Part shown: one piece after another, positions 1-64,000 of the stretch
Layout of the letters: each line of letters starts with the position of its first letter
How positions within the stretch are numbered: the stretch's first letter is position 1
NCBI GenBank assembly: GCA_027923505.1
Contig: BROI01000004.1
Location: 372,001-436,000 of the forward strand
Source: Mayamaea pseudoterrestris
Lineage: Eukaryota
DNA length: 64,000 bases
Direction: 5' to 3'
Made by a program: the position numbers and the translations under genes
Notes under the pieces: model-generated
Told to the model about the DNA's origin: nothing
Seen by the model: the letters and a program-made list of their open reading frames with translations, nothing else
Database searches by the model: none

Positions 1-870
1 CTGCTCGCGAGTGGATTGCTGCTCCTTTGCTTGCGAGTCCAGCCCTTGCTTTTGCAGCAACTCTTGCAGTTGCAATTGATCAAGTTGCTCCTGCGACAAA
101 CCAGCCTTGCCCGTTCGTCGCAGAAAGTCGTCCTGCATGATTCGTGTCAGCTTGTGAATGAGAGTACTGTTGTCGCTGCTGCTGCTGGCGTCTGTAAAGT
201 CGTCGTCTGTATTGACAATTTCGTCATGCACATCATCATACTCGTCGTCGGCAATTTGCATCGCACTGCTCCTAGGTCTCATAATGGTCGGCAGCCAGTT
301 CCATGCGCTGCTCCGACTCTTACTCAGCCTTTCGGTTTCATTGTCATGTTCTCTTACAGTTTGCAACATGTTCATGGCTAAATGTCGCATGGCATGGTCA
401 TCGCGCGTCAAATGCCGCAGTACTTCTTGGTGTTCGTCCAGCTCCATGCGCGTCGCTTGCAGTGTGCGTTCCATTTTGCGCTTCTCCTGGGCATTCTTGA
501 GTGACTGCGCCGAAACCAATACTAGTATAAAGGCCAGGGCCGACTGCATGGCGCCGTGCTTGACGCGCTGCTGGTGTAAGAGTGCTTTTGTAGTCGTTGC
601 AGCTGCTGCAGATGGTGATGCAGTTGCTGATGCTGCATTGGAAAATATAGCAGGCTCCGTCTTTTTGCCTAGCGTACTCTTCAAAGCTTCATGTCGTACT
701 TGAGCTTGCTCTGTTGATGCGTTGGAATAGTATCGACTGAAGGATGCATGGAATTGCTTGTGCTCGAAACGAAACGAGTGCAGCGATGGTGCTAGTTGCG
801 ATCGTCGCTCGATGCCGCCGAATCGAGGCAGTAAAGCAGCGCAGCCCTTTACACCTATGGATCGTTGCAT
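1..870 (-). CDS. Hypothetical protein, possibly mitochondrion-targeted with one hydrophobic segment and a coiled coil; 3' end runs off the window
   Basis: Not in the ORF track. Manual translation from ATG at 870 is open to base 1: MQRSIGVKGCAALLPRFGGIERRSQL...FSRYYSN (R/S-rich presequence-like), SALAFILVLVSAQSL (hydrophobic), then E/Q/R-rich helices. Confidence 0.6.
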   Translation of the reverse strand, partial: MQRSIGVKGCAALLPRFGGIERRSQLAPSLHSFRFEHKQFHASFSRYYSNASTEQAQVRHEALKSTLGKKTEPAIFSNAASATASPSAAAATTTKALLHQQRVKHGAMQSALAFILVLVSAQSLKNAQEKRKMERTLQATRMELDEHQEVLRHLTRDDHAMRHLAMNMLQTVREHDNETERLSKSRSSAWNWLPTIMRPRSSAMQIADDEYDDVHDEIVNTDDDFTDASSSSDNSTLIHKLTRIMQDDFLRRTGKAGLSQEQLDQLQLQELLQKQGLDSQAKEQQSTREQ

Positions 871-1170
871 GATTGAAAGAGTCAATATTTGCTATCGGGT
901 TTGTTTTCTACATCGCGCACAGCCGACCGTTTTCCATGGCCATGGTTGAGACGGAAGGTTGTTGTGATGGAGCGTCTCGCACCGGTTATCGTTACATGAT
1001 ACGTACCTGTCGCACCACGAGTGATGTCACCTGCTTTTCCTTCGCCGAACGACAAACAACGGCCTCATCAATCAGCACAGCAAAAGCCTCGTCGTCGATC
1101 AATCCAGCGAGCGACATCACACCATTATATTGCCTGCATTGGTCATTTGTATACTAAAGAAAAAGTAAAT

Positions 1171-2859
1171 ATGTCGGCTGCTCAAATAGCAAACGCTGCC
1201 GAACTAGTAGCAACCAAGGGAGGCAAGCATTGGCCGCACAAGAGCCCGGCTCTCTCGGTAAGATCTTCTTGCTCCTAAGTTTGGTCGCTTTGCGTATCTT
1301 TTGCTTGAGATTGTTAGGCTTGATCATTACACGAATCTGATCCTTTCATTCCATTCCTCATTCAATTGTAACAGAAGGCAGTTGAGAATGCGTCAAAGCT
1401 CACCATAAGTCCAGAGCACGACGAACCCATGGGCTCTTGGAGCTCGGAGCAGATTCGTGATGCCACAAGCTCCTCCGTCATGCTCACTTGGGCGCCCGGC
1501 AAGGCTCGCCATTCGACTCCAATCATTACTCACGGCGAAGGAGTCTACTTGTTTGACGACAAGGGCAACAAATATTTGGATTGGACGTCGCAAGCAGTCT
1601 GCTCCAACATTGGCTACACCATGCCGCAGTCTGTCTTGGATGCCACGTTGCAGCAAATGAAGAATTGTGCCTTTGTCTATGGCGGCCTTGGCATTGTTGA
1701 AGTTCGCGCTCGATTGTCGAAACTCATGACGGAACTACTACCTGGAGATTTGCAGGGAATGGTCTTTCCATCGAGCGGGTCGGAAGCAAATGAAGCGGCA
1801 ATCATGATGGCGCGTCGATACACTGGCAAGTACAAGGTTATCAACTGGTATCGTAGCTACCATGGAGGAACTACCAACAGTCAGCAAGCGACTGGAGACT
1901 TTCGTCGCTGGTATGGAGGCGATCATGTACCTGGTTTTGTCAAGGCATTTAGTCCCTTTCCACTCTTTTGGGACTATGCGGGCGATGATGAGGCGGAACG
2001 CACGCAAATGGCCCTCAACATGCTGGAGGAATTGATTTTGAATGAAGGACCTGATACGATTGCGCTGCTGCAGTTCGAGTCGGTTGTTGGAGGAGGAGGT
2101 GTTTTGGTGCCACCGCCAGGATATATGCAGGGTGTGCGAGCCATGTGCGACAAGTACAATATTCTCATGCATTGTGACGAAGTCATGGTTGGATTTGGAC
2201 GAACAGGGGAGCTCTTTGGCTTTCAGAACTATGAAGGAGTCATTCCGGATATTGTCACGGCGGCCAAAGGAATCACGTCGGCTGCCTTGCCACTCTCCAT
2301 GACGGCGGTCCGCAAGCACATTATGGAGGCGTTTGAAGATAAACCAATCGGTTGGGGGTCAACATATCAGGGTCATCCAGTCGCCATGGCTTGCGCCTAC
2401 GAGAATGTCAAGTACTTGATCAAGAACGATATCATTGGGCATGTGCAGCGCCTCGCTCCAGTGGTGGATGAGCAGATGAAAAACTTGGCCGAGAACCATC
2501 CGTCCATTAAGCAGTATCGGTCTATTGGACTATTTGGATGCTTTGACGTTCATAATCCTGATGGATCGAACCCGCAACTGCAACATACGGCTGTCGACAA
2601 GGCATTTGTCGAGTACAAAAAGGTGCGTCAAGTAAAATGAGTGTACAACAACCTGCGCCCATGCATCTTTGTTCCACTTAAGCATACGGCTTCTTTCTTT
2701 CTATCGCAGGCGTATACCGCTAATGGCTTGATGGGGCTTCTGCGCCCGCCGCACTTGCACGTTGCGCCGCCATTGGTAATTTCGGAAGATGAGTTGATTG
2801 ATGGATTTGAGCGCCAAGACAAGGCACTTGATGTGCTGGACGAAGCCTTGGGATTTTAG
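1171..2859 (+). CDS. Class-III PLP-dependent aminotransferase (omega-amino acid / taurine-pyruvate-like)
   Basis: Exons 1171-1257, 1375-2622, 2710-2859 joined by GT-AG introns in frame. Motifs GEGVYLFD..GNKYLD, SGSEANEAA, SYHG, DEVMVGFGRTG and PLP lysine in PDIVTAAKGI. Confidence 0.9.
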
Positions 2860-3088
2860 CTCTCCGCAACAAGAGTACTCACAAGCAACGGCTTGTAGAT
2901 CGGCCGAGTATTCAACATTACGTAAATAAGTTACCTTGAACTCTTTACTATTTATTATCAATGACATAGCTAGACGCGTTTGCTCTTACTTAAAGATAAG
3001 GTTAGAAGTTTTGGTCATCGAGGATGTCCGCCGCGCTTCTCCACACGCACCGTTGACCTTCATGAAAACAAACCTTTCGTCGCCTTGA

Positions 3089-3847
<759 letters not shown>

Positions 3848-4064
3848 AAGGACTGGCGCGCAAGAGGAGCAGAAAGGAGTATGTATAGTACAGCACAAAC
3901 CGACTGAATGGACTTGGAAGTGGATATTTTTCAACTACCGTGCTCCAAATAATACAATTGACAAGTCACAAAAAGACTTATTGTTCTATGATCACTACGA
4001 GTCGTTACAAAGTATCGTACCGCGTTAAGCGCCTCAGCTAGAGGCCTCATGAACGAATATTAAA

Positions 4065-4556
4065 TTAGATCATGTCAGCCTTGGCCTTCTCAATCATCTC
4101 TCCCAACTCCCCATTCTGATACATTTCAATCATAATATCTGATCCTCCAATAAACTCTCCGCAGACATATAGTTGAGGAATGGTTGGCCATTGGCTAAAA
4201 TCTTTGACTCCTTGGCGAATGCCTTCGTCGGCAAGTACATCGACCGAGTGATATTCAATGCCGAACGAGTTCAAAATCTGCACCGCCGTGTTACTGAACC
4301 CGCATTGAGGAAATAGCTTGTTTCCCTTCATAAACAGTAGGACCGGATGATTTTCAACCATGGCCTTGATGCGTCCTTGTGCATCGTCGGATCCATCAAG
4401 AAAATCGGCATCCGCCATGGAAATTGCAGTCGGCAATGAGCTTGCTTGAGATGATATTTTCGCCAAACCGACTGGCGGCCTCATTGGCGCAAAGGCATGG
4501 ACAATGGATCCCAGTAGGGCCACGACGGCAAGTACTAGCAAGCGTTGAGACGTCAT
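4065..4556 (-). CDS. Monothiol (CGFS) glutaredoxin, plastid-targeted
   Basis: [26 protein letters not shown]-terminus [24 protein letters not shown] fits a diatom bipartite plastid presequence. Confidence 0.9.
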
Positions 4557-4650
4557 GGTGAGTTGCGAGATTTGTGTGAACGCCACCATGGATAAAGTCG
4601 CTTCGTCGATGACGTACCTCGTGTCGCACCATGACGCACCATGACTCGCC

Positions 4651-4831
4651 AATAGTTGGTACTATGAGATAAGGTGTAGTCCCAAAAACTTTGATTTTCA
4701 CTGAGTGTCGCACCATGATCAAAGTTATTGGCACTATGAGATAAAGTGTATTGCCAAAAACTTTGATTTTCGCACTATGAGTTATAGTGTAGTCCCAATA
4801 ACTTTGATATTTTTCAAAGTTATTGGCAGTA
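4651..4831. repeat. Cluster of direct and inverted copies of TCAAAGTT(T/A)TTGGCACTA (same family as 45510-45760)
   Basis: Copies at about 4677-4698, 4719-4736, 4749-4770, 4789-4807 and 4811-4831 in both orientations, in a divergent promoter. Confidence 0.8.
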
Positions 4832-4917
4832 CACTTTACTCCACACTGCAAAGTCTCCAGCGAAACGTGTTGATGATCGACCATGGCGTTCCAGTCACTT
4901 CCGACAATCATGGCTCT

Positions 4918-5844
4918 ATGTTGCCCTCTAACTTTTGTTTCTGGAGTCTTTTCATTTGCACTCTAGTCCATCAGTCTACTTCATATCTATCGCTGCCATC
5001 TGCGAAACGCATGCCAATCAAAATGAGCTCTGCTGCCACACCAGATGCCACGTCTTTCCCTGCGTCTCCAACCAATCTAGACGAAACTTCTAAAGTTTCA
5101 GCCGCAATCGCCTTTGCCAAACTGGTTGGCAAGCTCAAGACGACTCCTCGCACGGGGTGGGTTCGACGTGGCGTTCCGCGATATGAGAGCGTTGCCGATC
5201 ATAGCTGGAGGGTAGCAGCTCTTTCGCTTGTCATGGCGTCATCATCCAATGGAACCGCGTCAATCGACCTTGCAAAATGCATGCAACTAGCAGTCGTTCA
5301 TGACATGGCTGAGTGCATTGTTGGCGATATTCCTCCTGATGATAATGTATCAAAGGAAGATAAGCAACGAATGGAGCTGGATGCTGCCCAGACCATTGCG
5401 CAGCTTCTACATGGAGTGAACGGAAATGGTTCTGAGCAAGCTTCGAAAGGTGATGCAGGGTCCTACTTTTTGAACCTCTTTCACGAATTTGAACTGCGCG
5501 ATACTCCAGAATCCAAGGTTGTCAAGGATTTGGATCTGATGGACATGATAATACAAGCCGACGAGTACGAGGAACGTTTCGGAACGGACCTTTCCGACTT
5601 TTTTGTCAATACTCAACCAAGCCGCTTTCAAAACCCATTCATGCGGCAAATGGCTGAACAAGTCCATGTGCAGCGTACTGAGCGAATAGCGCGACAAAGC
5701 AAAGCTGTAAATGGATCTGCATCATCGGACTTATCAGCCAAAGACAAGGCTTTTGTTGAGGAATTTTCGCGGGCGTCGTCATCGCTTGACACAGTCGAGA
5801 TTGAGCGTGTCGTTAAGGCTTTACGGGCATGGGATGAACGATGA
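4918..5844 (+). CDS. HD-domain 5'-deoxynucleotidase (HDDC2/YfbR-like) with N-terminal extension
   Basis: LKTTPRTGWV, ESVADHSWR, VHDMAECIVGD, VKDLDLMDMIIQA. Start placed at ATG 4918 because the upstream part of the track ORF runs through the repeat cluster. Confidence 0.85.
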   Translation: MLPSNFCFWSLFICTLVHQSTSYLSLPSAKRMPIKMSSAATPDATSFPASPTNLDETSKVSAAIAFAKLVGKLKTTPRTGWVRRGVPRYESVADHSWRVAALSLVMASSSNGTASIDLAKCMQLAVVHDMAECIVGDIPPDDNVSKEDKQRMELDAAQTIAQLLHGVNGNGSEQASKGDAGSYFLNLFHEFELRDTPESKVVKDLDLMDMIIQADEYEERFGTDLSDFFVNTQPSRFQNPFMRQMAEQVHVQRTERIARQSKAVNGSASSDLSAKDKAFVEEFSRASSSLDTVEIERVVKALRAWDER

Positions 5845-6011
5845 GACTTTATCGGATGTATCGTGCCATTTGATACGAAATGGCCCGTGGTATGTAGTAA
5901 ATTAAAGCTATTTCCACTTATTACTGAAGTAAGCGTTCATTAACGCATGTATTTTGCCTGTCGTTGGTGTGGCGGCACAGGTTATAGCAAAGGCATCTTC
6001 GCCATCAGTCG

Positions 6012-7139
6012 CTACTTTGACTGCGTAATCCCCGCAGCTGCAACATTCTCCTTCCCTCGCTCTCCGAATCGACCAGTCTCTCCTCGATCCAACTGCTCGT
6101 ACGTTTGGCCAATGGCCAAGGCAGCAGAATTTTGCTTCTCTCCGGGTAGGAGCTGCTGTAAAATCGCATATGAGGCTGCAACAGACTCTTTCGATAGTGG
6201 TTCCTTGTCGGAAGAAAGGCGCGACAAGGCTGTCGCAATATTATCAGCCTTTTGGTATCCTGCTAGACCAACCATTTCAAACGTTTTCCCAGTCGCCTCT
6301 GGTAGCGACAATGCCTCGACCAAGACTTGAGCTACATCGGCTCGATTGACTCTTCCACATGCAACGTCGCCTTGCGAAAAGATTGGTCGAGAACCAGCTG
6401 GCCAGTCGTCATTCAAACCGCACGGCCGAATGATGCAGTATGGTGTTCCGCTTTGTCGAAGTTTTTCTTCGCTCTCACGCTTGATATCCAGAATACCGGC
6501 TGGATTGAGACGGACAATGGGAATGTCTGCTGCACCAATGAACTGTTGCTTCTTTGCCTCGTCCCAAACGGTGCGTGTGACGCCGGCGCTGCTCAGCATG
6601 ACAAGCTTTGGAAGAAGGGGCTTGTTGTTGCGGGAATCTCCATTAACGGCGGGAGCCTTTTCGTTGAAGAACTTGGCAATGGCTTGTATTCCAATGGAGT
6701 CAATTGACTGCTTGGGCTCGGCGTCTGCGGTCGTTTTTCCTCCAAAGAATTTACTCTTGATCTTGTCCAGCAGGCTCGTCGGCGCAGACGCAGTTGCTGG
6801 TCCACTGGTAAAGCCCGAGGCGCACCATACAGCTGCATCAACGCCATTCAAGGCCTGCTGAAGCTCTTGTTCGTTTGTAAAGTCGCACGCGACAATCTTG
6901 AGCTTGTTTAGTTCACTTTCAGAAAAAAGTCGCTTGGCCTTGTCTTCATCGCGGACGACGGCGACAACATTGGAGTTTCGTCGAAGCAGCTCCTTGACAA
7001 CCAACGATCCCGTTCGACCGGTAGCTCCAGCGACTGCAACCGTCGACGGGGGTGAAGGGGACGCAAATGAACGGACCCTTTGAGCTGTCAGCAGCAGCAG
7101 GACGAGTGTGCCGACTCCGGAAAATCGTTGACTGGTCAT
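6012..7139 (-). CDS. NAD(P)-binding Rossmann-fold protein (atypical SDR / TIC62-like), plastid-targeted
   Basis: VAVAGATGRTG dinucleotide-binding motif, KRESEEKLRQSGTPYCIIRPCGL, signal peptide followed by SF-ASP. Confidence 0.8.
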   Translation of the reverse strand: MTSQRFSGVGTLVLLLLTAQRVRSFASPSPPSTVAVAGATGRTGSLVVKELLRRNSNVVAVVRDEDKAKRLFSESELNKLKIVACDFTNEQELQQALNGVDAAVWCASGFTSGPATASAPTSLLDKIKSKFFGGKTTADAEPKQSIDSIGIQAIAKFFNEKAPAVNGDSRNNKPLLPKLVMLSSAGVTRTVWDEAKKQQFIGAADIPIVRLNPAGILDIKRESEEKLRQSGTPYCIIRPCGLNDDWPAGSRPIFSQGDVACGRVNRADVAQVLVEALSLPEATGKTFEMVGLAGYQKADNIATALSRLSSDKEPLSKESVAASYAILQQLLPGEKQNSAALAIGQTYEQLDRGETGRFGERGKENVAAAGITQSK

Positions 7140-7528
7140 TATTTGATACTTCCTCTCCTCCAGCCTTTAATACAAGTCTGGGCTATCCAATGGGGACTTG
7201 GTGATAGGTATGGTGCGCCTAATGTGTGCGTCTTAGCTTGATTTACTTGAGTGAGACGATTGGAAAGTTGATGATGTGTTGGAGGATGCGTCATGGCCGG
7301 ATCTTCGAATCGATTCGCTTTCCATTACCGTTGCGACTGCACGATAGAGTACGTCACGCATTTGCGAGCTCTCGTTCGCGCGATCTTCGCAGAGAGCTCG
7401 ACGCAAAGATCGCGCGCTCCCTCCACCTCGTTCCTTCGCAACCGTACTCGCACAACTCACTCGTCGCATCTGTTCCAGCTTTCAAGTCACCCAACAAGTC
7501 TCTCTCTACTGCCATTCAATTATTCTCC

Positions 7529-8327
7529 ATGACTATTACAAAAGTTCTCTCTCAAACGGCCTTGAAGGCTGCTGTCAATCTGCAGTCCGCCAAAGTTCCA
7601 ACGCAGCTCGTCAAGTCGAGCGCCGCCCTCTTCTCCGCCTACGGCGGCAAGCAGCAGGAGCTTCCCAGCTTGACGTACGACTATGGCGCGTTGGAACCAG
7701 CCATTTCGGCGGAAACCATGACGATTCATCATACCAAACATCATGCAACGTACGTCAACAACTTGAATGCAGCCATTGACAAACTGGATGCAGCCTTGAG
7801 TTCTGGTGATGTTTCCGGAATCATTTCATTGCAGGCAGCCTTGAAATTTAATGGAGGAGGTCACTTGAACCATACACTGTTTTGGGAAAACTTGACGCCG
7901 CACTTGACGCATCCAGAGTCTCCCAAGGGTGACTTGGCGACTGCCATTGACCAGTGCTTTGGCAGCTACGACGGTTTCAAAAAGCAAATGAGCGACAAGA
8001 CAATTGCCATTCAAGGAAGGTATGTAACATGTCGGCGTAATTTTAATACGCTACGTTCAAAAACTTACTTTGTTAAATTTGTTGGAATTTTCCAGTGGTT
8101 GGGGCTGGCTTGGATACAACAAGTCGACGGGCCGATTGGAGATTGCAACCTGCGCGAACCAGGATCCTTTGCAGGCCACGACCGGACTTGTTCCACTTCT
8201 TGGCATTGACGTTTGGGAGCATGCCTATTATGTTGACTACAGAAATGTGCGGCCCGATTATGTCAAGCAAATCTGGGACGTCATTGACTGGGACGCTGTG
8301 GAGGCTCGCCTCAATGCTGCGAAGTAA
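7529..8327 (+). CDS. Manganese superoxide dismutase, probably mitochondrial
   Basis: Exons 7529-8019 and 8096-8327. [19 protein letters not shown], spliced [16 protein letters not shown]. Confidence 0.95.
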
Positions 8328-8441
8328 TTGGCATTGCCGCATTTCAAGCCGGCTTAAAAATAGTCAAAGGAGCTGCGATGCGTTTTCTATTAGTCCACGT
8401 TAAGAGTAACTCAAATTAAATGATACTGCTCTTTTACGTGT

Positions 8442-11400
8442 TTAAGACCGTTGTCGCTTGGCCTCGCGGAGCTTGTCGCGTTTGCCTTCCGCACGATACT
8501 CACGCTTCTTGTTTACCTTGCGAGCGGCTTGAATCGCAGCATCCTTCTTGGCGTTTTCCTTCTCCTTGTCGGCTCGCTTTTCGTCCTTCTTTTCTTTGCG
8601 AATTTTGACCTTCTCCTTTCGAATCGTATTGAGCGCTTGAATGAATGTGACCTTCTTTCGCTCCTCCGGCTCAAGGACTACGGCGCGTTTGGATAAGTAG
8701 CCCTTCTTTTTGCGCTTCGTTGCGTCCTTAGGCTTGCTGGCATATGGAAGTGCTTCCTCCAGCTTCTTGGGAACAAAAAGCTTTGTCTTCTTCTTCTCAG
8801 GTCGCTCAATCGGCTTGTATATAGAGTCCGGGTTGACCTCAATGGGCGTATCCGTCTCGATCTGCAGCTGCGCCTTGGGTTTCATTCCGCGCCAACCTTC
8901 AACACCACCAGAAGTTAAATGGTTGGTAACAGGATTGTAATACTTTTTCACGTCCACAGGCATCCATGTACGGCAAACGACGATATCAGACATGAGAATC
9001 TTATCTTCGAAGGTAGCACGGAAGGAACCTGGCTGGCCTTGGCGGATACCCTTCTTTACTTGACCACGAATGCCACTGACGGTTTTGATCTTAGCGCCCT
9101 CGAAACGACTGACTTCAAGGTCACTGTTGAACATACCGGAAATAAATGCCGAATTTTTGAAGATTTTAGTCGGTGTTCCGACAAGCTTAAGCTTCTTCGC
9201 GATTGAGAACGATGCATTTAGTTCCAATACGACGCCCGTCGCAGCAATTCGGAAGCCTGAAATGTTACCAGCCATGCGTTGAATCGCAAGAATACCAGTG
9301 TTCGGTGGCGTCTGCGGTCCATAGAATGTCGCGTAGCAATGCATATGCTCTGGCGTGTATTTGAGGTACCGATGCCGACTGTTTTGGTCCTCTGTCGAAT
9401 ATACTGGTATGCTCTGAAAGCGGCGCCATCCGATTGAAAACACCAGAGGGTCGTTACACTTTAATATCTTCCTGTGCCAGCGATGTTTCTTGATGCGGCA
9501 ACGCACCAAACCCAGACTAGTCTCTTGGGGAGTCAGACCGCCAAGGATTAACGGCAAGTTTGGGTTAAACGACGAAATGAAAGCAGCTGGTATTCCGTCA
9601 ATTTGCACGCGACAGTACAACCCTTGCCGAAATCCTTCGTGCCTCTGGCGTGCGCGTTCGCCATCTTCGCCAAACTCTTCTTGATTTCTAGCCAAGCGAG
9701 CTTCCTTGTCTTTCTTCATCTGCATAACATACGCATTCTCTTCCTCTTTATCGTCCTGCTCTTTGTCCTTTGTTTCGTCCTCGCCCTTCCCAACTCTGGC
9801 CACCATCTTTTTCTTCTCTTTCTTCTTGGCGTAGTATTCTCGTCGTTGCGTGTCAGTCATGCCTGCCACATCTTCGCTATCGCTAGCTTCATCTTTAATT
9901 TCAAGTTCCGTTCCTCCAAATTTCTCGCCCGTTTGAAGATCTTCAAAATCGCCAAAGTTTTCACCATCCTCGTCGACATCTTCATCAGCCTTGTGCCACT
10001 TGCCCGTCACAAACTTGTCGCGCAGCGATTCTATTAGTGACTCCTCTCCTTCTTCGAGCCATGGTGATACGTCCACATAGCCGGCGTCGAAGGAACCGGC
10101 TAATCTACTCGAATCCTCTTCACCCAAATATGAAGTTTGCAATTCTTTAGCCTCTCCATTGTTGTTTAAACGACCGACTGCGCTAGACTTGCTCTTGGGC
10201 CGGAAAAATTCATCATCTGAAGCATCATCATCACCAGTCTGCGTATCAACAAGTGCGTCGTCTTCACTAACAACAGTGGTTGCAGCACTTCCGTATATTA
10301 ATTCCTGCAGGTTGGCTGAAGCTGACTGCCGGTCGAGGAATGACTGTGCGGCTCGGCGCGATATGTCACTCTTCCAGTCGCCAGGTTTGGAGGACCGAGA
10401 CACCTTATTGCTCCCGCCGGCTGAGGAAGCGTCATCACTATCACTACCTTCGTCGTCGTCATCGTTGATCTCCTCTTCTTGGTCATCATCACTGTCGTGG
10501 TCGACATCTGACATTGCGTCATCCGATTCGTCGCCGCTCTCATCGTCGGATCCGGAATCACTTTCAAATTCGGATGAAATCCCGCCTGTCTGATCACTTT
10601 CCAGGATAGTCCTTCGGCGCAAGGGTATGGACGCCTCATTCACGCGATTGTCGTCCTCCTCTTCGTCGCTTGAGGCGTCGGAACTAGCTGGTATCGCTGC
10701 ACTGCCGCGGAATAGGCGAAGGCTCGATTTCTTCATCTTCTCATCGATCCCAGTTCGAATGTCCTGCATACCTTTCAATATTCCCGCTGGAGTATCGGAA
10801 TCATATTCCGGCTCCATGTCCTCGTCATCTTCTGCTTCTTCGTCATCGCCATCATTGCCAATCCGAGCTGGCAAAGCGAGATTTTCCTTCTTGGTGTAGT
10901 TGATCTTTGGAATGTCAATGTAGATTGCATCATTGTCAAACGCAACTGCGCCCACGTTGGAAAGCGGGGCAAATAACAGATTGCGCTTACTCAAGGATGT
11001 GCGTTCCTTGTCCTTCTCCACGAGTGGGCAAGGATCTGGTAGAGTCGTAACACTGTTCATGCTATAATCACCGACACCAATCAAATGTACCTTCATATTT
11101 GGTTTCAAATGCGTCCCGCGCACGTAGCCGTAAAAAACGACGCTACGAGAGCATTCAGCGTCACGCTCAATCTCGTTCGGGTCCGTAATGTCTTCATGTC
11201 GATCTACAAGAACGTATGGATGGGTATTATGCCAGACAAGAGGGCGGTACTGTTATATGCGTGAGAAAATGGCTAGTGTGAGAGCATATAGGTACAATGA
11301 CCACCAACTTCCGAAAAGTTTGTCTTCTCTTCCTCATTGTCAGCTGCTGACGGCATTTTGCTCGACGGCGTCTTTCATTTCGTTCAAGATGATTCAGATA

Positions 11401-12416
11401 GAAGTCACCAAGAAAGTTGATATTCATCACACAATGAGGGCGACGTGGCATGGCGCGAATGGCAAAGAAACATACCTAAAGTTATAAAGAAAAGTTGTGT
11501 GAGGACCGAGTATCGTAGCTCTCAGCAAACAAGATTTCCGTAAACATAGTTTCAGAAGCCCATAGAGGGAAAATACTTGAGCTCCGCACGATTTTTTCAG
11601 AAGAAGTCACCAAGTTGTTGCTCATCATCAACCACACAACCAAATCGCGAATCCGTATCGCTTAGCAATATAACATACCTTGACTCGACCCATGAATAGA
11701 GAAAGCTGCTTAACTTCATTCTTCAGATATTTGCCGCCAATGACTCCGCTAAAGTGAAACATTTTAGCACCCTCGTAAATCTCAGTCCAAAATCGATGCT
11801 TCAGCAGCTTCTTCGCCTGCCGCACACTCTTGGCCGTCTTGAATGAATCCAAATGTGTAAAGATTCCCATGACTTTGGGGAACCCGTGCGTCTGCAGTAC
11901 ATTCAAGAACTCGAACGTATCCATCTCGAACCCATACTTGGCATCGACGCAAAGCAAGACCAAGTCGGCCACCTTGGCGCAATCCAGCATGGCTGCAGTA
12001 TCGCCACTCGGACACTCCAAGAAGGTGACGCGTTTGCTTTTTCCAGTCACGACGGTAATGGGACCAGTAATTGTTTTAAGGTTGTTGTTCGTGTACAGTT
12101 TGACGAGCGATCGAATCAGTGTACTCTTGCCGACGCCCGGTGGTCCCATGACGACGACAACCGACGGAGGCGCTTCCTCTACGGACGCAACTCGTCTATC
12201 AGTTAATGGAACATACTCCTTCTTTTGCGACCTATCCAAGTTGCGTTGAATCACTCGCTTGGTGCGGCCAATGTTGGCAACGCCGAATGCCTTGTGGTTG
12301 TGCTTTTCGACGCGGGAGCCTTCCTTCTTGGCTTTGACGTCCTTCTTCTTCTCCTTGCCACCGCGACCATCTTTCTTGGTCTTGTGGGTATGGTGGTCCT
12401 GCTTGACTTCCTCCAT
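8442..12416 (-). CDS. BMS1: Ribosome biogenesis GTPase BMS1
   Basis: Exons 12416-11679 and 11249-8442; the 429-nt intron 11250-11678 joins [22 protein letters not shown]-loop [37 protein letters not shown]. Confidence 0.95.
11332..11439 (-). ncRNA. Intronic box C/D snoRNA candidate 2 (BMS1 sub-intron B)
   Basis: Perfect 8-bp terminal stem CCTCATTG/CAATGAGG closing C box GTGATGA (11430-11424) and D box CTGA (11343-11340). Internal D' CTGA (11397-11394) is preceded by CTTGGTGACTTCT. Confidence 0.85.
11470..11503 (-). other. Internal AG|GT splice junction (recursive splice site / zero-length exon) inside the BMS1 intron
   Basis: Minus strand reads CTCACACAACTTTTCTTTATAACTTTAG|GTATGT: branch-like CTCAC, pyrimidine tract, AG at 11477-11476, then immediately GTATGTT, identical to the first 7 nt of the intron donor at 11678. 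Confidence 0.7.
11545..11636 (-). ncRNA. Intronic box C/D snoRNA candidate 1 (BMS1 sub-intron A)
   Basis: C box ATGATGA (11628-11622), D' CTGA (11600-11597) preceded by ACTTGGTGACTTCTT, D box CTGA (11555-11552), terminal stem TGTGGTT/AACTATG with G-U pairs. Confidence 0.8.
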
Positions 12417-12677
12417 GAGTGATGGATGCAAGCTTGACCGATGATAGCTTGGTGGACGAGGCTGCGAAGGAACAATTGCAGGAAATGGACGAGCCATGGT
12501 TGGTCGTCAATGATTTTTCAAATGTGTCCCTATGGTACTAAAAATGTCTCTTTCCATGTCGCACCACGAATCAGTTACCGCGTTACTAATTCCGTCACCA
12601 ACGAATTGCTCGTCGTTTTCGCATCAACTCATCTTCTTTCTTGATAACCAATAATACACAAGAAACAATCCATTACC

Positions 12678-13813
12678 ATGGTAAGACAATTGTTGAAATT
12701 AGCAGCTTAGTGGCGAGCAAAGGAGCCATGAAAGGATATCGATCGACTGAGGTGCTTCTTGCCCTATCAAAACATAAATTCTCACATCATTTTCTTCCTC
12801 TCGTCAGGTGTTCGTCAAAGTTCAAAAGAGCAAGGCTTACTTTAGCCGCTTTCAAGTCAAGTTCCGTCGTCGTCGCGAGGGAAGAACCGACTACCGTCAA
12901 CGTAAGCGCCTCGTCGTCAATGACAAGAACAAGTTCGGATCCACCAAGTACCGTCTCGTTGTTCGAGTAAGTTTTAGCGTTTTAGCTCCTCATCGGTTGT
13001 ACATCAATATCAATTTGCCTTATTGAAGCTCATTCCATTCTGTTTGCTACTGATTCACAGTTCACAAACAAGTTTGTCATTTGCCAAATTGTTTACGCGC
13101 TTGTCGATGGCGACCGCGTCCTCTGCCAGGCTCACTCGTCCGAGTTGCCCCGCTATGGACTCAACTCTGGTCTCAAAAACTACGCTGCTGCCTACTGCAC
13201 GGGCCTTTTATGCGCGCGTCGTCTATTGAAGCAGCTTGGACTTGACGAGACTTATGAAGGAAACACTGAAGTTGATGGACAGATCATCACGACCGAATAC
13301 GAAAAGAAGAAGTACTACGTTGATGAAGTTGACGAGGACAAGCGCCCATTTCGCTGCCTCTTGGACGTTGGCTGCAAGCCCACCACCACTGGATGTCGCA
13401 TCTTTGGCGCACTCAAGGGAGCCGCCGATGGTGGCCTTGACATTCCACACAACGAAAAGCGCTTTCCCGGTTACGACCGCGAGTCCAAGGAGTACGACGC
13501 TGATACTCACCGCGAACGCATCTTTGGCGGTCACGTTGGTGAATACATGGAGTACTTGGAGGAGGAAGATAACGCCAAATACCAGGAGCACTTTGCTGGA
13601 TACATTGCTAGTGATGTTGCCGCTGATGGACTCGAGGACCTATACGAGAGTGTGCACACCAAGATTCGCGAGGATCCATCGCCGTCGGAGAAGAAGGAAT
13701 ACACGCCCGACAAAAAGTACAAGCGCAAGTCCAAGCTGACATGGGATGAGCGCAAGGCTCGTGTGCAGGCCAAGAAGGATGCAAAGAAGGCCGAGCTTGA
13801 GGCCGATGAGTAA
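12678..13813 (+). CDS. RPL5: 60S ribosomal protein L5 (uL18)
   Basis: Exons 12678-12680, 12808-12966, 13061-13813. [56 protein letters not shown]. Confidence 0.96.
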
Positions 13814-14032
13814 ATTTAACTTTACATTGTTAGTCGTCGCCCTTTGCCTACATCAAGCTTGTGCTGTATTATATACTCGTACTTATATGGTGCTACTTAA
13901 AAAGGACTGTTTGTAGAAGTTGAGATAGTAGAGTGATGTTTACCCATCTCTTAGCATATGTACAGTTAGAGAAGCGACGCAAGAATTACAAACCGCTGCA
14001 CATTCAGCAAGCATGCTATGCTGCCCAATTAA

Positions 14033-15103
14033 CTACGGGCAGTACGTCGTAATTGTATCATCGATTGCCTTCCTCGTCAGAACCGAATCTTCCTCCCCGT
14101 CGACAGAGCCAGCACTCGACACAGAGACGCAAGAAGTCATGTTCCGCAAAGCTTCCAGATCAGTGGTAACCTCACTAGTATTGGGCAGGTCGCTTTCGGT
14201 CGGCGCGAGCACTTCTTGACTTGGTTCGTCGGGAAAGAAAGACCCCGAGGATGATGAAACCGACGCAGCTATCATTTTTGGCAATTTTTGCTTCGCTTTT
14301 ACCTTTCCCTTTTGCTTCCTTCCCTCGTCGCGTCTTGATTGGACCACCTTCCAGACTTCCTCCTCGTCCACCATTGCCACCCGGCAGCATGGACACTCGG
14401 CATTATTTTGTCGCTGTAGCCAATCCAGAATACAGCACTTGTGGAACCTATGAGAGCAAGTCGTGGCTTCGAGCGAGTCAGCTTCTTCCTCATATTCACC
14501 AAGGCAAATGGAACAAACTGGCCCTTCCATTGATCCATCTCCGTCGCACTGCATTTCTTCGTCGGTAGCACTAATGGCAAAGTTGACCAAGCTATTGGCA
14601 GTAGCATTATCATCATGATCTGGTGATACACTCACATTCGCCTTCGCCTTGCTAGCAGTGGCAGTGGCAGCTTCCGTTAGCAGCACTTCCATTGCATCTC
14701 GTCGCTCCTTTCGCGTCATGAGATGCGGTGGATTGCCGGCAGGATAATGCGGATGGGGATGAATATGCCGTATATATCTTCTCAGAATCCAGCCAAAGGA
14801 AATGTAGCATCGAGAATTTCCACACAAGTGTATTCTTCCAAAGTCCGCCTCGTAGACGCGATCAAGCTCGCCCCGATTGCGTAGGCGAAGAAATAAAATG
14901 ACCAGCAAGGCATACATGAGCGCAAAGAGCAGCCACGTGGCAGCCACTGCGAAAAAGACTGCCGCTAATACATCCATGGAGCTTTTGCCGCCGCCGCCAT
15001 GGTAGCCTCCGTCGTCGTCACTGCCGTACACATTATGGCCAACGACAAGCACCACCATATCGTCGCCAGCAATAAATGTGGGCGATGGCGACGGAATCGG
15101 CAT
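14033..15103 (-). CDS. Transmembrane RING-H2 E3 ubiquitin ligase (ATL-like)
   Basis: Hydrophobic helix VLAAVFFAVAATWLLFALMYALLVILF and CSIC...CSHRFHKCCILDW...CPCC. Confidence 0.85.
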   Translation of the reverse strand: MPIPSPSPTFIAGDDMVVLVVGHNVYGSDDDGGYHGGGGKSSMDVLAAVFFAVAATWLLFALMYALLVILFLRLRNRGELDRVYEADFGRIHLCGNSRCYISFGWILRRYIRHIHPHPHYPAGNPPHLMTRKERRDAMEVLLTEAATATASKAKANVSVSPDHDDNATANSLVNFAISATDEEMQCDGDGSMEGPVCSICLGEYEEEADSLEATTCSHRFHKCCILDWLQRQNNAECPCCRVAMVDEEEVWKVVQSRRDEGRKQKGKVKAKQKLPKMIAASVSSSSGSFFPDEPSQEVLAPTESDLPNTSEVTTDLEALRNMTSCVSVSSAGSVDGEEDSVLTRKAIDDTITTYCP

Positions 15104-15582
15104 GTCAAACGTCCAAATGACCCAATGACCGACAGCTAGACGCTCGAAGTGCTGCTAGTTTCCAAATAGCTCAATTATTCCTTCTTTATTCAGTGCAGCA
15201 GTGCGCCTTGACAAATGTTCTGTGAAAGCGTGGGAAGCTCGTTGACTGTCACACTTCACACTCGCCTGCCTTGCGCGTCCGGCAACTTCCTTGCCAGTCA
15301 ACCTTATTACCAGTAATGTCTAGTTACTGATATAAAAACAATGGCGAGCAAAGGTTCATTGATATACATTGGAAGCCAGGACGTTCGTCGATGCTCGACC
15401 GAAAACCTGACCAACTTGCGGCAGTTTTGAAGATGAACGGAATGTTAGGTGCGTGTCACGCTTTGCAAGCGTCACTAAAAAGACAATTTACTGGTCAATG
15501 AGGGATTGAAAAGACCCTCATGATTTTCTCCGTCTTCATCCAATCTTCGTTCACCGTCAACGAACCCTTCCTTGCAACAAGC

Positions 15583-16445
15583 ATGGCATCGCCTACTAGC
15601 GATGAACCGCACACCGGAGACTCGCGTGGTGCATTTGCCCGCGTCGCCCAGGAAATATTGGACACGGCAGAACGAGTGACAACCACGGTTGAGAATGGCA
15701 TCCAAGGATTGTTCAGTGCAACCACGAACATGGCGTCTAATAACGAGGGTAATGTAGGTGGTCAGCAGGGCCATCTGATGGACGAGGATGCATCCAATGA
15801 ATTTTCGCAACAAGACTATGACGCAATGGTGCGCGAGCAGTTGGAGGGGTCGCCCCTTCAAGGCATGGCGGAGCAAGTGCTTGGTGGGATTTTGCAAGGG
15901 CAGGTATGTTTCGTTTGTATATGAGTCGCACTTTTTGTTTGGAGATTGCTATACTACCAAATATTTACAGCTGTCTGATGCAATGTCTTATCTCTCTTCT
16001 TTAGAATGGCCCAACGACTTTTAAGGAACAAGTCGATGCCTTTCGTTACGCCATCAACTGGACAGAGCCTTTGCTAACAAGTATAATAGGCTTTCAGGTT
16101 GTCATGTTTCTCCTGACATTATGGGTGTCTCGTCGCGGTAGAAGCATGGAAGTTCGACTAATTCTCATGGTCCTCGTTGGCGCTCTGGTCAAGGGTGCGC
16201 AGCGCTTAAACTCGTATGGAGCGCAGCATTGGGAAAAGGTGGCGACACAAAACTACTTTGACCAGGGAGGCATATTCATGACCATTTTGGTATGCGCGCC
16301 ACTGTTGGTAGACTGCTTCATCATGCTTGCCTGCTTCTTGAGAGAAGCGGCATCGCTATTGGTGCAAGTCAAGACGGCTGAAATCAAGAAGAAGAGAAAG
16401 CAAGACAAAGCAGGTGCAGCCAATAACAAGAAGAAGAATAGCTAA
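15583..16445 (+). CDS. TMEM18: Transmembrane protein 18-like
   Basis: Exons 15583-15903 and 16005-16445. INWTEP, QNYFDQGGIF, three hydrophobic helices and a basic C-terminal tail. Confidence 0.8.
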
Positions 16446-16529
16446 GATGCTAGATGGAAAAATAAAACGTTCGTGATTTCTATTGTTACTTTGCAAGCTC
16501 ACCTTTTGCCTGTGAGTACCGAACAGTGC

Positions 16530-17069
16530 TCAATCCCCAGCCGCATCATGCCTCGTCATTACCCTCGTTGCCTTTCCCTCCTTCCATTCCACATTTTCCT
16601 TCCACACTGACACTTCATCTCCTTCATAGACTTCCAGCTTCCATATTGGTACGCGGGCCTTGAGCTCATTGATCAAGTACTCGACGGCATGCAACGCTTG
16701 CGATCGATGTGGACTCGATACCGCAAGAATGACACTGGGACGTCCAACCGGGCATTCGCCAAGAACGTGAACGGCTGCAATCTTGCAAACGCCACTATAC
16801 GTTCGTCGCGTCTCGTGACAGAGTCGTTGCAGTTCCTTGACGGCCATGGGGACGTATGCTTCGTAGCAAAGTTTCGTCACAGTCTTGCCGTCGAAATTGT
16901 TTCGGGTCGTTCCGACAAAGGTGGCGACTGCGCCACATGATTCGTCGCATACAAAATTGTAGCATTCTTCAAGAATTGGTAGTTGTTCGGAGACTTGAAT
17001 GAAGAAATTTGGGTGCTCATTGTTGTGTGACGCGAAGTTTGTTGAGGATGCTGCCATTGTTCTGTCCAT
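16530..17069 (-). CDS. MOCS2: Molybdopterin synthase catalytic subunit (MoaE/MOCS2B)
   Basis: CGAVATFVGTTRN, LCYEAYVPMA, SSPHR, ELKARVPIWKLE. Start is ATG 17069 or 17057. Confidence 0.9.
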   Translation of the reverse strand: MDRTMAASSTNFASHNNEHPNFFIQVSEQLPILEECYNFVCDESCGAVATFVGTTRNNFDGKTVTKLCYEAYVPMAVKELQRLCHETRRTYSGVCKIAAVHVLGECPVGRPSVILAVSSPHRSQALHAVEYLINELKARVPIWKLEVYEGDEVSVWKENVEWKEGKATRVMTRHDAAGD

Positions 17070-17433
17070 CGACTGGGAAGTTGATACTCTAAATGTCAAT
17101 TGATTGATTGTGACTTTATATATATTTATTGCTTTCGGCAACTACTAAGCATGTGTCGTTTCAAGTACTTATGAAGAAGCTTGTTGGAAACGGATGCGCC
17201 ATGTGCGCCATGGTAGAGACGACGAGTCTCGATGACAAAACCGCTACGATCATCAGTCTTGCTGCGACATCATCGTAGACGGAGATCCGCCGCGATGCTC
17301 ATCGACGTCCACCACAATGGCAGTGAGGATCTTGTCTTCACCGTCGATTTACCTTCTTCCATCACCTCGGTCTGTCTAACGACCCCTCCTCTCATTCATT
17401 AATATCCAAGATCCGCAGTAGAAGCGCGGCAAA

Positions 17434-19113
17434 ATGGTTCAAGACGCTGACATGACGGATGCGACTGCTGTTACCGCTCAAAAGGATGATAGTATACCTT
17501 CAGCCGATATCAAGTCCGAGACTCCTTCACTTCCTCCGCTGCAAGCGTCGGCGCTTCGCTTGGAGCGTTTGCTTGGTGGCCCAAAGGGAGCAAGTGCAAG
17601 CAGTAACGCGGAAAGCAACTACACCAATCCAGTCAAGGTCATTCGCCGTTGGTTGTCAACGAGTTCGGGCGCTGCGGCGGATGCGACGGCGCAAGATATT
17701 CAGGCCGCCGCCATGGTGCTCTTGGATCCAAACGGTGTTTGTGCAAACGGAAGAGCTTGCTTGCTTGGAAATAATAATGTGTCTACAATGGTGGATACGA
17801 ACATGGAGGTGGAAGCAGCTACTGGTAGCAGCAGCGCTCCTGCCTACTTGCATGTCGCTGCGCGCGAGGTGGAAAGCTGGCTGATTAGTCTTGCGGTTCG
17901 ACTCTTGTGGAAGGAAAAGAACTACACGCAAGCCTTTGAAATGTGCCAGCGCGGTATAGCCATTATCATGGCTCACCTTGAAGACGCTTCCAACAAAATT
18001 ACGTCAGTGTCGGCCCCGCTTGCGTCGAGCCTCTTTCCATTCTTGGCGCGCTTGTATCGCTTGAGGGCCTTGACGACGGAAGCCATCAAGGACCCAGCGC
18101 TAAACGCGAATCTGCGAGTTGAAATGGCTCGCGCGCATAACATGGCGTCGCTGCGTCGGGACGTTGATACGCAGGCGACCTTGCTGAACTGCATGCTTCG
18201 TGACTTGATGGAGGACTCGCAAGGTTTGTTTGCAACAATTTTGAAAATTTTTGCGTAGATCACATACTAACTCACTTGACTCCCTCTGCCAATTTCAGTT
18301 GAACAGGCGCAAAAGCTACTTAGCAATGCAACTTTTCCAGAAGTCGCGTCCAACAACCAGCTCTGTCGCTACCTTTACTATAGTGGACGTATTCAGGCGC
18401 TGCGGTTGGAGTACACGCTTTCCTTTTCCAACTTGTCGCAGTGCCTGCGCAAAGCTCCGTCTAATACGGGAATGGGTTTTCGCATTGCCGCCCAACGACT
18501 CTTGATTGTTGTGCAGCTTCTCATGGGAGAAATTCCGGAGCGACATGTTTTCTTCACCAAGGGCATGAAAGCGGAGCTGTTCCCCTACTTGAGCATTACG
18601 CAGGCTGTACGTCAGGGAGACTTGGCAGTCTTTCACAAGGTTGTGACGGAGCAAGCAGATCGCCTTCGCATGGATGGCACGTACACACTCATTAGTCGCT
18701 TGGCGCATCAAGTCGTCAAGGCTGGTTTGCGGAACCTTCATGTTAGTTACAGTCGTCTCTCATTGCAGGAGGTGGCGGACCGACTTGGGCTTCCAAGCAA
18801 GAGTTCCGCCGAGTATGTTGTTGCCAAGGCGGTTCGCGACGGTGTATTGGATGCAACGATTCATCACGAGGAAGGGTACATGCAGAGCCATGACTTGGTG
18901 GACGTTTACGCCACCAAGGAGCCGACGGAAGCCTTTCATCGTCGCATTGCGTACTGTTTGACGACTCACAATGACGCGGTGCGTGGAATGCGTTATCCGC
19001 CGGATGCCTATAAGAAGCAGTTGGAGGCGAGCCGAAATCGTCGCAAACGCGATGACAAGTCCGACGAGGAAAAGGCGCAGGAGATTGAGGAAGAGTTGGA
19101 TGAAGATTATTAA
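17434..19113 (+). CDS. RPN3: 26S proteasome regulatory subunit RPN3/PSMD3
   Basis: Exons 17434-18223 and 18299-19113. SNNQLCRYLYY, PCI region SYSRLSL...AKAVRDGV, DVYATKEPTEAFHRRI, AMRYP-like GMRYPP. Confidence 0.93.
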
Positions 19114-19381
19114 GCATTTGTATAGCAGATGGGCGTTACAATTGTAGACACCTACATTACGATGTTACTCTCACTGCATATATTATAGGGTAACATTGCT
19201 GATACATCAAAGGCTTTCATAAAGGATAAAGGATTGATACTACCGTAGTTAGAGCCTTGATTATAATATGTAATGAGTGCGTTCATTTGTACTCGTGCAA
19301 TGTCTCGTGGTACACCAAAATTGAGACTGGGGCAAGATATAGAGAACAAGAGGCGCACATCCTTGTGACAAACAACAGATA

Positions 19382-21255
19382 CTAAACGACAGGTGGCGAC
19401 GGCTGGGCTTGCATGGGAGGACTCGCATCACTGTGAACTCTCTTGTGCTGAACCTTGAGTCGTTTGGATCCAATCTGGAAGCCATTCATCTGCTCAATGG
19501 CCATATCCGCCGCAGCGGCAGTGTCATACGAAACAAAACCTGTGCATGGTGGGCAAATAAAACGATCAGGATGTGAACCGTCAACGACACTCAAATAATA
19601 CCACTACACACATTACTTACCAAAACCCTTGCTTTCTCCTGTATACTTATCAACGTAGACCTTTGCGCTAACAACATTCCCAAACGGATTAAAGGCTGTT
19701 GCCAGATCCGCATCCGTCAAGTCGTGTGGGAGATGGTATACGAACAAATTTGCTCCAGGTGGGCCTTCCCTTGGTCGAGCGCCTTGCGGCCGCATATCCA
19801 CACGCTGCTGCTGATGATGGCTGGGATATCCATACGGCGCCATTTGGCCGTACTGGTGATGGGGCGGGTACATGTATGCCTGCGCAGTGGGAGGATAGCT
19901 GCCGGCAGCAGCGTAGTGCTGTGGCGCCATTTGGTATACGTTCTGCGGCGCTGGACCGGGATGGTGAAGACCCATGGGAGCCACCATTTGCGCGTGGTAG
20001 GGCGAGTATGCGCCATGAGGCATGGCCATCATTGGGTGTCCGCGACCCCCCGTTCCCATTTGCCTTTGTTGGCGCTGCTGCTTGCTGTCCGCAAAGCGGA
20101 CAATTAGTGGGCGTGCAGATCCTTCCATGGTGTACTGGCTGTTGAGGCTATCAATTGCCGAAAATGCAGAGTCTCTGGATACAAAGCGAAGGAAAGCAGC
20201 GCCCTTGCTCGTTCCATCGGCGTTGCGAATCAAGTGAATTTCCTTAATTTCGCCAAAAGGTTCAAAAAGGCTCTTCACCTCGTCTTCTCCAGCCTTGCGT
20301 GACAGCATTCCAATAAACAATTTGCTCTCCTGAATGACTGCGTAAAGAAAAACAAACAGTTAAGTTAAAGTTTAATGTCGACAAAAAATAATTGCACGAC
20401 TCAATCAAGGTGTCAAGTAGTGCAAGCATGACACCTTCACTCACAGTACGCACCTGGAGTAGTAAACGTACCCGACGGCTCCGCTGGCTTGACCTGCGCC
20501 GGCCTTCGACCACCAGGAAAAGTATAAGCGTCATGCAGCGATTCTTGAGCCGTCTGGGCGTCAGCCATGTTCCAGTAGGTTACAAAGGCGCAGCCTCGAT
20601 GCAAGCCGGAATGCTTGTCGCGAATGATCGCAACGTCCTTAAGGGGACCAAACGCATTAAAGACTGGGAAGATTTCTTCTTCTTCCAAATTCTTGGGGAC
20701 CTGTGGTATAATAGAGAAGTAAATAGTATTAAAGACACAGTTTGATATGAAACGACAAGCGTCATTGGTGGAACCAATGCTGCCTGCCTGGTTTTGGGAA
20801 CTTGCGAATCTTATCAGAATTCATGGCTAGCTCGTCCTTACCTGTCCAACAAACAGCTTGACCGGTTCTCCTTCCTCCTCATCTCCATCCTGGTCTTCGT
20901 CGGAATTGTTCGTATTGCTCTGAGAAGATGATGGCTCGGTACTGCTGGCCTCTTCATGCTGCTGGTGCGCAAAGCCAAGCGCTTGGAACTGACTCTGCAA
21001 GCTATTGATCCCAGCGTGTCCCACCAACCCACCATGCCCATTTGGATTCACATAGACTTGCTGAGGAGGCATACCGACTCCGATGACATGTTCATGTCCA
21101 GGAATCTGCGAGTCGTACAGGGTGGAGTCGTTGTTGGCCGCCTTGGCGCCGTCAACTCCTCCAGTTTCCTCCATGTGGTGCATTCGATGAGTCATTAAAT
21201 TCATCTCGCCGCTGACTCCGTGCGGGGAGGTTGCCTCGCGAATGGGCTGCTGCAT
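19382..21255 (-). CDS. CELF/Bruno-like RNA-binding protein (3 RRMs)
   Basis: Exons 21255-20842, 20700-20472, 20337-19621, 19539-19382. [55 protein letters not shown]. Confidence 0.9.
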
Positions 21256-21662
21256 GTTAATGCCTACAATCATAAACTCGTTACTTTAAAGGAACGCAAT
21301 GTACTTGACCAAGGTGACAGGGAAGTGATTGGTTGTTCAGTGCAGCTGCAGCGACCCGAACAGTCAACATGTGCCAAACAAATGACGGGCAGCTTCACGT
21401 AGAAACTCTACCAGCCGCTGCGCCGCCGAATCTTGCCAGTCAACGGAGATGGAGTCGTTCGAGGGTCGCGCTTGCCGAGCCGGCCACGCCTGGTAACGCC
21501 AAAGAATCCGACAGAGAACAGCAGCTGTTTCGGAGCGAAAAATCTCGTTTTAGAATCGCACCGTTACTGGAGAGTTTGCTTCTGCGCCTCGACCATGGGC
21601 TGCACCCTGGCCTCTCGCCTCTGCACATCCTCCACCCCTTACCGGTACAGCTGGGCAACATT

Positions 21663-22337
21663 ATGACAGACGCTTTGCAAGAGTACCAGTCGCAACTTGC
21701 CGACGTCATCAGTCTTCTGCAGGAGACTCCAAATGACGAGAGCTTGCAAAGTCTAAAGGCAGATCTCGAGGAGCTCATCAGCATTACTCAGCGAGACAGC
21801 CAAGCGGTTGGAACTGCATCAAATGGAGACGCTCACCTTTCAATGCAGCAGCAAGGACCCACATCTGTCGCCGCTGCCATTGATGCGGCAACAAACCAAG
21901 CCCTAGCGAGCGCTCGCGGAGAAACGGAAGATTATGAGGAGCAACACGACAATTACAAACGAAGTATTGAAGATATTACCGTTGTAGAAGCAGATGCGCA
22001 AGCTCCTGCAAAGAAATCGAAAAAGGCATCTGCAGTTGAAACAGAATTTGTCGTTCCATCCGGTTTGGTTGTACTTGACACGGATACGGACGCTGAGAAG
22101 AGTCGAAAGTATCGAGCCATCAAGTCGCTAAAAACGAAGTGGAGGGCCAAGAAAAAGGAGCTCGAGTCGGATAAAAAGCAAAAGTCGTGGCAGTCTTTTC
22201 AAAAGAAAAAGAAATCGACCGCCAAGGAGAAGAGCATGTTTGCCACGTCTTCGGAAGCGGACACAAAAGTGGGTGTTGTTTCTGCTGGTAGTCGACAATT
22301 GACGCAAGGCAATGAACGAAAAAGACACACTTACTAA
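21663..22337 (+). CDS. SPF30/SMNDC1-like protein apparently lacking the Tudor domain
   Basis: N-terminal LQEYQSQLADV..L...PNDESLQSLKADLEELI and C-terminal KSWQSF...KSMFAT...KVGV resemble SPF30 termini. No aromatic-cage Tudor segment is visible between them. Confidence 0.6.
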   Translation: MTDALQEYQSQLADVISLLQETPNDESLQSLKADLEELISITQRDSQAVGTASNGDAHLSMQQQGPTSVAAAIDAATNQALASARGETEDYEEQHDNYKRSIEDITVVEADAQAPAKKSKKASAVETEFVVPSGLVVLDTDTDAEKSRKYRAIKSLKTKWRAKKKELESDKKQKSWQSFQKKKKSTAKEKSMFATSSEADTKVGVVSAGSRQLTQGNERKRHTY

Positions 22338-22424
22338 ACGCACATGCCTGTAAATGGTAGCAAAGCGACATTTAAACGTTATACTATCATACTATCGTAG
22401 TTTAATGAATTTGTGCACGTCTCG

Positions 22425-23664
22425 TTATTTTAGTCTCCCATGGCGCACAGCTACCGCATATAGAACAGTAATTGATCCAAGAGTGGCAATCGCTGCGAGA
22501 ATCTGCTGACGAGCACTTCTTCTCCCACCTCCTTCGGCTCGCTGAGACGGAAACTGACTTGGAGGTACAAAGAGTACACCGTCTCCTCCTAGCTTTGACG
22601 AAAAGCACGTGAATTTCCATGGCTTTACAGCTGCTCCTTCCAATAGCAAGCGCACACTCTTTTGCTCAGCCGCACTGGCATTCGTGTCAAACAGGACAAT
22701 GGCGCACCCGCCGCCACCAGCTCCCGTCAGCTTTGCTGCAGCTCGTCCAGGCGCGACGCGCGATACAATTTCGCAAATGCGATCCAAGCTGGCGTGTGAA
22801 ACGTTGATTGCCTGCAACAAGCGGTGATTCGTCTCCATCAATGTCAATAGTGAGTGAGAATCGTCATGCGTATTTTGTAAGAAGTCTATCTGGTGGCGCC
22901 GGAGTGAACTTTAGTTGCTGCTCGTCCCCTGGCGGCAGTCGCTACTCGATCTTGAGATCACCAAAGTCCCGCACTTACGCTCGACGACAAGCGCTTGTTT
23001 GAAAGTAACTCAAACTGGCTTCTGTAAATTGTGATTGCTTCAGTCGCTACAAGTGTGCTGATTTAGGACTCTCCAGCGTCTACTCCCTGGCGTCTCATGC
23101 TTGATTGACACCTCCAAGGTGGAACCTTGCACTTCAGGCGTAGCAGGTTTCTTTTACTCTTCCTCAAGTGATCGGTGTAACAGGGTCTTACTTGCTCATT
23201 GTGTTGTTCCTGGAGAACCCCGATGATCTTCTTACGGATTGCTTCCAGTCGGATACGGTCCAGTGGCTTCGTCATAATGTCTGCCCACTGCTCCTTGGTA
23301 TCGACTCGCTTGCACTCAATCTGCTCGTCGTCGAATGAGATGGACCAACAAGGATTTCTTCAATGGCTTCCGCACAAGCTGGCGTCGGAGGAATCTTTAG
23401 CTTGTCTTTCAAATCACTCATAACTCTCTCCATTGGTATTTCAAAATCAATGGGATGTGAAAGGTCTGGCATTTGGATCCGAATCATTTGGTCGTCAAAC
23501 GTTGGTTTCACTCGGACAGCGATTCGAAGGTCTGAAAGGGCGGCCGCCAATGCTGGTTCACCGTAGACGACTGCATGCTCTCCAAACAAAATTACTTTTC
23601 CAGGAGCTGATGCACAGACGGCGTTGTCATTGTTGCATATAGTATCAGTGAGCAAGCTTGTCAT
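22425..23664 (-). pseudogene. MVK: Mevalonate kinase interrupted by a copia fragment, with its central region missing
   Basis: 5' part SAPGKVILFGEHAVVYG (23664 to about 23340) and 3' part LMETNHRLL..VSHASLD..KLTGAGGGGC (22841-22425). The GHMP ATP-binding PxGxGLGSSAA motif is absent in the intervening DNA. Confidence 0.85.
22842..23335 (-). mobile_element. 3' remnant of a Ty1/copia LTR retrotransposon (end of RNase H plus 269-bp LTR 22842-23110)
   Basis: DDEQIECKRVDTKEQWADIMTKPL..IRKKIIG matches the copia RNase H terminal ADxxTKPL motif. It is followed by GGAGG and an LTR bounded by the inverted repeat TGTCAAT...ATTGACA (TG..CA). Confidence 0.85.
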
Positions 23665-23949
23665 AATGTCAGTGAATATAGAGGAGCAAAATGGTTGTGA
23701 ATCGCCATGGTGAAATCGTTGGCAAATTCCTTGCCTTTGCTTCTGAAAGTCGTTCCGGGACTAACTGTAAAACGGAAACGGACGAAGGGTCGACCGCGCG
23801 TGACGTGTTCGGCGCGGACCATCAACCGACTGCCCCAAATGGTTGACGAACGACTGATCCATCAACATGGCCAGGATCTGCTTTGTCCCTGATCAAGATT
23901 GCCATCAAAAAGACAGTTTGGGAGCGTACTTATAGGACAGTCAACTTTC

Positions 23950-25779
23950 ATGGCTCTTCATCTCATTCTAGTGGTCGCACTCGCAGGCAGTTTAACGCTG
24001 GTCTCTTGCTTCCAATTTCAACTTCAATCGTCGACCATCGGCAACCAACTGATTCACTTGCAGTCGCATTCGCAAGAAGCATCAAGAACTACAACCAGCT
24101 TGCATGCCAAGCAGCGCAAAACGAAAAAGAGAGTCACAAACTCGAGACCAAATTCATTTTACGACAAGACATCCGACTTGGCCACAGACGACAAGCCACC
24201 TGCTACAGCCGCCGAGAATGAGATTGAGGCACAGCGCGAAGCAAGAAAAGATGAAGCAGTCAAACGATTCGAGCAACGACCAGAAGTATCATCACTAGTC
24301 ATTGACGAAGAGACGGGTGTCGAAATTTTGGTGCAGGGCAAGACAGTCATGGACGTTGTCACCCGCAAGCCAGTCAAGCTTTCGAAACTTGGACCAGTCT
24401 ATCGGTTGGCGCAAATGTTTCCCGGTGTTCCACCCGATGTGAGAGAAAAACATCGACTAGATTGGAACAATGTGCAGGTCGAACAAGTCGTTGAAGCGCT
24501 TCGGAACGCATGTTCAGTGAAACTTGAAAATGGCAATCGTGGCATTCCTCCGCATCCGTCCGTCGCTAACAAAGCGATTGACTTTGTGCTGGCAAACAGG
24601 GATCGCATGGGACGACAAATGAAGAGTACGCTCGGTCGATTGACGCTACGTTCCATGTCGGACTTTAACAAGGAGCAAGCCTCGGCCAATCAGCAGTTGT
24701 GGAGAAACTACTTGACTATTGAAAATCACATTTCGGCGCCATTTAGACAAATGGTACTTGACGCGGAAGGCAGAGTTGGACCAAACTTTGGAAACCTTGA
24801 CTTGATGAGCTACTGCAACGGAGATTTGTACGAGCGCTGTGCCAACTATGTAGTGCTAAAGGGCATGGTGGCGCACTGGGAAAAGAAGGTGGTCGACGCC
24901 GACTATGTTGAAAAGAATCCCCGGACAAAAGACAACTACGTATCCATGCTGAGCCGGGGCGATCCGAGAAGGTACTTGCCCGACCCTCCCATTCTATTCA
25001 GCCTGCGAGAATGTACGCAAGTCTGTCTCATGTCGCAAACACTGACCAAGCAATTTGTTGAGACTTCCGAGCTGTTTGATGACTTTCCACCAGAACTAAA
25101 GTTTTTAGAGGCAGCCTTGTCAATTCGCGGAGGAACTGGCTTGCGCCAATTCGTCGTGGAGGAGTTTTGCCCCGCCAATGACATTACGCCTGCAGCGTTG
25201 CGTGAGGGCATGCGAAGACTTTTGGCGCAGCTGGACAGTCTGCAGATTGATCCATATGCTGACATTTGCAATCTTCTTGAGAGTCTCATTATCGCCATGT
25301 CTCGAGGAACGGAGGATGAACAATCGCCATTTCGTTCAGTCATTGCGAATACGGATACAAATGGACCTGGCTACTTTCAAACGTACACTTTCAACCACAA
25401 TCGCCTTTCGTTTGTTCGCTTTCTTGATCAACAATATGATGGGGAAGCTGGTGAAGGAGGTGACAACTCCTTTGGTGAGAATCCCTTTAGCAATTTCATG
25501 AACATGGGACAAAACGATAAGAAAAAGTCAGCAGGAGGTAACTTTTTTGATTTTGGAGACAAGCCGCTGGCACGCTTATTCAGTATGGAGGATGATTCTC
25601 TAGAATTCATGAGATCCGAGCCAACAGATGACGATGAAGATTACAAGGTCCCTCCGCTCCGAGCGCTTGGTCGACCGCATGAACTAGGATGGTTGGAACT
25701 CTTGGATGAAGAAACGCAGGATTCAAACAACAAGCTTAATACTATACCGGCAGGTACAATTGTTGCGGATGAAGAATAG
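23950..25779 (+). CDS. Unknown protein with a bipartite plastid-targeting N-terminus
   Basis: Long single-exon ORF; MALHLILVVALAGSLTLVSC-FQF signal peptide followed by an S/T/R-rich transit-like segment. No recognised domain. Confidence 0.75.
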   Translation: MALHLILVVALAGSLTLVSCFQFQLQSSTIGNQLIHLQSHSQEASRTTTSLHAKQRKTKKRVTNSRPNSFYDKTSDLATDDKPPATAAENEIEAQREARKDEAVKRFEQRPEVSSLVIDEETGVEILVQGKTVMDVVTRKPVKLSKLGPVYRLAQMFPGVPPDVREKHRLDWNNVQVEQVVEALRNACSVKLENGNRGIPPHPSVANKAIDFVLANRDRMGRQMKSTLGRLTLRSMSDFNKEQASANQQLWRNYLTIENHISAPFRQMVLDAEGRVGPNFGNLDLMSYCNGDLYERCANYVVLKGMVAHWEKKVVDADYVEKNPRTKDNYVSMLSRGDPRRYLPDPPILFSLRECTQVCLMSQTLTKQFVETSELFDDFPPELKFLEAALSIRGGTGLRQFVVEEFCPANDITPAALREGMRRLLAQLDSLQIDPYADICNLLESLIIAMSRGTEDEQSPFRSVIANTDTNGPGYFQTYTFNHNRLSFVRFLDQQYDGEAGEGGDNSFGENPFSNFMNMGQNDKKKSAGGNFFDFGDKPLARLFSMEDDSLEFMRSEPTDDDEDYKVPPLRALGRPHELGWLELLDEETQDSNNKLNTIPAGTIVADEE

Positions 25780-26083
25780 TTCTTTGGCCATTCGTTCTTA
25801 TCATGGATTTATGGTAGGTTTTATAAAAGTAACTACCGTAAAGAGTACATGAAGGTTTGAGTCCAAGATTTTACCTCCCTAGTTGATATATATACATATG
25901 TGTCCCCAAGCATAGCCAGAACAGAATTCATGGATCTTGACATACACATGGCAGGCATGGGCATTTGAAAGGCATGGCAGCTGCTGGCTGAGACTGGTGA
26001 CAAGTTATCACCAATCACATTCCAGTCCACAGAGACACTAGCCAGTCAATTTAACTTGTAGTGCACCTGTAAAAAGCACCATT

Positions 26084-26296
26084 CAGATGATGATGAAGAC
26101 TACAAGGTTCCTCTGCTCCGAACGCTTGGTCTACTGCATGAACTACCGGTAGGATGGCTGGTACTCTTGTACGAAGAAAGCAGGATCCAAACAGCAAGCT
26201 GAATACTATACTGGCCAGAACAATTATTATGAATAAAGAATAGTCTTTGACAACTCGGTCTTATAAAGGTTTTTCTGTAGGTTTGTAAAAGTAACT
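26084..26296 (+). repeat. Degenerate direct duplication of 25625-25834 (3' end and 3' UTR of the upstream gene)
   Basis: cagatgatgatgaagactacaaggttcctctgctccg...aaaagtaact aligns by eye with cagatgacgatgaagattacaaggtccctccgctccg...aaaagtaact, with indels and several CG>TG changes. Confidence 0.9.
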
Positions 26297-26495
26297 TTCG
26301 TGAAACTACAATGAAGCCATTGTCAGATTTGTCTTTTCATTGCCGGAACGACTGACACAACAATGAAACGCACGGTGGCGCGAGCGAGACACGCTGCGCG
26401 GATTGCACAAAACCAGACAAGCTGACACCCTTCGAAAGCGTTGTTGCATCTATCACCATTGTCGCGCTCGTGTACGAATTAACGTAATTACAACC

Positions 26496-28803
<2,308 letters not shown>

Positions 28804-28905
28804 GTTGTTTGATTCATGCGGATGTGTTGTGAATCGTGCTCAGCATCGCGCAAGGCTTACTACTGTATAACTAAACCTAGCGATAGATACTGTTATAAAA
28901 TCGTT

Positions 28906-31900
28906 TTAAAACACGAGTCGCTTGATATCAGTCGCAATATCCTTGCCAACAGTAGCCCTTGTAGACTTTACATCAATTTTTACAGTCCGTCCCTTCATCT
29001 TGGCCAGCGCTCGGACGCGTATGCCCGAGTTAGATCGGGCGGCAAAGGCTGCGGCCTCGGGTGTTCCGCTTTTTACTTCTGTAGCTCGAAGGAAAGCCGC
29101 AATTGTACTGAACACGTCCTCTGATGAAGCTTCAGTTAAAATGTCAATCTTTGATGAGTAAGAGAACCATCCAGAAGACGTGAATTCCTGCAAGATGCCA
29201 TCAAGCGACACTCCTCCCTCTGGGTCAAAATGTGCGGAAACGGGCACGGAAACTTTAAATGAGACGGAGCTTCCCGTATCAGTAGATAGCGTCCCCTTGC
29301 ATTCTTGCGACCCCTCTGCTGTAGATTCAAAAGGACCAAGCTTGTCTGTTTCTCTCGATGATCCGCCCGCGATTGAGCCTAAGCGTTTTATTTCGTGCCC
29401 TTTCATTTTGATCGAGACGTCAAGCAAATTTGCCAAACTGCGATTCTCGAGCCGAAATACCAACATTGCACTACCATGCTTGCTAAAGACTTGATAAGCC
29501 AGCGATATCTGTGTCCAATCGATCGTCTGCGGTCCACTTGCGCCTGAAGTCTTGATTGATGCTCGCATCCATGGCCTATGTCGATTGGTGCTAGGGCGAG
29601 AAGCCTTAATCTCTTTTGTTGTCTGTGGGGCTGACGGCACTGACAATCCAAGCAGGTCATCAAACGCAGTATTAATCGGATTTGTGCTTGCTGTTGCAGG
29701 CAAGGCCGTCATTTGAGTAGTAACGGGTAACTCCGATGCGATGGACGTCTGGAATAGATCAGCTGAACTCGACCGGGACTGGTCAAAACCTCCGAGGTCG
29801 AGCAAGTCTTCCACATCGACCCGATCGATGCGAGCTTCCTTTGCTTTTTTGCTCTTCTTTGTTTTCTTTTGCTTTTTCAATGACTTGCCTTCTGGTTGAC
29901 GGTCGGGTACGACACGGTGCGTTTGCGTGGGCATGAACTCGTCATCCCGGAGCGGCGTTGTGAGGTCCACTCTAGCCAATCCGGAGAACTCTTTGCTTAG
30001 ACCTTTTTTCTTGGCAATGAGCCCTGAGACGCCAATATCGTCATCGTCGTCGTCGCTTCCGTGAATATATGCTTGTTGTCGTATTGCTCTTGAAGACACA
30101 TCGTGACCACCACGCGACGAAAGATTGTCACCGGCAGGAGCAAAAGCATCCGCGTACACATCGGCTGCCTGCTTTGCTTTCTTCTCCTTCTTCTGCTTGT
30201 ACTTTCTACGGACATGATCGTCCTCATCACTGTCGCTAAGCTGGATAGTCCCAAAACGACTATCTGGCAACATCGACTCATCCCCCTTTTTCGACGGGGT
30301 AGAACTTAGATAAAAAGGGTCCCCTTGTCTCAAGTTTTGTGAGGTCGATTTGCCGTTTGCAACTTCGCCATTGTGCTGGAAACTATTTGTGGCGCCGCTC
30401 GATAGCTGCATAGCCGAGTACTTTTGATTGCTGTCAGGGACGTTCGAACCTGGAACGGAAATCACATGTGATTGCTCACGCTTTTGCGGAAATTGCTGAG
30501 TAAAGCTTACTGAATCATTACCAATTTTGTGTGTGATTCGATAGGTCTCTTCTTCTTCGATTAATGTCGAAAAGACGGATAAGTCAACTGGCAAGTCTAG
30601 ATTGGCCGAATGGCCGAGCGTCGACGCTCGTTTCTTTCGTTGAGCCTTGGAACCAACGGGCTTCATCGGGGATGGCTTGTACAGGTAATTCAATATTCCA
30701 GACACGTCTCTGAGTATCGAGGGAGATGGCTGCTGTGAAGAATCCTGCAGAAACTCTAAGATTTCGTTTTGGCCGTTGCCTAATGAATCCATAGACGAGG
30801 CCGATGACCGATTAACCATCGCATCAGGAATTATATCCAGCGAGCGAAGGAGTTCCAAAGCAGTCAAAGCTCGCTCAGCAACTGCCACATCGGCGCTTTG
30901 CGAAAAGACGGGCAAGTTTATGAAAATTGTGTTGAGACAAGCAGATAATTCTGACGTCAGAACTTGGGCATCGGCAGTCGCAGCCGCAAAAACTTTCATG
31001 GCACCCTGAATATAAACTTTCTGCACGCTGGCGTGCAGAGTTTCGATGTTTGAAGGGCTGAGAAAAACTTGAAGCAACGCATGGTAACAGCCTTGGCTAG
31101 AAGAGTCATAAACATAGTCTCTTGCATCACCATCACCTGTGGCAATCGCGTCTTGAATTAAATCTGAATATTCTCCAACTATCCACGCTAGTGCGGGCAA
31201 GACTTGTGGCATGAGGTTCTTGCCTCGCCCGTTATCGCCACGTGGATCGTTGGATGTGTTGCCGTCGCGCTCGAGTAGCGTCGCCATTGACCGACGCACT
31301 GCATATGATCGAATAGGCAGCACTCGAAGGGCCACATCCGTGATTTGTGATCGTAGTAGCTCGCCATGCGTTTCAATGCCACGCAAATGTCCAATGTGAA
31401 ATAACACATCAATGTACCAGCCAAAGTCAGTTAGTAGACTATACTTCTCCGACGAACACAGCTCAATAATCTTGGCGACAAGATCGTTTCGATAAGAGCC
31501 CGAGGCTAGCTGTACATGCTTCATGAGCTGCGCCACCAGCTCCATCAGATTCTTGCGCGAGGTCATTCCAATGAGCAAATCCAAAGCTCTTCGTCGAATA
31601 GTAACATCTTGGTCGCTTAAACAGGCCAGAATCAGCGGGCGATACTCGGACGTTGACAGCACCTTGGGATGCGATGTTAACAAACTTCCAAACCCGACTA
31701 AACCAAGATACTTTAGATTCTGATCCGTCTCTTCCACAAAACTCCCGAGCGTCTTGGCGGACAGCTCCACAATATCAGGCACAATGGCTGGCATTGACCC
31801 ATCTGCCTTGCGCGTGTATGGCAGACAAAGTGTAATCGTATAGACGGCTTCATACAGGAGCGACTTGGCTTGCGTGTTGCGTACAATATTTGCCAATGGC

Positions 31901-32664
31901 TCGAGCAGCTTGCGGGCCAGCCGAGGCTCCTCTGGTACCAAGCTTCCCAGCAATTTGACTACTTTGATGAGCATCCAATTGTTGCTTGACTTTGTGAGTA
32001 GTTCGAAAAAGGCTGGTGCGAGGTGTAAATAGTTTCTGGGATTCTTGTCCGAAAGTTCCGTGATTACGTTCACCGCGCAGCTCACCACGGACGGGTTGGG
32101 GTCCTGCAGCGCCTGCTGCAGCTTTTGAAACGTTAGTCGCAACCCCTGCGGATATTTCATGAATACTTTGAACAGGCATAAAATCGCCTTTTTGCGCAAA
32201 TACGGTTGCGGGTGCGCCGTGAGGCTTGTAATTTCCGGCAACAGGTCCATGGCCAAGTCTTCCGTGACGATATTGGAAATGCAGTTGATTGCCAAGCCTG
32301 CCTCGTACACGCCGTGCATGCCCCCTCCGACGGCGCCTCGAAGCTCCTTTTTGAGTAGATTGGTCGTGAGCAGAATAACTTCAGTATCTTGTGTAAATCC
32401 CTGCGAGGCTGCCAAGTATCCTATTCGCTTCTGTCCAAACCGCGGGGATGACATGACTTCAATGGTAGCAAAACTAGCCCAGCTCATGCTGTATCCAAGC
32501 ATTTGTAAAAAGGTCAATTTCTGTAGAGCATTTGATTTGACGAATAAGTCGTTGGAGCTAATTTCCGTCTTGATTTCCGCAATGCATTGACTAATGTAGA
32601 GAGCCGTGTCGCGCTTGGACGCGCGAATGCCCTTGACGACGTCTGTCAAAGTTCTCTCAAACAT
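28906..32664 (-). CDS. AP3D1: AP-3 adaptor complex subunit delta
   Basis: MFERTLTDVVKGIR, KRIGYLAASQ, NNWMLIKVVKL, EPRLARKL, DQNLKYLGL. Confidence 0.93.
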   Translation of the reverse strand: MFERTLTDVVKGIRASKRDTALYISQCIAEIKTEISSNDLFVKSNALQKLTFLQMLGYSMSWASFATIEVMSSPRFGQKRIGYLAASQGFTQDTEVILLTTNLLKKELRGAVGGGMHGVYEAGLAINCISNIVTEDLAMDLLPEITSLTAHPQPYLRKKAILCLFKVFMKYPQGLRLTFQKLQQALQDPNPSVVSCAVNVITELSDKNPRNYLHLAPAFFELLTKSSNNWMLIKVVKLLGSLVPEEPRLARKLLEPLANIVRNTQAKSLLYEAVYTITLCLPYTRKADGSMPAIVPDIVELSAKTLGSFVEETDQNLKYLGLVGFGSLLTSHPKVLSTSEYRPLILACLSDQDVTIRRRALDLLIGMTSRKNLMELVAQLMKHVQLASGSYRNDLVAKIIELCSSEKYSLLTDFGWYIDVLFHIGHLRGIETHGELLRSQITDVALRVLPIRSYAVRRSMATLLERDGNTSNDPRGDNGRGKNLMPQVLPALAWIVGEYSDLIQDAIATGDGDARDYVYDSSSQGCYHALLQVFLSPSNIETLHASVQKVYIQGAMKVFAAATADAQVLTSELSACLNTIFINLPVFSQSADVAVAERALTALELLRSLDIIPDAMVNRSSASSMDSLGNGQNEILEFLQDSSQQPSPSILRDVSGILNYLYKPSPMKPVGSKAQRKKRASTLGHSANLDLPVDLSVFSTLIEEEETYRITHKIGNDSVSFTQQFPQKREQSHVISVPGSNVPDSNQKYSAMQLSSGATNSFQHNGEVANGKSTSQNLRQGDPFYLSSTPSKKGDESMLPDSRFGTIQLSDSDEDDHVRRKYKQKKEKKAKQAADVYADAFAPAGDNLSSRGGHDVSSRAIRQQAYIHGSDDDDDDIGVSGLIAKKKGLSKEFSGLARVDLTTPLRDDEFMPTQTHRVVPDRQPEGKSLKKQKKTKKSKKAKEARIDRVDVEDLLDLGGFDQSRSSSADLFQTSIASELPVTTQMTALPATASTNPINTAFDDLLGLSVPSAPQTTKEIKASRPSTNRHRPWMRASIKTSGASGPQTIDWTQISLAYQVFSKHGSAMLVFRLENRSLANLLDVSIKMKGHEIKRLGSIAGGSSRETDKLGPFESTAEGSQECKGTLSTDTGSSVSFKVSVPVSAHFDPEGGVSLDGILQEFTSSGWFSYSSKIDILTEASSEDVFSTIAAFLRATEVKSGTPEAAAFAARSNSGIRVRALAKMKGRTVKIDVKSTRATVGKDIATDIKRLVF

Positions 32665-32885
32665 GGTACTGACTAGGTTTCTTTGCTAGCTGCGAGTATA
32701 TTGCGAGGAAGCAAGTTGTCAAAGTGGTGTTGATTCTAAAAATGGAGGTGACCAAGGCGTGTTCCACAACGTTAAACCAAATCTGATCAAGACAGTACGT
32801 TGATTTGCGTAAAAAAGAAAGGCGTAGTTCCTACTCAACAATCTCTGGTTCCAGGTGAAGAAGCGTCAGTGAGAGACTCGAGAGG

Positions 32886-34137
32886 TCAAAGTTGGACGTG
32901 CAATATTATGTTGTCGTCCTGCTCGTGGTCGTGCGTTTCGTTCGCTGTCGCTCGAGTACCAGTCCGACTTTTCATCTTGTACACCAAAGAGACGGGTGGA
33001 AACGACGCTCGGGACAAGTGCCCGACAATTTGGTGCCCACCTTGGACCATGCGAGCAGCGTAGCCGGTGGTGTGAGCAGCAGTGCCATGCAGGTAGCGTA
33101 GCATTGCGTCAGAACGCCAGCGGCCCATCAATTTTATAATATTGTCATCGCAGCCGCCATTGAGGAGAGCCATAGCACCACCAGCGCGCAGGGAGCGAGC
33201 CTCAATGTCGGAGGGGTCTAAGCCCAGGGTAGGACCAAGTGCAATGACAGCATTGCGAAGGGTGCGCGTAATCTCCCCATTCTTGACGCCAAGAGGACGA
33301 TTAGCACACCAGTAGGTTGCAAGCGGTGTGTGGGCAGTAGCACCATGCTCACGCAAATAAAGAATGCGCCGAGCAGCAGCAAGCACCGGACAGCAATGGA
33401 ACAAGCCAGTGCGGCCTTGGCTAATGACTTCACCGCGGACACCATTTTTCTGATTATCAAATGTGAACGACACCTGGGAAGCCGCCAACAAATCTGCAGC
33501 TGGTGCAGCAAAGAGATCAAGACGGCGGGAACCCAGACAGAGTTGGACTGCACCTAGGCGTAGTGGTGGGGTGTTGCCACCGTGGGTGCCAGTGTACTCA
33601 CCAGGGCGCATCAAGAAGAAGAAACCCAGGGTGATGATGTCGGCAAAGGTTTGCAGGGGCAGGTGAGCCTGGTCCAGAATAGGCTTGGGCCAGGATGTGT
33701 TGCACAATGGTGACCGGAATTGGTTTGACGCGAGTAGGGGCTGGATCTTCGCGGTGCCAGCATTTAAATTGTTGCTGCAGCCGGTAGTCAATTTTGCCAC
33801 AGGAATCTTGTCGAATGTCGTGGGACCCCATGCGGGCGAACGTCTGGCCCACCGCACGGATGGCGTCCGCCACTGTTGCAGCGCGGACGGGTTGACCGCT
33901 GGCGGAGAGTCGGCCATCGCGGTAACGGGTTGCCCAGACTTGGAGAGTTGGGACTGGGTCATCCAAGGTTTTGAGGAAAGGGTCGAGATGGTGTTCAAGA
34001 CAGAAGTCACACCATGAGGCCCAATGCTTGTCCGCGGAGGCGGCTCTTGAAGGAACGACTCCGGCACGGATCTGGTCTTGGACAGTGCGGTAATCATGGT
34101 AGAAAGCATCTCGGGTCGTGGTTGGTACAGTTGCCAA
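32886..34137 (-). pseudogene. Tyrosine recombinase of the retroelement, frameshifted near 33655
   Basis: N-terminal half in ORF 33598-34137 (WASWCDFC...DPAPTRVKPIP). Catalytic half in ORF 32886-34847 (FFFLMRPGEY, QKNG, ARSLRAGGA, GRWRSDAMLRY). The tail after about 33030 may be non-element sequence. Confidence 0.85.
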
Positions 34138-36967
34138 GGTAGAGGCTGTGGGTAATGAGTGTTAAAGTAGGTGAGTAATTCAGAGTCAGACAAATGCCAC
34201 AAACGGGAGGCCTTGTCCGCCATTTCATTCACTGGACCAGGAATGTAATCATGGAGTGGAACATAGCGATGTGTGCGTTGATGCAAGGACTGGCATCTGA
34301 GTAGGTATGCTGCTGGGCCAGTGGAGGTAGTGGAGCCCTTGCGCTGCCAAGCGACAGCTGGAGTGTTGTCGTGGGAGGTGTGAATGGTGCGCTCACGGAT
34401 GTCAAAATTGTGTGCCAAAACATCATGATGGAGAACCGTCCCAAACAATTCCAAATCACTATTGGTAATAGTGCCATGTGGGTTGTCAAAACTCACCAAG
34501 TCCGCCTCAATGTGAGGAGGGAACCTGGCACGCCACAAGATTGGTTGTAGGGCATTGGTGGGCATGGAGACAAAGGCCACGGCCCCAGCGCCACGACCAG
34601 ATGCATCAGTAGTGCCCACAATAGCCGGGTCATCAGGAATCAATTCAGCAATGCGTGTTGGTCGTGTCTCTAGACCAGCCGCAATCCATCGAAAATCTTC
34701 CAGAAAGTCATGCACTGCCTGGGTCAACCGCAAACGACCAGAGTGACCATCAGGATGGCGAAAGGCCTCTTGCAAGGAACTGAACAGACCACGGCGCCCA
34801 GTGGATGCAAGGACATGGAGCGCAGCTCGCCCAAGAACTTGTGCCACTGCTTGGTGGCAATGCGGCGCCGCGTAGGAGGGATACTAGCTAGGATCTCACG
34901 TAGGCGTTCCAGGCGATGGGCTGGCAATGCAACACTCATCGCACCGGTATCAACCAACCAACCCAGGACTTGCTTGCGAGTGGTCGCACAAGCTCCTTTG
35001 AGTAACTTCTTGACAGACACTGGTTCTTGACGAGCAGGTAAGTCAGTGGGCTCCAGTGGGCGTAGAACTTGGTCAAATGTGTGCAGGAGAACACGTTGCA
35101 ACCTTAGCAGCCGATCCGGATTGCCTTGGGCTAAAGCAATCAAGTCATCCACATACAAGTCATTGTATGCAACAGGACGCTGGAGGATATCAGAGCGCTG
35201 GCGTGGAGCAGGAAGAGGCGCCACACTAGGATCATTGATGGGCGTATCCTCCACAGTCACAACAGGTGGGACAGAGCCGTGTGCGGGCACACTTCCAGGC
35301 AGGGGTGTTGGAGTGGTGGTAGCTGGTAAGGTTTGAGCTTGTAACTCCAGACGGTGAGGCGGTGGTGACTTGGCACCACACTGGAAGGCTTGATTGGCTA
35401 AGTCACAAATGGTCTCTGTCACTGCACAGAAATAGGGTGGAGAATGAATCCAACCCATAGGCAGTGTGAGTGGAAAAGCAATCAGAGGCTCCTCACCAGC
35501 ACACTGAGGAAACAAGACACCAAGCTTGGGGATATCTCCAGGCAGCAAACGCACACGGTAAAATCCATCAGCAATATCCAACTTGGACATGTGGACGGGC
35601 CCATAGCGGGGGTTGGCTCGAGCAATGCGTTGCAGCAAACGATAAAAAGTGCGGCCAAACTGCATGGACTCCAGTGGCGCAACTGCAGCAGTGTCATCAT
35701 TGACCCCAAAGTAGCTGTAGTCAGAGATGGTCCGAGGTCGCCGGTCTCGCTGAGGCACAACACCAAGAGGACTGAGTCGGAGTTGTTCCATTCCAAGGAC
35801 CTGTGAGGCTGGTAGGACGGTCCAGTGGCCTTTCTTGATCATGTCAGTGAACTCCTCCCGCAGAAAAGCAGTGTGTTCAAAGGCAGACTTGTGAGGGCCC
35901 CTCTTGAGCGCCATTTGCTTTTGTGCTAGTGTCCAAGGCTTTTTCTGCATAATGGCTGGTGCGCCACGTGCATCCAATTGGTGTAGCAAATGTGCAGCTG
36001 GATGATCCAGATCCTTGACGCTGGGCTGTAAGTCAGAGGCGCCGCGGCTGGCCTCCACAAAAGCACGCCAATCCGGAGACAAAGCAAGACGTGCAGATGC
36101 CTCCTGAACCAGCTGCCCCAATTCATCATCAAGTAGTTGCAAGGATGAGGTGTTGGTGTGTGTAGGCAACTTGGATGTAGGAAGACTGCCAGGCAAAGTG
36201 TAAGGAGGTGCAGATGCCTTTGGGGAGACCAGGTCATGTGCCTTTGGCTGAGAGGCCCAGTGTGGAGCCCAGCCAGTTGCCATGGCAGGTAACTGTGCAG
36301 GTGCAGCAGTGGCTTCCATTGAGAGTGGAGCAGCCTTGCTGAATGCCAAGTGTGGTGCCATGGTAGGAGCAGCCTTGCTGGCAACCAAGTGTGGAGCCAT
36401 GGCTTGGTGTGACACCACAACTGGGGAGGCGCCAGTACATGGGACTGGAGCAGCCACTGGAGAGGCATCAGCGGTGTGAAGGCCTGGAGAAGCCACATCC
36501 TCAGGTGCGACGGCGACAGACGATTCAAGGGGGCCTGGAGAAGCCACAGCCTGGTGTGTAGGTGTGACGGCAACAGATGGATTGGTGCTAGGAGCCAAGG
36601 TTGGACGACACTCAGGGTGGACAACTTGACGACTTGCTTGGAGTTGACTTGCTTGGACTTGGACCAGGGACGCAGTGGGACCGGGGACAGAGGCCAATTT
36701 GATTACATTCCTGGCAGCAGTAGGCAAGAGACGTGGTGTGGGCAGTAACAATGGTTCTTTCTGCACAACATGCACGCCAGCTTGCTTACCAAGTTCAGGA
36801 GATAGGACAGGTGACACAGTAGATTTAAAACGTTTACTACTGGGCGACTTAATTACTGGAACTACTTCTTCATTTTCGACAACTGGACCTGCGACTCTGG
36901 ATGGTGGAACAGCAGAGGTTGCAGGCGTCAGCGGATTATAACATATAGGGATCCGCCCGCCGGACCG
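33655..36967 (-). pseudogene. Retroelement pol: Pro/Ala linker, reverse transcriptase and RNase H, frameshifted near 34800
   Basis: Frame is open from the TGA at 36970-36968. SPLGVVPQRDRRPRTISDYS, YVDD; ELRSMSL continues as RGLFSSLQ in another frame, then RNase H. Confidence 0.85.
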
Positions 36968-39128
36968 TCAATCAATGCGGGGCTCAAGATGCTCCAATGC
37001 CCAAGCCAACAAGGCATCATCAGCTGCCTGACTATGCTTGATGTGGTCGGCTTTGCGCTGAGTCACATTTGCCACGCAAATGATAAGCCATGCAGGGAGC
37101 AGTAGCGAGTCCTGGGATGCTATCCTTGGTGGGCCAACTCTTGTCCTCGGGATTCTTCCTCATCAAGCGGAGTTGGCGCTTGTCCTTCTGGAAGGCTTCA
37201 AAGGCTGGGTTGTAATCCAGGTTGATGACCACCGCATTCGCCTTGGTAGAAGGACTGTTGCCGCTTGCACCCGTCAAAGTAGAAGCCGCGGTGGTATGAG
37301 TGCCTTTGCTGTTGACACTGCTACCAACCTTGATGGATCCTGGGATGTCGGCTGCCTTGTTGAGTTGCTTGCTTAGTTGAGTGCAATACTTGGCAGGCAA
37401 AGGAGGCAGGACAGAGAGATTGCCAATTTCCAAGTCCTCCATGACACTGGCCAGATCCGGGACGGCCTTGTAGGTGGGAGAAGTCTCCATAGTCTTGAAC
37501 CAACGGTGGAAGCGGACTTGGACTGCTCGCAGCATGAGGGAGGGTCCCTGCTCACCAAGGCTAGCCAAGGCGTGCTGATAGGTAGGAATGTTGGCTTCAA
37601 ATGTCTTGGTCCAATGCTCCAACGTGCAGACAAGCTCATGATCTTCCCCAAAGTACTGTGTGAGGAGGATTAGGTAGGCCCGGCACATGCGTGCTGCCAG
37701 GAAGTAGTTGGTTGGCAGCACCACTTTGGAAGTAACAGCCTGGAGTTCCTTAGTATCTTGGTAGGTGATTGCATGACCGCCACTTAGGATGTCGTCATGC
37801 GCCTGCGCCGCTTGGAGGACTTCAGCTGACATGTTTGAGCCTTGGAGAACAGTCAGATTGGGTGGTACCATCATGAAGACATTGATGCCTCCACTAAAAT
37901 CATCCTTGTCGGCGCCTGCAAAGTCTCCATCTTGAAGCCGTCGGCTAATGTGCGGCGTCACAATAGGAGCATAGTCTTGGTTACCCGCTGCCACCGCACC
38001 CTCAACTAGATGGTCTTGCACTACCTTGCGCTTGTCCTTGTCAGCCGTGGCGGCGAGGAGGTGGTGCAGTTCGGGATAGCCACTTGGTGAAGCAATGCGT
38101 AGCATGATGCTAGTGCGCCGTAATTGTGTCGCAGTTAAAATGTCGGAGACTTTCTTGGGTGCCTTGGCTGCTTCGGCGCGAGCCTCTTCACGGGCTCGGA
38201 CTTCGGCTGCATCCTTAGCTTGGCGCTCCAAAAGGTTGACCAAAGCACTTTGATTTGGATCGGGTTGGGCGAACAAGTCCGGCAAGAGGCGCCGCAAGTT
38301 GGTCGAGGTGAACCGGGCCACATCGGCATCCCAGCTCGGAGCGGCTCGTGCAATTCCTGGAATAGTAGGCACTCCATCAGCGGCTCGGCAAGTAACCAAT
38401 AGCTTTAGCCAAGTGCAAAGGTTGGTCAAGACATGTTCCAGCCCCGCATCAATAATAGCCGGCGCCAAACGGTCGAAGAATTCGCGCCGCGTAAAACCCT
38501 GCCCAATCACCAGCGGTGCGAACCGCACGGGCAAGGCCTGAACCATCCGCGCACGACCTTGGACAATGGTCGCATCGTCTTCGTCAACCGGCTGCAATGG
38601 AGGCAAATACTCAGTGCCAGCAGGCAAGCCTTGCAATCGCTCCATTGTTTGTGCCAATGTTGCTGGCACATTTGTGAAGTGCCCGTTCAATGGACTGAGA
38701 TGAAAATCTGCCACCGTCAGTTCGACGAGGCCTGCCGTGCCTTGGAAAACCTCCGTACCAAAACCGATGACTCGATTGTCCCAGCGGTTGGTGCGACCTG
38801 CAACGGCAAGGTACCGCTGGGCCCCGACAATGGCGTGAATGCAACCATGCATAGGCTGGTCGGCCTCGACCAAGGCAGCAACAAGAATGGGAGCGGTCTC
38901 CAAGGGCGTGTCGACCAAACCTTTAAAGCAATCAGCTGCAGTTAAAGGAGGATCGGCAGTGCGAGTGAGACCGTTCAAACCATTGTATTCACCGTTCAAA
39001 GGATCATTACTTGCCTGACTGTAACGGGCAAGGAAGGTGACCGTAGGGAGAGTGGCCCCGGCAAAAGGAATGGCGGCGGCTGCGGCAGCGGCGTCGGCTC
39101 CATTGACGGCGGCCATGGAGGAATGCAC
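36968..39128 (-). pseudogene. Retroelement ORF1 (gag-like) with terminal Cys/His motif, frameshifted near 37055
   Basis: 698-aa ORF ends CMAYHLRGKCDS. Shifting frame continues RKADHIKHSQAADDALLAWALEHLEPRID* to the TGA at 36970-36968. Confidence 0.75.
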
Positions 39129-39570
39129 TTAATTCTATCTTCTTTCCTTGTCAAAAGCAGCACTCGAGGCAGCTCTCTAAAGGAATCAAAGGACAAGCGA
39201 CTGTAGCAACAACAACAGGAGGGGCTGCTTGGAAGGAGCTTGCCTTCTTCAAAAGAATGGCTCCGAGCAGGGCGAAGGAGGATCAAAGGATGCTCTTCAA
39301 CACGCTCAGGGGCTTATCTGCAACCACGCAGCTTTCAAAGCCGTATGGTGTCGCCACGCTGGCGACTGTAACATATAGTGTAGTCTTTTCCTTCCGCTTT
39401 CAGCTGCGGCAAAGACGAGCCGTCAAAAGTCCTTCAACTTCGAGAGGGTGAACCAAGCAATCGACCGGCGTCGAAGAAGTATAGCAACTACCTGTAGCCA
39501 ACAAGCAGCATTGAGAGCTGAATAAAGACTAGATAAAACCATTTGAACCAATAAGCTAGGCGAAAAGAAG

Positions 39571-41810
39571 ATGAAGCTGCAATTTGTCGTGTCGGCGCAG
39601 CTGCTTGCAGTGACTGTCTCTTTTCAAACGCACCGTGCATACTTCTTGTCAAAGCCATTGCTACAGACGACGACGACATTGAGAGCACGGGGAGAGGAGC
39701 CAATTGTCAGAAACTTCAATGTTTTAGTACCCCAGCGCTCGCCATATTCGGGACGGTTCCCAGAAGAAATCACGGCGCCCGGACTGTCATCAGCACCTGC
39801 ACCATCCGTCGCACCCCCTGCTGTCGTGTCGGCTCCTCCAGCACCAGTCTTTGTCGCCCCAGATCCTCCAGTGCCTCCTCAACCAGTATCTATTGTTCCA
39901 GATGTCATTGCAACTCCCGAGCCAGAGATTATTCAGCAAGTCGCGCCGCCACCACCAATCTCCTTTCCTGACGCGCCAATTGCAAGCACGCATTCCGCAG
40001 CAGTATCATCCGCCGGTACAAACCCATACTTGGAACGCATGCGCGAGAATCACCAAGAATTTCGTGCCATGGTCAAGGGTTCCCTACAGGAGTTCGGCGA
40101 CTCGGACGCTGGCGGTGCGCTTCAGGACAAGCTTGCCAATCTAAAGTCACTCAACGTTGATACATCAAACGGTTGGCCTGCACTTCGAGACAATCTCAAC
40201 AAGCTTACTCTTGATACAAACAAATTATTTCAGGACTCGTTCAACCAAATTCCAGCTGACCAAATGCGCACGAGCATTCAAAACGCTGCAAGCTTGGTGG
40301 GAAGACAAGGAACGACGGCCGATCAAGTATTGCAGGCACTCAATACCAAAGAGTTGGGTTCATGGTATGCCGGCATTATCAGTGTCATTGTATTGGGTGT
40401 CGTGGCAACGGCTAGTTCGAAGTCGGCGAGTGATGAAGTTGCAACTGTGGCAAAGTCCAACGAGGACAGCATTTTGGATAGTAGCAGCAGCATTCCACCA
40501 ACGCTTGTGGACGATTTGACGGAAACAAACACAGCAATTCCAGCTAGTAGTACCATGGAGCAGCAGATCATGCAGCTCACGCAGGCGACTGCAGCAGTAT
40601 CCAAGGAACTCAAGGATTTAAAGTTGACACTGGCCGAACGTGACTACACAATTGCGTCCATGCAGAGCGAATTTCGTGTCGTGCAGAATGAGCTGACAAT
40701 GTTGAGAACTGTAGAGGAACAACTTGGTACCAAATTAAAACGAGTGGAACACGAGTTGGCGGAAAAGGTTGGGGAATTGGAAGAGGAGCGAGCGATGCGT
40801 GTCAAATTTGAGGCTGAGTTGAAAGAAGCGTCGAGCAAGGCAGCGAAGAGTAGTCTTAAAGAGGCTGAACCAATTAAGTCGGAGGCACTAGAAAAGCCAG
40901 CACCAAAAGCATCGAAATCTTCGAAAGCCGCTACGGCTTCCAAAGCTTCGCCGGCACCAGTAGAAGTGCCATTGAGCGAGAATGTGGCATCGAACGCGTC
41001 GAATCCTGCTGCTCCAGCACCTGCACCCAAATCAGCGCCCGAGAAACAACCTGCGACAAAGAAGATGTCAGAGCCTATCGCCTCTACGCCTAATCCAGAG
41101 CCAGTAGCGGTACAAAAAGCTGCGAGCGAAAAACCCCAAGCGACCAAGAAGGCGCCCAAGTCTGCCGCCTCTGCACCAATTCCAGCACCCGCACCATCAC
41201 CCAAAGTTGCAATCGCGACACCACCAGCGACAAAGAAAGTAGATGAATTACTCGCGCCTTCAACAAATCTTGATCCTGTATCTCCACCTAAGACTGCGTC
41301 TTCGAAGGCACCTGCGACCAAGGCATTTGCCGAGCCAGTCGCTCCATCGCCGTCTCCAAAGGCTGCTACTCTGAAAAAGGCTCCAAAGAAAGCTCCTGCC
41401 AAGACTGTCACAGCAGATGCTTCTGCACAAGTCTCTGCACCAGCATCCACAACTACGTTGGACAATGCAATTAGCAAGAAAGCGTCATCGCCTGTATCTG
41501 AACCTTTTTTCGCTGCGGTTGCCACCAACACTACCGAGTCTATCGCGACAAAAGCTCCGACATCGTCACCCGTTGCTTCCAGTGACGATTGGAGCAAGTT
41601 TTCGACTTCGACCTTGACAAGAAAGTCGATTGCTGAACTAACTGATTATCTAAAAGTGAAGGTGAGTTTGCATGCAGAAATATATTGCTGGCGGATGTAG
41701 AGCGACCGGATTCTAACACAAACGTTTCGATACAGGGGGTTTCTGTCGTTGATAGTAGTGGCAAAAATTTGAAGAAGGCAGAACTGGTTCGAGCAGTGCA
41801 GTCGGCGTGA
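39571..41810 (+). CDS. Putative plastid-targeted membrane protein: TM helix, coiled coil, Lys/Ala/Pro-rich linker, short C-terminal SAP/Rho-N-like motif
   Basis: Exons 39571-41661 and 41736-41810. Signal MKLQFVVSAQLLAVTVS-F, WYAGIISVIVLGVVATA, heptad-rich region, end LTRKSIAELTDYLKVKGVSV...LKKAELV. Confidence 0.75.
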
Positions 41811-41916
41811 AGGGGAACGATTTCGTTGCAACGCTATTAAAATTGCTTGACTGTAAATTACCACTAAATTTGTAACATACAACTTTGAAAGTCAAGCAAG
41901 TCATCATTGACATACG

Positions 41917-44900
41917 CTACTGTATGACGCCTTTCGCAAAGTACCTAGCGATGGTATCGAATCTGTCGTCGGCCTGACTTAGATCTCTCCAGAAATTTTC
42001 TCGCAGGGATTCAGACACGTCCTGTCGAGATTCTCCATCGCCGGCTCGGACCTTGGCATAAACCTCGTCAATGTTTAATCGTGATATGGTTCCTTCCGAA
42101 CTTGATGGAAGGGATAACGATATTCGCAGAAGAGAGTCGATCTCATTCTCCATCGAATTGCAAAGATGGTTGTACTCTTCGACTTCGCTAGTCAACCGCG
42201 ATATTTCTTTTCTGGAATCCTCTAGAATGGATCCGACGTAGTCTAGCGCGACCGATAATGGAACTGTCTGCCGGTTGAGCGTCTTGTTGAAATTCTTTTC
42301 ACTGAATTGACCAGTTCCTTCACCTGCAAGGATGCGAGCAACCCGTACGGGAGGCAATAAACCCTGATCTTTGGCTAGCGCAAGCGCCTCCTGAATATCT
42401 TCAAGAATTTCGTCTGCCTCGTCCTCTTCGTCAGAATCATCTTCATTTTCACTCTGTTTTGGGGACTGCAGGATATCGAATGAGGTCATGATGATGGAAG
42501 AAATAAGTCCACAACGTGTACAGTACCAACTGACTCACCACTTTTAACTTTTCGCCTACAAGGTTGACAAAGTGGCCAAGAACGTCCGCCAACACTTCTG
42601 GATCAGTCCGGCTCATTGCAAGAAGAGCGCGTCGAGACTTTTCACTGCCATCTTTGGCATACCTCTCTAGTAACATGGGCGTCATCTGGAGCCGTTCGTA
42701 CAGCAGTAATTCACCATCTTTAAACCCTGATAATTGCACAAGAACGAGAGCATCATACTCGCCAATTTCACCGCAATGACTGTCCGTCAGCGCCGTTATA
42801 ATTTCTTGGTGCCTCAGCTTCTCAACCTCAATGTCGCCGTTCCGCTTGGCCTGTTTCCACTCATCAAGAGTTACCTCAAGTAACGTACGACGTAACGATG
42901 GCGTCAAGTAGCACCTACTGCGATTACAATGAGCGAGAATGAGACGCAACATCTTTGAATTCTCAACAAATGCAGGTGCAAACAAGTGCACTGGGTACGG
43001 AGGATGAAGTATATCCTCTGGCGAGAGTTCAATCATTTTGGAAAGGGACGCCGAGTCCACTAATGAAGCTTCAGCTAGAAAATTTGGTGAAAATTTGCCG
43101 ACGCACAGGGCGACGACAACTCCGGCAGTCTCTCGTGGTAGAACGCGAGCCAGGCTGACGCCGTGAACCACTAGTATTTCCGCCACTTGCTGGGCATCCA
43201 ACGTGCAGATAGTAGCCAGTGCATCGCGAGGGTTTTCCGATATATTTGCCAGAATTGCCGATAAGGATGCTTTGTTAACCAAACTGGATGTTGAAGCCAC
43301 CAAAGCATCCGCCGCTTCGATATCGTTGAGCTTTAAATAACATGTTCGCAGCAATTCAATATGGACAGAAGTCGCCAACTCCAACTCTCGTAGCTTCTCC
43401 AAATACTTGACCAGTAAAGGAATTTTCGGTGCGTCAAGGAAACGAAAAATGACATGAGAGCTCTCCAGCGACCCAATCGTATGGATGTATTGATCCATTG
43501 CTCCCGCGTAGTCGTCCTTGCTGTACAAATGCTCGGCGTATTCTCGAAACAATGCTGTGACGTCAGCCGCATCGTACGATGGATCCGCGTAAGCAATGAC
43601 AATTGCTGCAGAATACAAGTTCTTCTGTACGAGCAACGATATTTTCTCTTGCGTCAACTTTTCCGCCAAAGTAATCAGAGACCCACCCGATGTTAAAACG
43701 ACGGCACTTGATCGCCCGCTACTTCCGCTCCCTTCCTCACTCTGTACAGGTAACGTCGCTACACCTGCAGCTCGCACCGCACGATGTCCCGGCGACAGCA
43801 ACAAGTGGAAGGCAACAAGCTTGTTAACGGTGTCATAAACATCAACAGCATCGCGCCCCGACTTTTCGTCCGTCGATGCCACGAGAGCGTAACCACTGGA
43901 AACTTGATCCGACTGCACGATTCGCAAGCGCTCGGCCGGCGTTGGCGGCGGAATCCCACAATAAGCCAGTTTGGTGCCTTCGACAGGGGCAACGTTGGTG
44001 CGTTCGGTCCGCTGGTACGAGTACAACCCGTCGTTTCGAGCGACAGTGATTGTGACTTGTCCCTGAACCCAAGTGGCATCAATCAATGACGCCGCGTTTA
44101 CCGGTCGTCCATCCAAATCATGCCTCGCAGATGGCGCTGACAAAGTAGAGTTTCCAGCAGGAAGAGCCATATCGTATGAACACAGACCGACGGCAGAAGT
44201 CATGTTATTATTGCTGGCTAAAGTGCCAACATCCTTGGGTCGATAGGCACAAAATACGCTTGCACGCTGCTGCTGATCCACTAGCGCCAGTTTGACACTG
44301 ACAACTTGTAAGCCTTCCGCCGACGGTGGTGCTGGAATGCGCAAGTATGGCCGCAGTGTATTGTTGCGTAAAGCCACGGCTTGACTGTGGCTGTGATTTT
44401 GCGTATTGTAGGAAAACACCAAAACGACTCCAGAGTCCGTTCCAATAGCCACCATGCCTGGAACAATATCAACTGTCGTGCAGTTACCGTCACTGACACT
44501 CCAAGAATGTAAAAGGCGCCAGAATTTAATGGTTGCTACATCCTCCATTGTTAAGTTTGGTGCAGTCTTGGCAGAAGGCAATGGTTTCTGACATGACAAA
44601 TGCAAATGAGGATCCTCCCATACGACCAATTGATTGGCCGAGACACATGCTAAATGTAGAGGGCCCTGTGGTGGCATTTGAAGCTGCTGCTTGCTGTGAG
44701 TAGTGCCATTATTCGAAACAGAAAGCCGACAAGCCGCTATACCAATTACGTGATCAAGTTCCTTTGTCGCTTGCCTTCGCTGCGGCTGCGGACTTGACGA
44801 CGACGCAGACGCCTTGACGGTTACTGGCGCGACCAAGGCCGACAAGACGCTAAATGGTGCAAAATAGCCTCGCCAGCCATCCAGGTCATCCAGATCCTGT

Positions 44901-45436
44901 TCCATGGCAAAGGGTGGATTGCAGCGAACTGTCAAATCGACGCAGTGCACGTAATGCGAGTCTCGTGACGAGATAAAGGCCAAGACCAAACCCTCAGCTG
45001 TCTTGGAAATATTCTTGTCAGTTACGTTCGATGGAGAAAGAATAAGCGCAAGTTGCTGCTGCTGACTCGGCAAGTGCACCAAACCTGCAGTTGATGTATC
45101 GTCTGTGTTGGCAGCTGCAGTTGCGCTACAAGCCGTTAAAGACGACCAGAAAGCCTGCAGCGATTCGCCATTTTTCCTCTGCTTGACGTTAACCGCGCTA
45201 GTATCATTTGTATTCGCAGTTGCAGGAGTTGGTTTCGAGTCGAGAGGCAAGGAAGCAGTCGTAACGACGAGGCTAATTGCCGTGTCCTCCGCAAGGTTGC
45301 TGCTGCTTACTGCGACTACGGTAGACGGCAAATTATCTCCTTCCTTTGCCACAAACAAGTCTTCGACAACTTCCGTCGGCAAGCTAAGAGTATGCCGCTC
45401 GAAAAAGGCGAACCGCTTCCAGCGAGAAGACGCCAT
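41917..45436 (-). CDS. VPS11: Vacuolar protein sorting 11 (HOPS/CORVET core)
   Basis: Exons 45436-42539 and 42465-41917. WKRFAFFE, LVQKNLYSAAI, YAEHLYSKDDYAGAMDQYIHTIG.LESSHVI..FLDA, C-terminal FDTIARYFAKG. Confidence 0.9.
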
Positions 45437-45509
45437 GGTGCCCGAATGGATTTGTGCAGCAAGGCTTCGTCAATCGAGACGCGGTCAGACAGGACTACAC
45501 TATGGTCGA

Positions 45510-45760
45510 TAGTGCCAAAAACTTTGAAAAAATCAAAGTTTTTGGCACTGTAAGCTCAACAGTAGTCATGAGTCCCGGGAAAATCAAAGTTTTTGGCACT
45601 GTGCGCTTAACAGTAGTTTCCTTGAGTCGCGGGAAAATCAAAGTTTTTGGCACTGTGAGCTCAACAGTAGTTGTCATGAGTCCCGGGAAAATCGAAGTTT
45701 TTGGCACTACACTCTAACTTAGAGTGCCAATAACTTTGATTTTCAAAGTTTTTGGCACTA
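45510..45760. mobile_element. MITE-like element with a perfect 21-bp terminal inverted repeat and internal ~52-bp tandem units
   Basis: TAGTGCCAAAAACTTTGAAAA (45510-45530) is the exact reverse complement of 45740-45760. Internal repeats of GGGAAAATCAAAGTTTTTGGCACTGT. Confidence 0.7.
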
Positions 45761-45881
45761 CTCTTTGACTTACAGTGAGATGATCAACGAGTGATAGTGT
45801 GACACTAAAGTCGCGAGAGCCATCCATTACTATTGCTTGCGACTCACACATCTCACAGAACAAAGCTTCAAGCATTCAACC

Positions 45882-48026
45882 ATGGCCAAGAAACGCCGAC
45901 ACACGGCCAAGACAGGCGACAAGAGCCTTTACAAGAGCCGGGAGGATGTGGAGGCACTGAAGAAATCTAAGCGCGACGATGACGACGATGAAATGGACGC
46001 GGCCGATCGACACTTTGCCAAGGACTTTTTGAAGCTTGATCACGACCAGGAAAGTAGCGACGATGATGATTCTGTCCAAGAAGAGGGTGTCATGAATTTG
46101 GGAATAAGGGGGGATGGTGACGACGACGACGACGATGAAGATGTTGACGATAGTAGCAGCGATGACGCAGATTCTGACATGGAAGATATTCGCCGTGGAT
46201 CGCAGAAGCGGTCTTCCAAGAAAGCAACCCATGACGACGACGAAGAAGACTTAGTAAGCTCATCGGATGACGATGAAGAAGAAGAGGAGATGGAAGATGT
46301 TCGCGATTGGGGTCGCAAAAAGTCAGCATACTATCACGGCGATACCGCCGACCTTGAGATTGGCCAAGACGCGGACGATGCGTATCTTGAGGAGGAAGCT
46401 GCCAAGGAAGTCCAGGCAGCCCGATTTAAGGACATGTCGGAGGATGACTTTCTTGACGAGTCTGATACGGAAAAGGAAAAAGTTGTTGCAACTGGAGATG
46501 ACATAACGATTGCTCGCGACAGCTCCAAACTTTCCGTTAAAGAAAAGCGAAAGTATCTCGACAAGCAGCATCCAGAAATGCTTCCCCTTCTATCCTACTT
46601 TTCTACCATTGTAGAAGATCTTAAGGAAAATACCAGCGTCGCGGCACTGGCGTTACTGGAAGGCGAAGCTGGAACGGCAGAGGTAAGCAGCCAGATGGTT
46701 GGGGAGATGCACTTTGATAGGCTGGAACGGAGGCTTTGCGCCGTTGACGTTCTAGTAGAAAAAACTGTGCAACATTACCTTGGGGCGATTTTTTAATCCT
46801 ACGATTTGGTCGATCCTGTGACTTGATATCGCTTGGTCCGCCCACTCACTCCTATTTTTGCTTTGCAATCACAGGCTGTCGGCGCGACGCGGACTGGCCA
46901 GCAATACTTACTGACAAAGTATCTGGCACAGCTTTCAACTGTGCTCAACATGTGCATATACCTTCTACTCAAGTCAGAACAAGCGCGTCAAGAGGACGCA
47001 GTGGATCCGGCATTGATACAGACGCACCCAGTAATGGTGCGGCTACATAAACTTAATTCAACTTTACAAAAGCTGGAAACTGGAGTCGAAGATCGCGTGG
47101 ATGGTCTAAGGGAACAGTTGTCTAACTTGGTTAAGGCTGCCAGTCTTATGAATAATGGAGAGTTGAGCGAAGCTGAGAGCGAGGAAGATGACGACAACGA
47201 GGAAGCTGTTGAAGTTAGCGATGCTCCTGAATCGGACGAAGGGTCGCCGGCTCCTGCTGCTGGGTCGGAGGACGAGGTCGACCAAGCTGGTATAAGCAGC
47301 GACGAAGCCTCGGTTGTTGACGAGAAAACGAATCACAGGCGCATTCTTAATGAAGCTCGTTTTGGCGTAAGGCTAGACGAGGTGAGGGAGGATGCCAGAG
47401 CTAAAACGAATCGCCGCAGACGACCGGCTGACTTTGGCGATTTTAACGATGAAGCTGAGGTACATGCAAAGTCCCTTGCTTCAACTCTAAATACTATCGA
47501 GCAACGATCTGCTTCTAAGAAAAGAAAGATCAATGCCGGTGCCGATGATATTGACGACGTTGAGAAGCAAAGCGATCAGCTTCGTCGAGGCATTGAAATG
47601 ATGGAAGCTGAGTTTGGCAAGGATTTCGACAAGCACGATGGCGGCGGTGACGGCAACGACAGCGACAATGTTGACCCGGAGCTAGATGAGGATGACTTTT
47701 ACGGCAAGGTAGCTACGGCTAGCAAATCTCGAAAGGAGGCACGAAAGAAGCAATACGAAGTTGCTCCGAAATATCCACGTTTAGAATCAGTTATTGATGG
47801 TGAGCGTGGTGTCTCCAAGCAAATAATGAAGAACAGAGGTTTGGTCGCTCACAAGAACAAGCTGAACCGCAATCCGCGCGTCAAGAAGCGCGAGCAGTAC
47901 CGCAAGGCACTCATTCGTCGCAAGGGTGCGGTGCGTGACGTGCGGACCGACGAGGGCCACAAGTACGACGGCGAAGGCACTGGTATCAAGAGCAACATTA
48001 GCCGCAGTCGCAAACTGGCGAGCTAA
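45882..48026 (+). CDS. UTP3: SAS10/UTP3 small-subunit processome component
   Basis: Exons 45882-46682 and 46875-48026. WGRKKSAYY, THPVMVRL, IMKNRGL...NRNPRVKKREQY, YDGEGTGIKSNISRSRKL. Confidence 0.92.
46708..46777 (+). ncRNA. Intronic H/ACA-type guide hairpin candidate (SAS10 intron)
   Basis: Lower stem TGCAC/GTGCA, internal pocket TTTGATAGG // AGAAAAAACT, upper stem CTGGAACG/CGTTCTAG, then ACATTA (ACA+3, also fits the H box ANANNA) 14 nt from the pocket top. Confidence 0.65.
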
Positions 48027-48031
48027 AAATG

Positions 48032-49426
48032 CTATTCATCTTCTACTAGAACAGTTCTTGTCAGGTCGTAAGCACTTAGCACACCACCTCGCTTGACATA
48101 ATCATTGTATTCTTTTAATCGTCGCTCCAGCAAGGTTGATCGATCACCAGCCTTGTCAACATCATCCACCATTGTAATTCCCTTGTATGGAAACTGCGGT
48201 TTTCGCGGCGGCATTCCTTGGACAATGCCCAAGTGCAGTTCCATCGCTGTGAGCAATTTATCACTTGGCGCCTCGAATACTTCAGTTCCGTCCGCAAACT
48301 TTCGATTGCGGTATTTGCCCACTCGTCGATAATTCTTGTTTGGCAAGTGCAGAACTGTCAAGGCGCCAAACTTGTCTCGAGGTATCACTTGTTGAACGTT
48401 GCAGTGTCGGTTGCCGTACAGCATTTGACTACTCATCCAAACGCGCTGCGTTCCTTCGGTTGGCTGCGCGCCCACCCCTGGTCGGTCTCGTACTCGATCG
48501 AACTCACAATGGGGACGATCCTTCCATGCCAGTAGCAACTCGCGCGTCGCCAAATACATTCCTTGATGATGATTTTTCATGGTAACGTAGCGTTCTTGTA
48601 TATCAAATGGGCGTTGTTCCAGTGGCACGACGCAGTTTGGAACGACGGGCCGCTCAAAGTTGGAATGCTCCCAATAAACACGAGTAACATTCATAGTGGC
48701 GTGGCGCGTATTGTCATCAATGACAACGTTTGCTGGATAATTGTACTCATAGCGGACAATGCCAACATTGAAATCGGATGGTTTGGCATCCTCTGAGTCT
48801 GCAAGGATTCGTTCAACACGCTTCGTTTCCTTCACATACGTTGCAACGACGGATGGAGTTAATCGAATATCGTCCTCAGAGTAAATAAACAAGTCGTAAT
48901 CGTGAATGTTGTCGTAAAAAAGCTTGCGATGACAGTCCACTAGATGCAGTCGAAGCGACTTGTTCTTCAAAACAATATACAGCTGAAAGTTTTCGCATGT
49001 CAATCGGGTATTCCAAAGGTCAATAAGAGTGACTGGATATGGAACAGTTGCATGTATTTCAACATGAACAATGGCGCCAGCCGTACACAAGTCATGGTAG
49101 CCGTCTATGACTTCCTCCAGATGTGGTATCTGACTAAAGTCAAAGGCTGCTATGGCGACGAGAACTCGCAGTCCTTGTAGAACACTGCCACTCGAGGATA
49201 ACACATGTTGCGATATTGGATTGTCGAGAGAGATTTTATCGATTGCATTTGCTACGGACTGCTCCTGCCTTTGAGGAGGCTGCTCTGAATGCGATGCAAA
49301 CCAAAAGGTACTCGCCACCTTGACGTTGAGAACCAAGGTGGCCGACAAGAGACAGCCGAGGACGAATGATATAATGGGTATCACGAAAGAGATTGACGCT
49401 TCTTTCTTTGGTCCATTGTAGCGCAT
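48032..49426 (-). CDS. Type II membrane protein, possible glycosyltransferase
   Basis: Short cytosolic N-terminus, TM FVIPIISFVLGCLLSATLVL, luminal domain with a YDLFIYSEDD acidic motif. Function is inferred only. Confidence 0.65.
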   Translation of the reverse strand: MRYNGPKKEASISFVIPIISFVLGCLLSATLVLNVKVASTFWFASHSEQPPQRQEQSVANAIDKISLDNPISQHVLSSSGSVLQGLRVLVAIAAFDFSQIPHLEEVIDGYHDLCTAGAIVHVEIHATVPYPVTLIDLWNTRLTCENFQLYIVLKNKSLRLHLVDCHRKLFYDNIHDYDLFIYSEDDIRLTPSVVATYVKETKRVERILADSEDAKPSDFNVGIVRYEYNYPANVVIDDNTRHATMNVTRVYWEHSNFERPVVPNCVVPLEQRPFDIQERYVTMKNHHQGMYLATRELLLAWKDRPHCEFDRVRDRPGVGAQPTEGTQRVWMSSQMLYGNRHCNVQQVIPRDKFGALTVLHLPNKNYRRVGKYRNRKFADGTEVFEAPSDKLLTAMELHLGIVQGMPPRKPQFPYKGITMVDDVDKAGDRSTLLERRLKEYNDYVKRGGVLSAYDLTRTVLVEDE

Positions 49427-49537
49427 TCTTGCTTGCGTATGAGCGTTTGTCGGTAACTCATTACAGTATGTATATCTATTGCTCTTGTCGTGCAAGCACG
49501 TCGCCACGTCGTCCAAGCAACGTGAAGGCCATGGTTC

Positions 49538-49958
49538 GAAACGAGTGCCAGTGAAACCAAGTAACGAGGCAATAGTATGAAACGGGTGCCAGTGTCAATT
49601 ACGTCACAAGGCAATAGTATAAAACGGGTGCCAGTGAAAACTGCGTAATAAGGCAATAGTATGAAACGAGTGCCAGTGAAAACTGCGTCTTAAGGCAATA
49701 GTATGAAACGAGTGCCAGTGAAAACTGCGTCACAAGGCAATAATATGAAACGAGTGCCATTGTCAAAGCAGTTTTCACTGGCACCCGTTTATTACTATTG
49801 CCTTGTGACGCAGTTTTCACTGGCACCCGTTTCATACTATTGCCTTGTGACGTAATTGACACTGGCACCCGTTTCTTACTATTGCCTTGTGACGTAATTG
49901 ACACTGGCACTCGTTTCGTACTATTGCCTCATTACTTGGTTTCACTGGCACTCGTTTC
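49538..49958. mobile_element. Foldback-type palindromic element made of 42-bp tandem units
   Basis: Left arm has about 5 direct copies of GAAACGRGTGCCAGTG(AAAACTG/TCAATTA)CGTCACAAGGCAATAGTAT and the right arm has about 4.5 inverted copies. The outer ~47 bp are near-perfect inverted repeats. Confidence 0.8.
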
Positions 49959-50118
49959 TGGCAGGGGACCAATGTGACGAGAAAGACCATCATGTCGCCT
50001 ATTTCGTCTTGCCGCGTCTGTTGACAGAAAGTCTTGCAAGGAAACAAAATGGACAGTCAAACAGCAAGCTATGAGACGTAAAGGGTTGGTTTTATAGCCG
50101 AGTCTAGCAATTAGCACC

Positions 50119-52944
50119 ATGAAGCGACAAAGGCCATGGACTCATGCACGCATGATTGCCTGGTCAATCGTGTCAATCTTCTTATGTCAAACGTTACAAT
50201 TCGCTTCAGCTCAGTCGACGACAGCTTCAAATGCAACCATCATTAGTACTTGCGAATCCGGAACAAACTCTGTCACTCTCAGGGTTCCAACCACAACGAC
50301 GCAGGATCAAGTGGACGTGTTCTTTCTCTTTGACGACACTGGCACCTTCATTTCGGCCTCGTCCACCGTCGCGCGTACCTTTGGCACTATCATTAACAAT
50401 TTGATTGTTTCCTATCCAAGTGTTTCATGGGGCTATGGTGTTGGCAAATTCGAAGATTTTGGAGGCATTGGACTTGACTATGATTCCGGTATATCTTCTG
50501 ATCGGCCATTCATATTGAATCAACCAATCATAGATTTTGATACGGCTGGAAGTCAAGACAATCTAGAAACTATTGTGCAGGACGCTCTGAATGTTCGATC
50601 ACTAGGAAACGGCGGAGATTTACCGGAGAGCGGCATTGAAGCCTTGTACCAAGTCGCTGTTGGCAGCGGGTTCGATGGCAACGGCGATGGAACATTGACT
50701 GGTATCGACGGCTCGCAGATTGCGGGCGCAGCCTCCACGCAGAGTGCAGCCGATGCAAGTGGAGACGTTCCGCCCTTTAGTTCGTTGGATGCGTCCGTGC
50801 TGGCGGCGGGAAGCATTGGAGGTGCTGGCTTTCGACCCAACGCGCTCAAGTTGGTGATTATTGCCACTGACATTTGCTCGGCCAGTGCGTTTTCCAATGT
50901 GTCTGGTGTTCCAGAGTCTGTCACTTCAATCTTTAGTAGTGTGCCTGCCAGTGACTTTGCTTGCGCGGCTGATGTCCGCTTTGGCGTGGTTGGAACTGCA
51001 AAGACTAAGGCGGAAAGTACGGCGGCAAGATCGATTGTTCCTCTGGGCGCTCACACGGTTGACGAGACGGTAGCAGCGCTTGTTTCGGCCGGCATCCAGG
51101 TCATAGGACTAGTGACGGAATCTGGAGCGCTTCCGGCTGGACAAGGCCCAAGCAATTTGCCTGCCGCGTATATATCGGCAATGGCCCGACTGACTGGCGC
51201 AATTGATTCGACTGGCAATCCCCTCGTTTACCAAATTACGCCGGACGACTTAGATGGAATGGTTTCAGCCATTACTTCGGCGGTGACGTTATCCTTGTCA
51301 GATCCTTTGAATGTGACGCTTTTACCAAATGGCTGTGACTCCATTGCCGGGTTGACGTACACTATCTCGCCAGACCCGGCGGAAAATATACAGCCTGGCT
51401 TGAACGTAACATTTGATGTGACGGTAACCATTGACCCAGCGATCGCTCGTGGAGATTGCCAATTGTCTTTTGCCAACTCTGACACAGGCGACGCTTTGAC
51501 TCCAGAACCAATAGAGCTCTCTGTTTGCGCCGACGTTTCGGCGGCACCGAGCCTCTCCCCATCCATCATACCTACGACACCGCTACCTAGTCAAATGCCC
51601 TCAATCACGCCAACTGCTGTTTCAGCGTTGCCTAGCTTTCTACCGTCAGCTAGTCCTACCGTGCCAGCAACGGGCAGACCGACTGTAACATTCGGTTCGC
51701 CAACAGGTACGTTTTAAGCTTTTCACTCGACCAAGTATGCTGCGTAGAACTCACCCTCTTAACATAATTCGAGTTCAGACACACCTTCAAAATCACCTAG
51801 CGTTCAACCAGCTTCAGTTACTGGTGCGCCATCGTTGCCGAGTTCACCGACGAGTAAGCAACTGAAAACTCGACAAACGTGTCCACGCTAGCATCCGCAT
51901 CTCTAATAATCACTTCATTTTCTATTCTACTTTGTAGCCGCACCGTCGACTACGCCGACAACGACTCAAATGACCCGTCGGCCGAGCAGCTCGCCAATCT
52001 CGCGACCAAAAATGGGAACAATGACGACGCCTCGGCCAACTTTGCCACCGTCGCCCCAACCAAAGATGAACATGGCAACAACCAACCGGCCGACGATGTT
52101 AATGGTGACAAGTAAGTATCCCAGGGCTTGTGCTTTTTACTATCTGCAGATAACTGATTGGGCATGAACTCATTCTTTTTCGTTCATTTGACAGCGACTC
52201 CAACCGTCTCTGCTGCTCCAACTGAGAGTCTTAGTCAAGGGACGGGCATCATATCACTTTTCGGTCGAACGACTGGGTACGTTTACTTAACGAGTCTATA
52301 TCGCAGGTCTTACATGAGACGGCACTAACAAAGATATTCTATATTTACCTTTCATTAATAGGGCCCTGTTTACTCGTGGCGACGGTCTCGTCTTGGCCAC
52401 AATCCCTCGTGGCAATAACATGGTTCAAATGAACCAGTCGCTAGGCATGCGTGGACAAGGAATGAGAGGCGTAAAGATGGGATTTGACAATGGCTTTAGC
52501 ATGCGTGGAGGAAAAAGTGGGAGCAAGGGCTTGAAAGGCGGCGATGGTGGAAATAGTGCTATGGGCGGCAAGAGACACGCGAGCAACGTGAGTCATCAAA
52601 AGTCCAGCAAGACTTATTATCAAGCTACCAAAGGAGCCAAAGGGTATGGTCGCGCGATTAAGGGTGGCCAAGGCCGCACGAGCAAGGGTAGTCAGAAGGT
52701 GGGTGGAATATTTGGTCGAACAAACGACGATGGAGTTGATCTTACAAGCAATATGAAAAGGATGCGTATGACCATGCGCATGAATCTTCCCGGCATGAAA
52801 CGGAGACAAGGCGCTGCAGCTGCATCAGCCGCTGTATCGGAGGAAGGAAGGATTGTTTTTGTTTCGGATGACGACGAGAGCGACATCGGTCAACTCAAGA
52901 CCAGGTTTAGCGGAACGCTGATAGGGTACCAAGCATTCACATGA
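50119..52944 (+). CDS. Secreted vWA (integrin-beta-like I domain) protein with a Ser/Thr/Pro stalk and a Gly/Lys/Met-rich tail
   Basis: Five exons that splice in frame: 50119-51706, 51779-51853, 51938-52111, 52195-52276, 52362-52944. Signal peptide, VDVFFLFDDTGT, GNGGDLPESGIEALYQ, GFRPNALKLVIIATD. Confidence 0.8.
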
Positions 52945-53280
52945 CTCATGAGTATTATAGTTATAGTAAGTTGATTGACTCATGAGAGTTTTAGTTATAT
53001 ACTACGTAAGTTGTTTGCGCGTCGGATGCCTGAAGTTCGTAGCTAAACGGAGAGGCCAGTTGCGCAAACAAGAAGTGCTGTTAGCGATTTTAGTAATGGT
53101 GCGACTAGTGTCGTTGACCAAACGAAACGAAACGCATCCGTTCATCCTTCGTCGTCTACTTTCCATCACTCGCCTTGACTTCATACAGCTGCTTTTACAA
53201 TTGTTGAACATGATAATAAAGCGACTCACCGTATAGACAGATATATTTTTGGCTTTAAAGCTCTCATTTCATCGTCTGAA

Positions 53281-54768
53281 ATGAGCACTACGCCGCCTCG
53301 TCGGACGCCCTTGCACCGACGCATTCCATTTCCAGTCACAATTGAAGTGAACAATCTACTTCCACTTGAATCAACGCCATTGAAATGGGCTCGACACGAG
53401 CATTCAATCAGTCTGATTCAATTCATTCATTTAGAAATTGTTGTGAATGAGAACCAGGTCGTCTACGAGTGCCGATTTCCTCGACGAACGACGCATCCGT
53501 CATGGAAACACTTGAACGAATACATTCCTGTCAATGAGCTTTCCACGGAAGACTACGAAACAATGGAAGCGAGACTGTTAATAGAATCGCCTGCTTCATC
53601 ATCCGATTCAGACCGTATCTTACTGATGCAAATACCGATCCATCCAAGCAAACTATCGAGGATAGCATCATCATTTTCCACCGAAATTGACCAAACACTT
53701 CCATTGAATGCTTTTATAATCACCTTTTCTGACGATTCAATCCGCGTTCCCCCAAAACTATACAATATCCTTGTTGAACGAAACCTTGTTCAGACACAAG
53801 TATCCGAAAGGGTGAATGAATTTAGTCGCTTTCGCGACGATGCCTTTGTCGCACTCGACCAAGTGTCCACGCCCGAGCGACGACAATTTATGGAGCGGAG
53901 TCTTTTGGACGATCCCTTTCTCGCTCGCAATGGACTTTTCGCTCCCTCAACATATAATGTCGATGATAGTGATAAGGACGACGACAATTCGGTCTCTTGT
54001 GAACAACGCGATATGAATGGCAATGGCAAAGTCATTCATCCGTTTGCTAGTACCCCATCCTTGGACGACGACGAAGATCCAATAATTCATGACGATGGTT
54101 ATAATTCATTAAGGGAGCAACAACTTTTGGTGCGTCTAATTGAACGGGAATCCATTGCGCTCGAACAGGATTATGCTGCCATTGTCGTGCAGGGAAGGGA
54201 GTCGCTGGAACATTGTCAACGGTGCATTGCCGATGCGCGCAAGCAGACGGAGCAAGTTGTTCACGACACGGTCAAGCTACGGAGTGACTCGCAGCGGACA
54301 AGTTTTTTGTTGGATGTTCAACGAATACGACTTTTTCGGGAGCTGCGTAACATTTATCCCATTTCACTTGTCTTTACCACCGACCAACGCTATAAAATTC
54401 GCGACTTGGAGATTCCCAACGAATTACTATCGGGAAGCGGCAGCTTGTCAGTTCCCGACGATGAATGCTTTGCCGCGCTCGGCCACTTAAGCCACCTGTT
54501 AATTATGATGGGCAAATACTTGACAGTAAACTATCGTTATCGCATGTACTATCAGGCGTCGCGATCGGCAATACAAAATGATCGATCCAAAGTGTTTCCA
54601 TTGTTCATGGGCCGGAACATTGAACGCGACCAGTTCGAGCTCGGGGTACGTTTGCTAAGCTGTAATGTGGATTTTTTGGTACAAGTGCGGAACATTCGCG
54701 TATCACCAAAGCTACATATACTAGGCAAGGTTAAAAGAATATACGAGCACGTGATTGATGGGTTTTAA
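53281..54768 (+). CDS. UVRAG/Vps38-like PI3K complex subunit
   Basis: Coiled coil, then ELRNIYPI, AALGHLSHLL...KYL...YRY...SRSAI, FPLF, FELGVRLL (UVRAG/ATG14 BARA-like region). Confidence 0.75.
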   Translation: MSTTPPRRTPLHRRIPFPVTIEVNNLLPLESTPLKWARHEHSISLIQFIHLEIVVNENQVVYECRFPRRTTHPSWKHLNEYIPVNELSTEDYETMEARLLIESPASSSDSDRILLMQIPIHPSKLSRIASSFSTEIDQTLPLNAFIITFSDDSIRVPPKLYNILVERNLVQTQVSERVNEFSRFRDDAFVALDQVSTPERRQFMERSLLDDPFLARNGLFAPSTYNVDDSDKDDDNSVSCEQRDMNGNGKVIHPFASTPSLDDDEDPIIHDDGYNSLREQQLLVRLIERESIALEQDYAAIVVQGRESLEHCQRCIADARKQTEQVVHDTVKLRSDSQRTSFLLDVQRIRLFRELRNIYPISLVFTTDQRYKIRDLEIPNELLSGSGSLSVPDDECFAALGHLSHLLIMMGKYLTVNYRYRMYYQASRSAIQNDRSKVFPLFMGRNIERDQFELGVRLLSCNVDFLVQVRNIRVSPKLHILGKVKRIYEHVIDGF

Positions 54769-54793
54769 CAATAGAGACTATTACAAGCAACGA

Positions 54794-57700
54794 CTATAGA
54801 GTAGACTGCTCTTGTTCCCAATAGTCCTTCCAAGCAGGTTCAATTATAGGTTCAGTAGCAATAATTTCCTCATCGTCATCATCTCCCCCTTCGGCTGACG
54901 GTGAGCTGGGATTACCTTCCACAATACTCGCAAGATCATCATAACCTTCCGACACTTGCTCGACCGAAAATGATCGACGCTCTGCCTTGTCTCGGCGGTA
55001 AGTTTCACGTGCTTCGTCAGCTGCTTCATGGGACGAGTATCCAAGCCATTCATGTCGACCAGTGCCATTCATTGCGTCATCAACCGGCAACGCAGGAACT
55101 TCGAGACTCTCTGCCCGGATGGTATCCCATGCAGCAGCACAATGCAGCGCTCGAACCTGCAAGACACGGTCGAAGAAGGGATTAACGTCCTCCTTCACCA
55201 CCATCTGCTTTTTCTTGCTTTCCATCAATTGTTCCGCGGCAATCGCACTCTGTCGAAATCGAGAGACGCTCATGAGCCGATCCTTCAGCACAACGTAGCA
55301 TGTGGATTGCGGTAAAACCATGAGAAGTGACTTGAGTGTCTGAAATAGCATAAATCCGCTCCCTTCAGTAGTGGGGTCGCTATCGTTTTCCAGCATCCGG
55401 ATATGGAGATGCCGAAATAACGGCCGCTCCAGCATTTCTACTAACCGGTCAATTTCCAGGAAAAAGACTAGGTTACAATCCAAAGGATTCAGCCGATTTA
55501 TAAACATGTGCGATGTACGGTAGGCCCCTACCCAGAAGCACAGAGTTAATGTACTGGCGAGGTTGTGCGAGAATGTATGGAGAAGAATATGGAAGAGCCT
55601 TGAGCGCTGCCGGTCCCGTTCACTATGCGTATGATAGCAAATGCAGTCTTTCAGAGTCGTGCGCAATGGCTTTGCTTCATTTGTGTTTAACAACACGTGG
55701 CTCAGATGTCGTACGAACGAGGATGCAAATTTTAGACGCTTTGTCGAAGGTACACCTCGCAGCATGAAACGGTCGATTTCGACAGCAAATGACACAAAGA
55801 CAAACTCAGGGGGCTGCATCTTGCACATGTATGTGAGCAGTTTCGACAGGTCACCAACCAGCTCTTCGTTGTAGGTATGAAGCTGAACTAGAGCAAAATA
55901 TACCTCTCGATTGCGCGAAAACATCTTTTGATGGGAGGGCTGAATAATGTTTAACGCATAAGAGACGCATTGTTCAGTCATTGGAAATTGAGGCGCCTCT
56001 GTATCATCTGAACTGTCGGATAACCATGCAGGATGTGTGGAAATTGGAGTTGGATTTGTTCGCATATTCTCACTGTCTTCTCCCTCTACTGGGATTGTAA
56101 TAATGGCAAGAACTTCAAGACTTTTATGGACAATCGTTTCTGGCGGTCGATCCATTAGCTGATGAATGATGGCGATCACAAACTCCCCAGCGAACTAAAC
56201 GGCAACGACTGACAATTTGAGATCATAAAGGCTGAGGCAGAATACTCCATTATGCTAAACTCATCACTTACCTCGGCCTTTATCGCAACAGGAACCACAC
56301 TTTCATACAAAACAATAATCCATTGTAAAGTACATAGCCTCGATAAGATCATTGACTCGTCACTTCGAGTGACTTCGTCTTTGCTGGCATTAAACCAGCC
56401 AGGACTTTCGATGCCTGTCCCGTCTTGTACAACGTCCATCCTGTATGGCACACGATCCACAGCAGGCGGATGACGCGCGGCTAGTCCATCAGGCGAGTCC
56501 AATTCGTCTCGCAAAGCAGCAATGAAACCGTCAAGCAGTGGCACATAGCTCGGACCATCTCGGCGAACGGCAACTTGGAGAGTCTGGTTAGTCTGCTCTG
56601 CGAGTGCCCGTGTGCTTTGGTCGGGCAGGAATAAGTCTTTTGACGATCCGTTAGGTTGAAAATCATCTCCAATACTTAAAAAGATCCCAGGTAGCATGTT
56701 CGGCAAAGCGTTCCTGATAGATGTTGCTGCACCAGATAGATGACCACCGGCCTTGAAAACATCCACTGCAGGAATTGCTCCGGCATCATTCTCGCTAGAT
56801 TGTGGAGCATTGCTTGGAGTGTCCAAATGCGTTTTCACAATGCGCGACATCCAATACATGGCCACCTTTCGTACACATGGATCAGGGTGTTCCATTGTAG
56901 TTACAAGCGACTGCAGAACCTGGTCGAAATCCACTCCAACTGACTTGGTGCTATCATCGGCACCGGGCGCCTCGTTGACCAGCAATTTGGGGAGCACAGA
57001 ACGAAGAAAGGCAAGAGCCGCCTGCCGAATATCCTGTGATGGATCCCCGACCATGTCAAGAATGCCGCCCAGGAACAAGTGTAGAAATTCGAGAATTGGC
57101 GACGACACGAGCTTTTCGTTCAGTTCCTGTAACCAAGTCAGAGTCAGTCGTTTGGTAGCCTTGTTTCGCATGTGTACGAATCGAGCAAAGACTGGAATGC
57201 AATCCTCGGCCGAGAAGCCTTCCGATCCTTGGATCATGGCCTTGACAATAACTTCCTTCATTTTCTTGTCGAGTAGCTCGGCGCCTGATCGCACGTCCAC
57301 ATCCACATCAGCATACAGCGATCGCAGAATCTCGAAGAGAATGAAGAAATGCTGGACAGCCATGCTGGGCATGACCTTGACCACGTTAAATAAGGACTCC
57401 GTTGCGTAGTAGCGGACGCGCTGACTATGACACTGGCAGCAATGCACCACGCTTGCCAAAATCAAGTCGCGACACTCGGACACGAGCGGGTCCGTGTCTT
57501 TTGCCTTCTTCAATCCAATTGCACAGGCTGCAAGCGCCACGACACCTCCTTTGCGAGCATCCTCGTTTAAAGATCGAACATAGTCGTCCGATAGGAGTAA
57601 CAGTATCGCTCGTATTCGTCCAAGTTCGTTCTGCTGTACCAGCGACCGCACCACCTTCTCAATCTCCATGGCGGCTAATCGCCGTCGTTCATACCGCTTG

Positions 57701-58779
57701 TGCGCCAGGCTCACCAAAACAGCCGGACTAATACTTTGCTGCGAACTTCGTTTAAGCGATTCGCGCGACTCTCGAATCATGGGATCATCCTCGTCGTCAT
57801 CATCATCTACATCAGCAATGGTAGTGTCGGCAGCTGCTAGCTTCATCATGTCGCTATCAAAGCCCATGAAGGATGACTCAATCTTTTGTCGCATCGTCAT
57901 GAGCACATCCGGCAGGACGCCACTGGAGACGTCCGAATCATCGGGATGTGGTCTCTGCTGACCCGTGATGCTACTAGCAATGCTGGATCCGGATGAAATG
58001 TGTTGATTGTTCGGGTATCGATGATTGCTGCTTGCGTTAGTGCCATCGCTTGACGGTATCACCTTTCGACCATTCGCATCGGCAGTTGCAGTGCCAACCG
58101 AGACCTCCGACGAGTAAGATTTGCTGTTGTTTTGAGTTGCATGATGCACTGGCGGTAAGAATTGTTCTCCTGCTGTTGCTCCTCCTCCAGCCGATGACGA
58201 CGTTCCGGAGGATGCTTGGCGCGCAACGTCACCAGCATCTAGACTCACGCTAGGCGTCGTGAAAAATTCTGCAGCAGCCTTGCCTTCGGAATGCTTGCCC
58301 GTCTGCAACGCCTTGTCCCATTCCGACTGGCCAGTTTGACTCGAGTGTGAGGGAAGTTGAACCTTGTCGGCTTCGTCCTCCGAGTCTGAGCTAAAGTATG
58401 CAACGCCATCTGGATCATTAGCTTCATCCAAAGTCCCATCTCCCTTTTCGTCAAGTAAGCTCATATTGGCTTTGTTCATTTCAGCAGTTTCTTGTAGATC
58501 GGATGCGTCCTCATCCATGACGATCGGAACTGCAGCAGCAGCAGTCGATGCACTAACAGCATCATCAAAGTCAACTGCATCATCATCAAGCAATTCTCCT
58601 ATACCCGAAGTGACTTCAATCGACTCGGTCGTCTCAATGTCGTGTATGACAGTCTCCATGGTGCCGAACTTGAGCTCATTCGTAGACGCAGCTTCCATCG
58701 GTTGACCACCATGGCGCATCGCTCGATTTATAGGCCATGTCGTAGAGGTACTCCAATCGGCGAAGTATCGCTGCGACAT
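54794..58779 (-). CDS. VAC14: VAC14 scaffold of the PIKfyve/Fab1 complex, with a long acidic N-terminal extension
   Basis: Exons 58779-56272 and 56194-54794. KRYERRRLAAMEIEK, RKGGVVALAA, RVRYYATESLFN, GAELLD, EIDRLVEMLERPLF, LLMVLPQS. Start codon uncertain. Confidence 0.9.
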
Positions 58780-58960
58780 TGCAAAGAAGGATCCACCTTG
58801 CGATTTTCTTTCGCCGTCGTGCACTCGAAGCGGAGCTATTACTGCATCATTTTACCTTCTCAACGGGTCGATTAGAGGACTTTCCGAGTAATTTTGTTTT
58901 AAGCAAAAGTTTGCCGCTTAATAACTTGCTGATTTGGTCTCGATACTCCATTCACCAGCC

Positions 58961-60142
58961 ATGACGGAACCGCAACAAGCTGCTCCAATCGATTCCAAGA
59001 TGCAACCCGAAGAAACCTCTGCAACCTCCACAATCACAAAGTCTAAAACTAGCATGACTAATATTGCGGATGCGCGCTACACTTGCGACATGGAGAAACT
59101 CCAGAAGCTTCGGACGGCTGTGCCATGGGCCAAGGACCCAAAGTTTTTCAAGACTGTCGCAATCAGTCCGTCCGCCATTATGAAGATTATGATGCACTGC
59201 GCCAGCGGCGTGGAAAAGGGCATTGCCAAGGGAGGTAATCCAACCGAAGTAATGGGACTCTTACTGGGCCGACCCGATCCAGATACGCCGAGCACGTTTG
59301 TCGTGACGGATGCCTTTGCCTTGCCGATTGAAGGTTTTGAAACGCGAGTCATTGCGGACGACGATACCGTCACAAATCACATGATTGCGCTTGGAGAATC
59401 TTTGGAGCGAACCCGCCGCGAGCGATTCATGGGGTGGTATCACTCGCATCCCTTTGATTTGGGCGAGCATTCACACTGCTTTATGAGTCAGACGGATATT
59501 AGCACTCATTTGCAATGGCAGCGAGCAGAAGATCCACACGGGAATCCATTTGTTGCGATTGTCGTTGATCCATTGCGGACGGCGCATTTGGGAACTCCTG
59601 AGCTCAAGGCCTTTCGTGCGTATCCGCCCGAGTACATGTCGCCGACGGCGAACGAGTGTCCGGATGGTTCGGTGGAAACATCCGAACAGGTGCGATTGGA
59701 GCACTGGGGCTCATGCTGGAATCGTTACTACGAACTAAACATTGAGTACTACATGTCGCAAACCTCGCGCAAGATTATGGAACAGCTTACGCAAAACTAC
59801 TTGTGGATTCGCAAGCTGACACAACCAGCGGACAATACAAGCAAACTGGTAGCATGCGCCAAGCAGTTCAAGACGGCGGCCAATGCGTCCAACACGCCCA
59901 CGGGCGGCACCACAAGTCGTAGTACCGCGAATCGAGCTTCAACAATGGCATCGCTTTTGGAAGGAGGAGGAAGCCGCGGTGGTGGACGTACGCGTGGAAA
60001 ATCGGAAGCAAGCTTGCTAGCTGGCCCAAACACGCCGCGTAGTAAGGAGTGGAACAAGGCTGTGGGAATGCTGGATGACCTGGCTAGTGAGCAGGTTTGC
60101 GAGAATAGTCTGCATGCAACCAAGGAGCATTTGTTTTCGTGA
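58961..60142 (+). CDS. CSN5: COP9 signalosome subunit 5 (JAMM isopeptidase)
   Basis: PWAKDPKFF, EVMGLL, FALPIEGFETRV, GWYHSHP...S..D, AIVVDPLRT, AFRAYP. Confidence 0.92.
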   Translation: MTEPQQAAPIDSKMQPEETSATSTITKSKTSMTNIADARYTCDMEKLQKLRTAVPWAKDPKFFKTVAISPSAIMKIMMHCASGVEKGIAKGGNPTEVMGLLLGRPDPDTPSTFVVTDAFALPIEGFETRVIADDDTVTNHMIALGESLERTRRERFMGWYHSHPFDLGEHSHCFMSQTDISTHLQWQRAEDPHGNPFVAIVVDPLRTAHLGTPELKAFRAYPPEYMSPTANECPDGSVETSEQVRLEHWGSCWNRYYELNIEYYMSQTSRKIMEQLTQNYLWIRKLTQPADNTSKLVACAKQFKTAANASNTPTGGTTSRSTANRASTMASLLEGGGSRGGGRTRGKSEASLLAGPNTPRSKEWNKAVGMLDDLASEQVCENSLHATKEHLFS

Positions 60143-60514
60143 GCTGGCGTTACGCTTGCTCTGCAGCTGCAGCGTCGCCCCGTTCGAAAACCTTTGGCTG
60201 CGACAAATCACCCTATAAATGCCAGGTAATGTATTGATAAAAGTTTCATCACTAATATGACGAGTTAGACTCACCGGTTGCTTGCTGTAGGATGACTGCG
60301 ATAAACTCACCATTGAAGATCAGCTCACGCACCGCATGCAGATAGCTAAAATATCCTAGCCTCAACCCTAATTGACGAATTGGAGGACGAGGCGAGCAAA
60401 ACGCACCACACGATGACCATGGAAGGCCGCCGCTGCTTGGTGCAAAACAGCTTGATACAAAGAATAGAAAGATCAATTGACAGTGCAATCTATTTGACAT
60501 AGTAGTAATTCATC

Positions 60515-62607
60515 ATGTCAAACGCACGGAAGCTCCAAAGTAAGTTTAGAAGCGGCGAAGAAGGGACGGAGAAATTGCAATTTTTACTGCGTTTCACCTC
60601 GACTTGAAGATTTCGCTCGCATCAAAGAGCAATTGCTGTCGAGTAGAATGGCTCGATAGTATCTCTAAGAAATCGTCTCACGAATATACTATCTCCTACT
60701 GCAGCCGAGATTGACCGAGTCATGAAAAAGATTGATGAGGGAGTTGAACTGTTTGACGACATTTGGGAGAAGGTTTACTCGGCGGAGCAGCAAAACCAAA
60801 AGGAAAAGTACGAAGTAGATTTAAAGAAGGAGATAAAAAAGCTGCAACGTCATCGCGACCAAATAAAAGCATGGATCAGTGGGAGCGACGTCAAGGACAA
60901 GGATGCTCTCATGGAGGCGCGAAGATTAATTGAAACAAAGATGGAGCAATTTAAAGTCTGCGAAAAGGAGACTAAAACCAAGACTTACTCAAAGGAAGGT
61001 CTTGCAAGGGAAGACAAGCTAGATCCGTCGGAGGAGGCAAAACTCAACACTGCAAGCTGGCTGCAAGAGTACATTGAGAAGCTCAAGCGACTAGTGGAAG
61101 ATACAGACTTTGAGATTGAAAGGTTGTCGGCTGGAAAGGGAAAGAAGACAAACAAGAGTCAAATTGAAAAGCTGAAAGAACATATTACCAACCATCGGAA
61201 CCATATATCCAAAATGGAAGGCATCATTCGTCTCATCAACAATGACAGGTTAGAGGTGGATACAGTAGACGCGTTGAAGGACGACATTGACTATTACCTA
61301 GAGTCGTACGAAGACGAGGATTACCACAGCGCGTACGACGAAGACTACTTTTACGAAAGTTTGGGCTTGGAGGAACTTGACGTTGTCAACGTCGACATGA
61401 TTACTGCAGCGGTCACGAACAGCAAAAAGGCGGATGGCGATGATCCGTCAATGAGTTCCAAGGGTAGCGAAGATAAGCGCGGCAAGGGTAAGGCAGCCAT
61501 TTCGTCAGTAATACCGCTCACTATTGGACGCGCAAGAGTGGGAGCGGCACCAGCAGTAAAGGTGGAAGAGCCAAAACTAACGCCTGTGAAAAAGGCGCCA
61601 GCGGCACCGGTACCCGTAAAATCACCAGTGCCTGCGTCACCGGCGGCGTCGCAAGTGCAGGGAGCAAGCATGGCGGCCATACTGAAACGAGAATCGGAGC
61701 AGCAAGAAAAGGAACGACAAAAGGTAATAGTAAAGATGCTTCGTGCCTGTAAATTCGCAATCCTGCAATGTCTCACTCGCCACACGTCGGACGTGCCCGT
61801 TATCAGGCGGAGCAGGTTCGACAGCAAGCAGCACAACGTCAGCAGCAAGAGGCACAACAAAGACAACAAGAGATTGTCCGACAACAGGAAGCGCTACAGG
61901 CTCAACAGCAGCAAGAAGCGCAAAAGCGGCAGCAGGAGGCAGTACGTCAACAGCAAGAAGCCGCAGCTCAACTGGCGGTCCAGCAGCAAGCGCAGCAAGC
62001 GGCGGCAGCAGCAGAAAAGGCGAAGAATGTGCAGCCACCGCAGCCTTCCGGAAACAACGGACTGGAATTATTGACATCTGGACTGAACGGTCTTGGTCTG
62101 AGCGCAGATTCGGGAGCCAACTCGGTTACGACAGCCACTGCTACATCGAGTGGCGGTCCGTCGCCAAACCTTGACGCTGGATCGTTGGCTTCCGCATTAA
62201 GCGAGTCTTTTGCCACGAGTCCCAACATGGTTGACAACGACAGATCGCGTCAATACACGCCGCAGAACCCGTACCCGACGCCTACATCCTATCCCTCGAC
62301 ACCGGCTGGAATTTTCGAGAACCCTGCAGTGTTTGAAAAGCTGGGAACAGATTGCTTGTTCTTCATCTTTTACTACATGCAGGGCACATACCAACAGTAC
62401 TTGGCTGCGCGAGAGCTCAAGAAGCAGAGTTGGCGGTTTCATAAAAAGTACATGACGTGGTTCCAGCGTCACGAAGAGCCAAAAATTACCACGGACGAGT
62501 ATGAGCAGGGCACGTACGTATACTTTGACTATGAGACTGGTTGGTGCACACGGATCAAGTCGGACTTCCGCTTTGAATATGCTTATTTGGAGGACTCGTT
62601 GCAATAA
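60515..62607 (+). CDS. NOT3: CCR4-NOT subunit NOT3/CNOT3
   Basis: Exons 60515-60539, 60705-61723, 61807-62607. RKLQTEIDRVMKK, LKKEIKKLQR, NOT box LFFIFYY..GTYQQYLAARELKKQSWRFH. Confidence 0.95.
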
Positions 62608-62685
62608 GTAAAAAGTAGGGTAACATGTTGTAACAGGGAATTACGGAAATACAAAGAGACGACGTCTATGATAGATAAGCATGCT

Positions 62686-64000
62686 CTATGATGCGGCAAG
62701 ATTCTGAGAATCATGTGCTGGCTGCGATCCCTTCTCGCTCGCAGTCCCATCCCTCAGTTGTCGTCGAGCAGTGACGCCACCGCCTACTCCAATTGTTTGC
62801 GCATCAAACTTGATTATCAACGAAGTCATGTTATCCTTGCTTCCCCTAGCGAGACACTCGTCCAAAACCTGCAAAAGTAAAGCAAATGTACGTGAGCAAA
62901 TTATTAAACTGACCCATCAACCCATTCATGGCCATTTGTTCCTCGTTAACCAAACTCACCTCTTCGCAAACAAGCCCCAAATCAGTTTCGCCTTCACTGA
63001 AAATTGACGAAACAGTTTGAATAGCTTCATAGTTCGTTTGCACGTCCCAAATCCCATCACAGGCAATAATGATAAACTCGTCCAGTTGCTGGTTTCGCGC
63101 ATGAATGGTGATATCCGGCACTGGCGACACCTTTTGATCGCCCGGCCGCATCAAACGTGTAGCTTGGTCAGCACTGGACGATTCCTGCAGAGCGCTCGTC
63201 CCGCCCATGACCGTGTCAATATTTTTGAAACGAAAGTCACCCAACCCGCGGCTGACTGCCAAGTCTCCTTCAACACGACCTCCAGCGACGTAGCCTCCAG
63301 CAGCTCGAATGCGACTTTCCTCGTCAATATCTTCAGGCTTGTGATCATAGCTGAGTGGTACGACAGACTTGATGCTAACAGGCACATTGGTACTCGTTGC
63401 AGCAGCGTCAGCAGAAGAGTCACTACTTGAATTCGCCGCTGATCCTCCACTGACTTGCTGTTTGCGACTCAGCACAGCTCTCGAGTCACCTGCATTGGCG
63501 CAAACAATGTACTGCGGCGTGAGCAAGACGACGCAGGCCGTAGTTCCCGAGTCGCCCTCCTCCTCCAATCGCTTCAAGGCAGTTTCGGCTGGAGAATCAA
63601 CGTCGTCGTCGTCATCGTCAATGTCGTCTCCATCCTTTTGAATTGCTTTTGCAGCAGCAGCTGCTGCAACTCCAATCGTCTTACGACTCTCATTTGCCTC
63701 ATGTGCATGGTACGGCTCGTCGGCATCCTGCACTGCTCCAGACTTTAACGCACAAGCAATCTCGCGATCCAAATCAACAAACGCACTCATCAAAGCATTC
63801 TCGAGTAAGTCGAGTCCCTTTTGATTCTCCTTGTTCTTGGCAGACACATTCTGTTGCTGACTATTGACATTCGTTTGCGATTTTGTCCACCAGTGCGCGT
63901 ACTCGACAAAACTTGGTTGTCGAGCCAAGACGCGGCAAAAGTTGCGACCAGCGTAGAATGCCGCAAAGGTTCCACCGTGACCGTCAAAGACGGCAAAGAG
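62686..64000 (-). CDS. Protein phosphatase 2C (PPM1A/B-like); 5' end lies beyond the window
   Basis: LFAVFDGHGG at the window edge, SGTTA, ANAGDSR, DHKP, LAVSRGLGD, ACDGIWD, GSKDNMT. Intron 62869-62959. Confidence 0.93.

Follow-up and report, generated by a model that had tools for sequence, protein, structure and literature searches.

The single intron of the BMS1 gene in the window (the whole 64-kb stretch of diatom DNA analysed here) is 429 nt long, and its sequence supports a reading as two complete snoRNA-intron units fused at an exon of zero length. We infer that the likeliest mechanism for its removal is splicing in two steps through this zero-length exon, which we hold to be probable; as part of the same explanation, each half is probably a copy of an ancestral diatom BMS1 intron that hosted one box C/D snoRNA.

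Results

The BMS1 gene and its intron

BMS1 is encoded by two exons on the - strand (Table 1), separated by a sole GT..AG intron (11678-11250, - strand, 429 nt) that is placed between codons (K|Y). The last letters of exon 1, up to 11679, are GTCAAG, and the first codon of exon 2, from 11249, is TAC (both - strand). When the sequence was re-read, the coordinates and letters that the initial annotation had given for this intron, its CTCAC, its TTTAG and its GTATGTT were all recovered, and the description of the intron as more than double the length of the rest held against three further introns delimited by eye (76, 127 and 94 nt). The closest relative, the protein P0003, is 88% identical, and BMS1 is collinear with its relatives across the K|Y junction; therefore no exon is missing. 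For comparison, we used a set of 80 metagenome BMS1 loci. A tree of the window and 51 of these loci, omitting the other 29 (all those numbered above L059, together with those having short exon matches), puts the window, though not with strong support, in the vicinity of L001 and L041.

The splicing of this intron can be followed in assembled contigs from four runs of one study (X1-X4), for which the kind of run is not on record. In the cDNA-like contigs of X3 (one, 1634 nt) and X4 (one, 386 nt), positions 11249 and 11679 are joined exactly, at intron ends that read CT..AC on the + strand, and contigs of X1 and X2 contain the intron in a DNA-like, unspliced form. This final joint, 11679-11249, is the sole splice joint in the contigs of the four runs, contigs being a form of data that drops rare forms. 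Mature BMS1 mRNA lacks all 429 nt.

Table 1. Features of the BMS1 locus in window coordinates. PWM, position weight matrix; scores in bits.
Feature	Position	Strand	Basis
BMS1 exon 1, GTPase domain, ends ...GGTCGAGTCAAG	11679..12497	-	translation, Pfam GTPase-type matches, first ATG from ORF list
Outer 5' splice site GTATGTT	11672..11678	-	joint seen in contigs, PWM 13.9
Putative sub-intron A, GTATGTT...TTTAG, 203 nt	11476..11678	-	sequence, layout as in single introns of orthologues
Box C/D snoRNA A	11544..11637	-	scan, orthologue model 19.9, fold
snoRNA A elements: C box TGATGA 11627-11622, guide CTTGGTGACTTCT 11614-11602, D' CTGA 11600-11597, D CTGA 11555-11552		-	
Branch-point-like CTCACAC of A, candidate branch A at 11500	11497..11503	-	24 nt before internal AG, 43 nt after snoRNA A
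Putative internal 3' splice site TTTAG	11476..11480	-	PWM 8.3 vs -1.4 for next-best AG within intron
Putative internal 5' splice site GTATGTT	11469..11475	-	PWM 7.9 (unspliced context) vs -0.4 for next-best GT
Putative sub-intron B, GTATGTT...AACAG, 226 nt	11250..11475	-	sequence, layout as in single introns of orthologues
Box C/D snoRNA B	11332..11439	-	scan, orthologue model 32.4, fold
snoRNA B elements: C box TGATGA 11429-11424, guide CTTGGTGACTTCT 11412-11400, D' CTGA 11397-11394, D CTGA 11343-11340		-	
Branch-point-like CTCACAC of B, A at 11279	11276..11282	-	29 nt before outer AG, 52 nt after snoRNA B
Outer 3' splice site AACAG	11250..11254	-	joint seen in contigs, PWM 10.7
BMS1 exon 2, AARP2CN + RIBIOP_C domains	8445..11249	-	single open frame to stop, Pfam

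Splice signals at the internal junction

In the middle of the intron, TTTAG directly adjoins GTATGTT (11476|11475), and the CTCAC upstream of it (11503-11499, - strand) is followed by a pyrimidine-rich stretch, so that the elements of a zero-length exon are all present: a branch-like motif, a pyrimidine tract and an AG, with a GT donor immediately after it. Intron positions 1-7 are identical in the outer donor and the donor of B and exon 1 ends in AAG; by sequence, taking out A would indeed recreate the donor AAG|GTATGTT, as had been proposed. With both strands of the 64 kb counted, the string AGGTATGTT has three occurrences in the window against about 0.5 expected, and two of the three are the two donors of the BMS1 intron. 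By this count of a letter string within the window, the internal junction is beyond chance.

We also scored the junction with splice-site matrices built from 21 real sites; since 18 of these are one orthologous junction across many species, which dominates the matrices, the scores are rough. On this scale the internal donor (7.9 bits) and acceptor (8.3 bits) fall within the spread of real sites (donors 5.2-16.1, acceptors 4.6-16.2) and stand 8-10 bits over every other GT or AG in the intron (27 GT and 19 AG scanned). Sub-intron B contains another CTCAC, at 11265-11261 (- strand).

Two box C/D snoRNAs

A strict scan of the window for box C/D snoRNAs (RTGATGA ... CTGA plus a terminal stem) gave five matches, three of which are snoRNA B and snoRNA A, the latter with two 3' ends (the alternative one at 11514). 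The other two lie at 35559-35708 and 54848-54947. Both intronic snoRNAs have a C box, a D box and a terminal stem, the stems counting 7-8 pairs in the scan and being closed in the predicted folds: eight Watson-Crick pairs in B, and eight pairs, four of them G-U, in A, whose fold is no better than those of shuffled sequences (z 0.69). The C' box, judged by eye, is degenerate in both. The two snoRNAs have in common the 13-nt guide CTTGGTGACTTCT, and in each half the D' CTGA lies at position 79 counted from the donor.

We then built a family model from 11 orthologous snoRNAs, leaving A and B out and scoring on sequence only; in the alignment, the terminal stems of these orthologues lie in different registers, the stem being kept with different letters. 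Run on the 64 kb, the model returned exactly two significant matches, B (E 5.8e-9) and A (E 4.6e-5); we discarded the match ranked third, at 43351-43378 (E 0.068), near which neither a C nor a D box lies. The strict scan and this model thus agree with the initial annotation in placing one C/D snoRNA in each half. No Rfam family reached its gathering score in the window, and a permissive Rfam search of it gave only weak generic C/D matches, all below threshold (snoZ196 on snoRNA B, 23.7 bits). A sub-threshold match to 'gyrA RNA' on the opposite strand was taken as chance.

The distance from guide to D' is 1 nt in A and differs by one nucleotide between A and B. Because the methylated position is set from the D' box by the fifth-nucleotide rule of C/D guides, the guides of A and B would be predicted to direct methylation of two neighbouring nucleotides of one predicted target, which could explain why both snoRNA copies have been kept. 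When the full-text literature was searched with the 11-nt core of the guide and its complement, only primer-like coincidences were found among the matches listed. The target may lie in a conserved stretch of domain V of the large-subunit rRNA, a suspicion to which we give no weight.

Orthologous introns and the divergence of the two halves

An intron is present at the same codon boundary (K|Y/F) in 25 of the 80 loci, with lengths of 97-299 nt. One snoRNA or guide motif was found in 20 of these 25 introns, none in five and two in none, so that a two-unit intron with an internal AG|GT between snoRNAs was not found among them. A 12-13-nt element before D' is kept in 20 of the 25. As relatives have one unit at this site, the BMS1 intron of the window reads as a doubling of the single-unit state.

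To compare layouts, we used 13 orthologous snoRNA introns with acceptable ends (15 were scanned, and L008 and L018 were set aside as mis-assigned). The snoRNA follows the donor by 41 nt in A and by 36 nt in B, where the 13 span 32-94 nt; the AG follows the snoRNA by 68 nt in A and by 82 nt in B, where the 13 span 64-137 nt. Each half is thus sized and arranged like one single orthologous snoRNA intron, which bears out the parallel layout noted initially. Likewise, the spacing from snoRNA to a branch-like CTNAC (43 nt in A, 52 nt in B) compares with 38-62 nt in ten orthologues (L001, L010, L011, L013, L015, L017, L025, L036, L039 and L057). In human cells, a spacing of about 50 nt from the branch point is linked to the assembly of C/D snoRNPs in step with splicing. 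The values in A and B agree with the preferred position of C/D snoRNAs, about 50 nt upstream of the branch point, that is given in the part of PMC5519232 used here.

Between their functional elements, the two halves have diverged to the level of random sequence, and the splice signals have been kept. In the 5' flank, A and B have an identity of 0.44 where shuffled sequences average 0.45 (0.44 or more in 702 of 1000), and in the 3' flank they have 0.47 where shuffled sequences average 0.47 (0.47 or more in 664 of 1000). At 39% identity, the bodies of the two snoRNAs resemble each other no more than they resemble the copies of other diatoms. Kept between A and B are the donor (7/7), the guide (13/13), CTCACAC (7/7) and the AG. 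The initial annotation had proposed that a snoRNA-bearing intron was duplicated in tandem: the doubling stands, given the single unit in relatives, but a recent tandem copy is not required, A and B being as diverged as orthologues. At this level of divergence, a recent or an ancient origin would look the same as saturation. In fungi, intron 'excision and insertion' has been proposed (PMC3596301). If A or B were a recent arrival that brought its own ends along from another locus, the junction could be of recent date, and the argument from sequence decay would lose its force.

Discussion

A probable two-step splicing mechanism and its alternatives

In the mechanism that we favour, the internal 3' and 5' splice sites would both be in use. 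The outer donor would react with the branch point and AG that emerge first, at 11500 and 11476, releasing a lariat of A with snoRNA A and joining exon 1 to the GTATGTT of B, by which the same donor would be recreated; a second reaction would then free a lariat of B with snoRNA B. The reverse order, with B removed first, would also be possible, because an AG precedes the B donor and A would keep its own branch point and AG. Whichever half went first, the mRNA would be identical, and each snoRNA would keep a branch point about 50 nt downstream.

How does this compare with removal of all 429 nt in one step? In that case, the internal AG|GT would be an unused relic of the arrival of the second unit, and both snoRNAs would come out of one lariat or one linear intron through endonuclease cleavage followed by exonuclease trimming, in the manner of intronic polycistronic clusters. 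We consider this unlikely, although it has several points in its favour: 11679-11249 is the only junction seen in the contigs, intronic clusters processed from polycistronic precursors occur in plants, with two in Ostreococcus tauri (parts of PMC7671301), and both snoRNAs have eight-pair terminal stems, long terminal stems in mammals being able to free C/D assembly from splicing (as stated in the part of PMC5519232 used). It would require, however, that a strong branch point, pyrimidine tract and AG at 203 nt, a normal intron length here, always be skipped, and by sequence any use of the internal acceptor without a working internal donor would retain B, with a frame shift and a stop. One-step removal also sits poorly with internal signals that are all intact though the other sequence of A and B is at shuffle level, and with relatives that keep one snoRNA per intron with a branch-like motif some 40-60 nt downstream.

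Two further explanations appear far less probable. One snoRNA copy, most likely A, might be a decaying pseudogene, leaving the internal junction functionless and simply not yet lost. While the lower score of A under the orthologue model (19.9 vs 32.4 bits), its four G-U pairs among eight and its unremarkable fold would fit with decay, A retains canonical C, D' and D boxes and the full 13-nt guide where unconstrained parts are at shuffle level, and its 1-nt D' spacing is also found in the functional-looking single copies L011, L013, L036 and L040; we regard its being a pseudogene as very improbable. Equally hard to credit is that the internal sites serve regulated unproductive splicing, in which one half kept in the mRNA would bring an early stop and less BMS1. 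Retention of A would indeed lead to a stop after 16 extra residues (ORF 11628-12506), and retention of B, 226 not being a multiple of 3, would shift the frame (ORF 11227-11475). Contigs contain no half-retained isoform, which is weak evidence against this idea, and by sequence neither half looks a poor substrate once the other has been removed.

Returning to two-step splicing, we can outline a fuller but tentative reading, whose parts taken jointly we would sooner doubt than accept: a diatom protein-coding gene may be obligatorily spliced via a zero-length exon, and selection may have kept two abutting introns after the remaining sequence was randomised, because no C/D snoRNA could do without a branch point of its own some 50 nt downstream, with the paralogues splitting the task by methylating two neighbouring nucleotides of one target. 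Given this reading, the loss of a unit in other diatoms could come from the copying back of a half-spliced transcript; this would account for the scatter of 1-nt and 2-nt D' spacings across the BMS1 tree.

Use of the internal site would mean that zero-length-exon splicing of snoRNA introns reaches beyond the non-coding hosts of fungi to a protein-coding gene of a stramenopile, and the constraint of 'one snoRNA, one branch point' would be broad and could shape intron structure. If true, this would further provide a clean natural example of whole-unit intron duplication, relevant to intron-gain models. Should the site prove unused, the locus would be an ordinary intron with two snoRNAs and a telling scar. 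For diatom biology, the locus adds a conserved family of intronic C/D snoRNAs whose host, BMS1, is a gene of ribosome biogenesis; no paper on intron-hosted snoRNAs in diatoms was among the matches listed in our literature search.

Comparison with known systems

The idea of a zero-length exon is not new, abutting snoRNA introns having already been described in fungi, where such juxtaposed introns are said to have been treated by Mitrovich et al. in 2010. New here are the protein-coding host, the diatom, and an extra intron unit instead of an exon loss.

In the passages of the fungal reports drawn on here, zero-length exons lie between short snoRNA introns that are spliced stepwise (PMC3596301, PMC5033589, bioRxiv 10.1101/226894), as judged from ESTs and RT-PCR (PMC3596301), RNA-seq (PMC5033589) and spliceosome profiling (bioRxiv 10.1101/226894), and the juxtaposed introns are found in the Candida clade, Debaryomyces hansenii, Yarrowia and Euascomycetes (PMC3596301, PMC5033589). 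The BMS1 intron resembles these in having one C/D snoRNA per unit, an exon of zero size, an AG followed by a GT, short introns and a first splice that, here by sequence, would recreate the next donor. Whereas 5'-to-3' stepwise removal has been shown in fungi by ESTs and RT-PCR, in BMS1 we infer it. The fungal hosts are non-coding and polycistronic, but BMS1 is protein-coding and its frame must be restored exactly; and the fungal snoRNAs are unrelated to each other, unlike those of BMS1, which are paralogues with the same guide. In fungi, the structure goes back to small exons that were deleted, with at least 61 such losses reported, in contrast to the extra intron unit of BMS1. An origin of the fungal type, by loss of an internal exon, was rejected for BMS1, against it being the collinear protein, the relatives with one unit and the coding host.

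A close parallel to the BMS1 layout is SPNCRNA.445 of Schizosaccharomyces pombe, the host of snoRNA61, in whose 336-nt intron a 3' site adjoins a 5' site (here and below in this paragraph from sections of bioRxiv 10.1101/226894). Both introns measure a few hundred nucleotides and are wholly gone from the mature RNA. The internal site of SPNCRNA.445, whose host is non-coding, unlike BMS1, was observed directly as ends bound to the spliceosome and has been kept in sister species, whereas that of BMS1 is known from sequence.

The initial annotation had set the intron against the ratchet points of long animal introns, a background that omits the short zero-length-exon snoRNA introns of fungi. At the ratchet points of Drosophila and vertebrates, a zero-nucleotide exon, AG|GT, regenerates the 5' splice site, as would happen in BMS1; in the text of bioRxiv 10.1101/006163 used here, these introns run to tens of kilobases and the sites are thought to aid long-intron removal. 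Each proposed step in BMS1, unlike these, would cover about 200 nt, and the likely benefit would be one branch point per snoRNA.

The accompanying statement that an intron normally yields one snoRNA was also incomplete, since introns with several snoRNAs, released from a polycistronic precursor, are the normal state in plants and are also known from green algae (parts of PMC7671301). As in the plant and green-algal intronic clusters, which are defined by at least two snoRNAs between one pair of exons, the BMS1 intron has two between one exon pair and a coding host related to ribosome biogenesis. Processing of a polycistronic precursor is described for those clusters, and splice signals between the snoRNAs are not mentioned in the parts of PMC7671301 used here, whereas BMS1 has a complete acceptor-donor pair.

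Finally, the stwintrons of filamentous fungi are complex intervening sequences removed by two consecutive splicing reactions, as proposed for BMS1. In a stwintron, according to the part of PMC8469720 used here, a splice signal of the external intron is split by an internal intron, which fixes the order of removal; the BMS1 introns, by contrast, would lie side by side, neither of them interrupted.

A conserved diatom snoRNA in the BMS1 intron

The minus-strand BMS1 frame leaves exon 1 with ...GTC AAG at 11679 and restarts with TAC CGC CCT at 11249 (K|YRPLVW...), and the exon translations comprise a GTPase-type N-terminal part together with AARP2CN and RIBIOP_C domains. Their closest database relatives are diatom proteins, several of them named BMS1 by their sources (88% identity for the best relative, 73% for Phaeodactylum tricornutum). 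The 429-nt intron begins with GTATGTT and ends with AACAG, while the three other introns delimited by eye in the window measure 76, 127 and 94 nt. Among contigs of four sequencing runs, all from one study and with the type of run unrecorded, those of X1 and X2 carried the intron, and the exact 11249-11679 join was present in one contig each of X3 (1634 nt) and X4 (386 nt); these joins are evidence for the final splice product alone. BMS1 lies head to head with a plus-strand gene (region 12497-12680), with about 180 nt between both ATGs. This neighbour, which from a reading of its translation we take to be ribosomal-protein-uL18/L5-like, has its ATG at 12678 and contains two introns (127 and 94 nt).

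A strict scan of the 64 kb for RTGATGA ... CTGA plus a terminal stem gave five matches, three of which represent the two RNAs inside the BMS1 intron. In both snoRNA A and snoRNA B, CTTGGTGACTTCT stands immediately upstream of the internal CTGA, and, counting from the donor, the D' box is at position 79 in either half of the intron. No Rfam family reached its gathering score in the window, the C/D matches all being weak and generic. One of the sub-threshold matches, to the bacterial 'gyrA RNA' (29.3 bits against a gathering score of 45), falls on the plus strand at 11337-11421, antisense to snoRNA B, and is probably a chance match aided by the snoRNA hairpins. The X1 contig carries C for T on the plus strand at 11435 (A to G in the RNA), within the 5' arm of the snoRNA B terminal stem, where A-U becomes G-U and pairing is retained.

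Features of the BMS1 intron and strict-scan snoRNA matches (positions within the window)
Feature	Position	Strand	Remark
BMS1 intron	11678-11250	minus	429 nt
Sub-intron A	11678-11476	minus	203 nt
snoRNA A	11637-11544	minus	strict scan; alternative 3' end also matched
CTCAC	11503-11499	minus	24 nt upstream of inner AG, then T-rich tract
Inner 3' splice site TTTAG	11480-11476	minus	adjoins GTATGTT
Inner donor GTATGTT	11475-11469	minus	directly after inner AG
Sub-intron B	11475-11250	minus	226 nt
snoRNA B	11439-11332	minus	strict scan
Further match	35559-35708		strict scan; outside BMS1 intron
Further match	54848-54947		strict scan; outside BMS1 intron

Metagenome contigs were scanned with exon 2 residues 1-125, aligned with ten diatom homologues, which left 80 loci, and the presence of an intron was judged by tblastn with both exon ends. 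An intron of 97-299 nt occupies the identical codon boundary in 25 of these, and in one additional locus (L003) the contig ends inside an intron at the same boundary; the remaining loci have the boundary without an intron, many of their contigs being mRNA-length and many coming from distant relatives. A single copy of the 13-nt guide element shared by A and B precedes the D' box in 20/25 introns (15 distinct sequences, three with one altered letter); five lack the element, and none of the 25 has two. Across 406 kb of loci and window, the guide-plus-D' motif is confined to the BMS1 intron, and the terminal stems of the orthologues vary in their letters with complementarity retained. Moreover, a sequence model made from 11 orthologous snoRNAs, A and B excluded, gave two significant matches within the 64 kb, B at 32.4 bits (E 5.8e-9) and A at 19.9 bits (E 4.6e-5). 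From the guide in orthologues and these matches, it follows that the BMS1 intron hosts a conserved diatom snoRNA, present as two units in M. pseudoterrestris and as one in its relatives. A third match to the model (E 0.068) was rejected, having no boxes nearby.

Some lineages have lost the snoRNA and some the intron. The intron is kept without a snoRNA (97-212 nt) in L006, L022/L023, L037 and L041, and L009, L020/L021 and L034/L035, on contigs of 2.7-20 kb, have no intron at the boundary. Variant boxes occur in L004, L010, L011/L015, L039 and L001, for example TGACGA or TGAAGA as C box and CCGA or GTGA as D or D' box; the D' box of L001 is TCGGA.

Two complete units joined at an inner AG|GT

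The distance from donor to snoRNA is 41 nt in A and 36 nt in B (32-94 nt in orthologues) and that from snoRNA to AG is 68 and 82 nt (64-137 nt), ranges taken from the 13 introns with acceptable script-placed snoRNA ends among 15 scanned, L008 and L018 having been dropped as mis-assigned. The CTNAC branch-like motif follows the snoRNA at 43 and 52 nt (38-62 nt in L001, L010, L011, L013, L015, L017, L025, L036, L039 and L057). With splicing to the outer acceptor alone, 294 nt would separate snoRNA A from that acceptor. Human C/D snoRNAs preferentially have the branch point about 50 nt downstream, according to a review that also describes their assembly as generally coupled to splicing, a coupling that long terminal stems can loosen (PMC5519232). 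The initial annotation had proposed two fused snoRNA introns, and this is borne out, each half matching the layout of the orthologous single units and relatives having one unit. It is thus well supported that two complete snoRNA introns are fused at a zero-length exon, an ancestral single unit having been doubled.

The inner junction TTTAG|GTATGTT, likewise pointed out at the outset, is present as described. A rough position weight matrix was trained on 21 real introns, 18 of them distinct orthologues of the BMS1 intron and the other three the eye-delimited introns of the window; it is crude, because 18 of its 21 training sites are one junction across species. On it, the inner donor scores 7.9 bits and the inner acceptor 8.3 bits, within the ranges of real donors (5.2 to 16.1 bits) and acceptors (4.6 to 16.2 bits) and far above the next-best GT (-0.4 bits, 27 scanned) and AG (-1.4 bits, 19 scanned) of the intron. 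The nonamer AGGTATGTT has three copies in the window, both strands counted, where about 0.5 would be expected; two of these copies are the outer and inner donors. The observation is real and far above chance. Elsewhere in the 25 orthologous introns, AG|GT[AG] was found only in L025/L027, at position 33 (GCAG|GTGTAC), upstream of the sole snoRNA and not between two units. At 41915-41850 on the minus strand, the C-box-like AATGATGA comes immediately after GTATGTC, and a GTATGTT lies 35 nt further on.

Once the recognisable elements are set aside, the similarity between A and B does not exceed that of shuffled sequence, with flank identities of 0.44 on the 5' side (shuffle mean 0.45; 702/1000 shuffles as high) and 0.47 on the 3' side (shuffle mean 0.47; 664/1000 as high). 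The snoRNA bodies are 39% identical, which is not above their identity to the copies of other diatoms (48-51% at most). Identical between the halves are the donor (7/7), the guide (13/13), CTCACAC (7/7) and the terminal AG. Should the junction date back to the divergence of A and B, the inner splice signals would have been kept by selection, for which their being in use would be the obvious reason. Later insertion of one unit with its own ends might instead have produced a young junction; for fungi, PMC3596301 proposes that whole snoRNA introns move. Sub-intron B and the L001 intron share their first 12 letters, which, given about 30 comparisons, is only suggestive.

Removal of the intron in two steps or one

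Two-step splicing through the inner sites appears somewhat the likelier course. The outer donor would pair with a normal branch point and AG lying 203 nt further on, at a stage when the outer acceptor has yet to be transcribed, and removal of A would join exon 1 (…AAG) to GTATGTT, recreating the same donor. The reverse order may also be possible, since the B donor is already preceded by AG and A retains its own branch point and AG. Use of the inner acceptor would be harmful without a working adjoining donor; retention of B, whose 226 nt are not divisible by 3, would shift the frame (ORF 11227-11475).

Both two-step orders and removal of all 429 nt at once yield the 11249-11679 junction, so that the X3 and X4 joins agree equally with one-step removal, after which the snoRNAs would be released from a polycistronic intronic cluster. 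Such precursors carrying several snoRNAs are described in plants, and two such clusters in Ostreococcus tauri (PMC7671301). Even so, it is hard to see how a normal acceptor at 203 nt would be ignored when the other introns measure 76-127 nt, and we regard one-step removal as rather doubtful. The explanation that we favour, by inference, is two-step splicing with each snoRNA in its own lariat.

Guide spacing and the two copies

The guide is separated from the D' box by one letter in A and by two in B. In C/D snoRNAs, the methylation site is set by the distance to D' (the fifth-nucleotide rule), by which the A and B guides would direct methylation of neighbouring nucleotides; this predicted difference is a possible reason for keeping both copies. 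One-letter spacing recurs in L011, L013, L015, L036 and L040, and the other snoRNA-bearing loci have two letters, so that under the rule the predicted methylation site would differ by one nucleotide between these groups as well. On a BMS1 tree of the window and 51 loci (29/80 excluded), the spacing types are interspersed, the sisters L039 and L040 (100/98 support) being of different type, a pattern compatible either with repeated one-letter changes or with an old paralogue pair reduced to a single BMS1 copy in most lineages.

Comparison with known systems

As a kind, abutting snoRNA introns with a zero-length exon are already known from fungi, and Mitrovich et al. 2010 is cited within the fungal papers on such exons. 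The initial annotation had placed AG|GT ratchet points mainly in very long animal introns; such literature does exist (bioRxiv 10.1101/006163), but the closest precedent is fungal. Fungal polycistronic snoRNA host genes have 'intron-intron-intron' structures with one snoRNA per intron; at least 61 small-exon losses gave rise to them, and ESTs and RT-PCR show their stepwise removal in the 5'-to-3' direction (Luo et al. 2013, PMC3596301). RNA-seq of clusters in the Candida parapsilosis group revealed nested splicing as well as recursive splicing with an exon size of zero (Donovan et al. 2016, PMC5033589). In S. pombe, spliceosome profiling detected a zero-length exon, conserved in sister species, within the 336-nt intron that the snoRNA61 host contains (bioRxiv 10.1101/226894). 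Among the papers listed by our literature searches, none was found to describe such an arrangement for a diatom or for a protein-coding host gene. Compared with the fungal systems, the BMS1 case has a protein-coding host and paralogous snoRNAs, belongs to a new lineage, the diatoms, and arose by the gain of a unit, whereas the fungal structures arose by the loss of exons.
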